57,007 nucleotides of DNA from a virus. Taxonomy: Duplodnaviria > Caudoviricetes. Made by a program: the position numbers and the translations under genes. Location of the stretch: IMG/VR virus record IMGVR_UViG_3300028599_000005, positions 1 to 57,007 of that record, one strand, 5' to 3'. The notes under the pieces are model-generated. The model ran no database searches and was not told the origin of the DNA. It worked only from the letters and a program-made list of their open reading frames with translations. Shown here piece after piece: positions 1 to 57,007 of this stretch (positions within the stretch are counted from its first letter, which is position 1; the number at the start of each line of letters is the position of its first letter).

Positions 1-76
1 TTATGGGTTCACCAATCGGCTGCGACCGGAAGCCGCGAAAGTTCCGGCGGTTCCGAAATCCGTTTCCATGGGGCAT
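1..76 (-). CDS. 5' part of DNA ejection protein (P22 gp7-like, second ORF); continues across the circular junction at 57007
   Basis: AGGAGA RBS then ATG at 76; MPHGNGFRNRRNFRGFRSQPIGEPI joins in frame (1+2 nt codon) to SGGDTEIAHVSPGETLV at the other end of the window. Confidence 0.8.
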   Translation of the reverse strand, partial: MPHGNGFRNRRNFRGFRSQPIGEPI

Positions 77-87
77 TGTTTTCTCCT

Positions 88-432
88 TCAGCCGCGGAAT
101 CGTCTGCGTATTGGTGCGATAGCGGTGGGTTCCTCGGCTGGATTGGTGCGAAACCCGCCACTAACGGGGTTTCCGGCTTCGTCGATTACCGGCCCGTCGG
201 CTTGGCTCCCGGGGAAGTTCACCGGCAGGCCCTGCAATGCGGCAAGCTCGAATGCCGCCGCCGTCCCGATTTCGCGAAACGGGCCGAGATCGGAGCGTAT
301 CTGTGCGCCCTGACCGGCCTGTAGCGCCGCGGCGCTCTTTGCCGCGCTGGCCGCTTTGTTACCCGCTATGATGGATGTCCCCGCGCCGATAGCCGCTGCG
401 CCGAGAATCGCCGTCGTCGCCGTAATCGCCAT
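88..432 (-). CDS. Ejection/pilot protein N-terminal part (P22 gp7-like leader)
   Basis: Hydrophobic Ala/Gly N-terminus and IRSDLGPFREIG motif; position after the tail genes. Confidence 0.65.
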   Translation of the reverse strand: MAITATTAILGAAAIGAGTSIIAGNKAASAAKSAAALQAGQGAQIRSDLGPFREIGTAAAFELAALQGLPVNFPGSQADGPVIDEAGNPVSGGFRTNPAEEPTAIAPIRRRFRG

Positions 433-860
433 TACAATCTCCTGACGTAAATATGCTCCAGGGGCCGGTATCCGGCCCGCTGGTATATCGCCCCGACAAT
501 TTCGGGATTGAGCGCTTCAAGCGCGATCATGTGCATGGTCTGGGCCCCCTTGTCTTTCGCCGCTGCCTCCAGTGCCGCCAGAAGCGATTTGCCGGCTCCG
601 CGGTGCTCCGGGTCCACCCACCAGAACATTTCCACGGCGGCGCTCTGAGCGGTCATATAGATCGGGGATACCAGCGCCCCGGCCATGCCGTGCGGACCGA
701 TCAGCAAAATACCGGCGGCGGACTCGATCAACATCCGCGCCGTCGATTCGGCCGCGGCGTCATTGTAGTCCCCCAGTATCGGGGCATTCATTTCCTCGAA
801 AAACCGCCGGCCCATATCCACTATCCGCGGGATATCGCCATGCACGGCCTTGCGGATCAT
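432..860 (-). CDS. GNAT family acetyltransferase
   Basis: WWVDPEHRGAGKSLL motif A and YQRAGY motif B. Confidence 0.85.
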   Translation of the reverse strand: MIRKAVHGDIPRIVDMGRRFFEEMNAPILGDYNDAAAESTARMLIESAAGILLIGPHGMAGALVSPIYMTAQSAAVEMFWWVDPEHRGAGKSLLAALEAAAKDKGAQTMHMIALEALNPEIVGAIYQRAGYRPLEHIYVRRL

Positions 861-1183
861 GTCTCCAGCGCCCCGGAAGTCCTGAGTTTCGCCAGCAGGT
901 CGTTGTGATCCGCCAGTAGTTGGTTGTGGTCCGTAACCAGTTGGTTTACGTCCGCCTTCAACTCGTTGATCAGATTCTGCTCCGGCGCCCCGTACCCACC
1001 GGACGCATCGGCGGTATCGACCGAAACCGTGGATGCCGTGGTGTCGCCCCTCGCCGCTGCCTGCTTCACGAAGCCCAGTGTGGAAGTGCTCGCGCCCGTC
1101 AGCAATTCGCGGATTTTCTCGAAGAACAGCGCGCTCTGGTTGGTTTTCTGAAACTCGGGCGGGGTGAGTTGCAGCAGGCTCAT
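857..1183 (-). CDS. Putative tail needle/plug (P22 gp26 position)
   Basis: Synteny after the gp10-like gene; heptad coiled-coil C-terminus. Confidence 0.45.
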   Translation of the reverse strand: MSLLQLTPPEFQKTNQSALFFEKIRELLTGASTSTLGFVKQAAARGDTTASTVSVDTADASGGYGAPEQNLINELKADVNQLVTDHNQLLADHNDLLAKLRTSGALET

Positions 1184-2571
1184 GGGTTCTTGCCCCCGTA
1201 TATGGTGAACTTCGTGGGTTCGCTATAGGTCAGCCGGAAATTGCGCAATTTTGCCATGCCGAACCGCCTCCACACCGCGCGCTTCATATATTCACCGATT
1301 TTCCCGATGCCGGCCCAACGCTCGTTCGACCATGTTTTCCCGCCGTTTTTGGAAAACTGCATCACGACCTGGGGATTCGATCCCTGGCCGGAAGTCAATC
1401 CCACTCCATGTTCGAACACGACCTGAATTTCCGGGATTTCGATATCGTCGACGCCATCACCGATCGGAAAGGATATCGCCTGCCTCTGAAGCGCGTTGGC
1501 GCCGTCGGTGTAATTCGCCAGGTTCATTTCATAAACGATGCCGAGCTGATAGTCTCCAACGAGATGCTTTCCATAGACACTCGCGTAACTGTCGCCGCGC
1601 CACCTTCCCGCCGCGAAACTCGAACGCTCGTGCCACAATCCCGTTTTGGCGTCGTAGACCTCGGCATTCCCGGTATCAAAGCCCAGCACGTAAAAGGCGT
1701 GACCCTCGTCTTTATAGGTCCACGCCCTTGCCCCTGTCCTTCCCCTGATGCGGAATTCGACGCCATGATCGGAAATCTTGGTCGGCTGAACGCCGGTAAA
1801 GCTATACACATTACCGTCACTGCCAAGCCCGTACATTGCCTGATCAACGCTGGCGAAGGTGCCCCGAACGCCGCCGATGTCCTCCAGCACGGCCCCGCCG
1901 ATGCGCGCGAAGGCGAAGGGGGAAGCGGCGGAGTTGAAGTAAAGCTCCATCGTGCGCTCGCCGATCAGCCACAGATTGCCCGCATGGGCAAAACACTGAA
2001 CCAGATTGTCCGGCGCCGATTCCGCAGTTCCGAACGACAGAGAATTCCACGATTTCGCGTTATTCAGATCCGAGGCGTAAACCTGTCCCGTATTGGCCTT
2101 GGTGTAGAGGATGTACTGGTCGAGGAATGTCAAACTCGTCGCGTCGTCGGTAAAATCCGGATCGAGCGCCGATATACTCTGAAGCAATGTTCCGTCCCAG
2201 ATATACCCCGTGCCGGCCGAATTTATAATTACCAATTGGTCCGCCGCGTTGCTCGACATGAACACGTCGCCCGAACCCGCGATGAACCCCGCCGCACCGC
2301 GTAGCGTTTCCACCCCGGCGCTGTCGATTTCGTAGAGGTCCGTTCCCGACACCACGAACAAGGTAGACGCGTTCGATATGTTCATTTGGCGCATGCCGCG
2401 GATCGGCCCAACCCCGACCACGGAAAAATTCATCAGGCCCGGCGTTGAACGAAGGACCACCTGGGAAGTGGAACGCTGCGGCGTTTCCTCGGGGAAAAGG
2501 TTGATCAGACGCTCCGCATTGAGCGATTGCGACCTTCCCGAGTAGCTTGCCAGCGCGAAGGGGATCAGCAT
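1180..2571 (-). CDS. Tail hub / packaged-DNA stabilisation protein (P22 gp10-like)
   Basis: 463 aa with AESAPDNLV, YKDEGHAFYVL, SKNGGKTWSNERW and WRRFG motifs. Confidence 0.85.
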   Translation of the reverse strand: MLIPFALASYSGRSQSLNAERLINLFPEETPQRSTSQVVLRSTPGLMNFSVVGVGPIRGMRQMNISNASTLFVVSGTDLYEIDSAGVETLRGAAGFIAGSGDVFMSSNAADQLVIINSAGTGYIWDGTLLQSISALDPDFTDDATSLTFLDQYILYTKANTGQVYASDLNNAKSWNSLSFGTAESAPDNLVQCFAHAGNLWLIGERTMELYFNSAASPFAFARIGGAVLEDIGGVRGTFASVDQAMYGLGSDGNVYSFTGVQPTKISDHGVEFRIRGRTGARAWTYKDEGHAFYVLGFDTGNAEVYDAKTGLWHERSSFAAGRWRGDSYASVYGKHLVGDYQLGIVYEMNLANYTDGANALQRQAISFPIGDGVDDIEIPEIQVVFEHGVGLTSGQGSNPQVVMQFSKNGGKTWSNERWAGIGKIGEYMKRAVWRRFGMAKLRNFRLTYSEPTKFTIYGGKNP

Positions 2572-2969
2572 CAGCCGGTATTGATGTCGTAGCGGCCTTC
2601 GCCGGACAATCCGGGCATCCCCGCCTCGAATGTCAGTTCCGCGGGTTCTGCATAGGCCGCCCAGATGGCGTTCCAGCCCTTGTTCGCGACCGTTGCGACG
2701 GCACCCGTGATGGGGCGGCCATACTCGGACGCCAGGCGCGCCGCCAGCAGATATTCTATCGCCTCGTGGTATTCCGGCGGCATGATATGGTCGTCCGACA
2801 AGGCGAGGTCGTTATGCCCGATATCTGCCCCCCTGCCCTTCCAGCCGTGCATCATCTTGTTGAGCACCGCAAGGCCATCATCGGTTTCCGACGACGTGGG
2901 ATTCTCGCCATCGGGCGTAACGCGCAGGATACGGAAGGCGCTGTATATGCTGTCGCGGGCGGTGGTCAT
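2571..2969 (-). CDS. Head-tail adaptor (P22 gp4-like)
   Basis: DGLAVLNKMMHGW and YLLAARLASEYG motifs; synteny. Confidence 0.75.
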   Translation of the reverse strand: MTTARDSIYSAFRILRVTPDGENPTSSETDDGLAVLNKMMHGWKGRGADIGHNDLALSDDHIMPPEYHEAIEYLLAARLASEYGRPITGAVATVANKGWNAIWAAYAEPAELTFEAGMPGLSGEGRYDINTG

Positions 2970-3304
2970 GGAAGATCCCTTTCAAGCGTAATCGTGCCTT
3001 CCTGAACCAGATTGACCGCGCCGGACTTCGTGACTTCTACGGCATGCCGGTAGCGGCCCGGTTTCAGGCTGGCGGTGTCGGCCGCTGGCAGCGACAGCGT
3101 ATAGCTTCCATCCGCCGCTACGACCACGGTAATGCCGTCGCCGATCGATTTGGTGACGCTGGTCGTAAAGCGGCCCCTCGGCCCGATGCGCCATGAAATC
3201 GTCGCGCCGGTCAGGTCGATGATGTTTCCGCCACAGTCCCGCGCAATGAAGGTTTCCGAGGGTGTCAGGTCGGTCCCACGGACCAGCCGGTAGTTACGCC
3301 GCAT
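2966..3304 (-). CDS. Ig-like/BppU-like virion protein
   Basis: IDLTGAT...LPAADTASL...GRYRH...GTITL pattern. Confidence 0.55.
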   Translation of the reverse strand: MRRNYRLVRGTDLTPSETFIARDCGGNIIDLTGATISWRIGPRGRFTTSVTKSIGDGITVVVAADGSYTLSLPAADTASLKPGRYRHAVEVTKSGAVNLVQEGTITLERDLP

Positions 3305-3698
3305 CGCGGATCATCGCCTGGATTTGGGCCTTGGTGAAGCCGACCTTGGCTTTGTTGCCGGTGACTTCGGTATAGCGCGCCCGGATTTGCGCCATTGACA
3401 CCTCGTCGGTGGGCATGTCCTCGATGTTCACGGCGGGATTTTGGTCATCGGCCGGCGGTTCCACGGGCGCCGGATCGACAGACGGCAACGTTCCGCGAGG
3501 GGCCGGAGGTTCCTGGCATTTGGCCGGGGAATCCGTCCAGCCCTCGTCTTCCGGTATGTCGGCGGGATGATCGAACAGCCTGGACTCCGGCTTGCCACCG
3601 GCCCGGTAGCGGTAGCGCCATGTCTTGTGCGCGTTTTCGGCCCGCGTATCCTTGTCCAGCTTTTCCTGGATCAACTGCGCTTCGGTAGGCTCTGGCAT
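3294..3698 (-). CDS. Hypothetical protein
   Basis: ORF with GAGGA RBS, coupled within the late operon. Confidence 0.7.
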   Translation of the reverse strand: MPEPTEAQLIQEKLDKDTRAENAHKTWRYRYRAGGKPESRLFDHPADIPEDEGWTDSPAKCQEPPAPRGTLPSVDPAPVEPPADDQNPAVNIEDMPTDEVSMAQIRARYTEVTGNKAKVGFTKAQIQAMIRDAA

Positions 3699-3705
3699 GG
3701 TTTCC

Positions 3706-4020
3706 TCATTTGTTGAGCATCTGGTTCATCGCATAGACGAGATTGTGGGCCGGACGGGTGACGCTCGGCACTGTTGGCGTCTTCCCGGTGAAGCTGGCGT
3801 ACAACGGCCTCGCACCGCCATACAGCCCAAGCCTGGTAATGTGCGCCACGGGATGTCCGGCGCCGGCGGATTTCCCGGCGAAACTTGCGTAACGCGGCCT
3901 AGCGCCGCCGTACGCCCCCAGACGGGTAATATGGGCGACGGAACGCCCTGCAGCCGTCTTGCCCGCAAAACTCCCATAGGGCGGTCGCGGCCCGCCATGC
4001 GCGCCAAGCCGCGTAATCAT
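3706..4020 (-). CDS. Small basic protein with three ~30-aa tandem repeats
   Basis: ITRLGxxGGxRPxYxSFxGK x3. Confidence 0.7.
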   Translation of the reverse strand: MITRLGAHGGPRPPYGSFAGKTAAGRSVAHITRLGAYGGARPRYASFAGKSAGAGHPVAHITRLGLYGGARPLYASFTGKTPTVPSVTRPAHNLVYAMNQMLNK

Positions 4021-4021
4021 T

Positions 4022-5125
4022 TTACACGATCACAAACGTATCGCCCGAAACCGGTGCCGTTGTCAGGGCCGTGAAGGTAAGGGTGTTTGTCGCCGCCGTG
4101 CAGCCCGTGATGTCGGTTGCCTGCCCCCGCAATGCAGCGGTCGTGGTATCGGAGGCGAAGATAATCGTGCGCCCGTTGAACTGGTCGTCTACCGTGATGC
4201 CAATATCGGAGACCATCGTGGTTGTCGTGGGCGTGCCCGAAGCGATTCCAATGAGGATCGTGTCGACGGACGCCTCGAAGTTCGTTCCTGACTGCGTGAT
4301 CCCGCCAGCCGAGGATATATTCGAGTCCATTCTGCTGTTCACCAAGGCGGCCGGCAAACGCGCCTGAATATCGTCGGTATCCGCCTGGACCGCAATAACG
4401 TCTATCGAAACGTTATCGCCCGCCGCATCTGTCGCGACCGCCTGATAGATCGTCGTGGCATCGGCAACGGGATCGCCGATTGCCTGTCCGAACGTGCCTT
4501 GTGTCTGGTGTCCCGTGGCGTCTTCATCCCAAATGGCGTCGGACATCGTTGTGTCGTTGGCCGCGCTGTCATCGATAATAACACCCGCCGCGCCGGTGAT
4601 GATGTCAAGGTCGTTCTGTGCCGTCGTAAGGCTTGCAGCCGTGGCCAGGTCGTCGATTCCCGTCGCGCCACCGGCAGAGGTCGCGAGCCCGCCCGCCGCA
4701 TCCGCCGCCGCATTGGGTAGCGCCGTCATGCCGCCGCGCACGGAATCCCGCAAATCGACATCGGTCAAATCGATCAGCAGGGGCCGCATCATGGTGTTGT
4801 TCGCGCCCGCCGCCACGAGTTGAATAACGACATAATCGACACCGGTCGCGAAAGCCGCGTCGGGCACGTCCAGCCTGTAGAGGCCCGGCATGTTGACGGA
4901 ATCGATTTCGATGAACCCGCCGTCGGCATGCACCCCGGCCACAGTCTGCGTAATCAGGGTGAAATCCACCCGCGCCGCGCCCTGCCGGTGGTAGGAAGCC
5001 GACCCTCCGGTCTCTATATCGCTGAACAGTAACCCGGTCGTAGGCTCGCCCGGCGCTGTTCCGCCATCGTCATCGACGAAATAAACATCGACCGTGACGT
5101 TGATTTTGCCGGCGGTGATGATCAT
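4022..5125 (-). CDS. Putative virion accessory/fibre protein
   Basis: Ala/Thr/Asp-rich 367 aa; shares the IQxRLPAALV motif with 5301..6548. Confidence 0.7.
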   Translation of the reverse strand: MIITAGKINVTVDVYFVDDDGGTAPGEPTTGLLFSDIETGGSASYHRQGAARVDFTLITQTVAGVHADGGFIEIDSVNMPGLYRLDVPDAAFATGVDYVVIQLVAAGANNTMMRPLLIDLTDVDLRDSVRGGMTALPNAAADAAGGLATSAGGATGIDDLATAASLTTAQNDLDIITGAAGVIIDDSAANDTTMSDAIWDEDATGHQTQGTFGQAIGDPVADATTIYQAVATDAAGDNVSIDVIAVQADTDDIQARLPAALVNSRMDSNISSAGGITQSGTNFEASVDTILIGIASGTPTTTTMVSDIGITVDDQFNGRTIIFASDTTTAALRGQATDITGCTAATNTLTFTALTTAPVSGDTFVIV

Positions 5126-5304
5126 AGCGCCGGCCCCGCGTCAAACCCGCCATGCAATCCTGGGGGATTGAGCAGCAGCAGGCGGTTGGTTGCGGCCACG
5201 GCAGAAGTCACCGAAATCAATTGGCGCGGGATGGGCTGGAGTATCCAGATCGGGCGGAGGTTTCCGGCAAAGGCGGCGATATTCGTCTGCTGGTGGAAAA
5301 TCAT
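5122..5304 (-). CDS. Small hypothetical protein
   Basis: ATGA overlaps with both neighbours. Confidence 0.55.
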   Translation of the reverse strand: MIFHQQTNIAAFAGNLRPIWILQPIPRQLISVTSAVAATNRLLLLNPPGLHGGFDAGPAL

Positions 5305-6548
5305 ACCCCGCCCCCCGTCACGATGGGCACGAAAGCATCGTCGGGCGCTCCGGGAGTCCCGCCGGTGGCGGTAAAGCGGAAGATGATGACGCCGCCATTC
5401 ATGTCGGCTGCGGATGCGTCGTATTGGTACATGCCGTTGGCGATCTCGGCGAACGTCCCGGTGCCGGCCCCGAAGGCCCCACCGTCGATAGACCTGGTAA
5501 CGGCAGTGCCCGTCGCGCCAGTGACCGGCGTTACATGGTCCGAGGCCGCGACAAACAGAACCGGAATGTTGTTGAAAACGGCATTCTGGGTCGGCAGGAG
5601 ACCGTCGCGGATTTCATCGACCGCATCGGCAGCGAGCGCATTGGCGTCGATGGCGCCCGCCGCGAACTTGGCGGCGGTGATCGCTGCCGCGTTGATGGCC
5701 GTGGCCGTGATGACGTTGGCCTGCATGGCGCTGACATCGGCATCAATCGCGCCGCCGACGAGAGCCGCCGGAAGACGGGACTGGATATTCTGCGTGTCCG
5801 CCTCGATGTCTGAAAGAACGGCGTCGACGTTCGTCTTCAATTGGAGACCGATGCTGGAGGCGGTTGCGACGGCTGATGCCAGAACGTCCCAGACGGAGAC
5901 TGCCAAGGCGGTGGAGAATGCCGTCAGGGTGCGCGAGGCGCTGGCCCAAACCTTGTCAGCGGCCGTCTGGGTGATGTCCACCAATCCGGTCGTGACGGTG
6001 ATCGACATATCCGCGAAGTTCGACGGGAAGGCCTGCGTCAGGCTGTATCCCGTCTTGCCGATATTCCAGTCACCTTTCCCGTTCAGCGCGGCGGCCTCGA
6101 TCTGCGCCGCAGCAAGAGTTCCTATGGACGTGTCGAAATCAATCGGCACTTCGCCCGTGGCGAGAACGTCGAGGGTGCGGCCCGCCGTGGTGCTCTGGAG
6201 CGGCCCAGCCGAGGCCGCGCCGTACATCGCGTCGTACACCGCCTCCTCGACCACATAGGCCCGCGTGTAGACGGGCAGGCAGACGGAAACGTCCTGCACG
6301 ACGAACACCACTTCTCCCACGGTATCGAGATCGGTCGTCGACGCGGTGTAGTCGTACCATCCCGCAGCCCCGGTGACGGCGACGAAGGCCCCGGCCATCG
6401 CAACGGTAGCGGCACCGTTGGCCTTCAACACTTCGGCCTCGTCCGCGGCAGCAAGCGTGATCCCCGTTTCCGGCGTCGCGCCGTCGCCAACATCGACGAA
6501 CGGCCCCATGCGGATATCGATGGAGGTGCTTTGCTTCAAAATCAGCAT
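5301..6548 (-). CDS. Putative virion accessory/fibre protein
   Basis: Start MLILKQ at a TGATG overlap; Ala-rich; related N- and C-terminal beta domains. Confidence 0.7.
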   Translation of the reverse strand: MLILKQSTSIDIRMGPFVDVGDGATPETGITLAAADEAEVLKANGAATVAMAGAFVAVTGAAGWYDYTASTTDLDTVGEVVFVVQDVSVCLPVYTRAYVVEEAVYDAMYGAASAGPLQSTTAGRTLDVLATGEVPIDFDTSIGTLAAAQIEAAALNGKGDWNIGKTGYSLTQAFPSNFADMSITVTTGLVDITQTAADKVWASASRTLTAFSTALAVSVWDVLASAVATASSIGLQLKTNVDAVLSDIEADTQNIQSRLPAALVGGAIDADVSAMQANVITATAINAAAITAAKFAAGAIDANALAADAVDEIRDGLLPTQNAVFNNIPVLFVAASDHVTPVTGATGTAVTRSIDGGAFGAGTGTFAEIANGMYQYDASAADMNGGVIIFRFTATGGTPGAPDDAFVPIVTGGGV

Positions 6549-7738
6549 CAGTTGTTCGCCATCTGTTTGTAATGATGCATGAACACGGGAATCGGCGTGC
6601 TGGCCGCGACCCACGGCCCGTCCGCGAAGGCATCGCTGTCATAGGTCAGTTCAAGCGTCTGGTTGCCGTGATTCGCCGCTCGCGTGGCGGCCACCAGGCA
6701 TTCGAAACGGTCGCCCGCACCCCCCGCGGTCCATGAGACACTGCCAGTCGTCGCGAGTTTCAGTCCGGCGGGCGCGGCGAACAGCGCCTCGGTCTGCGCC
6801 TTCGTTTCCAGATCGACGGTAAGGCCGGTATTGACCCGCGCGAAATGCCCGGTTGCCGCCCCGGCCGCCCGCAGACCGAAGGTGATGTCCGCGTCCACCG
6901 TGGAAGCATCGAGTTGGCAGCGGTATGTCCCGGTCGGCCATGCGGCGCTGTCTGGCTGGCCTGCGGCGGTCGTGAAGCAAAAGACCAGGAATGCATCGCC
7001 GCCTCCGAGAGTGTCGGATTCAAGCTCTCCGGCGCCGGCCGTGGTATCGAGGAGGTTTTCCAGGGTAGCATTGTCGGTCGCGTGAATGCCCGTCGCGGAA
7101 TCGGTGTCGCGCTGGAAGTAGGTCTTGGTGCCGAAGGGTTTGTTGTAGAATCCCATCGAACGCTGCGGCGCGACGATGCCGTTTTTCAGCCTCGACGGAT
7201 CGACTCCGTCCGTCCATTCCCGCCAGCCGCGCGGCGTACGTGCGGACTCCAGTTGGGTGTGCAGCGCGTCCGGCGTCCATATCCCGTGCCGCGCGTTGCC
7301 GGGCTTGCGGAATTCCGCCCACGTTTTCAGAACGGTATTCTCGATAGGCCCCAACGCCTTGAAGCGCGCCATGACGGCGGGCGCGCAATACAGCACCGTT
7401 TCCCCATAGGTGTTGATCGCGCCGCCCAGGTTCGGGGCTTCCCGCAGCGGCCACAGTGTCAACTGGCGCGCGTAGAATTCCTCCGGCGGAATGTCTCCGG
7501 GATCGTCCTTCCAGGCCGTGATGCGGCATTTCCCACCGGCCATGTCGCGCACGGCGACATGGTCGTAGCCCATAAACCCCGTGCCCATGCAGGAGAGCGC
7601 ATTGGTCCAGCCTTGTGTGTCGTCCAGAACCTCACCCCCCACGGGAACGGGACGCAGCGGCAGCCGGTTCCAGTCGGCGGAATCTATGGCTTTCCAGTCC
7701 AGGCCCTTCGCGGTGGCCCACTGGACATAGAGTTTCAT
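6548..7738 (-). CDS. Hypothetical (probable virion) protein
   Basis: 396-aa ORF coupled to both neighbours. Confidence 0.7.
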   Translation of the reverse strand: MKLYVQWATAKGLDWKAIDSADWNRLPLRPVPVGGEVLDDTQGWTNALSCMGTGFMGYDHVAVRDMAGGKCRITAWKDDPGDIPPEEFYARQLTLWPLREAPNLGGAINTYGETVLYCAPAVMARFKALGPIENTVLKTWAEFRKPGNARHGIWTPDALHTQLESARTPRGWREWTDGVDPSRLKNGIVAPQRSMGFYNKPFGTKTYFQRDTDSATGIHATDNATLENLLDTTAGAGELESDTLGGGDAFLVFCFTTAAGQPDSAAWPTGTYRCQLDASTVDADITFGLRAAGAATGHFARVNTGLTVDLETKAQTEALFAAPAGLKLATTGSVSWTAGGAGDRFECLVAATRAANHGNQTLELTYDSDAFADGPWVAASTPIPVFMHHYKQMANN

Positions 7739-8262
7739 TCGCAGACGGCGCTGTCGGCCAATGCGGATGCCGCGGAGTCGATCCGGTCGTAATTCGCCGT
7801 GCCGAACGGCAGGCCGGGAAGTGTTATGTCGGTGCCCATGATCGCCAGCAGGGAGATCGCCTGATCCCCGTTCGCCCCGAAGGTGCCGGTCACCGGGTCG
7901 TTCTGCGCGAGGCTCTCGAAATAGGTTTCGCGCCGCCCCTTGGCCGGGGATTGATCGTACCAGGATACCATGATGCCTTCCTTGCCTTCCGGCGTTGGCC
8001 GCTGGATATACGCCAACCCATAGGATTCGTGGCCGTTATATCCCGTCGCCACGGGATTGAGCAGCGGGTTGTCGTACAGTAGGCGGATATGCACGATATC
8101 ATGATCGTCGCGCAGCCGCTGCACGCCGCTCCATGGCACGGTGACCATGCGCAGGTCCGCCGGCGCCTCGAATTCCGGAAGGTGATAAACGATGGCCACG
8201 CAGTTCGCCGCGAGCGCGGGGAAGGGAAACAGCAGGGCGAGAACGAACAGCAGTTTCTTCAT
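7735..8262 (-). CDS. Hypothetical protein with signal peptide
   Basis: MKKLLFVLALLFPFPALA-A; AGGAGA RBS. Confidence 0.7.
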   Translation of the reverse strand: MKKLLFVLALLFPFPALAANCVAIVYHLPEFEAPADLRMVTVPWSGVQRLRDDHDIVHIRLLYDNPLLNPVATGYNGHESYGLAYIQRPTPEGKEGIMVSWYDQSPAKGRRETYFESLAQNDPVTGTFGANGDQAISLLAIMGTDITLPGLPFGTANYDRIDSAASALADSAVCE

Positions 8263-8286
8263 GGCGATTCTCCTTCTGTCAGTTCA

Positions 8287-8820
8287 TCAACTCGCCCGGA
8301 TTTCCTCGATGCGGCGCTGGATATCGGCCTGCCGGTCATGCTCGGCCTGCGCCGCGGCCTCGCGCTCCGCAATACGGCTCTGCCGAGCGTCAAGTGCATC
8401 GGCGCGGGCGTTCAGCTCGGTTTCGCGCACATCCAGGGCGTCGGTACGGTTCTCCGCTTCTTTCGCGGCGGCCTCCTGCTCCCTCTTGAACGACCTTTTG
8501 TCATTGGCAAGCGTCCGCTTCCCTTCGGACAGGGTGTCCTCGCGCTCCCGCAAGGCTGTGTCGGCCTTGTCCGCCTCGGCCTTGCGCTCCTGCACAAACT
8601 GGATGTCGGCGTCCACAGCCGCCCTGTCGGTTTTCAGGGCCTTTCTTTCGGCGGCGATTTCCGCGCTGATTTCCGCCGCAGCCGCGATCGTCTTTTTCGA
8701 CTCCTCGTCTGCCTTGACCATCGCCTTGATGGTCTTCTTTAGCCCAGGATCCTTCTCGACAAGTTCGATCAGTTTCAGCATCCCGTCCGCATCCTTGCGG
8801 CTCACACCTCCAGGCATCAT
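8287..8820 (-). CDS. Coiled-coil hypothetical protein
   Basis: E/K/R/A-rich heptads. Confidence 0.7.
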   Translation of the reverse strand: MMPGGVSRKDADGMLKLIELVEKDPGLKKTIKAMVKADEESKKTIAAAAEISAEIAAERKALKTDRAAVDADIQFVQERKAEADKADTALREREDTLSEGKRTLANDKRSFKREQEAAAKEAENRTDALDVRETELNARADALDARQSRIAEREAAAQAEHDRQADIQRRIEEIRAS

Positions 8821-9128
8821 GATGCGGCCTCCGTGATATTGACGTTGCCGCCGGTGGCGACCTGCAGGAAGGCTATATGTTCGTCCGGCTCGACTTCCCA
8901 GAAATACGAGCCGTTGGCGCGCAGCACCGTTCCCGTACTCGATGTCACCGTGACATCGGCCTTTCCGACCAGCATGTACACGTCTTCGTCCGGCGTGATG
9001 TAAACGCCGATAACGTTTTTGCTGATGCCGATTGCAGTTCGCACCGAGGCGGCCCCGGCGGTGACGTTTTCAACCCGGCCCTGCCGAATGATCGGCATCG
9101 GCTGGCCGGAGGCGGACGCGGTTCTCAT
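8817..9128 (-). CDS. Small beta-rich virion protein
   Basis: AGGAG RBS; position in head accessory block. Confidence 0.6.
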   Translation of the reverse strand: MRTASASGQPMPIIRQGRVENVTAGAASVRTAIGISKNVIGVYITPDEDVYMLVGKADVTVTSSTGTVLRANGSYFWEVEPDEHIAFLQVATGGNVNITEAAS

Positions 9129-9150
9129 TGCATTTGCTCCTGTGAATTTA

Positions 9151-10437
9151 TCAAGCGGCGTTCTGCAGTTCGGGCGGCATGATGACCGCGGCGCGCTGTT
9201 CCTCGTTCCTGACGATCAGACCCCTTGTCCCGGCCCATTCAGTCAGTTTTTCCAGATACCCGGAATCGTCCGCGTCGTCGCACAGGAACGCGGTACAGCG
9301 GTCCCCGAACACGTCGAAGAACTTCATACGGTCGCCCATCAGGCGCGGCGGGCCGTCAACCAGCCCCACGGCGAATTTGTCGGGCAGGGACGCCATGTCC
9401 TCGCTCAGATCGTACCAGCCATCCCGGATGGGACATTCGACGATGGCGATATTCAGCAAGCCGGCGCCGCGCGCCATATCCTCCAGCAGCGCGGCAAATC
9501 GCGGGTGATGTTCGATGCACCACACCGTCTGATTCGGGTTAGCCGCGGCCATCAATAGCGTGGTCAATCCCGAACCCGCCTCGATGATCGGACCGTTCGC
9601 CTTGCGCGCCAGCAGAACGGCGATGGACAATACGTCGGCCGGGGCGCCCCACGGATTGTTGACCGCTTTCAAGGCCTCCGCATAGCTGTCCAGGGTTTCG
9701 CATTTGTCGCGAATCTGTTCGGCCACATGACGCAGGCTTTGCCCCGCCTGACGCCTTAGCGACGCCGCAAGGCTGTCCTTGATGACCTGCTTGCCGCAAT
9801 GGCCGAGACGCATTTCCGCGGCCGCGTATACCTTGCCCCCTGCCTTGCGCCATTTGGCGCAGAAATTGATGTCGCCGCCCCAGCGCCTGCCATCCTCTAT
9901 CGAGCGTTCGAACAGCAGCGGGATTCCTTCCGTCCCGCCCTTGCGGAAGATTGCGGCGTCCTTCGCCAGCGTCTCCAGCACATGGCGGCGGATTCGCATG
10001 AAACCGGTGGGCAGGCCCTCGACCTCCAGCAACCCGTTCTTGTCCGGCTTGAACTTGCCCTTCATATTGCGGACTGGCATGCCCTCCTTGCCGGTGTGTC
10101 GGCGGTAGGGATAGACGCCGCCCACGAGGTCGCAGTCGTATTCGCAGAGTTGCACAAGATGCTCCGGCTCCCACGATACATCGGCATCGAGGAACACCAG
10201 ATCGCTGCAATCCGAGGCAAGGAATTCGCGCACCACGGTATTGCGGGCGTCATCGACGTGGCAGTTGCCCGACAGCAAAAGGTAGGAAGTCGGGAAGCCT
10301 GCCTCGTGCAGCGCCTCCCGGCTCCTTGCAATGGCAAAGGTGTAACTCGCATCCGGGCTGTCGTAGACAGTGGTCGCGAGCATGAACTTCCGCCCATCGG
10401 CCGGGGCGGGGCCGGCGTCGAGGTAGATGCTTGACAC
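9151..10437 (-). CDS. GT-A glycosyltransferase fused to class I SAM methyltransferase
   Basis: DDARN...FLDADVSW (DxD), PTGFMRI, DINFC; C-terminal IIEAGSG, CIEH and LVDGPP motifs. Confidence 0.75.
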   Translation of the reverse strand: MSSIYLDAGPAPADGRKFMLATTVYDSPDASYTFAIARSREALHEAGFPTSYLLLSGNCHVDDARNTVVREFLASDCSDLVFLDADVSWEPEHLVQLCEYDCDLVGGVYPYRRHTGKEGMPVRNMKGKFKPDKNGLLEVEGLPTGFMRIRRHVLETLAKDAAIFRKGGTEGIPLLFERSIEDGRRWGGDINFCAKWRKAGGKVYAAAEMRLGHCGKQVIKDSLAASLRRQAGQSLRHVAEQIRDKCETLDSYAEALKAVNNPWGAPADVLSIAVLLARKANGPIIEAGSGLTTLLMAAANPNQTVWCIEHHPRFAALLEDMARGAGLLNIAIVECPIRDGWYDLSEDMASLPDKFAVGLVDGPPRLMGDRMKFFDVFGDRCTAFLCDDADDSGYLEKLTEWAGTRGLIVRNEEQRAAVIMPPELQNAA

Positions 10438-10449
10438 CGGCCCGTTTCC

Positions 10450-10671
10450 CTAACCGCCGGTATTGATGATGTTCAGGCTCAACAGGGCCGTATAGAGCCT
10501 GTCGATCTTGGTTTCGTTGAGCGCCGTGGTCGCTGTCGTGGTGCCGACCGCCGTAATGGACGGCTGCACGACCGGCGTTGCGGTGCCGTAGAACCCGATC
10601 AGGTCGGTCGTCGTGTTCTGACCCAGAATCGTACCGTCAGGCCCGCCGTCGGAAAGCTGTTTTACAGCCAT
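10450..10671 (-). CDS. Small capsid-associated protein
   Basis: GAGGAG RBS; IGFYGTATPVVQP motif directly after the coat gene. Confidence 0.65.
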   Translation of the reverse strand: MAVKQLSDGGPDGTILGQNTTTDLIGFYGTATPVVQPSITAVGTTTATTALNETKIDRLYTALLSLNIINTGG

Positions 10672-10728
10672 GATAGTTCTCCTCAAATAGAGGCGGCGGG
10701 AGCTCAAGCCCCCGCCGCAGGATTGTGG

Positions 10729-11955
10729 TTAGCCGGTCACGCGGCAGGCGAGGTCGGGATAGATCGTCTTCACGCCGTAAAGGATATCGAGGCGGATGAT
10801 ATCGGTCGAGTTGATGATATCGTACGCCTTGATGACGCGAATCGAAATTCCGTCCTTGCTCTCCCGCGCCTTGAACGGGGCACCGTCGGGCATCTCCAGC
10901 GGAATCATGACCAGCGCGAATGCGTTTTCGTGGAAGGCGAGATTCTGCGGGTAGATGGTGCTGGCCGTCCCCACCACCGTAATGGCCGCGCCGTCGGCGA
11001 TGGTTGCCGAGATATTCTGGTACGGGCCGGTGAGGATCGGGGCCGGGGAGATCGTCAGCGTGGCGTTGCCGCCGCCGTCCGATGTCGCGGCGGCGGTGAC
11101 GACGAACTGCTGCAGGAAGTCCTGCGTGTCCTTGCTGACGGGGTTGACCGCGAACACGTTGGCGATTGTGAACACGTCGCCGGCATTGAGAATCGCCGTC
11201 GATGCGGTCCAGCCGTCGGTGATCAGGCTAGCCGTGTTGGTGGTCAGGCTCGCCGCGTAGGTGGTTTCCTGCGCCGCGCCGTTGGTCAAGGGAGTGCCAC
11301 CATGGGCACCGACCGTGTGCTTCTTGATGTTCTGGTCGGCATAGTTGGTGAACCCGGCATAGCGCCCGAAGCTCGCTTCCTCGAATGCGGGGAGCGCCTT
11401 GTCGGGCAGAATCTGGACGAAGGTGCTTTTCAGCCCATCGGCCAGCGACCATGCCGCCGCCGGATCCCACACCGCGCTGCGGTTCTGTTTGGGAACGGCC
11501 ATTTCGTCGAGCCTTTGACCGGCCGCGCCGACATCGAGGAAGTTTGCAGGGGTCGTGCCCGGCGTGCCGACGTGATTCCACACATCGACATACCTTGCGG
11601 CGATATCGGCATCGACCTGGTTGGCCAGCGAGATCGTCGCCGGCTTGATGTAGCGCTCCGAATATTCCTCGATTGAGAGCGTCAAATCCTGATCGAGGAA
11701 TTCCCAGCCGACATGCTTGCGCTGGTCGACAACGATATCGGTGTTGCCTTCCTCGACATCCTGCTTGATGAGTGTGGCGCCGTCCTGGGCGGTGAACTTG
11801 ACGGGCTTGCGGATGTTAACCGTCGCACCCTTCTTGATCCCCTCCCATTCCCTGCGGTATCGCCTGTGGACAACGTTCGGCAGAACCAGGTTGTTTTCCA
11901 ACTGCATGAGCGCCTCACGCGCAATATGCGTCGGAGTCAGAATATTGTTAGCCAT
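10729..11955 (-). CDS. Major capsid protein (P22 coat family)
   Basis: MANNILT..., GATVNIRKP, NLAFHENAFALV, RLDILYG. Confidence 0.92.
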   Translation of the reverse strand: MANNILTPTHIAREALMQLENNLVLPNVVHRRYRREWEGIKKGATVNIRKPVKFTAQDGATLIKQDVEEGNTDIVVDQRKHVGWEFLDQDLTLSIEEYSERYIKPATISLANQVDADIAARYVDVWNHVGTPGTTPANFLDVGAAGQRLDEMAVPKQNRSAVWDPAAAWSLADGLKSTFVQILPDKALPAFEEASFGRYAGFTNYADQNIKKHTVGAHGGTPLTNGAAQETTYAASLTTNTASLITDGWTASTAILNAGDVFTIANVFAVNPVSKDTQDFLQQFVVTAAATSDGGGNATLTISPAPILTGPYQNISATIADGAAITVVGTASTIYPQNLAFHENAFALVMIPLEMPDGAPFKARESKDGISIRVIKAYDIINSTDIIRLDILYGVKTIYPDLACRVTG

Positions 11956-12025
11956 TTAGATCTCCATCGGGCCGCCCCGGGGCGGCACTGGGCTGGCCGG
12001 CGTCTCACGACGCTGGCGTTGATAC

Positions 12026-12901
12026 TCAGCGCTTCAGCTTGGCTGCGTAGCCTCGCGATTCCCGATACTGCTCATGGGTCATCTTATCCGGATCGAGAAC
12101 GGCGGTATCTCCGCCGCCCCCTACCGGTTCGACCGGATCGGGTGCGCTGGTGGTTTTCGGTTTCGGCTTCGCGGTTGCGAGCTTGGCTCCGATGGCGCCC
12201 ATCTCTGTCGCGGCGGAAACGGGATCAAGAAGTGCGATCCTGTCCGCCTCATCGGGATTCTGGCTAATGTGGTAGACCACATCGGGCCCGTTCGGCAGCC
12301 GCATGGCCGCCTCGCGCATGGAATCGTTCCACTGCGCGGGAGAATTATCGATCACGTCGTCGTAATCGTCGTATTTCGCGCGGGCCTCGGCCTCGCGCTC
12401 GCCGAACTGTTCGCCCAGCGTTCGTTTCTGCTGATCCTGCTTATTTTGACGCGCGGCCTCTTCCGCGCGCCTCGACGCCTCGGCTTGCTGTGCCTGAGCC
12501 TCCTGCCGCGTCTCGTGGCGGTCGAAGGCCCTGTGCGCGGCCAGCCATTCGTCGTCTGTCTCGTAGGTGTCGCGCGCGCCGGGTTTCGGCGGCGCCGTTT
12601 CGGCGGGCTGGACGCTGAGCTTGCCGCGCAGTTCGGCGGCTTCAATCTCGGCCTTGCGTGCCGCGGCCTCGGCCTGCTTGCGGCGGCCTACCTCGGAGTT
12701 GATGCGCTTGCGCGTCTTCTCCGCCTGCCTCTCGCGCGCTTCCTCGGCTTCCTGTTCCGGTGTCTTGGTCTCTGGCGCCTGAGGTTCAATTCCTGCGTCG
12801 GGCGCTGCGCCCTCGCCTTCCGGCGCTTTGGGGAGGTCTTCGGCGGGCTTGACGCCCTCGCCAGCCGTCGATGCGACGGACTGCGGGTTAGGTTCGGTCA
12901 T
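12026..12901 (-). CDS. Scaffolding protein
   Basis: Acidic helical protein between portal and coat; KYDDYD, GPDVVYH, APDPVEPVGG. Confidence 0.85.
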   Translation of the reverse strand: MTEPNPQSVASTAGEGVKPAEDLPKAPEGEGAAPDAGIEPQAPETKTPEQEAEEARERQAEKTRKRINSEVGRRKQAEAAARKAEIEAAELRGKLSVQPAETAPPKPGARDTYETDDEWLAAHRAFDRHETRQEAQAQQAEASRRAEEAARQNKQDQQKRTLGEQFGEREAEARAKYDDYDDVIDNSPAQWNDSMREAAMRLPNGPDVVYHISQNPDEADRIALLDPVSAATEMGAIGAKLATAKPKPKTTSAPDPVEPVGGGGDTAVLDPDKMTHEQYRESRGYAAKLKR

Positions 12902-12915
12902 TGGTTCCTCGGTGG

Positions 12916-14991
12916 TTAGGTGGATGAAGCGGGCTGCAACACCCGCGCGACTTCCGTTGCGACCACGGCGCTCAACAGTTCGGACAGCGTGCCGTCCTGC
13001 AGCGCCAATTCGAGTGCTTTGGCGGCGTTGTCCAGTTGCTGGCCATCGGTTTGCGCCTCGGTGCGCTCCGCCTCGGCCTGCATCTTGAATATCGACGCCT
13101 GGGATTTGGCGATTTCCGCATCGATTTTTGCGAGTTCAGCCTGTTTCCCGGCCAATTCGAGTTCGACCGCCATCTGTTCGATCTGCTGCTGTTGCTGCGC
13201 GGCCTGCTCCTGCTGTTCGCGCGCCTGAATCTCAGCCTCGTCCGGGTCATTGTCTTCCTCGGCGAGTCCCGGCGGCAGCAGCTTCCGCAGGCGTTCCGCG
13301 ATTATGTCGGCGCCGGGCCAATCCATGTTTTTGGCGATTAAATCCCCGATCGCGGCGGCGCTTTGCGGCACGGCCTGCGCGAAATCCATCATCGAGGCCG
13401 CGGATTCAGTTCTTCTGGTGGAAAAACTCGGGCCGGTCGTCACCTTGACATCGTATTTGCCGGCGCTGACATCGTTCGCCAATACCTGCTGACCATTATC
13501 GTCGAGCTTCGCGGTCCCGTCCCGATTCAGCACCGGGACGTTGATCGGCACAAAGTCTTCCGTATCGTCTTCCCCGAGAATCCGGACAATCCTCTCGGTG
13601 TCGTAAATCTTCGGGATCAGATCGACCAGGATGTCCCCGCCGTGGCTGATCGCGCGCGCGAGGTTGTCGATATAGACGAACGTGCCTACGTCGCCTTCCA
13701 GCTTGCGTTCCCGGATCGCCACCCCGGAGGTCTCGTTGCTTTGCGCGCCCAACGACGGCGGGAATATCCCCGTGGTGCCGTTCATGTCGTCCGACGCGAA
13801 CTGGGCTTCCGAGAACAAAGCCGTCGGCAATGTCGGCGGCTGGTTGCGTTGCGGCGCACCCGGCGCTTCCGGATCGGGCGTCCACGTCAGATAGGCCGGA
13901 TTGCCCTTGTTTGCGTTGTCCCAGGCGGGCTTATTGCCCTCGATCTGCGCCGCCGTTATTAGCCAGGGGGCTTTCGGGCTGGCGCTGATCGCCTCCGCGG
14001 CCATCGTGCGGGAAAAGTTGTACAGCCTTTGCGAGTCCTTGGCGAAGCGGATAATGCCGTGGCGCACCTCACGGTCCCCGATGTGGATTTCCTCGCCCAC
14101 CACCGGGATAACCGGGATATGCTTGCCGGCCCATGGCATTGGCCCTTCCAGGATTTCGGCGCCGCTCATCTTGTACCACTCTACTCGATGAGTCTTGACA
14201 TCGCGCTTGCGCGTGATTTCCAGGTCACCAAGCATCGCCTTGTCGTAATCGGTAACGTCCAGCGTTTCGCCGCTCTCCAGCAGCACCAGTTTGCGGGTAA
14301 TGGGCCGCTTGATCCAGTACTCCGCGACCCGAACGGTATCATCGCGTTCCCAGCCGGTGAAGTCCTCCGTTATTCCGGCTGCCTCAAAATCCGCCGACCG
14401 CGCCTCCGGCCATTGCGCCTCGAAATCCTCTTTCTGCAGCCGCTCAGTGACGAAACACCAGGATGCGTCGGACTTGGTAAGCTCCTCGGCTCCCGGATCC
14501 CAATAGACCGAGAAAGGATTCCTGACGCGCTTGATCCTGATGTCCTGCTCGAACGTATCGTCGTCCGAGAACTGCGTCAGGATGCGGAAATGCCCGATGC
14601 CGCAGTTCGCCGCGCTCTCCGCCGCCGTGATATAGGCGCTCTGCGCATCGCTGGCCTGCTCGATATGGCGCGTCATGCCGCTCAAGGTCTCGGCCATGTC
14701 GGCATCGGCCTCGCCACCCGCCGGCCGGACCTTTATCGACGGCTTGTTCAGGCGAATATCACCCGTGACCTGGCGCACGAACTTGCCCATCAGGTTGATG
14801 GTCAGCATCGGGCGCTCCTCGGACTTGCGCTGCGCCGCGATATCGTCCGGCCATTGTTCACCGGCGCGGAATTTCAGGTCGTCCAGTTCCTCGGCGCGCT
14901 GGTCCTGCTCCTTGCGCCAGACCCGCTCGAATCGTTTGCGGGCCAGATCGAGAACGCCGTCCTCTGTGGATTTGGCTTTCTTGACCGCCAT
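12916..14991 (-). CDS. Portal protein (P22 gp1-like)
   Basis: 691 aa; GEQWP, RPMLTIN, SNETSGVAI, GKYDV..GPSF motifs. Confidence 0.92.
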   Translation of the reverse strand: MAVKKAKSTEDGVLDLARKRFERVWRKEQDQRAEELDDLKFRAGEQWPDDIAAQRKSEERPMLTINLMGKFVRQVTGDIRLNKPSIKVRPAGGEADADMAETLSGMTRHIEQASDAQSAYITAAESAANCGIGHFRILTQFSDDDTFEQDIRIKRVRNPFSVYWDPGAEELTKSDASWCFVTERLQKEDFEAQWPEARSADFEAAGITEDFTGWERDDTVRVAEYWIKRPITRKLVLLESGETLDVTDYDKAMLGDLEITRKRDVKTHRVEWYKMSGAEILEGPMPWAGKHIPVIPVVGEEIHIGDREVRHGIIRFAKDSQRLYNFSRTMAAEAISASPKAPWLITAAQIEGNKPAWDNANKGNPAYLTWTPDPEAPGAPQRNQPPTLPTALFSEAQFASDDMNGTTGIFPPSLGAQSNETSGVAIRERKLEGDVGTFVYIDNLARAISHGGDILVDLIPKIYDTERIVRILGEDDTEDFVPINVPVLNRDGTAKLDDNGQQVLANDVSAGKYDVKVTTGPSFSTRRTESAASMMDFAQAVPQSAAAIGDLIAKNMDWPGADIIAERLRKLLPPGLAEEDNDPDEAEIQAREQQEQAAQQQQQIEQMAVELELAGKQAELAKIDAEIAKSQASIFKMQAEAERTEAQTDGQQLDNAAKALELALQDGTLSELLSAVVATEVARVLQPASST

Positions 14992-15287
14992 CAGGCGCTG
15001 TCGTCCGGGATGTCGAACATCTTGCGAACCACGTGCTCCGCGTCGACTTTGCCGATTTTGCGCAGCAGCTGCACCTTGGCAAATTCAGGCACGAGGGCGC
15101 CGGTAAGGCCGTCGCTCTGCCAAAAACTCGCCGACGCCTTCAAGTCCTTGTCCCATGTGACCAAGGCATATCCCGCCATGTCGCCTTGCTTGCGCTCATG
15201 CCGGACGGCCGATTCCAGATTTTCGACTGCAAGCCGCCGCCTGCGCTTCGCGACAGTGTTGCGGTGGACCGTGAGATTGACGGCCAC
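14991..15287 (-). CDS. Hypothetical protein
   Basis: GTG start overlapping the upstream TAG; stop overlaps the portal ATG. Confidence 0.55.
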   Translation of the reverse strand: MAVNLTVHRNTVAKRRRRLAVENLESAVRHERKQGDMAGYALVTWDKDLKASASFWQSDGLTGALVPEFAKVQLLRKIGKVDAEHVVRKMFDIPDDSA

Positions 15288-15409
15288 TACTTCGTCCTCG
15301 TGCCGCCGCTCTTGTTGCCAGCCTTGGTGGGCTTCGGCTTGCCCTTCCCCGATCCCTTGGACGGCCTGGGTGACTTCTTGGAACCGAGATATCCTTCGCC
15401 TTTGGGCAT
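15287..15409 (-). CDS. 40-aa Lys/Gly-rich basic peptide (not in ORF track)
   Basis: GGAGG RBS; MPKGEGYLGSKKSPRPSKGSGKGKPKPTKAGNKSGGTRTK*. Confidence 0.65.
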   Translation of the reverse strand: MPKGEGYLGSKKSPRPSKGSGKGKPKPTKAGNKSGGTRTK

Positions 15410-15422
15410 TCAATCCTCCATG

Positions 15423-15445
15423 AAAAAGGCCCGCCGAAGCGGACC
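15423..15445 (-). terminator. Intrinsic terminator
   Basis: GGTCCGC-TTCG-GCGGGCC followed by TTTTT on the minus strand. Confidence 0.65.
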
Positions 15446-15471
15446 GTGGAACGAAACTGTGGTGGTTTAGG

Positions 15472-15846
15472 TCAGTCTGGCTCGGAATCTGGATAGATTT
15501 CGCGGAGTTCGTCCTCGGACACCCACTTGACCGGCATGTAGTCCGGTGGCCAGGTTTCCGCCTCTTTGGGAATGTCGTGCTCGTCCCCCGTCTCAAGCCA
15601 TTTGGCGAACCGCTCGGCAAGACCAAGTGTCGTCGCGGGGATATCGATTAAGACAGGTCGTTCGATTTCATCAATCGTCTTGGCATATGTTCCGGACACC
15701 ACCCGAGAAGCCGCCCGCAGCGCCTCTATGCGATAGTCACCCCGTCGTTTGGCGTGGTGTGCTGCCCTCACATCAATCTCATACCGTGTTTCCTTGGCAT
15801 CCAAATCGTTCAGATGCCTGTTTTCCGCTTCTTCGCGCCTACCCAT
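15472..15846 (-). CDS. Hypothetical protein
   Basis: ORF coupled to the upstream gene. Confidence 0.6.
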   Translation of the reverse strand: MGRREEAENRHLNDLDAKETRYEIDVRAAHHAKRRGDYRIEALRAASRVVSGTYAKTIDEIERPVLIDIPATTLGLAERFAKWLETGDEHDIPKEAETWPPDYMPVKWVSEDELREIYPDSEPD

Positions 15847-16222
15847 CACGCTTCCTCTTCTCGCGCATCCGCAGACGGTTGGCCTCGCGGACCCTCTCGG
15901 CATGGCGCTCGCGATAGTCTTTCTGCTTCTGAGCGGCGGTTAGGGCAACGCCGGCAGCCGTGTCGGATATCTCACCGCGTTTGACCTTCTCGCGTACTTC
16001 TTCGTTGAGGGGCTCGACCACGCGCTTCCCACCCCGGCTTGCTTTCGGCGGCTGTGGTAAATCGGCTTCACCTCCCACAGTATCGTCTACTTGCTCACGG
16101 GCCTTAGCCTTGTCCGTCGGCCCCTCACTTCGATAACCCCTCGGCAACGGACAAATTCCCTTGGGACAGCGTTCCGTCGCGTGATGATAGGTTTGGCAGT
16201 TCTTCTGAAACGGCGGCTTCAT
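15839..16222 (-). CDS. Hypothetical protein with basic LTAAQKQKDYRER helix (possible DNA binding)
   Basis: ATGA overlap; basic C-terminal motif. Confidence 0.55.
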   Translation of the reverse strand: MKPPFQKNCQTYHHATERCPKGICPLPRGYRSEGPTDKAKAREQVDDTVGGEADLPQPPKASRGGKRVVEPLNEEVREKVKRGEISDTAAGVALTAAQKQKDYRERHAERVREANRLRMREKRKRDG

Positions 16223-16386
16223 TCAACCGCCTTCACCCAATCGTCGATTTTCGCCGCTTCCTTCAAAACGTTATCAATGTCCGTAAAATCACCAGCGAGC
16301 TTTATCGCCAATTCCAAAGACATGAAGCGACGAGACTCAACCTCATCAATTGTGCGCCCAATGGACTCACGAACCGTCTCAGTCAT
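16219..16386 (-). CDS. 55-aa hypothetical protein (not in ORF track)
   Basis: GAGG RBS; MTETVRESIG...DDWVKAVE*; ATGA overlap. Confidence 0.6.
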   Translation of the reverse strand: MTETVRESIGRTIDEVESRRFMSLELAIKLAGDFTDIDNVLKEAAKIDDWVKAVE

Positions 16387-16463
16387 GTGCGTTACCTCAG
16401 TTGGTTAATCGGTAACGCACAGTAACGGACAACGGTAACGGACGCAAGGGAAAAGTAACGCAC
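16387..16463 (-). promoter_or_regulatory. Sigma70-type promoter with GTAACGSAC repeats
   Basis: TTGCGT-17-TACTGT on minus; four direct and one inverted copy of GTAACG(C/G)AC. Confidence 0.6.
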
Positions 16464-16516
16464 TACCACTTGTGAATATCGTGATTGCCACTGGTCATAT
16501 CCGGCGAGCAGCAGCC

Positions 16517-18064
16517 TCACCCGCCCAGCCATCCGTGGGCGCTGCCGCCCGAGGACCGGCCCGACGGTTCTTCCCTGGGCTTGAGCTTCGCGGCCCATGC
16601 ATACACGACTGCATCGCCACGATCAGGCGAGCGGCCGAGCCGCTTTATCATGCCTTCCTTGCTCTCGACATAGATTTTCGGCGGCTTGCCGGGCCTCACC
16701 TCATATGTCGGGGCGGTGAGATCGGCTTGCAACGTTGGATCGGGCGGCAAGGCGAGCCCCACCCCGTAATCCGGGTCAAGCGACTCGCGAAGCTGCCACC
16801 ACATTTCCGAGCGCTTGGTGACGAACCCGAAATTCTTGTCCCGCGTGAGGCGATTCGATCGGGTCGCTCCATTCAAACTATCGAGGCTCATCCCGGTATT
16901 CTTGAACGCCGTTTCCGCATCGGCGCCGACCCCTATTGAATCGAGGCCGACAACCGCGCCGTCGCGCAGCTTGCCCGCGGTCAAGGCGACAACGCTCGGT
17001 CCATCGGGCGTTTCCCGGCCAGGAACAACCGTCAATGTGTCAAACCACCGGTCGAAGCGCGGCGCTACTACGGTTTCGTCCCTTCCGCCGCGCGCAACGT
17101 CGACACCGACCGCCGTCATCGGCACGTCTTTGGGTTTTCCCTCGCGCCATCTCTCGTTAGCGGCGAGTATCCACGGTGTCGGGATTACCTGCCACGCGGA
17201 GTCCTCGCGCGCCGCCATGAAATTGCCATCGCGTATCGCCGACCGAATCGGCTCCGGCATGGCATCGAGCGCCGCTTGGTAGTTGGTTCTCGCCAGCGTC
17301 GGGTTGTCGCTCAGCTTCGCCGGGATGAAGGTGCGCGACATCGGGCGGTAAGCCTTGCCATCCCATTCCCGGACATCATCCGGCCCACCCGCCTCAACGT
17401 CCTTGCCGTCGGGGTCGACCAGAAACCATCGCAGTTCGCCATGTTCGGCACGGTCCGGATACATCGGGTCGAGCCAGGGCCGGAACATTCCAACAATCCA
17501 CTCACCATCAGCGCTCAGGGGCGGGTTGGAGGCCAGCACCGACCGGCACCGTATGTCAAGGTCCGCTTCGTCCCTCGGGCGTATCCAGCCCATCAGGAAC
17601 CGCACCTGCGCCTCAAGGAACTGCGTTACCTCGTCAATCCCCAGAAGGTCATGCGCCTGGCCCTGCCAATGCTGCTCGTCGTCCGGCTTCGCGGCGGCGC
17701 CGAAGTCTATCAAACGCCCATCGGTCCTCAGTTTCGGGGGCGGACTTCCGTTGAAGCCATCCCGCGTACCATTGATTGCGAGCACCCGGTCAATCATCGC
17801 ACCCAGATCGGTATATTGACGCCGCATGACCAGAGAATTCTTATGTGCCGTCAATGCCAGCCCGGCTATCAGGTCGCTCTTGCCGCCGCCGCCCTGGCCG
17901 CCATACAGCAGAATATCTGCGGCGCAGAAATACGCCTCCGTCTGCGGACCGGGATTGGGCACCCATTTTATCCCGGACTGGCGCTCCAGGACATCCTTCC
18001 TGAGCTGATCCCTGTCCGCTTCCGGCATCGCGCCAAGGCGGGCCAGAACGTCATCGAGGTTCAT
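16517..18064 (-). CDS. terL: Terminase large subunit
   Basis: Walker A GGQGGGGKS, Walker B LGIDE, ASNP, nuclease GVDVARGGRD and SPDRGDA. Confidence 0.95.
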   Translation of the reverse strand: MNLDDVLARLGAMPEADRDQLRKDVLERQSGIKWVPNPGPQTEAYFCAADILLYGGQGGGGKSDLIAGLALTAHKNSLVMRRQYTDLGAMIDRVLAINGTRDGFNGSPPPKLRTDGRLIDFGAAAKPDDEQHWQGQAHDLLGIDEVTQFLEAQVRFLMGWIRPRDEADLDIRCRSVLASNPPLSADGEWIVGMFRPWLDPMYPDRAEHGELRWFLVDPDGKDVEAGGPDDVREWDGKAYRPMSRTFIPAKLSDNPTLARTNYQAALDAMPEPIRSAIRDGNFMAAREDSAWQVIPTPWILAANERWREGKPKDVPMTAVGVDVARGGRDETVVAPRFDRWFDTLTVVPGRETPDGPSVVALTAGKLRDGAVVGLDSIGVGADAETAFKNTGMSLDSLNGATRSNRLTRDKNFGFVTKRSEMWWQLRESLDPDYGVGLALPPDPTLQADLTAPTYEVRPGKPPKIYVESKEGMIKRLGRSPDRGDAVVYAWAAKLKPREEPSGRSSGGSAHGWLGG

Positions 18065-18603
18065 TCCTTCATGACGCCCTTCGTCATCGCAAAGGCCAGC
18101 CGGCGCGCAAACTCCAAATCACTGACCTCGATCGGCTTGCCATCGGGCCCGGAATGTTCATGCTTGCTCGGGAACATACCCAGATGGCGACCGACATCAA
18201 CCAGGGCCCCGCGCTTGTCATGCAGCTTGAGGCGAATTGTTCTGCCCTTTTCCGTCACGGTCTCGCTGACCTCAGCAACCACGGCCTGCTGCTCTGGTGT
18301 CAGATCTTCCTTCGGTTTCAGCTTCACGCCGTCCGGACCCCAGTCGAAATACTCACCGGCATTAGCGAAGCCTATCAACGCCAGCTCGCGCAGAACATTG
18401 TCGACCGTGATCTTTGTCCGCTCGGAGCGTTCCACTTGTGCTTCCGCGACGGCCTCGGCTATCTGAGGTTTTCTGAGGTTGTCGTAACCTTGCTCCGACG
18501 CCGTTTTTTTGCTGTACCCAGCCCTGATTGCAGCCTGCGTCGCATTTAGATCGATCAGAAATTCTTCAACAAAGCGCGCCTGTTTAGGGGTCAGGTCCGG
18601 CAT
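18061..18603 (-). CDS. terS: Terminase small subunit
   Basis: LTPKQARFVEEFLIDLNATQAAIRAGYS. Confidence 0.95.
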   Translation of the reverse strand: MPDLTPKQARFVEEFLIDLNATQAAIRAGYSKKTASEQGYDNLRKPQIAEAVAEAQVERSERTKITVDNVLRELALIGFANAGEYFDWGPDGVKLKPKEDLTPEQQAVVAEVSETVTEKGRTIRLKLHDKRGALVDVGRHLGMFPSKHEHSGPDGKPIEVSDLEFARRLAFAMTKGVMKE

Positions 18604-18663
18604 TCATATCCTCCAGCCGCTCACACGCCAGCTTGATATACAGCGGCGCCTGTCGCGCTGCCT

Positions 18664-18846
18664 TCATGCGGTTGACGACGCCTTCGCTTCCAAGGCCTCC
18701 AGGGCCAGTTCATGTTCGTTGATCAACCGGCTCTTGCCGGCCTCGCGCGCTATGACCGTGTCACGGCCAACGCCAAGCAGTTCACTGAATTGCTCCTGGG
18801 TCAGCCCCAGCTGCTGGCGGCGCGCTCTGTAATCCTCTCGGTTCAT
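18664..18846 (-). CDS. Small XRE-HTH regulator (Aca-like), probably leaderless
   Basis: RQQLGLTQEQFSELLGVGRDTV; ATG 6 nt after the -10 box. Confidence 0.8.
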   Translation of the reverse strand: MNREDYRARRQQLGLTQEQFSELLGVGRDTVIAREAGKSRLINEHELALEALEAKASSTA

Positions 18847-18852
18847 CCCCAC

Positions 18853-18928
18853 AATATATGCCGGGATGAGAAAAGTTGCAATACCCAACATTTTATGGGT
18901 TGACTTCTTTGTCGGGTTTCCCTACATT
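18853..18928. promoter_or_regulatory. Divergent promoters with palindromic operator
   Basis: Minus TTGCAA-17-TATATT (18881-18853); plus TTGACT-17-TACATT (18900-18928); TGTCGGG-N3-CCCTACA palindrome 18910-18926. Confidence 0.7.
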
Positions 18929-19077
18929 ACAGAGACAGGCACAGACCTACCGCCGCAAACAGTTCCGGGCAAGGAGTCGAACCAGCCGGATATAGCGCGA
19001 AGGCCGTGACGGTGCCAGCCAACGGAAGCAAGTCATGCTCCTGAATGAGTCCCGTAACCCTCACTGGAGTGAATACC

Positions 19078-19491
19078 ATGACCGCTGAAAACAAAACTAT
19101 CAATCAGTTCATTGCGGAAAACAAGCTGACTATGGAAGCCAAACCCGTCAGCCACAACCCGAACATGGACAGCGAAACACCCATGGACCACTGGCAATGC
19201 GAAATTGCCAAAGACGGCGGCGAACCATGGCTTACCTTTTTCTCAATGGGTATTGGCCACAAAAGCAAATCGCCAGAACTTGCCGACGTGTTGGATTGTT
19301 TGGCAAGCGACGCCGCCGGATTCGATAACGCCCAAGACTTTGAAGATTGGGCCAGCGAATACGGATACAGCGAAGATTCGCGCAAAGCTGAAGCCATTTA
19401 CAACACAATTGACCGGCAGGCCGACGAACTTAAACAATTCCTTGGCGACGATGCCTATAGCGACATGCTTTGGAATACCGAACGCGAATAA
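19078..19491 (+). CDS. Acidic hypothetical protein
   Basis: GGAG RBS; DVLDCLASD...FEDWASEYGYSEDSRKA. Confidence 0.8.
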   Translation: MTAENKTINQFIAENKLTMEAKPVSHNPNMDSETPMDHWQCEIAKDGGEPWLTFFSMGIGHKSKSPELADVLDCLASDAAGFDNAQDFEDWASEYGYSEDSRKAEAIYNTIDRQADELKQFLGDDAYSDMLWNTERE

Positions 19492-19569
19492 CACCCTAGC
19501 CCTGCGGGGCTTTTTCAGGAGCATGACAGAGACTCCCTGAATGTGTCCACCTAACCAGGAGTTATGATT

Positions 19570-19752
19570 ATGCGTAGATGGATTAAACTTAGCAGCGAAT
19601 CGCAATCAGCGGCGCAATGGGCCGCCAAACATGGATACACTGGCAATGCTGGCGATCCGTTGCCCTCAATGCTTTCCGATACAGCATATGCTGAAATCGC
19701 CAATAATCAGCGATGGTTTAAACTTGCTGTACACATGAGCAAATCATTCTAA
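19570..19752 (+). CDS. Small hypothetical protein
   Basis: AGGAG RBS; enclosed by IR pair 2. Confidence 0.65.
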   Translation: MRRWIKLSSESQSAAQWAAKHGYTGNAGDPLPSMLSDTAYAEIANNQRWFKLAVHMSKSF

Positions 19753-19833
19753 CAACCTTGGCCATACGTGGCCATTTTCAGGGAGTCTCGGCAGAGCCTT
19801 CAATGAGTCCCGTAACTTATTGGAGTGCAAACG

Positions 19834-20049
19834 ATGAAGCTTTTAGACGGCAACCCTATAAACCGCCACCTCTACAAGGCTGGCGACCGCGTGAAAATCC
19901 TCAACAGCAACATGCGCGGCGAAACAATCGTCGAGGGCCTTGCTACGGTTCGCAGCCTTACCGAGATTGACCACACCTACATGGTCGAATTTGATAGCGA
20001 ACCCGGCGAAACATACGAGCGGCTGGCCGGCCCTGGACAACAAATTTAA
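19834..20049 (+). CDS. Small SH3/KOW-like hypothetical protein
   Basis: GGAG RBS; YKAGDRVKI...YMVEFD. Confidence 0.65.
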   Translation: MKLLDGNPINRHLYKAGDRVKILNSNMRGETIVEGLATVRSLTEIDHTYMVEFDSEPGETYERLAGPGQQI

Positions 20050-20131
20050 CACCCTAGCCCCTCGGGGCTTTTTGAAGGCTCTGCAATGCAAAAGCCTCTT
20101 GTCGGCCCGCAAGCTGACAGGAGTATGAAAT

Positions 20132-20311
20132 ATGATTTACGAACCGAAGTTTAGACGCTCTTACCCATTTGGTAAAGAACGCTTCCAGGGACTTGCCGTT
20201 ACATACAAGCCAGACGGCTGCAAAATAACCGTTGTCGCAGACCAAACGCGCGGGAATAAAGCCGACGCAATGACGGACGCACAGGCACTTGCCGATGGAC
20301 TTAACACCTAA
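20132..20311 (+). CDS. 59-aa hypothetical protein (not in ORF track)
   Basis: AGGAG RBS; MIYEPKFRR...LADGLNT*; enclosed by IR pair 4. Confidence 0.6.
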   Translation: MIYEPKFRRSYPFGKERFQGLAVTYKPDGCKITVVADQTRGNKADAMTDAQALADGLNT

Positions 20312-20382
20312 CCCACCCTTGCGGGCTAACCAGAGGCTTTTGCAATCACGCTCTCTTTGGTTTGCAACCAAGGGAGAATGTT

Positions 20383-20637
20383 ATGAAACCTAGCCAGCTA
20401 ATTTCCGAATACGACGCGGTGAAACAAGCCAACCCAGGATCGATCGTATTTGTTCGCTGCGGCGACTTCTATGAGACCCTGCGCGACGATGCCTTGACTG
20501 CTTCAAGAGTGATCGGGATAACCCTGACCACCCGCGACGGGATACCAATGACCGGCATACCCGCACACAGCATAGGTCGTTACGCGGTACTTCTTATAGA
20601 GAACGGCCACACATTCCTACTTCACGATCCACAATAA
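20383..20637 (+). CDS. Stand-alone MutS domain I-like protein
   Basis: EYDAVKQANPGSIVFVRCGDFYE...IGITLT...PMTGIPAH. Confidence 0.8.
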   Translation: MKPSQLISEYDAVKQANPGSIVFVRCGDFYETLRDDALTASRVIGITLTTRDGIPMTGIPAHSIGRYAVLLIENGHTFLLHDPQ

Positions 20638-20657
20638 CAACCCTTGTCGCCCGTCAG

Positions 20658-21128
20658 GGCGGCAAACCCCGCTACAAAGGCAAGAACAAGCGCGGGCGTG
20701 GCGCGGCAAACAAGACCATCGTATTCGGCATGGCGGAACGCGCGGGACCATTGCGCGCCGGTATCGTGCCCAACGTCCAAGCAAAAACCCTACAGCCCAT
20801 TATCATGCGAAATGTCCAGCGCGGAAGTGTCATCTCGACCGACGAACTCGGCTCATACAAGGGTCTGCGCAAATGTGGTTTCCGGCATCACAGTGTCAAC
20901 CATAGCGCCAAACAGTATGTCTCCGGCGAGCATCATACGAACACGCTTGAAGGCTACTGGAGCCGCCTGAAACTCAGCATCCGGGGAACGCATGTCCACG
21001 CTTCCCCAAGGCATCTATGGAAATACGTTTCCGAGTTCTCATTCCGCTACAACATGCGGAAAACGCCGGAGGCTATGTTTGATCGTCTGATTTCTTCCCT
21101 CGCACTGCCGCGCCTAGCAGACGATTGA
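20658..21128 (+). mobile_element. IS1595-family (ISXO2-like DDE) transposase, 5'-truncated
   Basis: GGKPR...RGRG..KTIVFGM, STDE, VNHS, HTNTLEGYWS, YVSEFSFRYN; N-terminal zinc finger and DETY missing. Confidence 0.8.
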
Positions 21129-21276
21129 AAGCCTCTTTGTGCCGTGGGTTCTCGTCCATGGTGGGAAGTTCCGGTGATTCGTCAACGTCCCGACTCTGAC
21201 GGAAACGGATAATCCCCTCGTCAGGAACTGTCATATCCATCGATTCCTCAAACTTCTGAACCAGTGTCTTTTTCAT
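21073..21276 (-). CDS. Small hypothetical protein convergent on the transposase
   Basis: MKKTLVQKF... overlapping the transposase 3' end. Confidence 0.4.
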   Translation of the reverse strand: MKKTLVQKFEESMDMTVPDEGIIRFRQSRDVDESPELPTMDENPRHKEAFNRLLGAAVRGKKSDDQT

Positions 21277-21920
21277 CCTGCTTTTCCGTTCGACCAATGT
21301 TAAAACGAGAAAAGAATCTCGGGTTAAGTTGCGGATCAAAATAGTGTTTCCGCTTTATCCAGACAAAACCGTCACCCTTTGAAATAACCGCCACATCTAT
21401 TGGGCCGCCCACCGATTCTTCATCAGTAGTAACTCTTTCTTTCAATGACTCAATTGAGACCAACGTTTCAGCGAGTTCCGCGAGCTCATCCACAGGCAAA
21501 CTGCCAACAACGCGCCGCAACGGTTGCGAATGGGTCTGGATCATTTTGTCCAACAGAGTGTTACTAAATTCATCATGTGCCGCCTCTTTTTCGGCCTCCA
21601 AATCTACCCCTCCAGGGAAACCGTGCGTAGTCTCCAACTCCACCACAAACTTGTCTAAAGCTTTATAAAACGCCTTTTCTGTCTCCACCAACGCATGTCC
21701 GCTGATACCGTAAATAAAGGTCCTCACCATTTGCGTTTTCGCGAGTGGAATTATTTGAGAAACATCTTTCTGTGTTACCTTCCATTCCTTTTCTTCATTG
21801 TAAATCGCCCGACCTAATGCAATACCGTACGAAGTAAAATTCTTGACCATCGGAAAATAATCACGCGCGCCGTATCCCGCAAAAACAATTACGGCAAAGC
21901 CAGCGCCACTCAATGAGTTG
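21248..21920 (-). pseudogene. Lower-GC IS passenger gene, probably 5'-truncated
   Basis: C-terminal VGGPIDVAVISKGDGFVWIKRKHYF looks genuine; composition changes near 21920 and there is no good start; boundary approximate. Confidence 0.5.
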
Positions 21921-22228
21921 CGTTGGCGGCGCGCGGTGACACAATCCCGAAGGCAGCACTGCAACGCGCTGGTTTGATATCGCGGGCCGGGCGCTAAACT
22001 CCGGCTAATCGACAAGTCGGGTTTTTCATGCCTGTTTTCTCAGGTCCAGACTACCGCCGCTTGTCAGTGGCACGGATACTCCGTATAGCGCTTCTGCTTT
22101 CAGCGCCGCCGCAATATCAAACCGGAATCACATATATATCAAACACCCGAGACGGTCAAGACGCACGAATCCACAGTGCTTTAATTGCGCTTAAGCCTAT
22201 ATGACCGGTCAGGTTTTTGTCAAGCCTC

Positions 22229-22774
22229 TTAGGCTACAGCCCTTTTCAGGTCCAAATACCCGTAAGCCTTGGCAAGCGTACACAGCCATGCCTTGATATT
22301 GTGGCCCTGCGTCACATCCCTCGGCACCGGGATAATCGGCCGCATGAACCGCGGCGTCCTTTCATACACACAAAGGTTGACCATTTCATCAAAAGCCTGC
22401 CGACAGCCGAGACATTCTCGCGTCTCCCGCCATAGACTCTGCAACTCCTCTTCCCTGTCCTCGTCAACCTCCTGTAAGGCCCGCCCATGCGTCCGTTCGA
22501 AATCTATGGCGGCTATAGACCCCTTCCCGATAACACGAGCGTGCAGCCACGCAAAGCGGCATCCCGCCCGGTATTCAGGTTCCGAGATTGCAGAATTTGC
22601 CAACAAAATGCCGAGAGGAAATGTCGTCAATGTGGAGTCTCCTTCACCGGCCAGAAATTTACGACGGGACCGCAGTTCCTCCGTACCCTTCTCTCTCATT
22701 GCCGGCCTGTGGGGCTGGCCGTTGGGCTGCCGCCTGATATTAGATTTTCTTGGTCTGCCGCGCCGCTTGCTCAA
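22229..22774 (-). CDS. Putative late-gene regulator (Q position)
   Basis: Basic RGRPRK N-terminus; last early gene before the terminase; L..LAKAYG C-terminus. Confidence 0.55.
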   Translation of the reverse strand: MSKRRGRPRKSNIRRQPNGQPHRPAMREKGTEELRSRRKFLAGEGDSTLTTFPLGILLANSAISEPEYRAGCRFAWLHARVIGKGSIAAIDFERTHGRALQEVDEDREEELQSLWRETRECLGCRQAFDEMVNLCVYERTPRFMRPIIPVPRDVTQGHNIKAWLCTLAKAYGYLDLKRAVA

Positions 22775-22829
22775 TTATTATCTCCCAAGATTACGTGCCC
22801 CGTGCGGACGTTTCCAACAGCCCAGCGTG

Positions 22830-23240
22830 TCATGGATAACCCTCGTCAGATTGCTGTCTCGCCAATTGACCCTCGATATGACCGATTTCCTCCGTCCGCT
22901 TTTCTTCCTGTATCGTGTTGAGTTTGCTTTGATGTTGGCCGATTTCCTTTTGCAGTTTTTCGTTCTCCGCCTTCGCCGCGTCCAGTTCGGCGAGGAGGTA
23001 CGGGATATCTTCGCGGGAACGGGCGATAAAGTCGGCATTCTCCCGGTAATCTTCTCCCTGTATGCGAACCCACGACTCCGACTCGCCCTCCAGAAACTCG
23101 GTAAAATGAACAAACCCAAAAAATTCGCCGTCGCGCGTTTCACCATGTTCCCACTTAAACCACCACGGCCCCGGCGCTGCCGCTTCCGCCCGCTCCCGTA
23201 TCCCGGCCAGCCTTGCGGCGCCGTCGTTTGTGTCAGTCAT
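22830..23240 (-). CDS. Ead/Ea22-like hypothetical protein
   Basis: IRERAEAAAPGPW...NADFIARSREDIPYLLAEL. Confidence 0.65.
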   Translation of the reverse strand: MTDTNDGAARLAGIRERAEAAAPGPWWFKWEHGETRDGEFFGFVHFTEFLEGESESWVRIQGEDYRENADFIARSREDIPYLLAELDAAKAENEKLQKEIGQHQSKLNTIQEEKRTEEIGHIEGQLARQQSDEGYP

Positions 23241-23469
23241 TGAAATAGTCCTCGCAAATGTTAGCAGCCGTGGCGCCAAGCAGTCCGGGCATGCATGGCA
23301 GAACAACAAACCAAAACACAAAGAAAGCCCTATCGCCCTCACTCCAATCACCCATACCCGACAACCACATACTGTCCCAAGCCACATACGCAAAAGTCGC
23401 CCACCAGAATATTTCCCATGCCGCCGCACCGAATAAAAAGCCAACCATTAGCCAAGCATACTTACTCAT
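23233..23469 (-). CDS. Small membrane protein
   Basis: Two hydrophobic segments; coupled ORF. Confidence 0.55.
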   Translation of the reverse strand: MSKYAWLMVGFLFGAAAWEIFWWATFAYVAWDSMWLSGMGDWSEGDRAFFVFWFVVLPCMPGLLGATAANICEDYFND

Positions 23470-23783
23470 TCGCCCAAAACCTCCTCGCGCAGCTTGTCGT
23501 GCATGGCTTTCCAACATACCGTGCTGTCCGCTGCCTCAAGCCACTCCGCCCCTTTTGGTCCGCCCCACTGAAATGAATCGTCGCCGGCAAGGTCCATCGC
23601 CTCGCTCGGCTCCCGCGTGGCGTCCAGGAATGCGGCAAGCGCGGCGCGGGCTTCCTTGTTCCACACATCCATTTGACATGCGCAAACCTCGTCCTGTTTT
23701 GCGCCCGTTGGGCATGTCAAATTGCATGGTTCGTCGCTGGCCTCACATATCGCCCGCGCCATGGCCTCCAGGATGTCAGTCAT
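23466..23783 (-). CDS. Hypothetical protein
   Basis: EAMARAIC...REPSEAM phage motif. Confidence 0.65.
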   Translation of the reverse strand: MTDILEAMARAICEASDEPCNLTCPTGAKQDEVCACQMDVWNKEARAALAAFLDATREPSEAMDLAGDDSFQWGGPKGAEWLEAADSTVCWKAMHDKLREEVLGE

Positions 23784-24319
23784 CGCTCTGCGCCTTTCTC
23801 GTCAGTTCGTCGTGGATTGACTCGCCGAACAGAGTTTAAGCCGTCTGCAATAATTCTCATTTTCCCGTCTCCTCCGCTCCGCTCGTCTGCAATCGGCCAC
23901 GATGCCCAACACAACGGCCGGCGAAATCACGGCCAGAAAACCGACCGCCAAACCAATGATAAATATCTGGTAGCTATCCATTACACGTCCTCGCTTTCAT
24001 TCCTCGTCGGGGTGAATCTGCTTCCTCGTCGCTCGGAATAAAATCCGCCAAACTTTTGAACTCGTTTTCAATCACCATATTTTCCTCTCCTGCATACCTT
24101 TCCCTTCCGTATCCCTCCCCTCCCGGCTCTCGGCGCACCGGCGGATCAACAGGACCAACTCTTATCAGGCGGTATACCCATACTGTCCTATAACGTGGAC
24201 CAATCGCCCTCCCCCCTACACTAAAGCAGTAGACGCAAAAAATCGGGTTCAGTCGTATGGCTATGTCTCAGCGCATTGGCTACGCATTCGACGGCTCGGA
24301 AGGGAAAAATCGCCCCGCC

Positions 24320-24488
24320 CTCGACCGCTTTGCAGGCTGTTGGGACGGATGGAGGCCCAGATTCGAACTGAGCGCGGGCACCAGCTTGCATGGTTTCCCT
24401 ATGCAACGCGGGAGTCGAACCCGCCCGCCGCCATGCTCCATCCTTCCGAACAGCCCGCTTCTGGAGCGGACCACAGTTGGGGTCGAGT
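24320..24488 (-). ncRNA. Structured tRNA-like RNA with two T-loop arms
   Basis: GGATGGAG/CTCCATCC closing stem, GCGGG-TTCGACT-CCCGC and CTCAG-TTCGAAT-CTGGG arms, outer stems. Confidence 0.55.
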
Positions 24489-24502
24489 CTTTGTTTGAGG
24501 TG

Positions 24503-24534
24503 TTGCAAATATATCACACCGTGATATACTGCAA
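24503..24534. promoter_or_regulatory. Palindromic bidirectional promoter/operator
   Basis: TTGCAAATATATCACACCGTGATATACTGCAA; TGn-extended -10 on both strands. Confidence 0.6.
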
Positions 24535-24571
24535 TTCTCGTCCGGGACGGCCGCCAAAGCAGACCGGACAT

Positions 24572-24612
24572 ATGCCCCGCAGGCGCTCCCCGCGTCGTGC
24601 GGGGCTCTTTTT
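24572..24612 (+). terminator. Terminator ending a ~70-nt + strand RNA
   Basis: GCCCCGCA...TGCGGGGC followed by TCTTTTT. Confidence 0.6.
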
Positions 24613-24663
24613 CGGGGCGTCAAAATCATAGCATATTTCTCCTTCCGCAAACAGGAAAAGGCG

Positions 24664-25002
24664 TTATTTTTCCTGTGGTTGAGACATTTTGAAAACGTTG
24701 CCTACAAGCCGCCTGCCATACTCGCGGCGCTCATCGATTCCCATGTCGCGCACGGGATTGGGTTCCTCGGTAAAGTCGTCGCACCAGCACTCGGCGCGTA
24801 GCCATGTTGCGGGCAATTTGATGAACTGGCGCTCGGTCCCGCGCTTTTCCGCCGCATATTTCTTTCGGCCCTCTACAAGCTCATCCAGCGAGGCAATCCT
24901 GCGCGCCTGAACAAACGCCTTTCTCGCATCGCCACGGGCCTCCTTGCGCGGATAACCCCCGTCGCCGTCGCCGTAATACCAGAGATCGAATTCGTCGCTC
25001 AT
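24664..25002 (-). CDS. Replisome-organiser C-terminal-like domain protein
   Basis: YPRKE...ARKAF...FIKLPATWL. Confidence 0.6.
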   Translation of the reverse strand: MSDEFDLWYYGDGDGGYPRKEARGDARKAFVQARRIASLDELVEGRKKYAAEKRGTERQFIKLPATWLRAECWCDDFTEEPNPVRDMGIDERREYGRRLVGNVFKMSQPQEK

Positions 25003-25355
25003 GACGCCTCCCGCAACGGCTTGTAAACACGAATCCCGGCCTGCTCGGCGCGCGCTACCATATCTGCCGTGCCCCTTCCCCCTGGAAAAGCCACGACCAG
25101 TTCCGGCTTGCCTTCGTCGAGCATTTTCTGGTTACGGATAGCCCCCGCCGACTTGCCAAGCAATTTCCAGTCGGCGGGAAATTTCAGGTTCTCGATACGG
25201 TTCTTGCGCGCCCAATATCCGCCTATCCGGTCGGCTCCACGGGCATCGCCTTCAATCACGACGTCAATACCCTTCGCCTTGTGCAAGGCATCCAGCGCCC
25301 GGTACGCCATATCCGTCCGGTCGAAGTCCCTGCCGCCGCATACCAGGATTCTCAT
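24999..25355 (-). CDS. SLOG family (DUF2493/YspA-like) protein
   Basis: ILVCGGRDF, EGDARGAD, AGAIRNQKM, AFPGGRGTADM. Confidence 0.85.
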   Translation of the reverse strand: MRILVCGGRDFDRTDMAYRALDALHKAKGIDVVIEGDARGADRIGGYWARKNRIENLKFPADWKLLGKSAGAIRNQKMLDEGKPELVVAFPGGRGTADMVARAEQAGIRVYKPLREAS

Positions 25356-25681
25356 TCCGCCGCACCCCGAATGTAACGATGCTCGACTGGAACCCCGGCC
25401 TTTTTGGCTGCCTTGATTCCATCTTTCATGCCATCCGATATGCCGTTATCCGCATAAACAGCGGTTAATTCCGCGACCCTGCACCAAGCCAGCCCGGCAT
25501 TGATTCCCCACCAGCGCTCTTCCTTTATTTCATCGCGCAGAATGCCCGGTTGCGTGTAAAGCAGGTGACTCGCAATTGGCGCTTCACCGCGTTCAAGCGA
25601 ATCACGCACGCAAGCGCGGCCATATTCTGTGTTTTGCTCGATATTTCCGGCATAAGGGCTTTCAATGATGACGAGCTTCAT
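25352..25681 (-). CDS. Nucleoside deoxyribosyltransferase-like small protein
   Basis: IESPYAG...GEAPIASHLLY...GISDGM. Confidence 0.6.
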   Translation of the reverse strand: MKLVIIESPYAGNIEQNTEYGRACVRDSLERGEAPIASHLLYTQPGILRDEIKEERWWGINAGLAWCRVAELTAVYADNGISDGMKDGIKAAKKAGVPVEHRYIRGAAE

Positions 25682-27660
25682 TCCGCCGCCTCCGCGAATA
25701 GTGGCCCATGCGATTTCGGTGGATCCCGGTGTCGCTGTTTGACCGATGCCGAATGACGGCCCTCGCCGGCCAGCCAGGCCAGGCGCTCGCGGATATCGGC
25801 CTGGTATTCCGGCTCGGCCTCGATCAGCACGGCTCGGAAGCCCTCGGCGATGGCGGCGATGCCGGTGCTGCCCGACCCGGCAAACGGGTCGAGGATCAGC
25901 CCGCCCGGCGGGGTGACGAGCCGCGCCAGCCAGCGCATCAACGCCACCGGCTTGACCGTGGGGTGTTTCGAACCGAACCGGTCTTCCGGGCCAGCCTTGG
26001 CGGAATAGAAGAAGCGGGCGGCGGTGCCGGAATCGCCAATCCTGAAACCCTTTTCGCCGACGCCAATGCCGTTGAAACCAATTCCAGTTGTGCCGTCATA
26101 AGCGCCGCCCGGCGTATGTGGTCGGACGTGACCCGCGCCGTGCATTCCCATCCGTTCTGATTCCGCCGCGAACGCCGCCTCGACTTCCTCGCTGCCGTCA
26201 TGGCAGACATTGGCGGGCCAGCGGCCTTCGTCGCCGCCGCGCACATTCGCCCGATCATCCCGCCCATAGATGGTTCCATTTACACCTGATTGCCGAGCCG
26301 TACTTTCATCCGTCGCCACCCGGCACCCGTCCACATTCACCGCGCCCGTCCCGTGGCGCAGGACGTTGGCGGCGATGGTTTTCTCGGACAGCGGCTTGCG
26401 GGCGAGGACGATCAGTTCGAAGCTAGGCTTTACGCCCTCGGCCCGGCAATCTTCTGCATCCTGCAATAAAGCAGGCCCGGTCGCAGAAAGTGTGAGGGTG
26501 TGCTGCAACAATGACAGCGAGGCGTTGAAATGGCTTTCCGCAGTGGAAGCATTTGCATGGAACCCACCGGTCAGGCTGCTTGCCTTGATGATGGAGTCGG
26601 CTGTGATCCGCGACAGTGAGAAGTTTAAGGTTTTCCAGTCGATTGTCGTTCCTGATGCCGTTTCGATGATGGACGTGTTCGCTGGAATCAAGGCTTCTTC
26701 CAATGTGCGCCGCCATGACGACACGATGCTCAAGCTGATAGTCGTCGCCAACTCGAATTGCGACATATCCATCCCTGCGCTCAAACCGGCCCGTGTATTG
26801 GTGGCGTCGTCGGCAGTCCATTGAGCAATAGCGGACGCCTCGGCGAACCCGCTTTGGCTTGACGTTGAATTCTGTACCGCAGCTTTCACAAATGACAGCA
26901 ACCATAACCGGGCCTCCAATCGAATTAAGCTTGATAGGATTATACCCTGTTCGTGCTTCAAAGGGAACGGCTTTACAGCCAATACAACTGATTCCCAGGC
27001 GGGCTTAAGAGCCGTGCCCCAGCCCTGCCAGCGTTCGGCCTCGGGCGTGGCGGGAGCGGTGATATTAGCTTTTCGCTGCGCGGCATCATCCTCATGCATC
27101 CAAGGGCGGTCCCAACCAGCATTCTGCGATGCAAGCCCTTTTTCAAACCGAGCGGCTTTCACTTCGTCAAATCCAACAACCTCCCGCTCCGCGCCCGCCG
27201 CCTTGTCGATGCCCTTGCTCACGTCATGTGATTTCGGGAATCCTTGGCCAAACAGCCAAGCAACCGTATCGCGTATCTCAAACCCGGCATCCTCGATTGC
27301 ACATGCCTGCCGGTGCCAACCGCGCGTGCCGCCGAAGGCCAGCAGGTGCCCGCCGGGTTTCAGGACGGCCATGGCCAGCGCCCAGGTTTCGGGGTCGAAA
27401 GCGATGTCGCCGCCGTCCCACTGCTTGCCCATGAAGCCAGTAGCAGCGCGTGCATGTGGCGATTTGCCCTGATTGAAGGTCTTGCGAAGTTCAGCGTTCT
27501 TGTAAACGTCGTCCGCTGTCGCATTCCCGAAGCGTTTGACGATGCTGGTGAGGTGGTAGGGCGGGTCGGTGACGATGGAGTCGACTTGGACTCCAAGATG
27601 CGCCATCAATCGCATGGCGCGGCGGCAATCGCCGGGAATCAGGCGGACACGGTTTCTCAT
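25678..27660 (-). CDS. DNA N6-adenine/N4-cytosine methyltransferase (beta class) with 192-codon insert
   Basis: [29 protein letters not shown]. Confidence 0.9.
26423..26905 (-). CDS. HNH endonuclease with Cys zinc fingers, nested in another frame of the MTase
   Basis: EHRVVM...[16 protein letters not shown]; CxxC/CSxxC at both ends; GGAGG RBS 7 nt upstream; TATAAT at 26944-26939. Confidence 0.88.
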
Positions 27661-27968
27661 GTCTTCATCTCGTAGCTCTCGAACTTCCGCCCGGCGAAAA
27701 TGATATTCACCAGCCGATTATTCTCCTCCGGGTCTCGCGATATCGGACCCTGTTTCGTGGGGATTTTCCCAAGGGCGTGGCGTGTCCGTTTCCTTTTATT
27801 TTTCGCGTCCGCATACATCCGGTCCATCGTCTCGCGAACTTCCAGACATAATTGCTGGTATTCGTACTGCACCGCGCCTTGCGTGCAGCCAAGCGCGCTC
27901 GCGATATTCCGGTATGAAACGCCTTGGCAGCGCATCCGAATGAGAATGTCGATTTCCGTTCGCTTCAT
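27657..27968 (-). CDS. HTH-containing hypothetical protein
   Basis: GVSYRNIASALGCTQGAV. Confidence 0.55.
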   Translation of the reverse strand: MKRTEIDILIRMRCQGVSYRNIASALGCTQGAVQYEYQQLCLEVRETMDRMYADAKNKRKRTRHALGKIPTKQGPISRDPEENNRLVNIIFAGRKFESYEMKT

Positions 27969-28093
27969 AACACCGTCCTCACTTCCTCGACCGACCGCCT
28001 CAAAACCGGGCTGAATCGATAGCGGCGTCGCCAATCCGGCCTCGCGGCGCAATCTCTGATCGCGACTGGCCAGTATGGATGCGGATTGGCGAT

Positions 28094-28426
28094 TCATGAC
28101 GCTGGCCCGTTGTCGATGGCTTCGATGTTTTTCGCGCCCGTGTGACGCCGATCGTACAGGAGCCCGCTGCCCGCAAGCCGCTCGTACCGTTCAAGGTCGA
28201 GAACATTCACTATGAACGGCAGACTCGACGGCAAGGGCTTGATTTCGCCAAGGGCAATCATCTTCGCCGTTTGCGCGCTCGAAAGCGGGATTGGCGCTGG
28301 CTTCGCTGGATGGCTCTCGCATGTCGGGGGATACGGCATTGTTTCCGTCCAGTCGTCATGCCTCACCTGGTATTCGACGACCCCGGGAAAGCTGATGCGG
28401 CCATTTTTGTGTTGCTTGAATTTCAT
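28094..28426 (-). CDS. Hypothetical protein
   Basis: GGAGG RBS; ATGA overlap. Confidence 0.55.
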   Translation of the reverse strand: MKFKQHKNGRISFPGVVEYQVRHDDWTETMPYPPTCESHPAKPAPIPLSSAQTAKMIALGEIKPLPSSLPFIVNVLDLERYERLAGSGLLYDRRHTGAKNIEAIDNGPAS

Positions 28427-28755
28427 ATCGCCGCCTCCAGCCGGTCGCACAGGGCCTTGAATTCCGTGTCTCGCTCGCACCATATCTCCGCTTTTCGGCA
28501 AGCATTAATGATGGTGGTATGGTCACGCCCGCCAATTTGTCTGCCAATTTCCGCAAGACTCATTTTGGAGTGATTAGAGAGTGTCAGGCATATTGCGGCA
28601 CGTGGTAAGAAAACCGCCCTCGCGCGTTGTCTGCCGAGCAATCGAGGAACAGTTATCCCTGACGCTTGCGACGCTTCAGTCAAAAGAGCTTCGGTCATGG
28701 TACGATAGTTAAGAGCTTTCGCCGCAGCCCTGCGCTTCCGTGATTCGTTACTCAT
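28423..28755 (-). CDS. DnaA C-terminal HTH-like protein
   Basis: SLAEIGRQIGGRDHTTII. Confidence 0.8.
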   Translation of the reverse strand: MSNESRKRRAAAKALNYRTMTEALLTEASQASGITVPRLLGRQRARAVFLPRAAICLTLSNHSKMSLAEIGRQIGGRDHTTIINACRKAEIWCERDTEFKALCDRLEAAI

Positions 28756-28794
28756 GCCATGCCGCCATCTTCGGGGTGGGGAGAATCACTGTCG

Positions 28795-29190
28795 TCATGC
28801 GTCCAGCAGCCTCTCAAGCTGCTCCACGGCGTTCGCAGGAGTGTGTGCCGATATGACGTGGTACTCATACCCAAGGGCAACTAGGCCCTCCCCAAAGGCT
28901 TTTTGCGCATCGGATTGGCCCCGACCCTTCACCTTGTTCTCGATATGCAAGAGTCGCCCGCGCATCCAAACCATCAAATCCATGGCGCCAGGCACGAGCC
29001 CCATGTCACGAAGGCTCTGCATTTTGGCGTAGTTCACCCTGCCGTTAGCCGCGAACATCGCCGAATCGTTGGGGATGGCGCAGAACATCACATCGCGCGC
29101 CAGATCGCGGCGGGACTCAAGATACTTCACCTGAGCCTTTTGCAGGTCGCTCTCTTTCCAGCCGCGCATGGTTTGTTCGTGGCGCTTCAT
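28795..29190 (-). CDS. VRR-NUC domain nuclease
   Basis: ESDLQ, AIPN, GLVPGAMDL, IENK, QSDAQKAF. Confidence 0.8.
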   Translation of the reverse strand: MKRHEQTMRGWKESDLQKAQVKYLESRRDLARDVMFCAIPNDSAMFAANGRVNYAKMQSLRDMGLVPGAMDLMVWMRGRLLHIENKVKGRGQSDAQKAFGEGLVALGYEYHVISAHTPANAVEQLERLLDA

Positions 29191-29732
29191 CCCCATTGCT
29201 CCGCCATGGCCTGTGCGATTCCGGTATATGTGCGGCTGCGCTCTTTCCAGCGGTCGGGACCGGGCGATGCCCGGTGAACACGCGCCGCCCGGCCCTCGAC
29301 AATATCTGTAGCGCGAAGCGGCATAAGGCCATCCAGCCACAGACACGTTGCCTTGGTTTCCCCGTGCCCGAACTGCCACGGGTGAATAATCTGGTCGGGC
29401 TTGCGGATTCTCGACGAGATAACCGATATCGGGTTTTCCAGAGCCTTGCGCGGTATTGGTGCGTCGAGAAGGCGCTGCACGAAATTCAGCGCCGCTATCT
29501 GTTCGGCCACTTTGTCCTTGAACCAGCGGGCGCCGGAAACCGCCAGGTGCGTACAGGGCGGATGTGCTATCATCAGATCCCAACCGTTGCCCAGAATATC
29601 AAGAACGTCGCCCTGAATATGCTGGCCGCTTGTTTCCGAAGGCAACAGGTCGCACGACCATGCGTCATGCCCGCGAGCCTTGAAGGCATCCCGCACAACA
29701 CCGGAGAATTCGCATCCGACAAGGACTCTCAT
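29187..29732 (-). CDS. Short DNA cytosine methyltransferase-like protein
   Basis: GCEFSG, IAHPPCT, ENP, PWQFGH, RSRTY..IA.AMAEQW. Confidence 0.8.
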   Translation of the reverse strand: MRVLVGCEFSGVVRDAFKARGHDAWSCDLLPSETSGQHIQGDVLDILGNGWDLMIAHPPCTHLAVSGARWFKDKVAEQIAALNFVQRLLDAPIPRKALENPISVISSRIRKPDQIIHPWQFGHGETKATCLWLDGLMPLRATDIVEGRAARVHRASPGPDRWKERSRTYTGIAQAMAEQWG

Positions 29733-29751
29733 CTCACCCTACCCCGGAAAA

Positions 29752-30085
29752 GGACCGGACCCGAAGGCCCGGCCAAGACAGGGAGGCGCACCCTGGGAGG
29801 GGCGCATGGTGGACGCGGGCAGAGGATGTTGAAGGTGTGAAGCCCGATCCTCTGTTGTTCCCGCGTCCGTCGATGGCTGGCACAAGGGTAATATCCGCGC
29901 AACACGGTGGGGAGAACCGGTGCGCGCATGTACCAGCCATCGAGAGAAGCGGGGTGCCGGGCGCGGCGCAAGGAGTATCCGCGCCCGGCGGGCCGTCCAG
30001 TTGAGGCAAGTTGGACGGCGATAAATTGCCGGACCCGGCACGAGGAATATCGGGTCCGGCGGGCCGTCCGTAACGGGTGGGCGGC
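29752..30085. other. Non-coding run of about eight hairpins
   Basis: Consecutive inverted repeats, including two tandem ~44-nt units with compensatory stem changes. Confidence 0.55.
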
Positions 30086-30194
30086 TTTCTGTGCTACGCT
30101 GGCGGTCATTGGCACCCCCTCCGCGCCTTCAACGCGCGCTGGACTTTCGCCCATGTCGGAACCGGCGGGAACAGCCGTGCGAGGAGGCGGCGGA

Positions 30195-30575
30195 TCATGA
30201 CAGTGCCTCATATCCGTTCAGAGCGGTGCGGATTGTCTGTATTTCCTTCGGGCTGTTGCGTGTATATTCCGCACCCGATTTCTTTATTGCCTCTCTAATG
30301 CGCGGCACTTGCGTGCTCCACATTTCGTGGTTATTACTGATAAAGGGATCATCCCAGCAGTTGAGGACGCCAAATATCGCGTCCGCGGCAGTCGTTGCAT
30401 CGCCAACCGTTAAAAATCTGTACGGAAGTGCAAAGCCGCTAGGCAGGTGGGTGACTACCCATTCGTGCTCTCGGCGACGATCTACGGCGAATGGCGGTGA
30501 AACAACGCCGTCTAGCGTCATTGAATTGCCAGAGGGTGGGATGGCAATCTGAAATTCGCCTTGCTGCCATTCCAT
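30195..30575 (-). CDS. Hypothetical protein
   Basis: WVVTHLPSG motif. Confidence 0.6.
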   Translation of the reverse strand: MEWQQGEFQIAIPPSGNSMTLDGVVSPPFAVDRRREHEWVVTHLPSGFALPYRFLTVGDATTAADAIFGVLNCWDDPFISNNHEMWSTQVPRIREAIKKSGAEYTRNSPKEIQTIRTALNGYEALS

Positions 30576-30687
30576 CAGCACGCCCCCCACAGCAGGCAGG
30601 CCGTCGTGCCCGGCGCGGCCTCAAGGGCCAGCAGGAATACCAGCATTATCATCGCCAGGCAGATGGCGCAGCGGCGCACAAGCGGTT

Positions 30688-30960
30688 TCATGGCGTCCTC
30701 CAAAACTTTTCCCCGCGCGCCACAATGCGCCGCCAGCGCGCAACCCATACCGATGAACGCGCCTGTTCCCCGTCGGTTGTATTGACGGCGGGTCCTTTCC
30801 GCGCTTTCGGTGGCGAAAGGGAAAGGTTGCTGCAATGATCGAACACGTCCACCAAGTGCTGCGGGTCGGCAGCGATATATTCGGTAACGCCGGATTTGAT
30901 AATCAGGCACAGGAAGAACAGCAGGACCAGAAGCAGAATTATCGTTACGATTGCGGTCAT
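30688..30960 (-). CDS. Membrane-anchored hypothetical protein
   Basis: GAGGA RBS; N-terminal TM helix. Confidence 0.55.
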   Translation of the reverse strand: MTAIVTIILLLVLLFFLCLIIKSGVTEYIAADPQHLVDVFDHCSNLSLSPPKARKGPAVNTTDGEQARSSVWVARWRRIVARGEKFWRTP

Positions 30961-30990
30961 GAGTCCTCGCTCAATTTTTCGGACGGCTCA

Positions 30991-31024
30991 TTAACGTTTT
31001 GTTAACCATGATTATGGATATACT
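30991..31024 (+). promoter_or_regulatory. CtrA box with downstream -10 (PRE-like promoter)
   Basis: TTAA-CGTTTTG-TTAAC at 30991-31006; TATACT at 31019-31024. Confidence 0.6.
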
Positions 31025-31070
31025 GGTGTGGGTGGACTATCCTTAAGGGGGAGATCATGCATACCAAAAA

Positions 31071-31274
31071 TTATCCGCGGCTGGCGGTCTCCAGCAACTC
31101 ATCCACGGACAAATCAACGTCGCGCTCGCGGGCCAGAATCAAAAGCCGCGAATGCCACTTGCCGGGCACGCCTCCAGCGGACCAGTTGCGGATTGTCGAG
31201 GGCGGGATTTCAAGCGTTGCGGCGAGTGCATCGACGCCGCCGAAACGCGCCAGAATTTCTTGTGGGGTTGACAT
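31071..31274 (-). CDS. cro: Cro-like repressor
   Basis: FGGVDALAATLEIPPSTIRNW..GGVP. Confidence 0.8.
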   Translation of the reverse strand: MSTPQEILARFGGVDALAATLEIPPSTIRNWSAGGVPGKWHSRLLILARERDVDLSVDELLETASRG

Positions 31275-31287
31275 AAAACAAGAACTA

Positions 31288-31323
31288 TCCAATTATTGGA
31301 CTAATGTCAATCCAAAAAACGGA
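31288..31323. promoter_or_regulatory. OR-type operators and cro promoter
   Basis: TCCAATTATTGGA and TCCAAAAAACGGA; TTGACA on minus. Confidence 0.65.
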
Positions 31324-31344
31324 TGCAAAAATAAGGACAAACGT

Positions 31345-31710
31345 ATGCCGCCGCAGGGATACAGTGTGTCCATGGCACGGACACGGAAGGTTCCGCCACC
31401 TGTTGTTAAAAAGCAGGGCCGGAAGAAGCACTCACCCCAGGACGACCTGTTTAAGCGACAGGTCGGAACGCGGCTGCGCGAGATACGCAACCACTGGAAA
31501 TACACCCAGAAAGAGTTCAGCCAAATCCTCGGAATCCCGCACGGGACGTACAACAAATACGAAATCGGCGAGTCATTCCCCCACCCCGCCACGATTGCAC
31601 AATTGATCGTGTGGGGGGTGAACATGAACTACCTCCTGGCCGGTTTCGGCGACCGTTTCATTCGCCATCACGTCATGCGGCCCGGCCAGATCGAATACCC
31701 GATCAACTGA
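31345..31710 (+). CDS. CI-like XRE repressor lacking a peptidase domain
   Basis: RLREIR..YTQKEFSQILGI..TYNKYEIG; divergent from cro. Confidence 0.8.
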   Translation: MPPQGYSVSMARTRKVPPPVVKKQGRKKHSPQDDLFKRQVGTRLREIRNHWKYTQKEFSQILGIPHGTYNKYEIGESFPHPATIAQLIVWGVNMNYLLAGFGDRFIRHHVMRPGQIEYPIN

Positions 31711-31788
31711 TCCCGGCATTTATCTTTCGTTCTCGTTTTCCTTCAGTCTGGAACAATTCTAGCAGCCTCACGTTTTCGTGAAGTCGCG

Positions 31789-31830
31789 TCCGTTTTTTGG
31801 ATTGACGCTATCCAATAAATGGATTACGCT
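31789..31830 (+). promoter_or_regulatory. OL-type operators and early promoter
   Basis: TCCGTTTTTTGGA and TCCAATAAATGGA; TTGACG-17-TACGCT. Confidence 0.7.
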
Positions 31831-31859
31831 CTCTCTATCAACCCTGATGGAGAGACGCA

Positions 31860-32564
31860 ATGCCTGCGGAGACAAATAAGCCTTTTGGATCGGACCGGAG
31901 AGTATCGGTGAAAGCGGAATACGCGGCAATGCTACAGCCGTTCGCCTCCACTGAGAAACACCGATATTGCCTGAACGGTATTTACGTCGCGCCGCACCCG
32001 GACGGTGGCGTTCTCATGGTCGCGACCAACGGTCATATTATGGGCGTGATCAGGGATAAAGAAGGCGAGTCCAACGGCCCATGGATTTGCCGTATACCGC
32101 GCGATGTAGCGCGCGCCGTCAACGTCCAGCGGCGGTCAAAGAAGCGGGTGGCTGAAATAGCGGACCGTCTCTTGTTCACGGGCACGACGGCATATGTGGT
32201 GAACGCCAGTTTTGACATAGAGGCTGGCGATATGTCGGAAATTGGCCCGTATCATCTTATCGCGGCGCATGCCCCGCCAATCGATGGGACGTTTCCCGAC
32301 TACCATAAAGTGCTTCCGACCGAGATAGCTGATGGCGGATGCGTAGCGCTGGCGAGACATGTCCTTGAGCCGTTCCTAAAGATAGCGGCCATGCGGATGG
32401 CCACCGGGGTCGATATCCACGCGAGCGGTCGGACGGACCCTTGTGTCATTTTCGTACCAAATACACCCGAATTCTTTGGTGTTGCCATGCCATTTAGGTC
32501 GGGTGTGGAAGCCATCATTCCGCAATGGATCGCGTCTGACCCCGTGCCAAATGCCGCCGAGTAA
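31860..32564 (+). CDS. DNA polymerase III beta-clamp-like protein
   Basis: RYCLNGI, VATNGH, DGTFPDY.KVLP, GVAMP. Confidence 0.75.
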   Translation: MPAETNKPFGSDRRVSVKAEYAAMLQPFASTEKHRYCLNGIYVAPHPDGGVLMVATNGHIMGVIRDKEGESNGPWICRIPRDVARAVNVQRRSKKRVAEIADRLLFTGTTAYVVNASFDIEAGDMSEIGPYHLIAAHAPPIDGTFPDYHKVLPTEIADGGCVALARHVLEPFLKIAAMRMATGVDIHASGRTDPCVIFVPNTPEFFGVAMPFRSGVEAIIPQWIASDPVPNAAE

Positions 32565-32593
32565 CCCCGGCATCAACCCTGATGGAGAGCGAC

Positions 32594-33016
32594 ATGACCC
32601 CAAGAGAGATTCGCGACGCATGCAACGAAATGGCCAAGGGCATCGGCGAGCGCGCCAACATACACGTGGGCTTCAACACTTTCGACGAGCCTCTGTATGC
32701 CAACATCATGGCTGGCGGCGAGACAAGGCTTCGGGTTAAAGCCGAAGATTGGGAGGAATTGTTCCGCAAATTGCGTGAGGAGTGGAAAGCCTGCGACGAC
32801 GAATTCCGCGCCAGCATGATCAAAAAAATGGCGCTCGAAATCATCCGCATTACCGACGAACAGGGTGAATGCACCGACGCGGCATTGCGCGGGGGCTGGA
32901 CTTTCACCGATGCCGACGTGGAGCGATTTGGTTCCGACGCCTGCGCCAAGGCCGACGAAATGGCCGGCAGGGGTCCGTTCCGTATTACTCGGATTGCTGG
33001 CGCGAACGCCGCCTAA
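32594..33016 (+). CDS. Hypothetical protein
   Basis: GGAGAG RBS in the repeated CAACCCTGATGGAGAG leader. Confidence 0.7.
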   Translation: MTPREIRDACNEMAKGIGERANIHVGFNTFDEPLYANIMAGGETRLRVKAEDWEELFRKLREEWKACDDEFRASMIKKMALEIIRITDEQGECTDAALRGGWTFTDADVERFGSDACAKADEMAGRGPFRITRIAGANAA

Positions 33017-33039
33017 CCCCCGCACCGATGGAGAGAGCC

Positions 33040-33219
33040 GTGACCAGCCCAATAATGATGATTATCCCAACTGATAACGGCTTCGTCTTTATGCCGTTCA
33101 ATATGAATGTTCTGGTCAGCGTCGATCCGACGAAAACGGCGGAGGTCTTGGTGGCTCGCAACGCTGCTGAACTGGCCGAACTTGTGCGCGAACACTACGG
33201 AGACGCACATGACGTTTAA
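33040..33219 (+). CDS. Small hypothetical protein
   Basis: GGAGAG RBS, GTG start. Confidence 0.5.
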   Translation: MTSPIMMIIPTDNGFVFMPFNMNVLVSVDPTKTAEVLVARNAAELAELVREHYGDAHDV

Positions 33220-33382
33220 GCCCGAGAGGAAAACAACCCATCCAAGCGGCTACGTGACATTGCGCATGAGGGATGATGACGCCGCACGAGTTAAGGCGGC
33301 TGCCAGAGCGTCCGGGGTATCCATGACCGAATTTATGCGTCAGTGCATCCTCTACGCCCTCGACAACATGGAGGCACCATGA
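33209..33382 (+). CDS. Ribbon-helix-helix protein
   Basis: VTLRM...VKAAARASGVSMTEFMR. Confidence 0.7.
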   Translation: MTFKPERKTTHPSGYVTLRMRDDDAARVKAAARASGVSMTEFMRQCILYALDNMEAP

Positions 33383-33723
33383 CCAGCACCACCGCCGCTA
33401 ACGGTAAGCATACGCCCGGCCCTTGGTACGTTTGCCCTGAATGCGCTTATGGGTGGGACATCCACAGCGTCAACGGAAATATTTGGGTTGGTGACGCTAA
33501 AAATTCTCACGACCAACAAGATGGGTTCCCAACCACAAGTGAGGGGGAGGCCAACGCCCAACTGATATCCGCCGCGCCGGATATGCAAGAGGCGCTGAAT
33601 GCATGTGACAAGGCATTTGCCGCTTGGCAGGTCGGGCAGATTCCCGGTCGCCCCGAAGATATTCTTGCGCTGATATCCGAGGTTCGCGCCGCCCTTGCGA
33701 AATCTCGCGGAGAAACCCCATGA
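33379..33723 (+). CDS. Hypothetical phage protein
   Basis: KHTPGPW...ANAQLISAAPDM. Confidence 0.7.
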   Translation: MTSTTAANGKHTPGPWYVCPECAYGWDIHSVNGNIWVGDAKNSHDQQDGFPTTSEGEANAQLISAAPDMQEALNACDKAFAAWQVGQIPGRPEDILALISEVRAALAKSRGETP

Positions 33724-34085
33724 CCGCCCTCGCCGCCTACGAATCCGGCGCCGGCCAGCGGACCCGCGAGGAGCGCAGGGACTTCGCGGAACGGACGGAT
33801 ATCGACACGCTCCTGAAATGGCTGCTGTCCGACAGCTTCGCCCTGCCCGTTCAACGCGCCGCGATGTGGCTGGCCGCGGACCCCTTAAATCCAAGGGCAA
33901 GCCTGGAGGTCTACCGGGAGCTTTGGGCGGCACACCGCAGGAACGCCAACTGGTCGCGCCTTGCCCCGCGCCGGGAGATACGCAAGGCCATTACGGCGGT
34001 GGCGAAAATCCATGGCGAGCAGCGCGCGGCGGTGAACTCACAGGCCACGATGAACGGGTTTATCAACGGATTGGCGGCGGAATGA
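33720..34085 (+). CDS. Hypothetical protein
   Basis: Coupled ORF, GGAG RBS. Confidence 0.6.
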   Translation: MTALAAYESGAGQRTREERRDFAERTDIDTLLKWLLSDSFALPVQRAAMWLAADPLNPRASLEVYRELWAAHRRNANWSRLAPRREIRKAITAVAKIHGEQRAAVNSQATMNGFINGLAAE

Positions 34086-34330
34086 TGACCGACAAACCGG
34101 AAACCGCGATGGCGCGAGCCTTTATGGCCACACATCGAAAGTCCGCCGCGCTTGCCAAGGCTCGCGATCAAATCGCCGCCCTCCGCGCTGCCGGATATCG
34201 CATCGTGCCGGCAGAACCTACGAAGGAACAGTGTGAGGCGGCACACACAGTCATTGCCGGTGACGACGGGGGAATACCCGAAGTCTACCGCGCCATGCTC
34301 GCAGCCGCAGAGGAGTCCGGCCATGAGTAA
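34082..34330 (+). CDS. Hypothetical protein
   Basis: VPAEPT...YRAMLAAA phage motif. Confidence 0.6.
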   Translation: MMTDKPETAMARAFMATHRKSAALAKARDQIAALRAAGYRIVPAEPTKEQCEAAHTVIAGDDGGIPEVYRAMLAAAEESGHE

Positions 34331-34769
34331 GGACGAGGAACAACTTGAGCAACGGTCATTAACGATATTCTCAATCACCAAAAATCGACGTGTGGCTCAT
34401 ACCGGTGGGATGGGCAATCGCAGTGACGAATGTGAAGAATACGCCCGCCGCATAGTCGCCTCCTGGAATGCCTGTAAGGGCATCGAAACGGAAACGCTGG
34501 AATCCAGGGCCGTGGAACCATGCGATATCTGCGGCGCGGCGAGCCATAACCTGAGAGCTAACCGGGCAGAAGCCCGCGCCGACACGGCAACGGCACTGCT
34601 CACAGAGGCGCGCGACTTCATCCGGGCCGAGTACAATGCCCTGCTGGATTCCGCCTGCCTCAAGGATGAATCCAACCACCCGCGCCGGGATACGCTGGAC
34701 CCTTATGCGGCAGAGCATGTTGGCGCCTACGAAGCCCTGCTCGCGAAACTGGACGAGGCGCTGAAATGA
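34323..34769 (+). CDS. Hypothetical protein
   Basis: ARRIVASWNACKGI motif; AGGAG RBS. Confidence 0.65.
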   Translation: MSKDEEQLEQRSLTIFSITKNRRVAHTGGMGNRSDECEEYARRIVASWNACKGIETETLESRAVEPCDICGAASHNLRANRAEARADTATALLTEARDFIRAEYNALLDSACLKDESNHPRRDTLDPYAAEHVGAYEALLAKLDEALK

Positions 34770-34851
34770 CCGACCAGGAACGGGCCATCCGGGACGAACT
34801 GGAAATCCACGGCGTTCTGGTGACGGGCAAATTGAACGAATGGAGATTGAA

Positions 34852-35622
34852 ATGACCGAAGTTCAAACCACGAAACCAGCCGGCGCGCTGGTGGAAGCGG
34901 AATCCGCGGCATTGCCCGCAGTCCAGGAGCAAGGGTCGGTGGCCCTCATGCGCATGATCGAGCGGGCAATTACGGACCCCAACTTCGACGTTGCCAAAAT
35001 GGAGCAGTTACTCGCCGTCAAGGAACGGTGGGAAGCCAACGAGGCCCGTAAGGCGTTCGTGCGGGCGCTCGCCGCGTTCAAGGCCGACCCGCCCAAGGTG
35101 AAGAAGAACCGGCACGTCAAGTTTGCGCAGACGGAATACGACCACGCCACGCTCGATCATATCTGTGACGTGGTGGGCAAGGCGCTGGCGGCGCACGGGC
35201 TGTCCCATACATGGAAGGTTGTGCAGCATGAAAACGCGGCTGTCGAGGTTACATGCGTGTTGACCCATGAACTCGGACATTCTGAGCTGGTGACGATGCG
35301 CGGCATGCCGGACAGTTCGGGCAGCAAGAACCTCATCCAGCAGATCGGCTCTACCACCACGTATTTGCAGCGGTACACGCTCCTGTCGGCAACCGGGCTC
35401 GCGGCGGCGGGGCAGGATAATGATGGCGGAGCGCCAGCAGACCTAATATCCGCCGAACAGAAGAAAACGCTGGTTGCGCTGATGAAGGAAGTCGAGGCCG
35501 ACACCAATAAATTCCTGAAATATCTCGGGGTCGAAACCATCGACGAACTGCCGGCCAACTCTTTCGGGTCGGCGAAGACCGCGCTTGAGGCCAAGCGGAG
35601 TGCGAACAATGCAGATATATGA
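34852..35622 (+). CDS. erf: ERF family ssDNA-annealing recombinase
   Basis: HGLS, LTHELGH, QQIGSTTTYLQRYTL...QDNDG. Confidence 0.88.
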   Translation: MTEVQTTKPAGALVEAESAALPAVQEQGSVALMRMIERAITDPNFDVAKMEQLLAVKERWEANEARKAFVRALAAFKADPPKVKKNRHVKFAQTEYDHATLDHICDVVGKALAAHGLSHTWKVVQHENAAVEVTCVLTHELGHSELVTMRGMPDSSGSKNLIQQIGSTTTYLQRYTLLSATGLAAAGQDNDGGAPADLISAEQKKTLVALMKEVEADTNKFLKYLGVETIDELPANSFGSAKTALEAKRSANNADI

Positions 35623-36271
35623 CGTGGAACAACGCAGCGACGAATGGTACGCGCTTCGGGCGGGGTTGCCCACGGCCTCAGAGTTTTCCAAGATCGTCAC
35701 AAGTCGTGGCGAGCCGTCGAAGTCCGCCGCCACCTACGCGCTGACCCTTGCCGCGGAACTGTTCGCGGGTAAGCCCGTGGACGCATGGGAAGGCAATGCC
35801 TGGACCGAGCGCGGGCGTGAAATGGAATCGCGGGCCGTCGAACTCTACGAGTTTGCCCACGATCTGGACACCGTACCCGTGGGGTTCGTAACCGACGACG
35901 AGGCCACTATGGGCTGCTCGCCGGACCGGTTTGTCGACGATGACGGGCTGATCGAGGTCAAGTGCCTGAAGGCCGAAAACCACGTCAAGGCCATCCTCTA
36001 TTACCAGAAGAACGGGCGCCCCCCCACGGATTACGTGCAGCAGGCGCAGGGCCAGATGATGATCTGCGGCCGGAAATGGTGCGACATCGTTTTCTACCAC
36101 CCGGAACTGCCCATGCTCACCATCCGCACGGAACCGGACAAGGACGTTCAATACGCGCTGATGGACGGCATTCCGAAACTCTGCACCGAGCGGGATCGGG
36201 TTCTGGCGGCACTGCGCCGGCAGGCCGGGCCAAACCTCGATACACCGAATACCATTATGGCGGCGGGCTAA
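35609..36271 (+). CDS. YqaJ / lambda-type exonuclease
   Basis: QRSDEW..LRAG.PTAS, GCSPD, IEVKC, QAQGQM. Confidence 0.9.
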   Translation: MQIYDVEQRSDEWYALRAGLPTASEFSKIVTSRGEPSKSAATYALTLAAELFAGKPVDAWEGNAWTERGREMESRAVELYEFAHDLDTVPVGFVTDDEATMGCSPDRFVDDDGLIEVKCLKAENHVKAILYYQKNGRPPTDYVQQAQGQMMICGRKWCDIVFYHPELPMLTIRTEPDKDVQYALMDGIPKLCTERDRVLAALRRQAGPNLDTPNTIMAAG

Positions 36272-36786
36272 TGGCTGACATCCCGCCCCTGGCATTTGAC
36301 TGGACCGACGAGGGCGTCATGCACCCGCAGCGTCCGCGCCTTGCCGATAAGCATTACGTCGTCGGCGAATCCTACATGCTGATCCCGCATGAAGAGCGGT
36401 CAATGCGCAGCCATCGGTTTTACTTCGCGTCGGTGAAAGAGGCATGGAAGAATCTCCCGGAGGATGTGGCGGACAGGTTCCCGACGGCGGATCATCTTCG
36501 CAAATACGCGCTGATCAAGTCGGGCTATCGGGACGAACGCAGCATCGTTTGCTCTTCGAAGGCTGAGGCGCTGCGGGTCGGGGCGTTTATCCGCCCCATG
36601 GATGAATACGCGGTCGTGGTCGTGCGGGACGCCGTGGTGACGGTGTACGAAGCCAAGTCTCAATCAATGAGGGCTATGGGCAAGAAAACCTTCGGCGCCA
36701 GCAAGGAGGCCGTTCTCGATACCGTGGCGTCGATGATCGGCACGACATCCGGCACGTTGACGGCCAACGCAGGTGCGGCGGCATGA
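36271..36786 (+). CDS. NinB/DUF1367-like recombination protein
   Basis: RSMRSHRFYFA...KSQSM.AM. Confidence 0.55.
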   Translation: MADIPPLAFDWTDEGVMHPQRPRLADKHYVVGESYMLIPHEERSMRSHRFYFASVKEAWKNLPEDVADRFPTADHLRKYALIKSGYRDERSIVCSSKAEALRVGAFIRPMDEYAVVVVRDAVVTVYEAKSQSMRAMGKKTFGASKEAVLDTVASMIGTTSGTLTANAGAAA

Positions 36787-37118
36787 TGTGCCCCAAGCCC
36801 CCGAAGCCGGTCCGCGACAAGGCGCATCTGGCGTTCGTGGCTGGCCTGCCCTGCTGCATCACGGGCAGAACCGACGGAGTGCAGGCGCACCATTTGTTGA
36901 AAACCAGCGAAAAATGCATGGGCCGGCGCTCCGGCGACGACAAGGTTATACCCCTGCACCATGAAATCCACACCGCGCTGCACGGCAGCGGCGACGAGAC
37001 GGCGTTTCTCGATATTTGCGTCATAGATGGCCCGGCCCTCGCAAGGGCGCTGTACGCCGCCACGGGGGACCATGAACAGGGCTTGCGCGTGGTGCGCGGG
37101 CTGGAAAGGACGGGGTGA
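36783..37118 (+). CDS. DUF968-like putative nuclease
   Basis: HLAFVAGLPCCITG...AHH...IPL..H..LH. Confidence 0.7.
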   Translation: MMCPKPPKPVRDKAHLAFVAGLPCCITGRTDGVQAHHLLKTSEKCMGRRSGDDKVIPLHHEIHTALHGSGDETAFLDICVIDGPALARALYAATGDHEQGLRVVRGLERTG

Positions 37119-37528
37119 TGGACATACAAAAACTAATCGACACGATGAACGACTTAGACCAGCACACGCGCGCGAATTACCACCTGACGCTGGGGAAGCT
37201 GATTGAATCACTGGCACCAATGCCGGGGACTTTACCGGTTCACTTCGACTGGAACGGCTACAGCCCCAACAAGGAAAGGAGCTATCGCGGATACTACTGC
37301 GATCTCGCCTTTGATTGGGGGACGGAGCCAATGACGGTAGAGACGCTTGCCGGCATCTGCGGCCGGGCACTGGGCAGCACCTACATGGGGTACAAGGGAG
37401 GCGATTACGTAATGGGCGACCGCACGCCACTGTGGGCTGCCGAGTATGGTCACGAAGGGCGGGCCATCGTTGGAATATCGCTCGCCGACGACCGCGTGAT
37501 AATCATAACCAAAGACCTGGAAGAATGA
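37115..37528 (+). CDS. Hypothetical phage protein
   Basis: SYRGYYCDLA, GYKGGDY motifs. Confidence 0.7.
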   Translation: MMDIQKLIDTMNDLDQHTRANYHLTLGKLIESLAPMPGTLPVHFDWNGYSPNKERSYRGYYCDLAFDWGTEPMTVETLAGICGRALGSTYMGYKGGDYVMGDRTPLWAAEYGHEGRAIVGISLADDRVIIITKDLEE

Positions 37529-37636
37529 CCCGCAAGGACTTCGAAAAACTCATCGGCCTGGAGAAGCGCCGGATAGCCGCGATGCATGAGCTTGGGGTGG
37601 AGGAATGAACAAGGCAATCCAGGAGGTCAGAGAACG

Positions 37637-37945
37637 ATGACGGACAAATCAGAACCACGAAAACAGATAGTGGACGCGTGGGGGAAGCAGCAAGCGTGCT
37701 TCGCTGTTTTGGAACAAACCGATGCTTACAAGGCATACTGCAAGACGAAAGAGCATACCGAAGAGCTTTACGACGAATTCGGGGAGCCGGTAGGTGCTTG
37801 TGAAAGCTGCGGCGTGCCGTTCTTCGAGGACGACAGGTTGTTTACCTACGTGGACGGTGAAATGGTCTGCTTGATGGACGGAAACCCGACTGGCAAGACA
37901 GGTCCGTGCTACGGGAAACTGTCTGGAATAATCACCAATGCCTGA
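37637..37945 (+). CDS. Hypothetical protein with CxxC
   Basis: AGGAGG upstream; ORF in early operon. Confidence 0.55.
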   Translation: MTDKSEPRKQIVDAWGKQQACFAVLEQTDAYKAYCKTKEHTEELYDEFGEPVGACESCGVPFFEDDRLFTYVDGEMVCLMDGNPTGKTGPCYGKLSGIITNA

Positions 37946-38242
37946 CCTCACCCCTATACCCTGCCCACGCACCGGGCGCTGGACCTGGCCGCATATCGTC
38001 CAGTACAGGATCACGGAAGGGCCGCCAGTGGCTGGAATTCCCGGAGGCGAAGTCATGAACAAGACGTTGCGGCGGATTAATCCGAAGGAATTCCGGCGAG
38101 AAATTGCGGGATACGATTGCAGTTGCCCGTTCTGTCGCGACAGGATCGAAATGTATTGCGCCCACGGCTGTCCTGCTTGCGGGGGTAGTGGCAGAATTGA
38201 ACCGATCCGCCTCAAACCCATGACGACGGAAGCGGGGCTTTC

Positions 38243-38905
38243 ATGACCAGCCTAATCAGCTACCCGGCGATTTTCTCGGCGGCGATGGTGCGGGCGATCC
38301 TGCGCGAGATCGAAGCGCCGGACACCGGTAAATGGCAAACGCGCAGACTCTCTGAAACGTTTGTGGCCGCGGCCAACCCGCCTGCCGGTCAGGAGGGCAA
38401 GGTCGGTTACTTCAAGCCCACCGTCTGGCAGAAGCGCTACGAGCGCTGGCAGGCGGGCGAGCGGCCCTGGATTTGGGTGCGGGAGACGTTCGGCACGATG
38501 GTTTGGCATGAGCTTTTCGTCGGCCCGCGTCCGCCTTCGTACCACACGGTTTATCGCGCTGGACCGCACCCGTTTAATCGCGACATACCCCACGGATGGA
38601 CTGATGGACAGGACCGTTGGCGTCCGTCGATTCACATGCCTAAACAAGCCTCCCGCATCTGCGGCCCCGTGACGGACATGCGCCGTGAAAAGTTGCAGGA
38701 TATCTCGGAAGAGGATGCTATTGCGGAAGGCAGTCGAGAGCCGTCGCTGGTGCCAACTATTGGATCATGCTGGAGCGAGCGAGACGCCTTTGCAAAACTC
38801 TGGGAATCCATCCACGGCCCCGGCGCATGGGAGGCCAACCCGGAAGTCGTCGTGGTGCAATTTATCCCGCAACTGGCGAACATCGGGAGTATCGCCCATG
38901 GCTAA
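38243..38905 (+). CDS. ASCH/PUA-like phage protein
   Basis: WVRETF, WRPSIHMP..ASRI, LQDISEEDAIAEG, NPEV. Confidence 0.75.
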   Translation: MTSLISYPAIFSAAMVRAILREIEAPDTGKWQTRRLSETFVAAANPPAGQEGKVGYFKPTVWQKRYERWQAGERPWIWVRETFGTMVWHELFVGPRPPSYHTVYRAGPHPFNRDIPHGWTDGQDRWRPSIHMPKQASRICGPVTDMRREKLQDISEEDAIAEGSREPSLVPTIGSCWSERDAFAKLWESIHGPGAWEANPEVVVVQFIPQLANIGSIAHG

Positions 38906-39524
38906 CGGTCACAAGATACTAATCACGGAGGCTGAGGTAATGGCTGAGGAAGATGAACAGTTTGCCCGTGCCGAGAAGGCAGAGGCCCGCATCAAGGAGC
39001 TTGAGGCCGAATATGACGAACTCGCCATGAAATCCTATCGAATACCCCAAAAGCATCATTGGCGCGGTGAATGCGGCCACGAGTGGCGAATAGACCAGGC
39101 CGGGGAATGTCCTATCTGCGAGCGCTACCGGCTGGCCGCCGACTGCGCAGCGCTGCGGGAGGCACTCAAGACTCAGCATGATAGAGCCATGGTTCTATGG
39201 GAAGACTGGCTTGAGGCCGCTCGTCAGTACTCCGTGGAGGGAGAACTCTACTCCGACAAAATGGCGTGCAGAGCATCTAACAGATTTATGGAACTTGCGG
39301 AAATGGCTCGGCAAGCCCTCTCCACCGACCACCCCGGCGACAAGCTGCTGGTGGCGATAAAGGCAGCGGGCGTCCTTCACAATCTCGTAGATGAGTTATG
39401 CGCCGCCGTCGATGCCGAGGGCGAAGATGTCGGAGGACATCGTGGCAGCCTTACAATTCTCAAGGAAATTGGTCCGGCGGATGATGAATTGGGCCAAGCC
39501 CTCGACCGTCTGGGAGATGCGTGA
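38898..39524 (+). CDS. Hypothetical protein
   Basis: GGAG RBS; coiled coil plus Cys motif. Confidence 0.6.
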   Translation: MANGHKILITEAEVMAEEDEQFARAEKAEARIKELEAEYDELAMKSYRIPQKHHWRGECGHEWRIDQAGECPICERYRLAADCAALREALKTQHDRAMVLWEDWLEAARQYSVEGELYSDKMACRASNRFMELAEMARQALSTDHPGDKLLVAIKAAGVLHNLVDELCAAVDAEGEDVGGHRGSLTILKEIGPADDELGQALDRLGDA

Positions 39525-39734
39525 TGCTTGCCCTTCGAGACAGCATTCCAATGCGAAGCATCCGCGATAATGGTGGATTGTGGGTGCCCCGGCAACTGTC
39601 TCGCAGGACCGCGTGTCGGTTGCAGCGGTACGAATTTATCCGTGTTGAGAGAAACCGTCCAACGCCGAAAGGAAGAACAGTGCATATGTTTGTTGTGCTG
39701 GCCCCCGCCGGCCTCGCCGCCCTGGAGCAAGCCG

Positions 39735-39998
39735 ATGAGTAAGCTTAATCACGTGCATTTTGGCCCGCCGATACCGCTGGTTCCGGTAACGCAATTTTCG
39801 AAACTGAGACTATCTCGCGAGCAATGGGCTGAAATGTGGGCGATTATTGGCCCCTCCGTCGAAAAGAATCTCGACACGGAACGAAAGGCAATACGACAGA
39901 TGCCGTTGTGGATGATAATTACCGCCGCCTACGTCGAGGGGTTGCAGCACGGAAGCGAACTAGCCAAGGCCATGAAGGAGCAAGCCGATGACCAGTAA
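39735..39998 (+). CDS. Hypothetical protein
   Basis: GGAG RBS; coupled ORF. Confidence 0.55.
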   Translation: MSKLNHVHFGPPIPLVPVTQFSKLRLSREQWAEMWAIIGPSVEKNLDTERKAIRQMPLWMIITAAYVEGLQHGSELAKAMKEQADDQ

Positions 39999-40188
39999 AC
40001 CCGCCGACATCATAGAGGCCGAGAACCGTGGGTTCGCCAAGGCGATTGAGGCGGCTGCGCAGATTGTCCAGATGGCACGGGAAGGAGAGCACGACACCGA
40101 TTTTCGTAGCATCATCTATTCCATTCGAGCCCTGAAAGGAACGCCCCATGACCACTGACCTGATTGCGAGAGTGAAGGAGCGGGCATA

Positions 40189-40470
40189 ATGCCGGACGTA
40201 GAGAGGAAAGTGCCAATCAAACTGGAAATAGGAGAGTGTGTTCGGGTGACATTAAACGAGTTTCCCGATGATGCCGTTCCGGTAGAGGCGAAGGTTGTTC
40301 GTATTGATTTGCGTTTCCCTGATTCGCCGGAGTATCGGGAAGTCCGGTATACGCTGCGTCTTTCGGCCCACCCGTTCAAAACCATGATAACCGGCGGACC
40401 TATGCATGAGATCGGGTTTAGTGAGAATGCGACTGACATACTGATTGAACGCGCTGGAGAATATCCATGA
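40189..40470 (+). CDS. Hypothetical protein
   Basis: AAGGAG RBS. Confidence 0.6.
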   Translation: MPDVERKVPIKLEIGECVRVTLNEFPDDAVPVEAKVVRIDLRFPDSPEYREVRYTLRLSAHPFKTMITGGPMHEIGFSENATDILIERAGEYP

Positions 40471-40817
40471 ATGACCTCATCGCCCGCCTCGAAGCCGCCC
40501 CGGAGGGCAGCCGGGAGTTAGACGCGGAGATCGCGGTCGCCGTTTGGCCGAAGCTGGCTGACTATGCGCCCGATACTAAGCGTGGGCCCGGCCACTGGAT
40601 TAGCCCAAAGGACGGTCCGGTTTATGCTGAAAATTACACCACCAGCATAGACGACGCGCTTACCTTGGTGCCTGAGGGGCGACGTTTCAAGGTAGGCAGA
40701 GACGACGATGGTACGGGTTATGCCTCTGTTGGCGGCCCTCGGATAGTCATGTCTGCCACCCCAGCCCTCGCCCTGTGCATCGCTTGCCTGCGGACGAGGG
40801 AGGTATCCCATGACTGA
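40467..40817 (+). CDS. Hypothetical phage protein
   Basis: GSRELDAEI, YTTSIDDA, TPALALCIA. Confidence 0.7.
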   Translation: MNDLIARLEAAPEGSRELDAEIAVAVWPKLADYAPDTKRGPGHWISPKDGPVYAENYTTSIDDALTLVPEGRRFKVGRDDDGTGYASVGGPRIVMSATPALALCIACLRTREVSHD

Positions 40818-41112
40818 TCTAACCATGATTCCCCGCGATGCTGTTGGCCTTCGCCTTTGCAAAATAAGCGCTGGCCAATTGGTATTATGCGAGCCGGTTA
40901 TCTTTGATCGCGGGCGTCTGGCGGTCGATACCGTTTTGCGGCGTGCTGCAATAAGCGGGAAGGTTGGCCCAATTGGCGAGACAGGTGATTTCTGGGCCGA
41001 TTTTATCAACAAAGATGGAGATTGGGAAGAAACAATTGCGCTCGACCGGGGCGCTTGGAACAAATTGAAAAATCATTGGATGCGATGCCGTGTCGTGGCC
41101 GGTGGCCCATGA
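40810..41112 (+). CDS. Hypothetical protein
   Basis: GGAGG RBS. Confidence 0.6.
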   Translation: MTDLTMIPRDAVGLRLCKISAGQLVLCEPVIFDRGRLAVDTVLRRAAISGKVGPIGETGDFWADFINKDGDWEETIALDRGAWNKLKNHWMRCRVVAGGP

Positions 41113-41618
41113 CTGACAAGGTTCAAGACGATGCAGATGTTAAGGCGCGGAATGAGGCGGTGGCGCGGGAGAGGATGTATCAAGAGCAAAGGATCAAAGA
41201 CAGATATATAAACTCGCTTATCCGCGAAGCCCGCCAGCAGGGGATGCTGCACGTTCAGGAAGACGCGCGTAAGCCCTTTCTTACTGTATTTCTGGATGGC
41301 CGGAACGAACATGGATCGCACGTTCTGCCGATGCCCGGCGACTCTATTGGAAGCGTGCAGCATTGTCTCGACATTCAAAGCCTTCTGGAAGATCAATCCG
41401 AGGGTTTGGCCGAGAAAATCATTTCCGAGGCGAAAGTCCTCGGCTTTGAAATTGGTCATTGCGTCGTGACAATATGGCGGCACACGAATGACTCGGACTG
41501 GCCGGGGAATGACTATTTCGAGTATGTTTGCGTCTCGGAATCCCTGACCGTGCTTTTCTGTGGATCAGCAACAGAACAGCGCGAAATGTTCGAGCGCGCC
41601 GCAGGGGAGGGGAAGTAG
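41109..41618 (+). CDS. Hypothetical protein
   Basis: ATGA overlap. Confidence 0.55.
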   Translation: MTDKVQDDADVKARNEAVARERMYQEQRIKDRYINSLIREARQQGMLHVQEDARKPFLTVFLDGRNEHGSHVLPMPGDSIGSVQHCLDIQSLLEDQSEGLAEKIISEAKVLGFEIGHCVVTIWRHTNDSDWPGNDYFEYVCVSESLTVLFCGSATEQREMFERAAGEGK

Positions 41619-41882
41619 ATGGTCACTGACGCCGAAAGAGCGTTAACCGTCTGGCTGATTCGCGTGAGACTATGGAAGCCCTTTATCTCCATGCGGATAG
41701 CCCAAATAAATGCGTGCTTTGGGACACAATGGATTTTCAATTGGATGCGTCGGCGGCAGATCGTGGACAGTCTGAAACATGCGCCGTGCTGTCCAGCGAA
41801 CCATTATCACAAGATGAGGCTGGTATTTCAACGCTGCACATGTGGAGCCGTCGCCATCGAGGCGCGGGCTGACAGCGAATGA
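41619..41882 (+). CDS. Hypothetical protein
   Basis: GGAGG RBS; HAPCCPANH..CTCG. Confidence 0.55.
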   Translation: MVTDAERALTVWLIRVRLWKPFISMRIAQINACFGTQWIFNWMRRRQIVDSLKHAPCCPANHYHKMRLVFQRCTCGAVAIEARADSE

Positions 41883-41897
41883 CAGGAGAAGATTGAG

Positions 41898-42173
41898 ATG
41901 GTGGGAACGCGCCCCTACACCGTCGCCACTCTGGCGGAGCGCTGGCAGTGTTCCGAGCAACACATTCGCGATCTGATCAACAGGGGAGAACTGCCTTGCT
42001 TCCGCGCGGGCCGTCTGATTAGGATAACGGCTGCGGAGGTGGGGCACTTCGAATGCGGCTCAAATGGTATCGTGGAAGCTGGTACGGCGTCGATACGGTC
42101 GGCGGACGAACATGCCGCGTTGCCCTCAGAACAAAAGATCGTGGTACTGCCGAGCAACGATTGGCGGACCTGA
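41898..42173 (+). CDS. xis: Excisionase (HTH_17)
   Basis: YTVATLAERWQCSEQHIRDLINRGELPCFRAGRLIRI. Confidence 0.85.
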   Translation: MVGTRPYTVATLAERWQCSEQHIRDLINRGELPCFRAGRLIRITAAEVGHFECGSNGIVEAGTASIRSADEHAALPSEQKIVVLPSNDWRT

Positions 42174-43000
42174 ACCGCCCGCCGGTCAATGAGTCCGTCG
42201 CCGAAATATACCACGCCTATTTGGAAGACCTGACAGCCAGAGGAAAGCGCGCCGATAGAGGCGAAACAGCATGGAAAGCCCTGAAAGACACCTTTGGATC
42301 GCTGCGGCCAGATCAGGTTACAAAGACCTTGTGCCGGTCCTACACGGCACAACGGCGCCTGCAACGCCGGGCAGACGGGACAATAGGCAAAGAACTCGAC
42401 TGCTTACGGGCGGCCCTGCGATGGCACGACAGGCACACCAAGGCCAGCTTCGAAATGCCGCCCCGGCCGCCACCAAGGGACCGGCGGCTTACCAGGGGGG
42501 AATACAAACGTCTCCGGCTGGCCGCGAAGAAATCCGGCCTGCATATTTACGTTTTTGTGGTGCTGGGATTGGCCACGGCGGGGAGAAGGCAGGCCATATT
42601 GGATCTGACGTGGGACCGGGTGGATTTTCACGGTGGGCTCATCAGATTGGCCGATGGTTCGCGGGGGAAGGGAAGGGCCACGGTTCCCATGAGCAGGCAC
42701 GCAAGGCGGACTCTCGCACTGGCGCGGAGACATTCAGTCACATCGCATGTAATAGAATATGCCGGAAGGCCGGTGGGATCGGTGAAGAAAGGCTTCGCTT
42801 CGGCCTGCAACCGCGCGGGACTGAACGATGTTTCGCCCCACGTTCTCCGGCATACCGCCGCCGCGTGGATGGCCGAAAAGGGCATTCCGATGACAGAGAT
42901 TGCGCAATTTCTCGGGCATTCGGATTCGCGAATTACGGAACGTGTATATGCCCGATTTTCTCCCGATTATCTGCGGGGCGCGCTGTCGGCGCTGGAGTGA
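42053..43000 (+). CDS. int: Tyrosine recombinase/integrase
   Basis: TAGRR, K, HVLRHT, LGH, VYAR catalytic residues. Confidence 0.93.
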   Translation: MRLKWYRGSWYGVDTVGGRTCRVALRTKDRGTAEQRLADLNRPPVNESVAEIYHAYLEDLTARGKRADRGETAWKALKDTFGSLRPDQVTKTLCRSYTAQRRLQRRADGTIGKELDCLRAALRWHDRHTKASFEMPPRPPPRDRRLTRGEYKRLRLAAKKSGLHIYVFVVLGLATAGRRQAILDLTWDRVDFHGGLIRLADGSRGKGRATVPMSRHARRTLALARRHSVTSHVIEYAGRPVGSVKKGFASACNRAGLNDVSPHVLRHTAAAWMAEKGIPMTEIAQFLGHSDSRITERVYARFSPDYLRGALSALE

Positions 43001-43494
43001 CGACCCTTGCGGCCAACCTGTGTGCCGATACCGCGATGCCCTGTACAGATACTGCGAATAATGGTTCTGCCAACGTTAAATTCGTTTGCTATCGACTGAT
43101 GCGTACAACCTTCGGAGCGCAACTGCAAAATGCGGGCAATGTCGCCGTCACTAAATTTCGAGAGCGGATGTTCGTTGCCGTATGTACGACGGGAGAAATC
43201 CTGTGTGTTTTTTTCGTGCGTAGTAATGCGAAGATTTTCCCGACGATTATCAAGCGTGTTGCCATTGACGTGATCTACCACCACACCTTGCGTAGTCACA
43301 ACGTTGGCAATCAGCCGGTGCATCTGGACCCACGTAATTGGCTGTCCCAAAAAAATACCTCTTGCCGGGCGCGTGCGGGCATATTGATATTTTTCTCCGA
43401 CGTACGAAATGTGCCAATTCGTACATGCCAAGAAAGGCAGAATATCGTCATCAACCAAGACTTCGCCGCCTGTTATCTGAAATCTGCTAGCCAT
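42967..43494 (-). CDS. HNH endonuclease with C-terminal HTH
   Basis: MHRLI...VDHVNGNTLDNRRENLR; GNEHPLSK...IANEFNV. Confidence 0.85.
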   Translation of the reverse strand: MASRFQITGGEVLVDDDILPFLACTNWHISYVGEKYQYARTRPARGIFLGQPITWVQMHRLIANVVTTQGVVVDHVNGNTLDNRRENLRITTHEKNTQDFSRRTYGNEHPLSKFSDGDIARILQLRSEGCTHQSIANEFNVGRTIIRSICTGHRGIGTQVGRKGRHSSADSAPRR

Positions 43495-43652
43495 AATTTA
43501 TTTATAGCGCAATTGAACCGGGGCCGCAAGACAGGGCGCTTTCGTTCCGATGGTCCAAATGGGCCAAAGTTTCATGGTTTGTTCAGGGTCAAACAGAGCC
43601 GAAGTGCTTGTGTTTACTACAGTATATCGGTACATTGGCGAGTGGGAATTGT

Positions 43653-43698
43653 CTTCACACGGCGGGGGGCACAGGTTCAAATCCTGTCGCGCCCACCA
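43653..43698 (+). other. attP core: 3' half of tRNA-Val(CAC)
   Basis: CTTCACACGGCGG...CAGGTTCAAATCCTGTCGCGCCCACCA; 5' half absent; downstream of int. Confidence 0.85.
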
Positions 43699-43764
43699 TT
43701 TTCCTCAATAACTTACAGCGTCGGCAGACAGTTCCCTTACGTTCATTTGAACCAAGGGGATATC

Positions 43765-44121
43765 ATGACCAACGACGAAATCGACCGATTCTGGGGTTAC
43801 GTCAATAAAAGCGGCGATTGCTGGCTGTGGACGGCGGGCTGCTTCAAGCGCGGCTATGGCGCCTTTGCCTATGACGGTAAACGCCCTGGATATGCTCACC
43901 GGTTTTCGTATGAGCTACACTTTGGCCCCATCCCTGAGGGCAAGGTGATAATGCACAAATGCGACAACAGGAAATGTGTAAACCCCGCTCACCTGAAAGC
44001 TGGTACGCAGCGCGACAACATACACGATGCAATGGCAAAAAATCGCTGGATGACCAAGGCGCGCGAAAACTATCTCAGCGCCCAACCTGGCTCAATGGCG
44101 CACCGCTATCAGAAACGATGA
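43765..44121 (+). CDS. HNH endonuclease
   Basis: RFW..V..CWLW..GYG..AHRFSY...HKCDNRKCVNPAHL. Confidence 0.88.
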   Translation: MTNDEIDRFWGYVNKSGDCWLWTAGCFKRGYGAFAYDGKRPGYAHRFSYELHFGPIPEGKVIMHKCDNRKCVNPAHLKAGTQRDNIHDAMAKNRWMTKARENYLSAQPGSMAHRYQKR

Positions 44122-44155
44122 CCCCACAACCGGCTGAACGTGAAGGAAAAAATCG

Positions 44156-44380
44156 ATGAGCGAGTCAAGACTTGGTGTTGGCCCGATTTCACCATTGCCG
44201 TGGAAGGCAGTCTATCACAACGGTCCGTATGGGTATATTCGGGTTATTGACCGCGACGGGAAAGACGTTGGTATCGACGCCTTTCCTTCTCGACCGGGCT
44301 GCGACTCAGACCGTGTTCGCGCTTCGGTCCTGGCAATGATTGATATCGTCAATCATTTTCACTCCACGACCGGAGAATGA
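44156..44380 (+). CDS. Hypothetical protein
   Basis: AAGGA RBS; PLPW motif. Confidence 0.55.
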   Translation: MSESRLGVGPISPLPWKAVYHNGPYGYIRVIDRDGKDVGIDAFPSRPGCDSDRVRASVLAMIDIVNHFHSTTGE

Positions 44381-44622
44381 CGATGGCATGGCAACCGATT
44401 GAGACGGCGCCGATAAATGTTTCGGTCCTCGTATTTATACCAAACGCGGAACATTATGGGGTGGGAATTTATCGGGCAATTCACGTCGATATGGGGACCG
44501 GCAAGCGGTGGCATTGTACGGCGTTGCACATGGGCGGAGATATTAACCCGGAGTACTGGCCAACCCATTGGATGCCCCTACCCGAACCCCCGACAGAGCA
44601 AGCCGCAGAGGAGGATAAGTGA
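44377..44622 (+). CDS. DUF551-like protein
   Basis: WQPIETAP...PTHWMPLPEPP. Confidence 0.8.
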   Translation: MTMAWQPIETAPINVSVLVFIPNAEHYGVGIYRAIHVDMGTGKRWHCTALHMGGDINPEYWPTHWMPLPEPPTEQAAEEDK

Positions 44623-44882
44623 TGGCTGATACTACGGCAAATGAGTGGCGCACGCGGGCAGACCGTTGGGCAAAAGAAAATGGTCGGTTGCGCGGAGAAA
44701 TAGAGGCCCTAGCGGAATCGTCCGCGTCCGCCATCACCGAAGCCGTCGCTGCCGAGCGGAAGGCTTGCGCCGATGCCGTGCGCGCCCTGCGCATCGGTCC
44801 CGCATTCGACGGCGCGGAGCATCCGTCTACGAGGATTTTGAACAAGGCGATTGCCGCCATCGAGGGGCGCGGTACAGGTTGA
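44619..44882 (+). CDS. Hypothetical protein
   Basis: GAGGAGG RBS; AERKACA motif. Confidence 0.65.
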   Translation: MMADTTANEWRTRADRWAKENGRLRGEIEALAESSASAITEAVAAERKACADAVRALRIGPAFDGAEHPSTRILNKAIAAIEGRGTG

Positions 44883-44907
44883 GCCGGGCGGGGAAATGGA
44901 GTAGGGT
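44879..44907 (+). promoter_or_regulatory. Promoter of the ncRNA cluster
   Basis: TTGAGC-17-TAGGGT. Confidence 0.45.
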
Positions 44908-45064
44908 GGGGGATGGGTCTAGGTGAGCAGTCCTGAGACCGGTTGGTGCGGCGGGCATTCACGCTTAATCAGTCCAACCCCGGAAAGCGCGCCGGTAAAC
45001 TATCAAAGGCCAGAGGGGGTGAAAAGCCTCCTGCCAGATACGGGCCGGTAACGGTCCACGGAAT

Positions 45065-45204
45065 GCTGCGGCGGCGCGGGAGACAGGCGCGCAGGCGATT
45101 GAGGGTAGCGGCGCACCGCCCCTCATTAGTTGGATGGCGGGTAGCCTCTGGTGCGATGCGAGGCACAACGTCATCGAGAGCCGGAGTAGTGCCCGGCCCG
45201 CAGT
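45065..45204 (+). ncRNA. tRNA-like RNA of the 47-kb array family
   Basis: GCTGCGG...GCCGG-AGTAGTGC-CCGGC-CCGCAGT, then terminator 45209-45239. Confidence 0.6.
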
Positions 45205-45453
45205 TAGAGCGGCGTCCCTCCGGGGGCGTCGTTTGCTTTGTGTCTCATATTTCGCGATTCACGTTACACAACGGACTTTGTGTCGCATCGGCTTTACACA
45301 AGCCGCCCTTCACGACCGGGGCAGGAGGCGCAGGAGCAGTTTATGGGGTGGTGCCCCGGCCGCCGAATCGCGTCAGACCCAGTTAAATTTCGACAAAAAC
45401 CGCAGAAACTCGCCATTTCATACGATAGATAGGGCGGCCGCCGGATCCACTCG

Positions 45454-45750
45454 TCACTGCGCCGCCCGAATCTGGTCGCGGGTGTGCTTGTAGTCGTTTA
45501 CGAACGTCCTGAGAGCCGAGCAGCCCACTATGACCTCTGCGGCGGGGCAGGGAGGCACCCTGGCTTCCCCGGCGTCCTTGGTCCAGCCGAGTGCCTGCAT
45601 CTCCTCCAGCGCCTTCGCTTGGACCTCAGGAGCGTATTCCACCAGATCGGGGATGGCCGCAATGACGACCTCAGAACGATCCACCTGACAGGCTGTCATC
45701 AACATCGTCACTGGTAGCAGGCTTAACTTTATCCATTTTCTTTTCGACAT
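45454..45750 (-). CDS. Outer-membrane spanin (Rz1-like lipoprotein)
   Basis: Lipobox MTAC; overlaps the i-spanin. Confidence 0.7.
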   Translation of the reverse strand: MSKRKWIKLSLLPVTMLMTACQVDRSEVVIAAIPDLVEYAPEVQAKALEEMQALGWTKDAGEARVPPCPAAEVIVGCSALRTFVNDYKHTRDQIRAAQ

Positions 45751-45898
45751 CGCGGGTTTCCTTGTTGCGTTTCGTGCGCTCTTTTGCCTTACCCCTCTCC
45801 TGCCCGTCACGATTGGCCTTAAACAGCATCCCGCCGAAGACGGCTACGGCCACGCCAGCAGCCGCCACGTAGCCCCATAGCTTGCTCAGGCCGAACAT
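45671..45898 (-). CDS. Inner-membrane spanin (Rz-like)
   Basis: N-terminal TM plus charged helix. Confidence 0.65.
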   Translation of the reverse strand: MFGLSKLWGYVAAAGVAVAVFGGMLFKANRDGQERGKAKERTKRNKETRDVEKKMDKVKPATSDDVDDSLSGGSF

Positions 45899-46146
45899 TA
45901 TTGGCCCACCCCATAGGTCATTTGGATTGGTTGAGCAGCATTTTCGTGATTACACGAATCCTTCCATGGGGCGATACCGCTACCGCAGGAAGGGCAAAGC
46001 CATCCGGTTGGAGCTAACGGGCTTCGGTTGCAAAGACAAGGTGTGGTCTTGCACACCGGACATACGATGGTTGTTGGGGCGGCGGTTCCGCCATCATTAC
46101 CCCAATGCGGACCTGCATTAGGCAGCCAGTCTGGAATATAACTCAT
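45898..46146 (-). CDS. Small Cys-rich zinc-ribbon protein
   Basis: CPVC, GWLCPSCG..IAPW. Confidence 0.55.
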   Translation of the reverse strand: MSYIPDWLPNAGPHWGNDGGTAAPTTIVCPVCKTTPCLCNRSPLAPTGWLCPSCGSGIAPWKDSCNHENAAQPIQMTYGVGQ

Positions 46147-46355
46147 TTGGATCCCCATTGCGTGGCGAGCGCATGCAGCCCGAAGGCGGCGGCGGCATAT
46201 CCCCATATGGACCAGGTTACGGCATCGTAGGGGGTGTGCAGCGCCTCCAGCCGGTCGGTGTCGGCATACCAGAACATCGATATCGTGATCAGCGTCCAGA
46301 ACGCCAGCCCGAGACAGGCGATCTCGCGCTTGAAACTTTTGCGGATGGATTTCAT
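46143..46355 (-). CDS. Holin-like two-TM protein
   Basis: Two TM segments; in lysis cassette. Confidence 0.55.
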   Translation of the reverse strand: MKSIRKSFKREIACLGLAFWTLITISMFWYADTDRLEALHTPYDAVTWSIWGYAAAAFGLHALATQWGSK

Positions 46356-46451
46356 GTCAGCACCAGGGCGTGTAGGTCAGGCCACCCCAACCTTCGATAC
46401 CGGAACTCCCGGCGTCACCGATGAAGTCGAGTTCACGCATGTCGTGTCCTT

Positions 46452-46652
46452 TCAGGAAAATACGGGGTGAGTGAGGACGGCCCAAGCCAAATAGCCCGCG
46501 AGAGCAATCACGATTACAAACAGAAGAAGCGCGCCAATTCCGGTGAAATCGAGCCTTCCGTCAATACGCGGCCGCAACCACATGCAGCAATCGCAAGGAC
46601 CGGGCGGATATGCCGGCGCGTTGTGGACGGCACAGTCTGATTTATGTTCCAT
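46452..46652 (-). CDS. Hypothetical protein
   Basis: HKSDCAVHNAPAYPPGPCDC plus TM. Confidence 0.55.
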   Translation of the reverse strand: MEHKSDCAVHNAPAYPPGPCDCCMWLRPRIDGRLDFTGIGALLLFVIVIALAGYLAWAVLTHPVFS

Positions 46653-46713
46653 GCGTTCGGACGTGTCCTTTCGGAAAGGCCCCGCCCGGCGCGAACCGGA
46701 CGGGGCGGGTTGA

Positions 46714-46965
46714 TTACGTTGTGGCGGCTTCGTCACTCCACCGGCCTGTGGCGCGGTCCCACGTCACCTTGTCGTGGCGAATCACCGTGTCAGCCGGTTG
46801 CGCCATCCGCGTCTCATGGTCGGCAAAAGCCAGAGCAGCATTCGACGCCAAGATTTCGTTGTCGAATTCCCCAACTGGCTGACTCGATGCCTGCTCCGGC
46901 TCGTTGGTGAATTTCGTGACAACATATCGCGTCACCGGGCGCACCCGATACTCGATGGTCTTCAT
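46714..46965 (-). CDS. Hypothetical protein
   Basis: GAGG RBS; EYRVRPVTRYVVT. Confidence 0.65.
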   Translation of the reverse strand: MKTIEYRVRPVTRYVVTKFTNEPEQASSQPVGEFDNEILASNAALAFADHETRMAQPADTVIRHDKVTWDRATGRWSDEAATT

Positions 46966-47038
46966 GGTCTTTCCTCTCAGGTTGAGTGCCGCCCATAACG
47001 GGCCGGCACGGAAAAGCCGCGCGGTGGCGGCGCAAAGG

Positions 47039-47067
47039 TTGTCAATAACCGGGCTATCCTCTACAGT
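47039..47067 (+). promoter_or_regulatory. Promoter of array RNA1
   Basis: TTGTCA-17-TACAGT. Confidence 0.65.
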
Positions 47068-47073
47068 GTGGGT

Positions 47074-47231
47074 GTTGCGGCGGCGTGGATGCCGGTGTGG
47101 AAAGCCGACAAGTAGGGAGACTGAAACTCGGTCCGTGTGGCGGTTGATAGCATTCAGCAATTTAGGTCTGATCCACCGGGCCTACACAAGAATGTGACAA
47201 CTGGAGCCGGGTGGGGAATCCGGCCCGCAAC
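47074..47231 (+). ncRNA. Array RNA1 (tRNA-like)
   Basis: GTTGCGG/CCGCAAC stem, CGGCG-TGGA-TGCCG arm, GCCGG/CCGGC arm. Confidence 0.65.
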
Positions 47232-47246
47232 AGCCCCTCGGGGCGC

Positions 47247-47293
47247 GCCAGACAAAGCCCTGCCTTGCAACATAGGCGGGGTTTTGTTATGGT
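47247..47293 (+). repeat. 47-bp terminator+promoter repeat, copy 1
   Basis: Hairpin ACAAAGCCCTGCCT/AGGCGGGGTTTTGT; TTGCAA-17-TATGGT. Confidence 0.9.
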
Positions 47294-47298
47294 GGGAT

Positions 47299-47430
47299 GT
47301 TGCGTGGCGCTTATGCGCGAGAGGCCGGAAACGGGTTGTAACTCATCGGGGCGGCATTGCCGGAGAGTTTGCAGGTTAGTCTACGGTTCGACTCCGTAGG
47401 CCCGCCGGAGACCAAAACCTGACCCGCAAC
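47299..47430 (+). ncRNA. Array RNA2 with canonical T-loop
   Basis: GTTGCG...CGCAAC; CTACGG-TTCGACT-CCGTAG at 47381-47399. Confidence 0.65.
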
Positions 47431-47449
47431 ACCCGCCCTACCCGGGCGA

Positions 47450-47496
47450 GCCAGACAAAGCCCTGCCTTGAAATACAGGCGGGGTTTTGTTATGGT
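47450..47496 (+). repeat. 47-bp terminator+promoter repeat, copy 2
   Basis: Same hairpin with loop changes; TTGAAA-17-TATGGT. Confidence 0.9.
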
Positions 47497-47499
47497 TAG

Positions 47500-47616
47500 G
47501 GCCTTAAGTCCTCGCCGCCACCGCGTTAAAGCGAGGCCCAAGTCCGGTTAGTGGGCCAATGGCTCGAAACTTGGCGCGGCAAGTCGCCTGGGTTGATCAC
47601 CCGGCGTGGATATGAC
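47500..47616 (+). ncRNA. Array RNA3 (divergent structured RNA)
   Basis: Lies between a promoter and the hairpin-promoter TGGACT-17-TATTAT (47626-47654); several stems; ends approximate. Confidence 0.45.
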
Positions 47617-47659
47617 CCGCCCCGCTGGACTTCACCGTCCGGCGGGGTTATTATTGGGC

Positions 47660-47729
47660 GTTGCGGCGGGGTGGAGCGCCCCGGAGAGGTGCCTTGCCGG
47701 TGTCCATCGCGGATGGCCCGGCCCGCGAC
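47660..47729 (+). ncRNA. Array RNA4 (minimal 70-nt tRNA-like)
   Basis: GTTGCGG/CCGCGAC, CGGGG-TGGAGCG-CCCCG, GCCGG/CCGGC. Confidence 0.65.
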
Positions 47730-47746
47730 AGCCCCCGTCCGGGCGA

Positions 47747-47793
47747 GCCAGACAAAGCCCTGCCTTGCAACATAGGCGGGGTTTTGTTATGGT
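47747..47793 (+). repeat. 47-bp terminator+promoter repeat, copy 3
   Basis: Identical to copy 1. Confidence 0.9.
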
Positions 47794-47799
47794 GCGGGC

Positions 47800-47932
47800 G
47801 TTGCGGCAAGGCGAAAGCGGATTAACCACCCACCCTAGCCTGTAAGGGAGGTCACGGCCTCGGTTTTTGGTTATGGTGGCCAATTTTACTGAGGTGGAAC
47901 GCTGGTTCCTTAAAATGACTCAGGCCCGCAAC
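47800..47932 (+). ncRNA. Array RNA5
   Basis: GTTGCGG...GGCCCGCAAC, then hairpin AGCCCCGGC/GCCGGGGCT. Confidence 0.6.
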
Positions 47933-47953
47933 AGCCCCGGCTCCGGCCGGGGC

Positions 47954-48271
47954 TTATTCTGTCGGCAGGCGTTTCCTATCCGGATCCCAAGGCGACCAGT
48001 CCTTCTTTTCGCTGGCAACATCCCTCTCCACGACGGCCACCGCCTGCATCATCACCGATGCGTGGTGGATCAGGTCGCGCTTGTCGTAGTAGTGTTTGTC
48101 GTCGCGGTACGGCCCTTTGTAGCAGACGGTATACCGGTCCTGTTCGACTGGCCGGTTGTGGCCATCGTTTTCGCCGACGCAGAAGAACGATACTCCACCG
48201 TCGCTTTCAATTCTGGCAAGGGCTACGCAGTCATCGCATCCGCGCGGGCAAGAATTCGGAATCGGTATCAA
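47954..48271 (-). CDS. Cys-rich hypothetical protein
   Basis: Coupled to the endolysin stop. Confidence 0.55.
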   Translation of the reverse strand: MIPIPNSCPRGCDDCVALARIESDGGVSFFCVGENDGHNRPVEQDRYTVCYKGPYRDDKHYYDKRDLIHHASVMMQAVAVVERDVASEKKDWSPWDPDRKRLPTE

Positions 48272-48666
48272 CTGTAGGTCCAGGTATGCGGCCTCGGCAT
48301 GTGCTGTTCCGGCGTCAGGTCGTCGAGATGCACGAAGCGTTTCTCGTACGGCCCGTGCTGCTTGGCGCCCAATCCGGTGAAGCCGAACCGGTCGGAATTG
48401 CCGATGATGCGGCGTGCCGGATTGCCGCTGGCCGCGATGTCCGCCGCGTGGCCCGTGGTGTGCGGGCCAGTCAGGCCCGTGGTGCTGATCGAGGCGTTGT
48501 AGTCCGGGCAGCGATAACCCGAGGATATCGTGAAGGGGAATCCGAGTTCGGCCCGAATCGTCTGCAACCGGTCCAGAAACTCAGGGTCCATATCGGCCTT
48601 GCCACAGCAACGGCAGGCAAATTCGGTTTCGGTGAAGTTAGTCCAGCGTGTCCAGTCGAGTGTCAT
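48268..48666 (-). CDS. Endolysin, peptidase M15 family
   Basis: EFACRCCG, SSGYRC..YN, H..GHAADI, FVHLD. Confidence 0.9.
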   Translation of the reverse strand: MTLDWTRWTNFTETEFACRCCGKADMDPEFLDRLQTIRAELGFPFTISSGYRCPDYNASISTTGLTGPHTTGHAADIAASGNPARRIIGNSDRFGFTGLGAKQHGPYEKRFVHLDDLTPEQHMPRPHTWTYS

Positions 48667-48711
48667 TTCAATCCTCCAGCCGCTCAACGCGGCGTTTCGG
48701 TTTCTCGAACA

Positions 48712-48969
48712 TCATGATCTCACCAATCTATAGCCCTCGCCAAACACTGCTTCGATGCGCAGCGACGAAATCAGTTTCGGCCGCAGCCGCCACATATGCG
48801 TGCTGATGGTTTTCCGGCAATTCAATGACCCGCCGTCGGAGTCATGTCCCCACAACTGGTCGGCAAGCCTCTCGATACTGCAATAACCAAACCCCAGCAA
48901 CTCGCGAAGAATGATCGCTTGATGGCCTACGACTGGCTTGGTCGTGCAGTCATAAAGCAGGACGCTCAT
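48712..48969 (-). CDS. OmpR-type winged-helix protein
   Basis: LADQLWG...TISTHMWRLRPKL...GEGYRL. Confidence 0.7.
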   Translation of the reverse strand: MSVLLYDCTTKPVVGHQAIILRELLGFGYCSIERLADQLWGHDSDGGSLNCRKTISTHMWRLRPKLISSLRIEAVFGEGYRLVRS

Positions 48970-49248
48970 CGTCTGGCCTGTCCTGCCAGCTCTGTCCCGC
49001 TGCCATCATGCAGGTCACGCCCGCGGGAGTCGTGTAGACCAGAGTCCAGGTTTCGCCGTCGTCCGACGCGATAAGCTCAATCAGGGTGCCGTTGGTGGCC
49101 AGGCCCGCGGCGACCGGCTTTTCCGAATATTTGCCTTCAAGGTGACCGAGAATTTCATCGCGCTCGCCGCAGGTCTGGGCATGGGCCGGCCACGAAAAAG
49201 CCGCGGCGAGGGCGGCGATTACGAGAAAGGGCGCGGAAAATGCCTCAT
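48950..49248 (-). pseudogene. Secreted-type protein gene with a 1-nt frameshift after codon 4
   Basis: ATG AGG CAT TTT, then the -1 frame gives SAPFLVIAALAAAFSWPAHAQTCGER...ETWTL...CMMAAG.SW. Confidence 0.55.
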
Positions 49249-49421
49249 CGCCGCCACCGCTTCACGAGGCCCTGAACCGTTCGGGTCTCGTATATCCTGA
49301 TGGCCAGCCAGAGAACTGACAGGGCGGCGGCAAGGTCCGGCAGCCAGTCCAGCCATGTGGCTCCCGCGACAGCAACAGCGGCGGCATCGGTGATGTGCTT
49401 GACGGGTTCCGGAACCGTCAT
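49245..49421 (-). CDS. Holin-like protein, 58 aa (not in ORF track)
   Basis: WLPDLAAALSVLWLAIRIYET motif with basic C-terminus. Confidence 0.65.
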   Translation of the reverse strand: MTVPEPVKHITDAAAVAVAGATWLDWLPDLAAALSVLWLAIRIYETRTVQGLVKRWRR

Positions 49422-49588
49422 CGGACTCGACTCGTTCGTGTACTGCGTGCAACTGTTGGGATAGCCATGGGCCGCACCTCCTTTGCGGTTGGTGGTTAGT
49501 TCCGGGCGGTCGTGTCAGGGCCGTCCGGGACGCTGCTTGGAAAATCTATTAGTTGCAAAACTATGCGTGCGTCCCCATTTATACCATT

Positions 49589-50053
49589 ATGAGGATGCAC
49601 GTTTTCTTTATCGGCCTTCTCCTGTGCGCGGCTCCGGCGTCGGCTGAACCCTACGGCAAAGTCAGCACATGGATTGCGAATATGGAAGCCGCGAGCTCGG
49701 AAAATCTCGGCGGCTCGATCGCGCTCGGTTACGATACCGGAACGTTTCGCTTCGAGGCCGAATTGAGCAACCACATGCACCTTGGAAACGCCACGATAGC
49801 CGCCATGTTGCAGGGTTGCGCCGATATCGGGGACTGGAGAGTTGAGCCGTATTTCTGCCTTGGCGCCGGATCCACAATCGAGGACCGGAAATTCGACAGC
49901 CTCGCAATTCAGGGAACGGCGGGGCTGGCATTCCCCGTAAACGACAGCGCCAAATTCACAACGGGGATAGTGCAGCGCTGCTACGGTCGCCTGGCCGATT
50001 TCTGCGATTCGCGGGATACAGCCGTCATTGCCGGGTTGCGTGCGAGTTTCTGA
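49589..50053 (+). CDS. Outer-membrane beta-barrel moron protein
   Basis: Signal peptide, GYD..FRFEAEL, PYFCLGAG, terminal GLRASF. Confidence 0.7.
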   Translation: MRMHVFFIGLLLCAAPASAEPYGKVSTWIANMEAASSENLGGSIALGYDTGTFRFEAELSNHMHLGNATIAAMLQGCADIGDWRVEPYFCLGAGSTIEDRKFDSLAIQGTAGLAFPVNDSAKFTTGIVQRCYGRLADFCDSRDTAVIAGLRASF

Positions 50054-50198
50054 CCAGTGATTAATTGCGTGACAAAAACCCTCTCAAATGCCGCAATGGT
50101 GGTTCTTGTTTTGCTCGCAATGCCCGTTCTGATTTTCTGGGCATCGCTGGTCGGGATGCGCATTACCGGCATATTGCCTCGTTCACGCCGACAGGCCG

Positions 50199-51665
50199 CT
50201 ACAACAACTCCAGATGGCGCTGATTCGCCTTGATGCTCAATGACGCATTCGCGGTGTCATGCTCTATCGTTACATTCAGCGCAAGGGCGGTGGTGGAATC
50301 CTCGGCAGCCGCGCCCCCGAAAGCTGCGGTCAGACTTGAACTTAGTGTGAGTTCGCCATAGCCGGTCGTCGCCGCGCCCGGAGCGGATATAATCAGGGTG
50401 CCGGTCAATGCCTGCACGGAGGTGCTGTCCACCGCCGATATCTCGTATGTAATGGCAAACCCACGGATATTCGTATCCAGGGGGATGGTCAGGCTGATAT
50501 CCTGATACATCGTGGTCGAGCCGTATTTGATGCGCAGTATAAAGGCCCGGCTGCCGCCAGAGTTATTGAAATATTCGCCAGCTATGAACCCCCGAATGAT
50601 CCCGTCCGTTCCCAGCGTATTTGCCGGGACAGTGAAATTGTATAAATCCGTTTCGGTAACCGTGTTGACGATCTCATTGGCCGAATTATCCCGGTCGAGA
50701 ACGGTCACGCTTGTGGGAGCGGCGTTGGCCGGGTCCATCAAGAGAAGTTGCATACCGTCATCCACGAAATGGTGAATCCCCGCAACCATTTCGCCGCCAA
50801 TCAGTGCAGCCCCGGTTCGGTGATCGAAAATGTTGCGCGCGGCTAGCCCAGAATTCACCATCGTCGCCGCGCCGGTATTGGCGTTGGCGATATCCACAAC
50901 CCATGCCTGATATTTCGCATAGGCCGTGATTGCCGGGACGGGCGTGATCACATAGGCGTTGACCGCGCCGGTGTCGTCGAAGGCGGTGAAGGTCTGGCCC
51001 TGGATATGCTCGCCGCCGATCGACCCCAACAGATTTAATTCGCGGATATCGTCGATGTCGGCAGCGACTATTTCCGTCATCCCGACGGTCGTTCGAATGC
51101 GCGCAACCGGCAGCTTGTCATCCGGAATCGTCGGATCGGTCGGGCTGGCGCTTTCAACGCCCGTCGTTGTTCCATCCGCCCCCGTCAGCCGGTCCATATA
51201 GACAATATCGTTTCGCGGGTTCGTGGTTGGCGCGACGACAAGGGCCGACGTCTGCGCCGCGACCACCGTAAGGGTCTTGTCAATGACATTGAATATCGAA
51301 CCCGCTCCCACCAGCACCGTCATATCCGCCGGGGACTGTGGGCTGGCCTTGAAGTCGTCGCCCGAGACTGCGGGATTGCCCTGCACCGGATCGAACGTGG
51401 TTCCTCCCGTCGGCGGGTCTGTATCCGTCGCCGAGGTCAGGATTATCTTGTAATCCTGCAACTGCAGCCAGATATCGCCAAACTCGCCATTGCCGTCGGC
51501 GACCATCGGGTTGTCATTTTCGGTCTCGGCCAACAGCCTCTCGTCCGGAAAGGTATCGAGCTTGGTCGTCGTGCCGGACTCATAGAAGAATAACTGCGCA
51601 CCGCTGACCGGCTTTCCGTTCAAGTCGAACCGCGTATACAGTGGCCAGGTCAATCGTACTGCCAT
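50199..51665 (-). CDS. Tailspike/tail fibre with head-binding N-terminus
   Basis: NGKPVSGAQLFFYESGTTT...NPMVADGNG...YKIIL. Confidence 0.8.
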   Translation of the reverse strand: MAVRLTWPLYTRFDLNGKPVSGAQLFFYESGTTTKLDTFPDERLLAETENDNPMVADGNGEFGDIWLQLQDYKIILTSATDTDPPTGGTTFDPVQGNPAVSGDDFKASPQSPADMTVLVGAGSIFNVIDKTLTVVAAQTSALVVAPTTNPRNDIVYMDRLTGADGTTTGVESASPTDPTIPDDKLPVARIRTTVGMTEIVAADIDDIRELNLLGSIGGEHIQGQTFTAFDDTGAVNAYVITPVPAITAYAKYQAWVVDIANANTGAATMVNSGLAARNIFDHRTGAALIGGEMVAGIHHFVDDGMQLLLMDPANAAPTSVTVLDRDNSANEIVNTVTETDLYNFTVPANTLGTDGIIRGFIAGEYFNNSGGSRAFILRIKYGSTTMYQDISLTIPLDTNIRGFAITYEISAVDSTSVQALTGTLIISAPGAATTGYGELTLSSSLTAAFGGAAAEDSTTALALNVTIEHDTANASLSIKANQRHLELL

Positions 51666-51785
51666 TCGTTACCTCATTGGGAAAGCGGCCCCGAAGGACC
51701 GTCTGGAATTTCCGGGTTGTTTTTCCCGTGACTTTCCCGTACGGGTCGGGATAGTGTCGCTGGCTCCAGAAGGATGGAGGGAGAC

Positions 51786-52133
51786 ATGCGATTTCTAGTG
51801 TTTATTGCCCTGCTTATCGTCGCGGGCTGTGAATCCGAGGCGGAACTGCGCGCCCAGGCGGCGGCGAACCGGGCGCGGATCGATGCCGGCGATCATAGAA
51901 CTTGCACCGGTTACGGGATGGATCTCGGCACGCCCGCCTATGCGGATTGTCGCTTGCGGCTCTCGCAGATCAGGGCGCAGAACCGGGCCGCCCGTAACGC
52001 CGCGGCGCTGCAATGGTACGGCATGCAACAGAGGCAACAGCCGGTCTATACCCCGCCACCGGCCAGGAAAGCGCCCATGACCACCAACTGCACCGACCTA
52101 GGCGGCGGCATGGTTACCTGCACGACCCAATGA
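51786..52133 (+). CDS. Lipoprotein moron
   Basis: Lipobox VAGC; C..YG...GT..YA.C motif. Confidence 0.75.
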   Translation: MRFLVFIALLIVAGCESEAELRAQAAANRARIDAGDHRTCTGYGMDLGTPAYADCRLRLSQIRAQNRAARNAAALQWYGMQQRQQPVYTPPPARKAPMTTNCTDLGGGMVTCTTQ

Positions 52134-52390
52134 CCGTTACCCACTGGATGATACTCATCCTCGCGCTGCTTGCCCTCGCCTGCCGCAAGCGGGTTATGGC
52201 GGTGTTGCGCTGGCACCCGGTCGTTCTCATTGGCAACGCCGCCGTGATAGCAAGCCTTGCCGGGTCTTATTTCTTCATGAGATGGATATTCGAACTATAC
52301 GCCTGGTGGGGCCTCGGCGGTATTTTACTTGCCGGGCTGTTCATCCATCTTTGGCATCGCTGGAAATACGGCTGCTGGCTCGGCGATTAA
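52130..52390 (+). CDS. Small multi-TM protein
   Basis: Three hydrophobic segments; ATGA overlap. Confidence 0.6.
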   Translation: MTVTHWMILILALLALACRKRVMAVLRWHPVVLIGNAAVIASLAGSYFFMRWIFELYAWWGLGGILLAGLFIHLWHRWKYGCWLGD

Positions 52391-54381
52391 CGAGTAATTT
52401 CCGCGCCGGAAAGACGCCCCGATTCCACAGCCGCGACACCAGCCGCCGGGTTGAGACTTTCAAACAGCCTCTGGGCCGAGAGCGCCCGTATAATCTGCCT
52501 GTTGACCTCGGGATCGTTGGTGAACAACGCCCTCGAAAGCGTTTCCGCCTGCTGCGGGGTCAACCCGTCTGCGCCACGACCAAACAATCCGCGGAGAAAG
52601 CGTCGCGCGGCGTTGCCGGTGTCGCCACGCGCGAGGTCGGACACCGCCCCGCCTACCTCTCCGGACAAGTCCGCTGCATCCGCCTGCCTCAGCTGGGTTT
52701 GAGACCCGGCGCCGGGACTGGCAATGGCACGGGACTGGAAAAGCTCCGCTTCCTGTTCCATGGTTTCGCGAAACGCTTTAAATGATTTCTGGTCCGGGAA
52801 TACGGCGCGCAATCTCTGGCGCTTCAACTCACTGCCGAAGACTCTCTTAACCGCATCCGCGCCGTCGGCGGTCTTGAATATCATGTCGCGAAGTTCGCGC
52901 GCCGCGCCCATGCGGAATGACAACTTTTCATCATCGGTCATTCTGGCAAGCTGACGCGTCGTGATTTCCTCGTCAGCGCGCATGAACCGGCGCCCGCGTT
53001 CCATCAGTTCGAGAGACCGGGACGGACCGGACCACGCGGCTCGCGCCGCCTTGTAATCCGGCGACAGGCGATCAAGAGCCTTGACATATTGCCGGCGCAG
53101 GCTGTCGACTCCTCGATTTACGTCGCCCGAAATTTTCCCCGTTACCGGATCGCGGCTGGTTTCCACCAGATCGTCCAGGCCGCGCTTGACGAAATCCAGT
53201 GTTTTCATGTCGCGAATTGCATCCGGGTTGATGATTTTCCCGCCATCGGGCCGCGTCGTAAAGAGGTTGTCGGCCAGATTCTCGCCTTCGTTCCGGGCAA
53301 TGGTCTGTGCGCGTCGCCATGCTCTTTCCAGGGCCGGACGCCGGAACAGCGATATCAATTCCTCGCTTGGTTCGATCTCCCGCGCATAAGCCTTCTCGTA
53401 CAGCGGCCTGGCGTTGGCGGACCGGATTCTGTGCAACTCGTCCACCGTCCCCGCAAAATCGCCCGTCGGGTCGAGCGCCTTGTTCACGGTTTCTGTGATT
53501 CTGGCCCCCTGGCCAGCCTGCCGCGCCTCAAGCGCGTCTGTGGCTATTTTAGAGGCCTTGCTGGGCGTTCCCGCAACGGCGCGGCCCAGTCGCCGCGTGT
53601 TGTTTCCAACGTCCACCAGACGCCCCTCAGGGCCAAGCTCGGATACCCTTCTGAACGCTTCGTCGGGCGTCAGGTCATCCCTTTGCAGCGCCTGGAGGAT
53701 TTTTTGCGCCGCGACACGAACGTCCTTGCCAAGCTTTGTCTTGGTAAAGCGCTTGATCGCGGCCTCCACGCCTTTTTTGGCCAAAGGAATTCCAACGCCA
53801 CCCAGGAAACCGCCCAGCGCCGCGCCGAATACCGCTCCGGAGGCCCGCTCTCCAGGAGCGGCGTTGCCGGCGCCCGACGCGGCTCCTGCCGTCGCTCCTA
53901 GCGTACCAAGCCTTACCGCACGCGGGACGCTTTGCAGCGCGGCAGAGCCAGTAACTGCCGCAGCGCCCGGCACCGCCCCGAGCATCTTGGTGCCGGCAAC
54001 CGCGCCGGCAACACCGCCGACAATCTCGGCCGTCAGTGCCGCGCCGGGCTCGCGCTCGCGAATGGCTTGATCCCGGCTCATTTCGGCGGCGAGATTTTCG
54101 TCAAAATCCTTCCCCGGTCCGGCACCGATCAGCGTATTGATGCCGGCTGAGATTTCATCCGCAAAACCAAACGTAGCACCGCTGGCCAGCATGCGAATAG
54201 TGTCATCTAGGGTTTCCAGCGAGCCGGGCGGCTCCGGTGGCAATACGGTCCCGAATACCGAAAGCGCGGGCTGCGGCTGGGCCGGTGCATCCACCACGAA
54301 GCCTTCCGGCAACGCATCGCCAGCAGGCTGTGTATCCAGAACAAACCCTTCCGGCAATGCCTCATTGGCAAATTCTGCCAT
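52387..54381 (-). CDS. DNA ejection protein (P22 gp16/gp20 position)
   Basis: LPEGFVLD repeats, GATFGFADEI, PLYEKAY, GSQT. Confidence 0.75.
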   Translation of the reverse strand: MAEFANEALPEGFVLDTQPAGDALPEGFVVDAPAQPQPALSVFGTVLPPEPPGSLETLDDTIRMLASGATFGFADEISAGINTLIGAGPGKDFDENLAAEMSRDQAIREREPGAALTAEIVGGVAGAVAGTKMLGAVPGAAAVTGSAALQSVPRAVRLGTLGATAGAASGAGNAAPGERASGAVFGAALGGFLGGVGIPLAKKGVEAAIKRFTKTKLGKDVRVAAQKILQALQRDDLTPDEAFRRVSELGPEGRLVDVGNNTRRLGRAVAGTPSKASKIATDALEARQAGQGARITETVNKALDPTGDFAGTVDELHRIRSANARPLYEKAYAREIEPSEELISLFRRPALERAWRRAQTIARNEGENLADNLFTTRPDGGKIINPDAIRDMKTLDFVKRGLDDLVETSRDPVTGKISGDVNRGVDSLRRQYVKALDRLSPDYKAARAAWSGPSRSLELMERGRRFMRADEEITTRQLARMTDDEKLSFRMGAARELRDMIFKTADGADAVKRVFGSELKRQRLRAVFPDQKSFKAFRETMEQEAELFQSRAIASPGAGSQTQLRQADAADLSGEVGGAVSDLARGDTGNAARRFLRGLFGRGADGLTPQQAETLSRALFTNDPEVNRQIIRALSAQRLFESLNPAAGVAAVESGRLSGAEITR

Positions 54382-54384
54382 AAT

Positions 54385-56232
54385 TTACTGTCCCGTTCTC
54401 AAATACGTTTCGATTTGCATGAGAATTTTCTCCTGGTCTGGCGTGTAAAAGTTTTCCCACTCGTTTGGTTTTGGAAGAAACATCGCGCCGAGATATTGAT
54501 CCAATCGATGCTGTTCAAACCACTCACCGAATGGGCGCCTCTCGACAGAACCAAAGTCGCCCGCAACGGCGCGTTGATACGCTTGGCGATCAACCGCTGT
54601 CTGCTCCGGCGTCATTGATGCGCGAAACTCTTCTCGCAGCGAGCGGGCCCTTGGATCAACGCGAACGAGATGGTGAAGAAAGTCTGCGGCGATTATATTG
54701 GTCAAGTCGGCGCCCTTGAACGCCGGGTCAAATACTTCGACCGTTGGGCGTCCTGGAAAGGGATTCCGTGCCTCTCCAGGGGCGTAAAATTCTAATTTTC
54801 GACCTTCGGATATTCCCTGTTCCCGGCTGTCAACGACCTTCAAATCAAACGGCGCAACAGCCTTAAATTCTTGTTTGACGCGATCCTCAATTTCATCGGT
54901 CAGTTTTTTTTTTGCGCCGCCGGGCAGATTGGGGGCAGCCCGAGACGGAACCCACTTACCACCCTGGAATATCAATTTCTCCCCAGTCGTCGGATTCGTC
55001 GCTGTTGCTCCTTCCTGTACGCTCGGTGCGGTTGCCGCAGCCGCCGGAGCAACGGTTGGAACTTGCGGCGCCTGTCCCGGACGATTGCCAGGCCCGTGAA
55101 CAATATCCAGAAGGGTTTCCCGCAAGCGCCGAAGATTGAATTTGAATGTGTCCTCGCTTTGGGCCTGATCGAGACTCCCGAAAACGGATTGCAGCAAACG
55201 GTTTTCGTTTTCCGAGACCTGACCCAATGCACCACCCGTCGGGGACGCTTCGCGCATCGCCTGGAGTTTATCGAAACCCACATTGGCCTTGATCGTATCC
55301 AGCAGCGCGGACAGGTCCTTGGCGGGGGTTCCCGGAACAAAAGACAGAAACGACCCGGCGCCGGTAACGGGGATGTTCGTTGTTTCAACAATATCGAGCG
55401 CCCGGTCGATATCTTGTGTTACGATATTCGACTGGACAACCCGGCCCTGCTGTGATTTCTCCGCTTTCTCCGCCGCGCCTTCCCGCTTCGCCTGTTCCGG
55501 TCCGCCGGCAATGGGAATTGCCACCGGGCTGGCAAAGCCTGTTGCCGGGTCGGTACGCAGCGCGATACTGCCGTCCGGCTCTCGCGCCCATACAAAATCC
55601 TTGGGAGGCTTGCCGAAGTCCTGCCCCTGTGGACCGGTATTAACGCTGACCAGGGGGCTTCCGGGCTTCCGTAGCGGCGTTCCTGCCGGCAAGAGACCGC
55701 GGTCAATATCGGCTTGCACCTTCCCGGGCGCGGATTGCGCGCTGTTTCTGTCCTCAACCATCTTGAAGAATTCGCCGATGTCGAGCGCCTGGAAGCCAAG
55801 CACCTTCAGGCGTGGTTCAAGGTCCGGCGAGTACTGCGGCGGCAGGTTCGAAACGTCGAGTCCGCTCTGGCCGGCCTGGGCGATCGCGGCTTGATAAGCG
55901 GCGGGCCGGTCCTGTGGGGCAGCGTTGAGCACGCCCAACACCAGCCGGGAAATATCCACCGCCCGTTTCTTGCTGTCAGCAAGTTCCGCCGCGTTCATCT
56001 TGCCGGCTACGTCGAGCAACTGAGCCGTGGCTTGCGGATCGAGGGCCGCACCCTCCTGAATCGATGCTTCGTCACCCGACAGGATACCCGGAGTAGCCGC
56101 GCGGAATCCCCTTCGATCCGAACGCGCCTGTTGCGCATCCTGCCGACGGTCCCGGAAGGCCCCGACCTGTTCCGCCGCGCCCGCGATGGCAGGCAGGTTC
56201 AGGTTCTGGATTTCGGTGTGAAATGGCATCAT
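54385..56232 (-). CDS. DNA ejection protein with C-terminal extension
   Basis: GFDKLQAMREASPTGGALGQVSE; TATNPTTGEK..GGKWVP followed by an extra ~185 aa. Confidence 0.75.
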   Translation of the reverse strand: MMPFHTEIQNLNLPAIAGAAEQVGAFRDRRQDAQQARSDRRGFRAATPGILSGDEASIQEGAALDPQATAQLLDVAGKMNAAELADSKKRAVDISRLVLGVLNAAPQDRPAAYQAAIAQAGQSGLDVSNLPPQYSPDLEPRLKVLGFQALDIGEFFKMVEDRNSAQSAPGKVQADIDRGLLPAGTPLRKPGSPLVSVNTGPQGQDFGKPPKDFVWAREPDGSIALRTDPATGFASPVAIPIAGGPEQAKREGAAEKAEKSQQGRVVQSNIVTQDIDRALDIVETTNIPVTGAGSFLSFVPGTPAKDLSALLDTIKANVGFDKLQAMREASPTGGALGQVSENENRLLQSVFGSLDQAQSEDTFKFNLRRLRETLLDIVHGPGNRPGQAPQVPTVAPAAAATAPSVQEGATATNPTTGEKLIFQGGKWVPSRAAPNLPGGAKKKLTDEIEDRVKQEFKAVAPFDLKVVDSREQGISEGRKLEFYAPGEARNPFPGRPTVEVFDPAFKGADLTNIIAADFLHHLVRVDPRARSLREEFRASMTPEQTAVDRQAYQRAVAGDFGSVERRPFGEWFEQHRLDQYLGAMFLPKPNEWENFYTPDQEKILMQIETYLRTGQ

Positions 56233-57007
56233 CCCGCTCCTTGCTGCGCCAGGAACTGCTGAAACATCGCGTTGCTAATCCCGCCCTGGATGGCGTTATT
56301 GACCCCGACTGCAGTTCCCGCCCCCGCTTGGCCGGCGGCAATGATCGCGTTGCCCTGATTGGCGGCCGTCTGGGCCGTCAGCGCGCCGGTCTGCGCCGCG
56401 GACGACTGGCCGATCCCAGCGAGTCCTGCCAAACGGTTGTAGTAATCGGCGAATTCGGCGCTGGCGAGGTTCTGCCCCAACTCGGTAATTGCTTCGGCCT
56501 GATTGCCGGAAAACAGGCTCCCGAACCTCGCCGCCGAGCGGTCCAGCGCGTCCACGCCGCGGTTGAAGCGGAATTCGAACCCCGGCGACGTGCGGAATCT
56601 CCCGAATGCCGCGTCCTGGGTGAAGAAATCCTCAGGCAAACCGGCAGTTGGGTCAACCGGCGCCGGGACATCGGGCCTGCCGGTCCGAAAACCGCCTGAC
56701 CCGAAACCGCCACCACCGCGAAAACCGCCCTCACCACCCTCTGTAACGTCGCCGAAGGTATCTCCACGCGGGTTGGTCCCACCGAACCCGCCGAATCCGC
56801 CCGAATCGTCCTCCGCGAAGAACTCCCTCGCGCCGGTGCGGGGATTGATGCTGTTGCGGCCGGACCGCACCACGAATCTCTCGGGGTTCATGCCGGCCCG
56901 GCGGAATCCGCGCGATAGTCCTTGGCGAACACCGGGTTGCGATGCCACCTCCACGGGCACGAGGGTTTCACCGGGCGAAACATGGGCGATCTCGGTGTCG
57001 CCGCCAC
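56229..57007 (-). CDS. Ejection protein (P22 gp7-like) body; starts at 76 across the junction
   Basis: SPGFEFR...SAARFGSLFSG...ASAEF..YYNRLAGLAGIGQ. Confidence 0.8.
   Translation of the reverse strand, partial: GGDTEIAHVSPGETLVPVEVASQPGVRQGLSRGFRRAGMNPERFVVRSGRNSINPRTGAREFFAEDDSGGFGGFGGTNPRGDTFGDVTEGGEGGFRGGGGFGSGGFRTGRPDVPAPVDPTAGLPEDFFTQDAAFGRFRTSPGFEFRFNRGVDALDRSAARFGSLFSGNQAEAITELGQNLASAEFADYYNRLAGLAGIGQSSAAQTGALTAQTAANQGNAIIAAGQAGAGTAVGVNNAIQGGISNAMFQQFLAQQGAG

Follow-up and report, generated by a model that had tools for sequence, protein, structure and literature searches.

In the DNA stretch analysed here (57,007 nucleotides; the window), four successive small genes are each enclosed by their own pair of long inverted repeats. 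This arrangement is tentatively read as an array of single-gene cassettes, a quite possible interpretation in which matching helices would form in the RNA and probably be cut by RNase III, and in which the junctions between the units would double as recombination joints. The phage is temperate, comes from sediment and has a P22-like portal, and the four-cassette array lies inside an accessory operon of low GC content. The features of the region are as follows.

18664-18891, minus strand: divergent gene for an Xre-type HTH regulator, 75 aa (Pfam HTH_3, 1.3e-07; PHROG transcriptional regulator families)
18900-18928, plus strand: sigma-70-like promoter candidate TTGACT-17-TACATT (consensus scan, 9/12 matches)
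19032-19054, plus strand: unit 1 left arm (inverted-repeat search, folds, pair comparison across units)
19078-19491, plus strand: cargo gene 1, 137 aa, phrog_4273 family of undefined function (PHROG 1.5e-23); GGAG at 19066
19505-19527, plus strand: unit 1 right arm (inverted repeat, folds)
19529-19553, plus strand: unit 2 left arm (inverted repeat, folds, pair comparison across units)
19570-19752, plus strand: cargo gene 2, 60 aa; GGAG at 19558
19765-19789, plus strand: unit 2 right arm (inverted repeat, pair comparison across units)
19791-19812, plus strand: unit 3 left arm (inverted repeat; unchanged beside different cargo in X3 record 16)
19834-20049, plus strand: cargo gene 3, 71 aa; GGAG at 19822
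20063-20084, plus strand: unit 3 right arm (inverted repeat, pair comparison, related contigs)
20087-20113, plus strand: unit 4 left arm (inverted repeat, pair comparison, related contigs)
20132-20311, plus strand: cargo gene 4, 59 aa; GGAG at 20120
20318-20344, plus strand: unit 4 right arm (inverted repeat, pair comparison across units)
20351-20664, plus strand: region of the fifth operon gene (20383-20637), encoding MutS domain I only (Pfam MutS_I, 1.6e-16)
20660-21128, plus strand: 5'-truncated remnant of an IS1595-family transposase (Pfam DDE_Tnp_IS1595, 9.9e-32)

Architecture of the array

The sequence-only reading had described four arm pairs, each around exactly one ribosome-binding site and ORF and spaced 1-2 nt apart, and this description is accurate. 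The units span 19032-19527, 19529-19789, 19791-20084 and 20087-20344 and are separated by linkers of 1, 1 and 2 nt. As inverted repeats, the two arms of a pair match at 87% over 23 nt in unit 1, 84% over 25 nt in unit 2, 86% over 22 nt in unit 3 and 89% over 27 nt in unit 4, with perfect outer cores of 14, 13, 13 and 13 nt, respectively. Each helix consists of a perfect outer part of 13-14 bp, a pyrimidine-pyrimidine mismatch and 8-12 further pairs, giving 22-27 bp in total; the sequence-only reading had put the pairing at roughly 22-25 bp, with G-U pairs and a mismatch or internal loop.

All four units share a common layout. The left arm is followed by 16-23 nt containing GGAG(U) and an 8-nt spacer, the AUG, a single ORF and a UAA stop codon; next come a C-rich motif, a small hairpin that may or may not carry a U-run and, 6-13 nt beyond the stop codon, the right arm. 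The placement of the arms and the 8-nt GGAG-AUG spacers are compatible with translation. In unit 1, the inner half of the right arm doubles as the 3' half of the small hairpin, which is followed by U5.

The divergent regulator gene lies upstream of the array, and the promoter candidate at 18900-18928, which is a consensus match, would drive it. This element lies within the interval 18699-19028, which is replaced by 853 different letters in the X2 relative. The consensus scan yielded four promoter-like sites in 18500-21300, none of which is located inside a junction. Downstream, the folds place the Shine-Dalgarno (SD) sequence of the fifth gene inside a local hairpin at the 5' end and show a 9-bp hairpin at the 3' end; an enclosing stem is absent around 20383-20637, where the helix score of 21 equals background. 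The array is bounded by the transposase remnant, which matches the 153-position profile from 43 to 153 only. An ERF-family annealing protein and a tyrosine integrase are present in the phage, the integrase being the sole PF00589 match (42485-42955, 22 kb from the array); a serine recombinase was not found in the phage, and neither an RNase III nor a dsRBD gene of its own is detectable by sequence.

Cargo gene 1 has 44 homologues in the metagenome scan and cargo gene 3 has two, at 71% and 62% identity, while no Pfam or PHROG family was found for cargo genes 2, 3 and 4. The structure model of the gene 1 product has a pLDDT of 91.6, and no solved structure matches it at E <= 0.001. The few dsRBD matches, at E 0.2-0.7, were disregarded as too weak.

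Folding of the stems and support for selection on their structure

The window contains 15 perfect repeats of at least 12 nt, compared to 7.8 +/- 2.8 in 100 shuffles. A single repeat of this kind is not rare in the window; the chain of units is rare. Among repeats of at least 13 nt, the window has three abutting links, whereas 200 dinucleotide shuffles gave none; with repeats of at least 12 nt, a single link appeared in 1 of 200 shuffles. By itself, the 13-nt inner motif does not reach significance: it matches three times in the window, and at least three matches were found in 14 of 100 shuffles.

In unit-by-unit minimum-energy folds, each unit is closed by its own arms, and the minimum-energy fold of the whole 1.8-kb transcript (18935-20700) retains all four stems, with 24, 22, 21 and 25 own-arm pairs in units 1-4. 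The outer stems have pair probabilities of 0.96-1.00. Duplex energies range from -33.7 to -43.9 kcal/mol for an arm and its own partner and from -10.2 to -25.6 kcal/mol for other partners. Since the outer 13 bp differ among the units, the four helices are partner-specific.

The outer 13 positions are Watson-Crick pairs in 52 of 52 cells across the four units, with 2-4 pair types per position; the comparison is one of four paralogous units within one array and involves no orthologous alignment. The outermost arm positions are the most variable part. The three listed natural variants inside stems, all from the X2 comparison, preserve or improve pairing: at 19547, C>T replaces a C-G pair by U-G; at 19767, one C of a C-C mismatch is lost through a 1-nt deletion; and at 20331, C>A converts a U-C mismatch to a U-A pair. 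Selection on structure, which had been proposed because the stems differ in sequence and yet stay complementary, is supported by the compensatory variation among the units and by these three variants. As a test of strand sense, G-U pairs (six) were counted against A-C pairs (one) in the stems, and in units 1 and 3 the RNA duplex of the plus strand is more stable by 6-9 kcal/mol than that of the minus strand. The minus-strand duplex is as stable as the plus-strand duplex in units 2 and 4, however, so the strand evidence is modest.

Conserved junctions and exchanged cargo in related contigs

Relatives of the array were compared in assembled contigs from four runs; the conservation described here rests on one other sediment study, and one related contig has a depth of only 2.5. 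One contig (X2 record 6) keeps units 1, 2, 4 and 5, with 3 and 6 other letters, and has 256 different letters in place of 19790-20087. A second contig (X3 record 16) keeps 19750-19813, 20047-20125 and 20306-20373 with 0, 1 and 0 differences, whereas ORF3 and ORF4 are replaced by 348 and 465 other letters. The exchanges are thus marked by the joints 19789>20088, 19813>20047 and 20125>20306, with 256, 348 and 465 other letters in between. Junction modules, consisting of a right arm and the next left arm, stay nearly unchanged while genes or whole cassettes are swapped; the check suggested earlier, a search for the same arms around different cargo genes in other phages, has found them in these contigs.

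The robust breakpoints lie at most 3 nt from the outer ends of the arms (19029 versus 19032, 19789, and 20088 versus 20087; sides 87 and 255), and where only the cargo is swapped, the breaks lie at the borders of the conserved inner motifs (19813, 20047). Strand-changing (inversion) joints were found in none of the four runs, although contigs can miss rare forms. The joint 19789>20366, which fuses the unit 2 right arm to the gene 5 leader, has a side of 22 and is a hint only; the same applies to further joints with sides below 30 (19572>19749, 19816>20047, 19817>20049 and 20379>20635).

Searches for the layout in other genomes

A blastn search of 18850-20700 against 50,697 phage records gave zero matches, and IMG/VR scans with the unit 1, 3 and 5 proteins and the small terminase subunit returned relatives of at most 52% identity, or none. 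Two exact DNA patterns of the junctions had no match in IMG/VR, and a degenerate junction pattern matched nine loci, none of which contains the chain. The one IMG/VR match to a left-arm pattern was rejected as a chance match in AT-rich coding sequence.

Relatives of gene 1 are encoded at three loci in genome contigs and 44 in metagenome contigs. Thirty-five loci with usable flanks were scored; 11 were excluded because their flanks were short or incomplete, and L011, L024 and L034 were excluded as duplicates of L002/L001. An enclosing helix above the mismatched-flank control was found at 0 of the 35 loci: the window scores 53, the next best locus 33 and the control at most 40. That next best locus (L049), lying below the control maximum, was inspected and discarded as a stem-bearing locus. 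RNAduplex applied to flanks of 90 nt could not separate the loci, and a chain of units was present at 0 of the 21 loci L001-L021. Conservation of the arms is therefore seen in the X2 and X3 contigs but at none of the 35 loci with relatives of gene 1. None of the runs recorded as RNA contains the stretch. The literature searched has no description of a phage operon in which successive stems each enclose a gene.

Comparison with known systems

The closest parallel is provided by the stems around 16S and 23S rRNA in rrn operons, where successive long-range helices also flank the products of one polycistronic transcript. The cutting of pre-rRNA stems by RNase III is established (PMC6582327), and the helix length in the array (22-27 bp) falls inside the range that is cut. 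As in rRNA operons, every product is flanked by a helix of at least about 20 bp, with compensatory change among the four paralogous units. Unlike the rrn stems, those of the array enclose mRNAs that are translated (59-137 codons) and belong to an accessory operon of a phage; its four units abut with linkers of 1-2 nt, and each arm is specific to its partner. The enclosed products are not stable non-coding RNAs: each unit has an SD sequence and an ORF, coding is supported by the homologues of genes 1 (44) and 3 (two), and Rfam has 0 matches in the window.

RNase III sites in the early mRNA of T7 are local intercistronic hairpins. Similar to T7, a polycistronic phage transcript would be divided into mRNAs of one gene each, with a hairpin kept at the 3' end; in contrast to the T7 sites, the pairing in the array spans the gene, and the outer 13 nt of adjacent arms are non-complementary. 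Local folds of the junctions are unremarkable (-18.8 to -26.8 kcal/mol, z -0.66 to -2.07), and local hairpins of the T7 type were rejected because a stable one is not present between the cistrons.

The PeSL (promoter-early stem-loop) of T4-type phages is described as a promoter plus terminator, present as direct repeats (Arbiol et al. 2010, PMC2839356; Comeau et al. 2014, PMC4122927). In these phages, small conserved intergenic modules flank non-essential ORFs of a plastic region and act as exchange points, so that relatives differ in the ORFs swapped in; in the array, ORF exchange boundaries also lie at the modules. However, no sigma-70-like promoter accompanies each module of the array, which has no promoter-like site in any junction and is marked instead by an inverted-repeat pair around each gene.

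Fold-back closure occurs in the hok mRNA, and RNase III is involved in the pairing of icaR. In icaR mRNA of Staphylococcus aureus, the 5' and 3' UTRs pair (PMC3868564). The array shares with icaR and hok the pairing of the two ends of one mRNA across hundreds of nucleotides; it differs in that its arms spare the SD sequence and four units are chained in one operon, whereas in icaR and hok a single gene is repressed by masking of its ribosome-binding site. A small hydrophobic toxin of the hok type is not encoded, the cargo translations being hydrophilic and 59-137 aa long.

The array also resembles integron attC arrays in having promoterless single-gene cassettes behind one upstream promoter and cargo that varies among relatives. 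In integrons, however, both arms lie in one intergenic site with shared cores and IntI adjoins the attC array. Here one arm lies on either side of the ORF, each unit has outer 13 nt of its own, and no integrase adjoins the array, the PF00589 match being 22 kb away; integron attC sites were rejected on these grounds. A MITE or IS-like element was rejected because the outermost positions are the most variable, the linkers are 1-2 nt long and flanking direct repeats are missing.

Proposed mechanism and alternative explanations

In the proposed mechanism, every left arm of the polycistronic plus-strand RNA would pair with its own right arm in a helix of 22-27 bp, turning every cistron into a closed domain whose ribosome-binding site and stop codon lie just outside the helix. 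Near-perfect double-stranded RNA of this length is an expected RNase III substrate in most bacteria, and for this reason host RNase III is proposed to cut the helices as it does the stems of 16S and 23S pre-rRNA. Cleavage would free monocistronic mRNAs whose ends remain paired or refold into a 3' hairpin, thereby insulating the folding, stability and translation of each gene from its neighbours. Of the functions put forward in the sequence-only reading, RNase III processing in the style of pre-rRNA appears to be the most plausible mechanism. Since the junctions are kept while genes and cassettes are exchanged, the modules also serve as joints at which genes are swapped in modular fashion, most likely through homologous recombination in the conserved inner motifs.

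It is also conceivable, though unlikely, that the RNA stems form and stay uncut, serving as structural insulators or closed loops in which cistrons fold independently and ends are shielded from decay, both 5'-end-dependent and 3'-exonucleolytic. The stop codon would then be held beside its own ribosome-binding site; the post-stop TAACA(C/A)CC motif would transiently pair with GGAGU, and terminating ribosomes could reopen the site. Consistent with this, the arms lie just beyond the initiation and termination footprints, and the best ensemble partner of the GG/GU of the SD motif is, in each of the four units, the AC..CC located at the stop codon or next to it (probability 0.17-0.90), although this pairing comprises 4 bp with a bulged A and has a probability of at most 0.35 in units 1 and 4. 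An effect of distant anti-RBS sequences on bacterial expression is reported in a 2025 preprint (PMC12697547). The strongly paired helices themselves, as RNase III substrates in most bacteria, argue against stems that stay uncut. A relay of terminators and antiterminators, in which each hairpin and U-run terminates transcription unless the 3' half is captured by its own left arm, is very improbable. The underlying observation of a hairpin and T-run after TAACA(C/A)CC stands for units 1-3, where pairing of the inner right arm and folding of the small hairpin exclude each other. These hairpins, however, consist of 4-6 bp at -8.4 to -8.8 kcal/mol, are followed by 4-5 U and are below the threshold of the terminator scan, which made 0 calls in the junctions, and the unit 4 hairpin has -3.5 kcal/mol and no U-run. 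The U-run comes before the strong outer 13 nt, so at the time of the decision competition could come only from the weak inner pairing of 8-10 bp, with G-U and a mismatch, at a distance of 250-480 nt.

A further alternative, which seems quite improbable, is that the repeats are mainly DNA signals, namely the termini of mobile single-gene cassettes used by a recombinase or as single-stranded DNA hairpins, with RNA pairing as a by-product. A DNA-level role would fit equally well with breakpoints at the arms' outer ends, the unit 2 right arm is joined directly to the gene 5 leader in one case (with the side of only 22), and the phage has the ERF-family protein and the tyrosine integrase. However, the outermost bases, normally the part recognised by a transposase or recombinase, vary most; the units have 1-2 nt linkers only and no flanking direct repeats; a serine recombinase is absent and the sole integrase is 22 kb off; the four runs contain no inversion joint, a form that contigs can miss when rare; and G-U exceeds A-C by 6 to 1. 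In addition, the cargo-only swaps break at 19813 and 20047, as homologous recombination predicts. The idea of gene-exchange cassettes suggested earlier gained unexpected support from the DNA-level swaps at the arms, which recombination in conserved junctions explains more simply than single-stranded DNA hairpins would. More doubtful than the RNase III cassettes set out above, a combined reading would regard the locus as an integron-like phage cassette array in which each promoterless gene has partner-specific terminal repeats. In the RNA, these would close the cistron by a helix for RNase III to cut, leaving monocistronic messages with paired ends; in the DNA, they would form the ends of the units exchanged between phages. 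New accessory genes would then plug into a ready-made scaffold for expression and processing.

Implications

If the stems work as proposed, single-gene cassettes closed by matching helices would be a natural way to make the genes of an operon behave independently of their neighbours. Synthetic biologists have solved the same problem with engineered RNase III or Csy4 sites; the natural version would use partner-specific helices around whole messages. The four arm pairs also form a ready-made compensatory series for experiments. If true, the logic of pre-rRNA processing would be extended to mRNAs and, together with the swapping of cargo, phages would hold an expression scaffold fixed while exchanging their accessory genes.

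Genomic setting of the array

The window, 57,007 bases long, is a whole virus record that CheckV rates as 83% complete. Structural and packaging genes on the - strand form a module that fills its left third. The phage is considered temperate because genes for a tyrosine integrase, an ERF-family annealing protein and a DNA methylase are present. A low-GC island (GC 0.49-0.55 at 19-23 kb vs. about 0.6 elsewhere in the window) lies just past the small terminase gene and holds the array; the local order is an Xre-type HTH gene, a promoter-like site, five small + strand genes and an IS1595 remnant.

Left third of the window, - strand: P22-like portal (match 7.6e-202)
Left third of the window, - strand: large terminase subunit
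18061-18603, - strand: small terminase subunit (4e-39)
18664-18891, - strand: divergent Xre-type HTH gene
18900-18928, + strand: promoter-like site TTGACT-17-TACATT, upstream of the five small genes
20383-20637, + strand: gene 5, a stand-alone MutS domain I of 84 amino acids (Pfam 1.6e-16; NCBIfam MutS N-terminus 5.5e-19)
25678-27660: DNA methylase
31057-31710: HTH repressor-like ORF (HTH_3 at residues 140-182)
34840-35622: ERF-family annealing protein
42485-42955: tyrosine integrase

The IS1595-family transposase gene (20660-21128) starts directly past gene 5's 3' hairpin and is 5'-truncated (profile positions 43-153 of 153); the element appears to have been cut by the array or by a deletion. 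Related contigs stop at this remnant. Elsewhere in the window, the long + strand ORF that has the integrase match (42053-43000) is overlapped in another frame by a second long + strand ORF (42271-44121), whose HNH match covers residues 541-583 only; the HNH gene itself probably starts downstream of the integrase. The longest perfect inverted repeat of the window (18 nt, 31306-31323/31789-31806) lies around the HTH repressor-like gene. Both copies contain TTGAC and adjoin a similar AT-rich CTATCCAAT motif; they resemble divergent promoter/operator modules in mirror image that would belong to the main immunity region and are distinct from the daisy chain.

Anatomy of the array

The sequence-only reading described a daisy chain of four genes, each enclosed by its own stem, and a repeat search recovered all four inverted-repeat pairs (units 1-4: 19032-19527, 19529-19789, 19791-20084 and 20087-20344). 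The arms of 23, 25, 22 and 27 nt are 84-89% complementary, with perfect outer cores of 14, 13, 13 and 13 nt, and successive units lie 1, 1 and 2 nt apart, in agreement with that reading. Each unit indeed encloses a single ORF (ORF1-4) preceded by GGAG and an 8-nt spacer, and all four stop codons are TAA followed by a C-rich motif. The left arm ends 16-23 nt before the AUG and the right arm starts 6-13 nt past the stop; judged by established footprint sizes, the arm edges would roughly match the edges of initiating and terminating ribosomes. Lone perfect inverted repeats of at least 12 nt are not unusual in the window (15 vs. 7.8 +/- 2.8 in shuffles). The chaining, in contrast, is non-random: repeats of at least 13 nt form three abutting links in the window and none in 200 dinucleotide shuffles, and at a threshold of at least 12 nt a single link arose in one of the 200.

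Gene 5, downstream of the array, is built differently, with a local hairpin over the SD and a 9-bp 3' hairpin; folds and helix scoring revealed no enclosing helix around it. Judged by its domain match, a lone mismatch-binding MutS domain I among the accessory genes of a phage could disturb mismatch repair in the host. IMG/VR yielded no close relative of gene 5. A further promoter-like site with an extended -10 (TGGCCA-17-TAGAAT, 9/12) lies on the - strand at 19746-19774, inside the unit 2/3 junction. It could drive antisense RNA into gene 2 or may have arisen by chance; the region contains four promoter-like sites vs. 1.9 +/- 1.4 expected.

Stem structure and compensatory variation

In an alignment of the four units that counts positions inward from the outer end, Watson-Crick pairs fill all 52 cells of positions 1-13, with two to four pair types per position; this compensatory variation bears out the claim that the stems differ in sequence but stay complementary. 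Every unit then has a pyrimidine-pyrimidine mismatch at position 14 or 15, and 8-12 more pairs after it. The inner parts of the arms are paralogous among units (direct repeats), whereas the outer parts are unique to each. The arms are specific to their own partner, with duplex energies of -33.7 to -43.9 kcal/mol vs. -10.2 to -25.6 kcal/mol with the arm of another unit. Each unit folded alone is closed by its own arms, and the minimum-energy fold of the putative transcript 18935-20700 retains all four helices. These dominate thermodynamically, with outer-stem pair probabilities of 0.96-1.00; in comparison, the junctions (right arm plus next left arm) form weak local folds (z -0.66 to -2.07). 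Non-Watson-Crick pairs comprise six G-U and one A-C, and in units 1 and 3 the + strand RNA duplex is more stable than that of the - strand by 6-9 kcal/mol, the two being equal in units 2 and 4; together, these values modestly favour sense-strand RNA.

In the ensemble, the likeliest partner of the GG and GU of the SD is the AC..CC motif at, just before or just after the stop (probability 0.17-0.90). This weak pairing offers a role for the TAACA(C/A)CC motif. In the small-gene run of a distant relative (locus L001, 3700-4440), stops are followed by TAACCCCTAC or TAACGCCTAAC and then by a purine-rich SD; this context resembles the TAAC..CC context of the window, and enclosing stems are absent there.

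Exchange of cargo genes in natural relatives

The stretch is represented in sequencing run X1, probably the source sample, and in two runs from a different sediment study; of its words, X2 contains 0.56 and X3 0.17. In the contig comparison four joints were robust, having 64-255 letters on their sides; the relatives are assembled contigs from this single other study, and one has low depth. Record 6 of X2 (6,625 nt, depth 11.2) matches units 1 and 2 (19029-19789; 3 other letters, 1 gap) and unit 4 with gene 5 (20088-20664; 6 other letters), and 256 other letters replace 19790-20087, i.e., all of unit 3 including both arms. Upstream, 853 other letters replace the regulator and promoter region (18699-19028), and the sequences match again from 3 nt ahead of left arm 1. 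Three junction modules persist in record 16 of X3 (1,342 nt, depth 2.5): right arm 2 with left arm 3 (19750-19813, no differences), right arm 3 with left arm 4 and the SD (20047-20125, one difference) and right arm 4 with the gene 5 leader (20306-20373, no differences). ORF3 and ORF4 are replaced by 348 and 465 other letters, characterised by length. Thus, the junctions are retained during cargo exchange and the same arm pairs surround different cargo, a pattern that the sequence-only reading had suggested looking for. All three stem variants listed keep pairing (19547, C-G to U-G; 19767, C of the C-C mismatch deleted; 20331, U-C to U-A), which has a chance of about 1% under a simple model, estimated post hoc. 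Weaker joints (sides 20-36) suggest further arrangements, e.g., right arm 2 directly onto a gene 5-like leader.

Outside these contigs, no enclosing stems were seen in the loci compared. Gene 1 is a member of phrog_4273 (1.5e-23) with relatives in 2 viral, 3 genome and 44 metagenome loci. Helices without gaps that join the 100 nt upstream to the 100 nt downstream of the gene reached best scores of 15-33 in the 35 loci with usable flanks vs. 53 in the window; 1,260 control pairings, in which the two flanks came from different loci, gave a mean of 20.4 (SD 3.6, maximum 40). The runner-up, L049, proved on inspection not to be an enclosing stem. The stems therefore belong to the scaffold of the operon and not to the cargo gene family. 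No chain of abutting stems was present in 21 loci examined, and four DNA-pattern scans of IMG/VR returned no related junctions or arms.

The gene 1 protein model (pLDDT 91.6, pTM 0.84) predicts an alpha-beta-beta-beta-alpha arrangement in the N-terminal half and a helical bundle after it. At E <= 0.001 the model matches nine uncharacterised phage proteins, including ones of Xylella phage Salvo, an Acinetobacter phage and a Providencia phage, and no solved structure. A few dsRBD chains matched only at E 0.2-0.7, too weak to call.

Possible mechanisms

The helices would form on a polycistronic RNA starting near 18935 and be cut by host RNase III; cleavage near the conserved mismatch would release monocistronic mRNAs whose short ends stay paired or whose 3' hairpin refolds. 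RNase III cleaves helices some two turns long and frees the 16S and 23S precursors from analogous stems (PMC6582327). Sequence searches of the phage found no RNase III or dsRBD gene. The main rival to processing is that the stems are not cleaved and act as insulators or close the mRNA into a loop. It was also proposed that the small hairpins after the genes terminate transcription unless the left arm pairs, in a relay of antiterminators. Units 1-3 do have such hairpins, of 4-6 bp and -8.4 to -8.8 kcal/mol with 4-5 U after them; each hairpin and the pairing of the inner right arm exclude each other. However, a consensus scan called no terminator or promoter in any junction, the U-run is absent from unit 4, and the strong outer 13 nt of the right arm are transcribed after the U-run, so that they could not act at the moment of termination. 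The relay is therefore unlikely, and the hairpins would fit better as 3' stabilisers able to re-form after cleavage. The 3' hairpins of T7 early mRNAs act as stabilisers after cleavage.

The arms may instead be termini of DNA-level cassettes, since breakpoints coincide with arm ends. However, variability is greatest in the outermost bases of the arms, no recombinase gene lies next to the array, the compared contigs showed no inversion joints, and cargo-only swaps have their breakpoints where the conserved inner motifs end, as expected of homologous recombination. Such recombination at the inner motifs would account for cargo exchange, and the phage's own ERF protein may promote it.

Comparison with known systems

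The array lacks the defining features of T7-type local hairpins, integron attC sites, MITE-like elements and hok-type closed mRNAs. Long-range 5'-3' pairing is known in single mRNAs such as icaR (PMC3868564), and a preprint reports a cis-encoded RNase III substrate inside a bicistronic transcript (bioRxiv 10.64898/2026.09.18.752551). The literature searched held no account of a phage operon with chained, partner-specific stems that each enclose a gene. The modular shuffling at the junctions is similar to that of PeSL, but the array junctions lack the promoter that PeSL have (PMC2839356, PMC4122927). The stems would follow the same logic as those of pre-rRNA processing, applied to mRNAs, and the layout of the array joins such stems with PeSL-like shuffling.

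Follow-up and report, generated by a model that had tools for sequence, protein, structure and literature searches.

The methylase gene and its insert

The minus strand of the window (the whole 57,007-nt stretch of DNA analysed here) carries an ORF of 660 aa that matches the Pfam family N6_N4_Mtase (PF01555) in two stretches, with 84.6 bits against a cut-off of 26.7. Methylase families were the only Pfam matches of this protein, and its PHROG methyltransferase matches were confined to residues 71-220 and 409-634. The catalytic DPPY (residues 32-35) precedes the AdoMet motif FAGSGST (FxGxG, residues 593-599), and the top Foldseek matches were M1.HpyAVI (TMt 0.77), RsrI, M.BceJIV and CcrM. By motif order and fold, the ORF can be classed as a beta-class N6-adenine/N4-cytosine DNA methyltransferase of predicted activity and target base. 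The gene is of phage origin: it lies in an IMG/VR virus record, and the adjoining genes are those of phage replication and nucleotide metabolism. Alignment with insert-free homologues revealed an in-frame insert of 192 codons, within which an HNH endonuclease is encoded in another frame of the same strand. The locus is organized as follows.

25678..27660, minus strand: DNA methylase ORF, 660 aa, beta-class N6/N4, uninterrupted through the insert (ORF list)
26998..27660, minus strand: methylase part 5' of the insert, aa 1-221, ending in ...GTALKPA (alignment with insert-free homologues)
26422..26997, minus strand: in-frame insert, 576 nt, W222-S413, placed by the convention 'after ALKPA' (alignment with insert-free homologues)
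25678..26421, minus strand: methylase part 3' of the insert, aa 414-660 and stop, with the target-recognition region and the AdoMet-binding motif (alignment, PHROG)
27009..26968, minus strand: strand motif, copy 1, L218-P231; LKPA belongs to the host, the remaining 10 residues come from the insert
26433..26392, minus strand: strand motif, copy 2, V410-P423; VKPS comes from the insert and overlaps the HNH 3' end and stop, the remaining 10 residues belong to the host
26976..26969 and 26433..26426, minus strand: 8-bp direct repeat GTAAAGCC, encoding V-K-P at both places (sequence)
26944..26939, minus strand: TATAAT, resembling a -10 box, 39 nt upstream of the HNH ATG (sequence)
26917..26913, minus strand: GGAGG Shine-Dalgarno (SD) sequence with a 7-nt spacer to the HNH ATG (sequence)
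26905..26423, minus strand: HNH endonuclease ORF, 160 aa and TAG, in frame +2 (-1) relative to the methylase (ORF list, Pfam HNH_3)

Because the strand motif is duplicated, the boundary of the insert is ambiguous by up to ~14 codons. The insert begins with Trp (or Phe) and ends in ...VKPS, followed by Phe, and its GC content is 0.54 versus 0.60-0.70 in the flanks. The HNH ORF is offset from the methylase by two positions (27660-26905 = 755 = 2 mod 3) and fills the insert except for 92 nt on its 5' side and 0 nt on its 3' side; its TAG (26425..26423) overlaps the P412-S413 codons of copy 2.

The 160-aa ORF matched HNH_3 (PF13392) with an E-value of 9.9e-12 and 44.7 bits, compared with a gathering cut-off of 24.8, and 13 of the 16 PHROG families that it matched are annotated as HNH endonuclease. 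Cys4 zinc fingers lie N- and C-terminal of the HNH core. The alignment has invariant Cys pairs and invariant His and Asn columns, with H60, H79, H80, N88, N92 and H101 invariant in 63 sequences. The AF2 model of the protein has a mean pLDDT of 90.2, and its best Foldseek match (E 0.048, prob 0.97) is I-HmuI, the endonuclease of a group I intron of phage SPO1. A sequence search of the PDB with the HNH protein returned nothing but a single chance-level zinc-finger match (E 0.075).

An earlier, sequence-only reading of this DNA had described a methylase motif present twice at a distance of 576 nt, a methylase frame that stays open through 192 codons, a zinc-finger HNH of 160 aa in a shifted frame of the same strand, and a TATAAT, a GGAGG ribosome binding site (RBS) and a stop at the second KP. 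All of these were found in place. It had also seen no evident intein termini, and Pfam detected no intein domain. Its account of the 8-bp repeat GTAAAGCC was right about the positions but not about the spacing, which is 543 rather than 576 nt, and by simple arithmetic chance alone would give ~3 repeats of this length in 618 nt.

The repeat and the 543 nt that it flanks could be taken as a sign of ribosomal bypass, in which ribosomes would leave the message at the first GTA-AAG-CC and resume at the second. The known example of bypass, the hop in gene 60 of phage T4, spans a short gap between take-off and landing codons that match, and a stop comes straight after take-off. The gap of 543 nt would be ten times the distance covered there. 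Moreover, no stop follows the supposed take-off site, the repeat does not exceed the chance level, and a skipped segment need be neither stop-free nor a multiple of three in length. We therefore regard bypass as hardly credible.

The methylase frame in related inserts

Related loci were collected in two sets: 11 complete site-A loci, which were found irrespective of ORFs, and 80 viral loci seeded with the HNH. Distinct complete HNH ORF sequences numbered 67. All 11 site-A loci were open in the methylase frame and had the same relative frame. Frequent stops in the methylase frame of homologous inserts, which the sequence-only reading had named as an argument against itself, were not seen: across the HNH, 79 of the 80 viral loci had no stop in this frame at GC contents ranging from 0.27 to 0.69, although these loci are interrelated and the counts do not represent independent events. 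In the same survey, the third frame (neither methylase nor HNH) had 1-25 stops, the HNH occupied the same relative frame as in the window in 79 of 80 loci, and the open span took in both methylase halves in 69 of 80. The exceptions comprise a stop in the leader (L165), a broken N-side (L221 and L223) and a C-part that goes on in another frame further downstream (L173, L220 and L242). Seven free-standing HNH relatives had 3-13 stops in the equivalent frame.

When the HNH codons were resampled from the codon usage of the methylase exons, the frame stayed open in 0-6% of cases per locus (11 loci; 1% for the window). A shuffle of the HNH's own codons left it open in 59% of cases for the window, whose openness is not significant by this measure, and in fractions from 0.004 to 0.74 across site A. 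Such a shuffle is a weak null, as the codons that enter it already avoid NNT before AA/AG/GA. Taken over the family, and not from the window copy alone, these comparisons show an arrangement beyond what chance would be expected to produce.

In the HNH frame, amino-acid identity ranged from 0.55 to 0.94; the methylase frame, with 0.32-0.86, came close to the third frame, with 0.30-0.83. Nucleotide differences were highest at codon position 3 of the HNH. This pattern shows purifying selection in the HNH frame only. In the loop peptide, the avoidance of stops is the sole constraint seen, and the survey as a whole shows a host frame that selection has evidently held open across the family. As a test of additional constraint on the host frame, a comparison of four-fold sites between HNH and exons was rejected, since it is confounded by the horizontal movement of the insert; the identities in the three frames were used. 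In the AF2 model the loop consists of predicted helices (10-residue block means of pLDDT 61-92). We considered whether it might be a real domain, but rejected this since conservation of the host-frame peptide does not exceed that of the third frame, which is not under selection; the helices are most likely an alignment or composition artefact.

The two copies of the strand motif, 192 codons (576 nt) apart, differ in what they retain. In copy 1, compared over 73 insert-bearing loci, Glu is present in 73, Ala in 70, Lys in 72 and Pro in 70, with codons that vary synonymously. In copy 2, compared over 53 loci, Arg is found in all 53 and Lys in 50, but Glu in just 24, with Asp in 20; the Arg that is universal there occurs in only 9 of the 73 insert-derived copies. 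The two copies thus keep complementary residues, Glu in the insert copy and Arg-Lys-Pro-Leu in the host copy. As Glu, Ala and Lys-Pro of copy 1 are invariant while their codons vary, selection acts here on the translated host frame. The AF2 model has a strand at 221-229, in copy 1, with a mean pLDDT of 87 over block 221-230, and a pLDDT below 50 over residues 408-424, in copy 2.

It is possible that the insert-bearing methylase is inactive or dispensable and that the frame is open to avoid downstream polarity, or because the insertions are recent. The methylase is described as non-essential in relatives of ShiLan, a phage with a similar insert (PMC11855218, in the part that deals with these relatives). 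The loop is long, at 192 aa, and residues 437-552 of the methylase model are, like copy 2, of low confidence, so that the model cannot demonstrate an intact fold. However, among 91 insert-bearing proteins (alignment A3) the DPPY positions are kept in 90-91 and the F and G of FxGxG in 90, and the invariant Glu, Ala and Lys-Pro of the insert strand with their varying codons also argue against an inactive enzyme. Identity among the HNH sequences has fallen to 41-78% with the frame still open, which indicates that the insertions are not all recent. Inactivity or dispensability of the methylase seems unlikely to us.

Cryptic splicing was examined as a further alternative, in which the HNH is carried by a self-splicing RNA that has escaped recognition, either a new ribozyme or a degenerate group I-like intron, and the open frame is incidental. 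Phage group I introns commonly carry HNH genes. One phage group I intron with an HNH gene is reported in PMC3428280, and the resemblance of the insert's 5' end to the sequence just 3' of the site is treated as possible in group I introns in section 3.1 of PMC11855218. However, no Rfam 15 intron family matched positions 25500-27900 at E <= 10, no Rfam family of any kind matched there even at E = 1, and no family attained its gathering score anywhere in the window. The passage of PMC11855218 on RNAweasel and MFannot likewise reports that these programs found nothing in ShiLan. The HNH ORF leaves only 92 nt on the 5' side and none on the 3' side, and this 92-nt leader is conserved at the amino-acid level with synonymous change, which is not RNA-like. 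Neither a length that is a multiple of three nor an open host frame is needed by an intron, but both are found in 79 of 80 loci. A self-splicing RNA is thus very improbable, though slightly less so than bypass.

The same methylase family has HNH genes at other sites with the host frame open, namely at site B (L025, L039 and L093), where the HNH lies in relative frame +1, and at site C (L074). In one further relative (L068), the methylase is split into two ORFs by an endonuclease gene.

Expression signals and spread of the HNH gene

The -35 partner of the TATAAT in the window is poor (TTCCCT, 3/6), and a consensus promoter scan of the window called none. Two terminator-like hairpins were found in the window, one of them at 26981-26968; this is below the shuffle mean of 3.0. 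A -10-like hexamer lies at exactly -39 in 32 of the 80 viral loci, and 31 of the 80, the window not among them, have a full sigma-70-like promoter within the insert, compared with a background of 1.9%. Of the 80 loci, 61 have an SD core (background 12%) and 19 lack one, and GGAGG itself occurs in 39 of 80 (background 1.5%). These frequencies show that a putative SD is conserved and that a predicted promoter is present in many members, both inside the insert. We infer that the HNH is made separately, either through an internal transcript or because ribosomes initiate internally at the ATG or GTG that follows the SD. Among the sequencing runs listed for this stretch no RNA run appeared; one DNA run contains it and may be its source.

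Alternatively, a -1 frameshift in the leader could fuse the N-terminal half of the methylase to the HNH. The HNH does lie in the -1 frame. In the window this frame is free of stops over the 33 codons that precede the ATG, and in three relatives (L003, L004 and L084) it is open much further upstream. In others it is closed, by a stop directly upstream of the start (L006), 4 codons upstream (L005) or, in MISSy, by a TGA 15 codons upstream, and the conserved SD and start favour independent initiation. Such a fusion is about as improbable as bypass.

We compared the insert with its host gene in 15 pairs whose HNH identity is 0.90-0.97. Their exons had a mean identity of only 0.69, and four-fold sites differed by 0.15 in the HNH versus 0.54 in the exons. 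The insert is thus shown to have spread, as judged from these divergences, horizontally relative to the host gene. MISSy, which has the insert, and Kanye, which lacks it, are almost the same at either end of the gene but diverged around the insert, resembling a co-conversion tract. No near-identical insert-free allele of the window methylase was found, the closest insert-free proteins having 62-68% identity, so that homing would have to be inferred from relatives. The claim of the sequence-only reading that a homing-type element spares its host gene by overprinting is well supported, since neither an intron nor an intein is indicated, selection keeps the frame open across the family and, between loci, similarity is higher for the insert than for the host gene.

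A cyanophage, a Kribbella genome, one MAG (labelled Deltaproteobacteria) and numerous metagenomic viral contigs contain relatives of the element, which is widespread outside actinophages. Cultivable carriers include MISSy and ShiLan, with M. smegmatis mc2155 as host, and Cylindrospermopsis phage Cr-LKS3. Sixteen phage records covered at least 80% of the HNH query in tblastn, and all annotate the region as methylase alone; the hidden HNH gene has been missed in them. Matches annotated only as methylase include MISSy, Murica, Bipolar, Pollywog, Mantra, Starcevich and others.

Proposed mechanism and relation to known systems

The explanation that we consider quite probable is that the insert is a ShiLan-type homing HNH cassette that lies in the -1 frame at a conserved beta-strand motif of the methylase and is read through by ribosomes as a tolerated loop. 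The HNH would cleave alleles without the insert, in or close to the motif, and the cassette would be copied in during repair. Ribosomes translating the methylase would read straight through, giving an enzyme with a loop of ~190 residues on which the sole sequence demand is 'no stop'. The strand supplied by the insert, with its invariant Glu, Ala and Lys-Pro, would complete the catalytic half, and the host copy of the strand, with its invariant Arg-Lys-Pro-Leu, would resume the chain, so that the enzyme would stay active. The sequence-only reading had left a choice between a tolerated loop, bypass and cryptic splicing; the frame that is open and a multiple of three across the family favours the first and disfavours the other two, neither of which needs it. 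The fuller version of this explanation is a self-expressing cassette, consisting of a sigma-70-type promoter, SD and HNH ORF together with its own copy of the strand, in a methylase that is active with a passenger loop of ~190 residues and divides the strand roles between the two copies. We hold this version with less assurance, and lean only slightly towards it.

If this fuller version is correct, 'translate through it' would be a third general way for homing endonuclease genes to persist in a conserved motif, beside introns and inteins, and it would be common among phages that infect several bacterial phyla rather than an oddity of mycobacteriophages. The arrangement is a case of a selfish endonuclease gene that maintains itself in a conserved enzyme motif without splicing machinery, by means of an open host frame and a spare strand.

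By sequence, the window element belongs to the ShiLan domain or hidden HNH type, here in a different kind of phage. The high novelty implied by the sequence-only reading is therefore not supported, as the arrangement is in print for mycobacteriophage methylases (Gosselin 2023, PMC9957025; Arsenault, Gosselin & Gogarten 2025, PMC11855218, in their parts on this domain). The carriers named in the part of PMC11855218 on ShiLan are ten or so mycobacteriophages, all infecting Mycobacterium, and the description given there is computational and leaves the mode of expression open. What is new here is the breadth (GC 0.27-0.69; records from a cyanophage and from proteobacterial and actinobacterial genomes, and viral contigs), the active selection for an open frame, and the finding that an own RBS is usual and a promoter frequent.

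In tblastn, the window HNH matched ShiLan gp65 (NC_041988, 44593-45096) with 41.1% identity over query residues 2-158 of 160 (98%; E 4e-29). The two elements share the host family PF01555 and the site in the ALKP|xFEPIVxARKP motif; ShiLan and MISSy read ALKPS|YEPVCVA(V/M)KP...|FEPIVVARKP, with the motif duplicated as in the window. In both, the insert is a multiple of three in length, is stop-free in the host frame and has no intron or intein signature; its first ~11 residues mimic the 11 residues that follow it; and the HNH lies in the third (+2) frame with flanking zinc fingers and a stop at the very end of the insert. The insert has 192 codons in the window, 202 in ShiLan and 193 in MISSy. 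The carriers differ, the window being an uncultured 57-kb IMG/VR record of ~59% GC and the ShiLan carriers being actinophages. The HNH starts differ as well: in the window it is an ATG with GGAGG and TATAAT, whereas the account of the start in PMC11855218 states that no RBS is detectable and proposes leaderless initiation at a GTG 18 bp into the insert. In the ShiLan sequence, a second GTG lies 78 nt further on with a GGAGG before it; in MISSy a TGA separates the two.

A related arrangement is Pacc40 gp60, a divergent methylase in which, according to section 3.6 of PMC11855218, a second, unrelated HNH is encoded out of frame at a different site. As far as that description goes, gp60 and our sites B and C are alike in having a hidden endonuclease ORF in an in-frame methylase insert, but the gp60 case differs from the window in site, relative frame (+1 at site B) and HNH lineage. 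The HNH endonucleases of group I introns, such as I-HmuI and I-PfoP3I (the latter in PMC3428280), are likewise selfish genes in conserved phage genes that spread by cleavage and repair. Unlike these introns, the window element is without a ribozyme and leaves the host frame uninterrupted, and nothing points to its removal from the RNA.

Inteins of actinophages can also have out-of-frame or antisense endonuclease genes, according to the part of a preprint that treats them (bioRxiv 10.1101/2025.01.02.630785). Inteins and the window element have in common that the insert is in frame, lies in a conserved motif and is translated with the host protein. Unlike inteins, the window element is without a Hint or splicing domain, an N-terminal Cys/Ser/Thr and a C-terminal His-Asn, and nothing in it suggests excision at the protein level. 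Finally, the free-standing homing endonuclease gene mobE in nrdA of Aeromonas phage Aeh1 reportedly splits its host gene into two ORFs. Such genes resemble the window element in that an endonuclease gene lies within a host gene with neither an intron nor an intein, but the methylase gene of the window is kept whole.

An HNH gene hidden in the methylase ORF

The 660-aa ORF on the minus strand of the window was identified by Pfam as an N6_N4 DNA methylase (84.6 bits versus a cut-off of 26.7), with the match falling into two separate stretches. PHROG methyltransferase models covered residues 71–220 and 409–634 and left the middle blank. In this middle part lies a 576-nt in-frame insert (26422–26997), which in another frame (+2 relative to the methylase) encodes a 160-aa HNH_3 endonuclease (Pfam, E 9.9e-12); 13 of the 16 PHROG families matching this ORF are annotated as HNH endonuclease. 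The ORF list, Pfam and PHROG thus confirm the sequence-only reading, which had placed an HNH ORF in a different frame of an in-frame methylase insert.

Features of the methylase region (source in brackets)
27660–25678, minus strand: DNA methylase ORF, 660 aa (ORF list, Pfam)
27009–26968, minus strand: copy 1 of a 14-residue strand motif, mostly supplied by the insert (sequence)
26905–26423, minus strand: HNH ORF, 160 aa, frame differing from the methylase (ORF list, Pfam)
26433–26392, minus strand: copy 2 of the strand motif, 14 residues, mostly host (sequence)
25352–25681, minus strand: downstream neighbour, nucleoside 2-deoxyribosyltransferase-like protein (PHROG)
24999–25355, minus strand: downstream neighbour, 'GTP-binding domain' family (PHROG)
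24664–25002, minus strand: downstream neighbour, replication initiation protein fragment (PHROG)

The two motif copies are separated by 192 codons. The expression signals noticed earlier are present, with TATAAT 39 nt and GGAGG 7 nt upstream of the HNH ATG, and the stop codon that ends the HNH ORF shares bases with the codons for Pro-Ser in copy 2 of the motif. The reported 8-bp direct repeat also exists, but its spacing is 543 nt and not 576 nt, and by our own arithmetic it does not exceed chance level. The GC content of the insert (0.54 for 26450–26900, versus 0.60–0.70 in the methylase flanks) is consistent with a foreign origin. The methylase and its downstream neighbours overlap in ATGA-type junctions (24664–25681, minus strand).

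An intron is a very unlikely identity for the insert, since Rfam found no intron-like family, either in a permissive scan of 25500–27900 or at gathering score across the whole window, and the HNH ORF takes up all but 92 nt of the insert. An intein is likewise disfavoured: Pfam matched neither a Hint nor an intein domain in the 660-aa host ORF, and the insert ends lack intein residues, in agreement with the absence of intein termini noted before. Together with the family-wide open frame, the Rfam and Pfam results support the earlier interpretation as a homing-type element that overprints its host gene and does not rely on intron or intein splicing.

Distribution of the insert and selection for an open host frame

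We examined the best 120 of 8000 scored matches from a protein search with the window methylase. Leaving out the self-match, we counted 119, of which 91 aligned in one piece over 90% or more of the query. The insert was present in 91 of 96 aligned proteins drawn from the same best 120 and absent from 5; alignment with insert-free homologues showed that uninterrupted relatives read through the insertion site in a stretch of 20 residues. Because these protein homologues had been ascertained as long ORFs, the survey was repeated on DNA. Conserved methylase peptides used as seeds yielded 160 loci, which were searched by tblastn, along with MISSy, Kanye, Cr-LKS3 and the window, using the two methylase halves and the HNH as queries. 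The searches identified 121 genes lacking the insert, as well as 11 that are complete and have an HNH at the insertion site of the window (site A). In all 11, the methylase frame was open and the HNH was in frame +2.

A survey seeded with the HNH returned 80 viral loci (GC 0.27 to 0.69), which are mutually related and include some duplicates; among their complete HNH ORFs, 67 are distinct. The methylase frame had no stop across the HNH in 79 of the 80, and the third frame had 1–25 stops in those 79. The only non-embedded HNH (L236, 2001–2480) is free-standing upstream of a methylase gene, with 12 stops in its +1 frame, and is reminiscent of the Tiff81/Sashimi arrangement described in a 2025 paper (PMC11855218). 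One open span covered both methylase halves in 69 of the 80 loci. Among the exceptions, L165 has a stop in the leader (the part of the insert before the HNH start), and in L173, L220 and L242 the C-part resumes further downstream in another frame. In L221 and L223 (GC 0.27) the host frame is broken upstream of the HNH, so the N-half may have been lost or may exist separately; across the HNH, these very AT-rich loci have 0 stops in the methylase frame versus 24–25 in the third. The remainder fail trivially: L226 and L234 are truncated at the locus end, the match of L206 extends beyond the natural stop, and the open span of L231 begins just inside the N-hit.

Seven free-standing HNH relatives carry 3–13 stops in the equivalent frame. 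With the codons of each HNH redrawn according to codon usage in the exons of its methylase, 0–6% of sequences per locus stayed open (11 loci; window 1%). Shuffling the HNH's own codons, a weaker null as the codon set itself is biased, left 0.4–74% open (window 59%). On the basis of these nulls and the free-standing relatives, the open host frame is selected; the decisive evidence comes from the family and not from the window copy alone.

Comparison of both frames over insert pairs showed the HNH frame to be more conserved (amino-acid identity 0.55–0.94) than the methylase frame (0.32–0.86), which is hardly above the unselected third frame (0.30–0.83). Nucleotide differences were greatest at HNH codon position 3. 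For these reasons, the loop peptide appears to be a passenger whose sole constraint is the absence of stops. An AF2 model draws the loop as helices (block-mean pLDDT 61–92), which we attribute to alignment and composition artefacts in view of its near third-frame identity.

Expression signals recur in the family. Of the 80 loci, 61 have a Shine-Dalgarno core ahead of the HNH start (background 12%) and 39 have GGAGG there (1.5%); a –10-like hexamer lies at exactly –39 in 32, and 31 have a full sigma-70-like promoter (1.9%), its –35 often within the K-P-L-T codons closing copy 1. A consensus scan called no promoter at the window's HNH, because the –35 partner of its TATAAT matches at just 3/6 positions.

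The host enzyme and further inserts

Of the 91 proteins with the insert, 90–91 retain each DPPY position, and 90 retain F and G of the AdoMet motif FxGxG. Copy 1 lies in the leader, free of HNH overlap. Its Glu (73/73), Ala (70/73), Lys (72/73) and Pro (70/73) are constant while their codons vary, which reflects selection on the translated host frame there. Insert-free genes have Glu in 120/120 and Arg in 115/120 at this motif. Copy 1 keeps the Glu in every case but Arg in just 9/73, whereas copy 2 keeps Arg in 53/53 with Glu relaxed to 24/53 (Asp 20/53); the copies retain complementary residues. AF2 models copy 1 as a strand at 221–229 (mean pLDDT of the 221–230 block 87) and copy 2 with low confidence. 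The closest structural matches of the model are beta-class methylases, in alignments spanning the insert. Judging from these sequences, the host enzyme is kept in insert carriers.

HNH ORFs at other sites of the methylase family
L025:2916–3566, L039:2907–3413, L093:3030–3581: site B, HNH-like, frame +1, after FPKSHxVxK, replacing a variable region
L074:3481–3894: site C, HNH_3 (E 2.9e-19), frame +2, host frame open, just before HSTVKP

The host frame is open in all three site-B loci, as in only 0–0.04% (own codons) or 0.02–0.9% (exon codons) of shuffles; Pfam HNH_3 matches were below cut-off in L025 and L039 and absent in L093. Protein P0005 has termini near-identical to those of the window methylase and a site-B insert in place of the site-A one. 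At site C, 25–53% of shuffles are open, and openness by chance is possible. L068 (1647–3554) represents the alternative, gene-splitting solution, with methylase ORFs of 224 and 242 aa on either side of a free-standing 179-aa HNH-like gene and 5 stops in the host frame. L008 (2785–4000, same contig as L210) carries, besides the hidden HNH, what resembles a true intein: a long, in-frame insertion at WVYG|C...GN|SGFPKS. The C-terminal target-recognition region is interrupted by further 250–860 nt insertions, some in frame and open and some frame-shifting, in L213, L183, L197/L199, L173, L220 and L242; L213 (3134–3292) has a second HNH-like match there in another frame. The methylase seems to be a hot-spot for the insertion of mobile elements. 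In a Kribbella genome (L112:3750–4390), the HNH insert and copy 2 are followed by a further Ser-, Thr-, Pro- and Ala-rich stretch of ~640 nt, which is in frame.

Mobility and the published ShiLan element

The in-frame difference between the mycobacteriophages MISSy (with insert) and Kanye (without) amounts to 579 nt. On visual inspection, the first ~375 and last ~265 alignment columns are almost identical and the sequences diverge around the insert, a pattern that would be expected from co-conversion. In 15 viral-locus pairs with an HNH identity of 0.90–0.97, mean exon identity is only 0.69, and four-fold-site differences are 0.15 in the HNH versus 0.54 in the exons.

In all 16 phage records holding at least 80% of the window HNH, the hidden gene is unannotated; the region is labelled only DNA methylase/methyltransferase or, in one, hypothetical protein. 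We found no experimental follow-up in the literature on the 'ShiLan domain' or on out-of-frame homing endonucleases in methylases.

The same arrangement is in print as the 'ShiLan domain' (PMC9957025), and PMC11855218 describes the HNH hidden in it. The window HNH directly matches ShiLan gp65, so the element belongs to this known kind; the observation is confirmed and its interpretation supported. According to the text available from PMC11855218, published carriers all infect Mycobacterium, and the HNH has no detectable RBS, with leaderless initiation proposed at a GTG that lies 18 bp inside the insert; the word 'promoter' does not occur in that text. In ShiLan, another GTG follows in the same frame 78 nt later; it is preceded by GGAGG and aligns with the family N-terminus. 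The two GTGs of MISSy are separated by a TGA. To the published description our analysis adds, in quantitative terms, the breadth of distribution, the selection for an open host frame, the expression signals in the insert and the complementary strand copies.

What the first reader, a model, noticed from the sequence alone, without database searches (positions are those of the whole stretch)
47039..47958. Array of individually promoted tRNA-like small RNAs with conserved ends and variable cores
Seen: five non-coding units of about 70-158 nt on the + strand, antisense within the lysis cassette, each starting a few nt after a -35/17/-10 promoter. Four are closed by GTTGCG(G)...(C)CGCRAC. RNA1 and RNA4 have a D-arm-like TGGA hairpin and a GCCGG/CCGGC arm stacked on the closing stem. 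RNA2 has a canonical TTCGACT loop. The interiors are unrelated, with no regular anticodon arm or encoded CCA. Inference: a modular cassette family on a tRNA-like scaffold, possibly RNase P-processed like P1 C4 or P4 CI RNA. They could carry different antisense/guide payloads or act as tRNA decoys against anticodon nucleases or other RNA-sensing defences.
Basis: partly seen in the sequence, partly recalled or inferred. Interest (0 to 1): 0.9.

Follow-up and report, generated by a model that had tools for sequence, protein, structure and literature searches.

The report
Phage tRNA-shaped RNAs with variable inserts
A cluster of small non-coding genes in a phage makes RNAs built on a transfer-RNA-like frame whose middle differs from copy to copy, and the same frame is found in well over a hundred other phage genomes, so it looks like an undescribed RNA family whose role is still unknown.

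Summary
Window 47039-47958 (+) is a non-coding run of five promoter/RNA/terminator units. Four are closed by GTTGCG(G)...(C)CGCRAC, and three are separated by an 85-95% identical 61-nt terminator-plus-promoter module.

The units match no known family. ARAGORN at default settings found no tRNA, and Rfam 15 gave no hit.

The shared 5' motif led to a large family in IMG/VR. A covariance model built only from other phages found 136 full-length members in 200 fetched loci. Covariation supports all three helices.

The frame has four parts:
- a 7-bp acceptor-like stem;
- a D-arm-like hairpin;
- a 28-177 nt insert with no conserved sequence, where the anticodon arm would be;
- a T-arm-like hairpin stacked on the closing stem.

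In the window the model scores U1 strongly and U4 weakly. It also finds two strong copies outside the reported span, at 45065-45204 (+) and 21979-22115 (-). U2 and U5 keep only the closing stem, and U3 has none.

Related phages in another sediment study carry different array contents.

The function is untested. My best reading is a natural tRNA scaffold that carries variable RNA payloads.

The parts
47039..47067 (+). P1, promoter-like site TTGTCA-17-TACAGT, ending 6 nt before U1
   Evidence: 9 of 12 matches
47074..47231 (+). U1, a family member. It has closing stem GTTGCGG/CCGCAAC, a shortened D-arm-like hairpin, an insert of about 110 nt, and the GCCGG/CCGGC arm abutting the closing stem.
   Evidence: R1 37.1 bits, E 3.8e-6, full-length
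47232..47298 (+). Module copy 1: a small GC hairpin, then a long hairpin (terminator-like 47262-47282) that also carries TTGCAA-17-TATGGT (P2, read by eye)
   Evidence: fold z -6.0
47299..47430 (+). U2. It keeps only the closing stem GTTGCG/CGCAAC and contains a canonical T-arm-like hairpin at 47382-47398.
   Evidence: R1 7.1 bits, E 5.7, not significant
47431..47497 (+). Module copy 2, with promoter-like TTGAAA-17-TATGGT at 47468-47496 (P3)
   Evidence: z -4.3
47500..47655 (+). U3, with no family scaffold. It ends in a 12-bp terminator-like hairpin at 47619-47648 that overlaps P4 (TGGACT-17-TATTAT, 47626-47654).
   Evidence: z -2.4; no R1 match
47660..47729 (+). U4, a minimal 70-nt weak family member. 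It has GTTGCGG/CCGCGAC, a D-arm-like hairpin, a 13-nt linker and an extended GCCGG/CCGGC arm.
   Evidence: 18.8 bits, E 0.022
47730..47799 (+). Module copy 3, with terminator-like 47762-47782 and TTGCAA-17-TATGGT (P5, read by eye)
   Evidence: z -5.0
47800..47932 (+). U5. It keeps the closing stem GTTGCGG/CCGCAAC only. Inside it are a terminator-like hairpin at 47848-47861 and a partial fourth module copy at 47861-47879.
   Evidence: R1 11.5 bits, E 0.71
47933..47954 (+). T5, a 9-bp terminator-like hairpin that closes the array
45065..45204 (+). U0, a strong family member outside the reported span. It has GCTGCGG/CCGCAGT, a D-arm-like hairpin GCGCG/CGCGC and the GCCGG/CCGGC arm. A terminator-like hairpin follows at 45207-45234. 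No promoter-like site lies directly upstream.
   Evidence: 46.5 bits, E 4.5e-8
21971..22123 (-). U6, a strong family member (model match 21979-22115). Its stem ATTGCGG/CCGCGAT is lengthened by 8 further pairs (22123-22116 with 21978-21971). TTGACC-17-TATATG lies upstream by eye; the scan did not call it.
   Evidence: 46.0 bits, E 5.6e-8

Best explanation
The finding is a tandem cluster of small RNA genes. They belong to, or derive from, a widespread tRNA-shaped RNA family of alphaproteobacterial phages that is absent from Rfam 15.

Each family RNA has:
- a 7-bp acceptor-like stem formed by its two ends;
- a two-base linker, usually CG;
- a 5-bp D-arm-like hairpin, usually with GG in its loop;
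- an insert of 28-177 nt with no conserved sequence, where a tRNA has its anticodon arm;
- a single A;
- a 5-bp T-arm-like hairpin with an 8-nt loop, stacked directly on the closing stem.

Shown here:
- the family exists and its three helices covary;
- it usually stands as its own unit or inside tRNA operons, with no fixed protein neighbour;
- this phage carries three strong copies and several eroded ones;
- four to five of these are strung together by a duplicated element that is terminator and next promoter in one;
- related phages carry other combinations.

Inferred:
- the units are transcribed from the + strand, starting at the first base of the closing stem and ending at the hairpins;
- the tRNA-like frame lets the cell's tRNA maturation and protection machinery trim and stabilise the RNA, as engineered tRNA scaffolds do (recalled);
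- the insert is the working part, acting in trans on host or phage molecules while the late lysis genes on the other strand are silent;
- the conserved module and stem ends serve as recombination points that shuffle units.

What the inserts bind is unknown.
For: Family and structure:
- The 16-nt 5' motif gave 109 IMG/VR stretches.
- Model R1 was built from 23 non-window sequences.
- R1 found 36 matches in the first 100 loci and 100 matches in 98 of the next 100 loci. All were full-length.
- In the first set, 100% of 578 cells paired, 7 of 17 pairs changed on both sides, and 0 of 500 shuffles reached this.
- In the second set, 99.2% of 1578 cells paired, 191 cells changed on both sides against 43.4 in shuffles, and 0 of 500 shuffles reached this. 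Slid controls paired 25-42%.
- A prophage copy in genome G456 has three compensatory pairs in the closing stem.

Window: U0 46.5 bits, U6 46.0 bits, U1 37.1 bits, U4 18.8 bits.

tRNA link:
- 7 of 36 members lie within 1 kb of a tRNA gene, and 3 lie 8-14 nt upstream of one on the same strand.
- D-loop and T-loop types co-occur: 100 GG with UC-type, 10 GC with GCG-type, 7 other.

Transcription units:
- Promoter-like and terminator-like sites exceed shuffles.
- TAnnnT lies 4-9 nt upstream in 15 of 94 members, against 2.9% at random places.
- The array is non-coding.

Variable inserts:
- No 6-mer occurs in more than 9 of 34 cores.
- Six fetched loci hold two copies.

No fixed protein partner: the commonest neighbour family covers 4 of 150 flanking ORFs.

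Shuffling: contigs of runs X2 and X3, from another study, join 47073 to 47660 through 10 shared bases, and also join 47675>47933, 47493>47964 and 47496>47924.
Against: - There are no expression data. No RNA run was listed, and contigs cannot show transcript ends.
- U2, U5 and U3 do not match the family model. Part of the array may be eroded or unrelated.
- Unit folds are not more stable than shuffles, with z from -0.6 to -2.4.
- A generic stem-plus-two-hairpins descriptor hits 180 places in the window, so the shape alone is not special.
- Only 15 of 94 members have a strict -10-like box.
- U0 has no promoter-like site directly upstream.
- No target was found. Cores against the rest of the phage gave at most 13 nt. 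For 135 cores against their own loci, the longest match averaged 10.1 nt against 10.0 shuffled, with none of 14 nt or more. Two prophage copies against their host genomes gave nothing below E 0.05.
- The scaffold is conserved and the insert is not. That also fits a model in which the scaffold is the functional part.
- Alignments A5 and A6 were fitted to the model. Members were found with exact motifs that fix parts of the helices.
Confidence: 0.6

Rival explanations
1. The conserved tRNA-like scaffold is itself the functional part. It would mimic tRNA to bind or titrate a host tRNA-handling or tRNA-sensing factor. The insert would be a tolerated expansion segment with no sequence-specific role, and extra copies would simply raise the dose.
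For: - Sequence conservation lies in the scaffold: the inner four pairs of the closing stem, the CG linker (99 of 117), the A before the T-like arm (114 of 117), and both loops.
- Inserts share no motif.
- Inserts have no detectable targets.
Against: - An insert of at least 28 nt is always present.
- Several phages keep two or more copies with unrelated inserts.
- In the window array the eroded part is the scaffold (U2, U5), while promoters and terminators are kept.
Confidence: 0.25
2. The array is mostly debris. One or two working family RNAs (U1, perhaps U4) would be flanked by eroded duplicates and a repeated bidirectional terminator. The main effect of that terminator would be to insulate the holin/spanin genes from upstream transcription.
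For: - U2, U5 and U3 fail the model.
- The modules fold far better than the units, with z -4.3 to -6.0 against -0.6 to -2.4.
- The module hairpin has an A-run before it and a T-run after it, so it could terminate both strands.
- Relatives lack parts of the array.
Against: - Non-homologous promoter/terminator pairs (P1, T3/P4, T5) sit in the same register as the repeated module.
- All -10 boxes end 5-6 nt before the closing stem.
- The closing-stem motif is kept in four units.
Confidence: 0.1
3. The units are decayed tRNA genes, or a DNA-level cassette or miniature mobile element system bounded by inverted repeats (integron attC-like or MITE-like), not RNA genes.
For: - The ends are inverted repeats of AAC/GTT type.
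- Content varies between relatives, with joints at the repeats.
- Genomic contexts are heterogeneous and several copies occur per genome.
- U2 holds a T-arm-like hairpin.
Against: - ARAGORN at default settings and the Rfam tRNA model give nothing. At the relaxed threshold that calls a pseudo-tRNA in U2, ARAGORN lists 52 'genes' in the window.
- The U2 stretch matched no tRNA in 401 alphaproteobacterial genomes. The phage's attP fragment matched tRNA-Val in 203 of 401.
- An anticodon-arm-like hairpin occurs in 2 of 117 members, against 1.85 expected.
- The helices keep pairing through G-U pairs on one strand only, with 13 such cells.
- Members sit in tRNA operons on the tRNA strand.
- No recombinase or transposase is a regular neighbour.
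Confidence: 0.05

Closest known systems
tRNA (Rfam RF00005)
   Same: A 7-bp terminal stem is stacked on a 5-bp T-like arm. A D-arm-like hairpin follows two bases after the stem, usually with GG in its loop. Some members sit inside tRNA operons.
   Different: - There is no anticodon arm; 2 of 117 members have an anticodon-arm-like hairpin, against 1.85 expected.
- C stands where tRNAs have U8 (tRNA feature recalled).
- The T-like loop has 8 nt.
- No CCA is encoded (0 of 94).
- Neither ARAGORN nor the Rfam tRNA model finds them.
P1/P7 C4 antisense RNA (Rfam RF01695) and P4 CI RNA
   Same: These are small phage RNAs whose ends pair into an acceptor-like stem. Their variable loops carry specificity. 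C4 is cut by RNase P (recalled).
   Different: Rfam gave no match, even at E up to 10. The D-like and T-like arms are not C4 features. No antisense target was found.
Engineered tRNA scaffolds for RNA expression, and the gammaherpesvirus 68 tRNA-like/miRNA units (both recalled, not tested)
   Same: A tRNA frame keeps its acceptor, D and T parts and carries a foreign RNA where the anticodon arm was, or next to it. The units are individually promoted.
   Different: One is man-made and the other eukaryotic. Processing of the phage RNAs has not been shown.
tRNA-like domains of tmRNA and of bacterial Y-RNA-like YrlA (recalled)
   Same: These are tRNA mimics that lack an anticodon arm and carry another domain in its place.
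   Different: ARAGORN found no tmRNA. There is no tag reading frame. In YrlA the RNA ends lie in the other stem, as recalled. Rfam gave no match.
T4 stable RNAs 'species 1 and 2' in the tRNA cluster (recalled)
   Same: These are phage-encoded, tRNA-associated small stable RNAs of unknown role.

Membership tests
   - U0: E 4.5e-8
- U6: E 5.6e-8
- U1: E 3.8e-6
- U4: weak, E 0.022
- U5: not met, E 0.71
- U2: not met, E 5.7
- U3: no match

   Searches show this across the family. In the window, U0 has C-G and U6 has A-U where most members selected by the 5' motif have U-A or G-C. The D-like stems of U0 and U6 differ from the consensus on both sides.
tRNA | Cloverleaf with an anticodon arm, detectable by ARAGORN or RF00005 | tested here: not met
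   Searches found nothing. Relaxed ARAGORN calls are at noise level, with 52 in the window. One search shows no anticodon arm.
C4 antisense RNA (RF01695) | Match to the Rfam model | tested here: not met
   No hit at E up to 10 in 46900-48050, 44100-45500 or a canonical member.
C4 antisense RNA / P4 CI | RNase P processing and loops complementary to a phage target | not testable with these tools
   Processing needs an assay. No complementarity above chance was seen.
Integron attC cassette array | RYYYAAC...GTTRRRY sites (recalled), a single imperfect hairpin, ORF cassettes, and an integron integrase | tested here: not met
   The ends match 5 of 7 positions each by eye. The module folds as two hairpins inside the stem. 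The units are 70-158 nt and non-coding. The only recombinase seen is a phage integrase-like ORF next to a tRNA-Val attP.
CRISPR-repeat mimics (RNA anti-CRISPR, viral sgRNA) | Similarity to a host CRISPR repeat, or a repeat:anti-repeat hairpin | not tested
   The host and its repeats are unknown. I read only the abstracts of PMC10651486 (search listing) and 10.64898/2026.06.01.729453. The architecture, with conserved ends and a variable middle, differs from what they describe.

The most novel reading that the evidence does not exclude
Alphaproteobacterial phages carry a natural tRNA-scaffold system. A conserved tRNA-shaped frame would be recognised and protected by the host's tRNA machinery. 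It would display interchangeable RNA payloads such as decoys, sponges, aptamers or short-seed regulators. Phages would collect these in individually promoted arrays and swap them by recombination at conserved ends and terminator-promoter linkers. That would make it an RNA counterpart of gene-cassette arrays, possibly used against host immunity.
Probability: 0.2. Interest if true: 0.9.

Novelty: new variant of a known kind. Interest (0 to 1): 0.78.

Why it matters
If these RNAs are expressed, this is an abundant phage RNA class missing from Rfam 15. I found no description of it in five full-text searches.

It would show that phages use a tRNA frame to carry diverse RNA domains, a trick so far known from engineering and from one group of animal viruses (recalled).

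It also offers a tractable test system. Caulobacter phage DMCA on C. vibrioides CB15 has one strong copy.

It would add a new class of candidates to the study of phage small RNAs, tRNA mimicry and counter-defence.

One caveat applies. A 2023 catalogue of 8,495 unnamed candidate structured RNAs from IMG/VR (PMC10690425; I read the abstract and the passages with 'tRNA-like') may already list this family. Its supplementary tables could not be opened.

Tried and rejected
- **Known families.** Rfam gathering and E-value scans gave only weak chance hits such as sX13 at E 0.24. ARAGORN at default settings gave 0. Relaxed and intron modes gave noise.
- **DNA similarity.** The array had no match in the 'phages' collection. 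The module pattern gave 0 in IMG/VR. The 16-nt 3'-end pattern gave 40 stretches, all apparently chance or coding, with no paired 5' motif.
- **Synteny.** Relatives of the endolysin (34 loci), the 83-aa protein (2), the 664-aa protein (0) and the 105-aa protein in metagenomes (1 distant) showed no similar array. Prophages with a related portal lack this endolysin.
- **Shape alone.** A generic structural descriptor is non-specific, with 180 hits.
- **Targets within the phage.** Cores against the rest of the phage stayed at chance level.
- **Targets in other genomes.**
  - The array against 401 Rhodobacterales genomes gave 7 hits at E up to 1e-3, which on inspection are chance or coding.
  - One hit looked antisense to the start of a leuD-like gene (name recalled). 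A second set of 401 genomes did not reproduce it: 5 unrelated hits. I rejected it as chance.
- **Targets near family members.** Cores against their own loci and against host genomes gave nothing.
- **Loose pattern.** GCCGG-N8-CCGGCCCGC in 401 genomes was as frequent as its reversed control, so it was uninformative.
- **Model on genomes.** R1 found 3 of 151 alphaproteobacterial genomes, but only 20 candidates per genome were scored, so this says little about prevalence.
- **Expression.** No RNA holder was listed. The single read-laying run used DNA contigs only.
- **Tools and sources not available.** Paper supplements were closed.
- **Ideas set aside.** The integron attC, MITE, retron, CRISPR-mimic and small-ORF readings were considered and set aside, as explained under rivals and membership tests.
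- **Unpublished genomes.** The tallies include genomes G644 and G445.
Full report
**1. What is at the site**

The window is one IMG/VR virus record of 57,007 bases. It is a temperate phage with these features:
- a P22-like portal, terminase and major head protein;
- an integrase-like ORF next to an attP that carries the last 48-51 nt of tRNA-Val(CAC);
- a lysis region on the - strand, with an M15 endolysin at 48268-48687 and small membrane and spanin-like ORFs below 46736.

A 1-kb stretch lies between the 105-aa ORF (47954-48271, -) and the 83-aa ORF (46714-46965, -). Its ORFs lack the GC2-low/GC3-high pattern of the phage's real genes.

On the + strand this stretch reads as five units, U1-U5 (coordinates under parts).
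- Four units begin with GTTGCG(G/T) and end with C(C)GCRAC.
- Of 23 GTTGCGG sites in the window, 6 fall here.
- A 61-nt element recurs three times at 85-95% identity between units.
- That element folds as a small hairpin plus a 19-bp hairpin, with z from -4.3 to -6.0.
- It reads at once as a terminator (hairpin plus T-run) and as the next unit's promoter, with the -35 in the loop and the -10 in the T-run.
- Unrelated sequences do the same job at P1, at T3/P4 and at T5. Every -10 ends 5-6 nt before the closing stem.

**2. Not a known family**

- ARAGORN finds no tRNA or tmRNA.
- Rfam 15 has no match at gathering scores in the whole window.
- At E up to 10 in the region, Rfam gives only weak chance hits.
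- Lowering ARAGORN's threshold to 80% calls a pseudo-tRNA inside U2. At that setting it lists 52 'genes' in the window.

**3. The family**

Searches with the 3' end and with the module found nothing. The 5' motif shared by U1 and U4 gave 109 IMG/VR stretches. At least 26 of them carried the matching 3' end 96-231 nt downstream, with nearly identical flanks and unrelated middles.

I aligned 23 of these and gave only three helices as structure. I then built model R1.
- R1 found 36 full-length matches in the first 100 loci.
- R1 matched 98 of the first 100 of those loci, with 100 matches.

Covariation:

| Set | Cells paired | Changes on both sides | Shuffles reaching this |
|---|---|---|---|
| First | 100% of 578 | 7 of 17 pairs | 0 of 500 |
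| Second | 99.2% of 1578 | 191 cells, 43.4 expected | 0 of 500 |

- In the second set the slid controls paired 25-42%.
- The three outer pairs of the closing stem each show all four Watson-Crick types. All five D-like pairs covary.
- The T-like stem was fixed by the search motif in that set. It shows three pairs with changes on both sides in the first set.
- Caveats: both alignments were fitted to the model, and the motifs fixed parts of the helices.

Independent copies agree. A prophage copy in genome G456 scores 59.4 bits and has three compensatory pairs in the closing stem. Caulobacter phage DMCA holds one unannotated copy at 74.6 bits. Two Komagataeibacter phages match the 3' end only.

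**4. Anatomy**

From 117 members with both arms located and 94 distinct members of the second set:
- a closing stem of 7 bp, with the inner four pairs nearly invariant;
- a linker, CG in 99 of 117;
- a 5-bp D-like stem;
- an insert of 28-177 nt; overall lengths run 78-228 nt, median 132;
- an A before the T-like stem in 114 of 117;
- an 8-nt loop in the T-like arm;
- no encoded CCA (0 of 94).

The inserts share no motif; the best 6-mer occurs in 9 of 34. They do not start with an anticodon-arm-like hairpin: 2 of 117 do, against 1.85 expected.

Loop types co-occur: GG in the D-like loop with UC-type T-like loops (100 members), and GC with GCG-type (10). Seven members show other combinations. 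This would fit a tRNA-elbow-like loop-loop contact, but it may also reflect two lineages.

**5. Context**

- Neighbours are heterogeneous. The most frequent PHROG among 150 flanking ORFs covers 4.
- Seven of 36 members lie within 1 kb of a tRNA gene. Three lie 8-14 nt upstream of one on the same strand, and one of those also has a tRNA 140 nt upstream.
- A TAnnnT box 4-9 nt upstream occurs in 15 of 94 members, against 2.9% at random places.
- Six fetched loci hold two copies, two of them as divergent pairs.

**6. Back to the window**

R1 owes nothing to the window. It scores as follows:

| Unit | Position | Bits | E-value |
|---|---|---|---|
| U0 | 45065-45204 (+) | 46.5 | 4.5e-8 |
| U6 | 21979-22115 (-) | 46.0 | 5.6e-8 |
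| U1 | 47074-47231 (+) | 37.1 | 3.8e-6 |
| U4 | 47660-47729 (+) | 18.8 | 0.022 |
| U5 | 47800-47932 (+) | 11.5 | 0.71 |
| U2 | 47299-47430 (+) | 7.1 | 5.7 |

- U3 is not matched.
- U0 and U6 lie outside the reported span and carry compensatory changes in the closing and D-like stems.
- U6 has 8 extra closing pairs.

So the array contains one clear family member, one minimal one, and units that keep only the closing stem or nothing.

**7. Population variation**

Contigs of two runs from another sediment study share 13-20% of the sampled words of this region.

Laid on the region, they show a joint at 47073>47660 through 10 shared bases. Further joints are 47675>47933, 47493>47964, 47496>47924 and 47032>47716. 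The 83-aa gene is replaced by 16 letters.

The letters between most joints are not known. The data therefore show differing array content at the conserved ends and modules, not what replaces it.

**8. Function**

Nothing was shown. No complementary target above chance was found. One tempting antisense hit did not reproduce.

My best reading is a natural tRNA scaffold carrying variable payloads, with confidence 0.6 for the whole statement. I put about 0.9 on the family and structure, about 0.7 on separate + strand transcripts, and about 0.45 on the payload idea. The main rival is that the scaffold alone is the active tRNA mimic.

**9. Novelty**

The family is not in Rfam 15. Five literature searches found no description.

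A catalogue of 8,495 unnamed IMG/VR candidates (PMC10690425; I read the abstract and 'tRNA-like' passages) may include it. Its supplements were closed.

Noticed in passing
window 43650-43700 (+), with ORFs 42053-43000 (+), 42967-43494 (-) and 43765-44121 (+): An attP-like copy of the last 48-51 nt of tRNA-Val(CAC), including ACCA, matches tRNA genes in 203 of 401 alphaproteobacterial genomes at up to 94% identity. It lies beside an integrase-like ORF and two HNH endonuclease ORFs. The long 616-aa ORF 42271-44121 is probably not one gene.
   Followed up: yes
window 24340-24450 (-): A non-coding, well-folding stretch (z -2.97) holds two canonical T-arm hairpins 52 nt apart inside an 8-bp closing stem. 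ARAGORN calls it only at 90% threshold, as a tRNA with a 2-nt 'anticodon'. It matches neither model R1 nor any Rfam family. This is a second kind of tRNA-like element in the same phage.
   Followed up: partly
window 44884-45064 (+): A 180-nt non-coding leader lies between the last + strand ORF and U0. It holds a 15-nt near-copy (93%) of U1's T-like arm at 44881-44895. Only a weak promoter-like site is visible by eye (TTGAGC-17-TAGGGT). U0 may therefore be cut out of a longer transcript.
   Followed up: partly
window 46716-47035: In a related phage (run X2) the 83-aa gene and its upstream region are replaced by 16 letters. This gene is therefore accessory, like the array next to it.
   Followed up: no
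L236 12141-12299 (-) and 12432-13019 (genome G456): A prophage copy of the RNA family lies right next to a 60%-identical homologue of window ORF 29187-29732. It is also about 27 kb from the tRNA-Val gene that best matches this phage's attP.
   Followed up: partly
L239 (Caulobacter phage DMCA, PQ480021.1 25554-25686): The unannotated family member lies 108 nt downstream of a gene annotated as transposase, on the same strand. It lies 309 nt from an integrase gene on the other strand.
   Followed up: partly
L222 779-905 (-) / 1002-1139 (+); L182 808-912 (-) / 1034-1176 (+): Two family members are arranged back to back and would be transcribed divergently from a shared gap of about 100-120 nt. This is another recurrent way of clustering these RNAs.
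   Followed up: no
window 18950-18990 (-): A GGTTCGACTCC T-loop-like 11-mer is followed 15 nt later by TTGCGGCGG, the start of the family's 5' motif. This may be a remnant, and the model does not match it.
   Followed up: no
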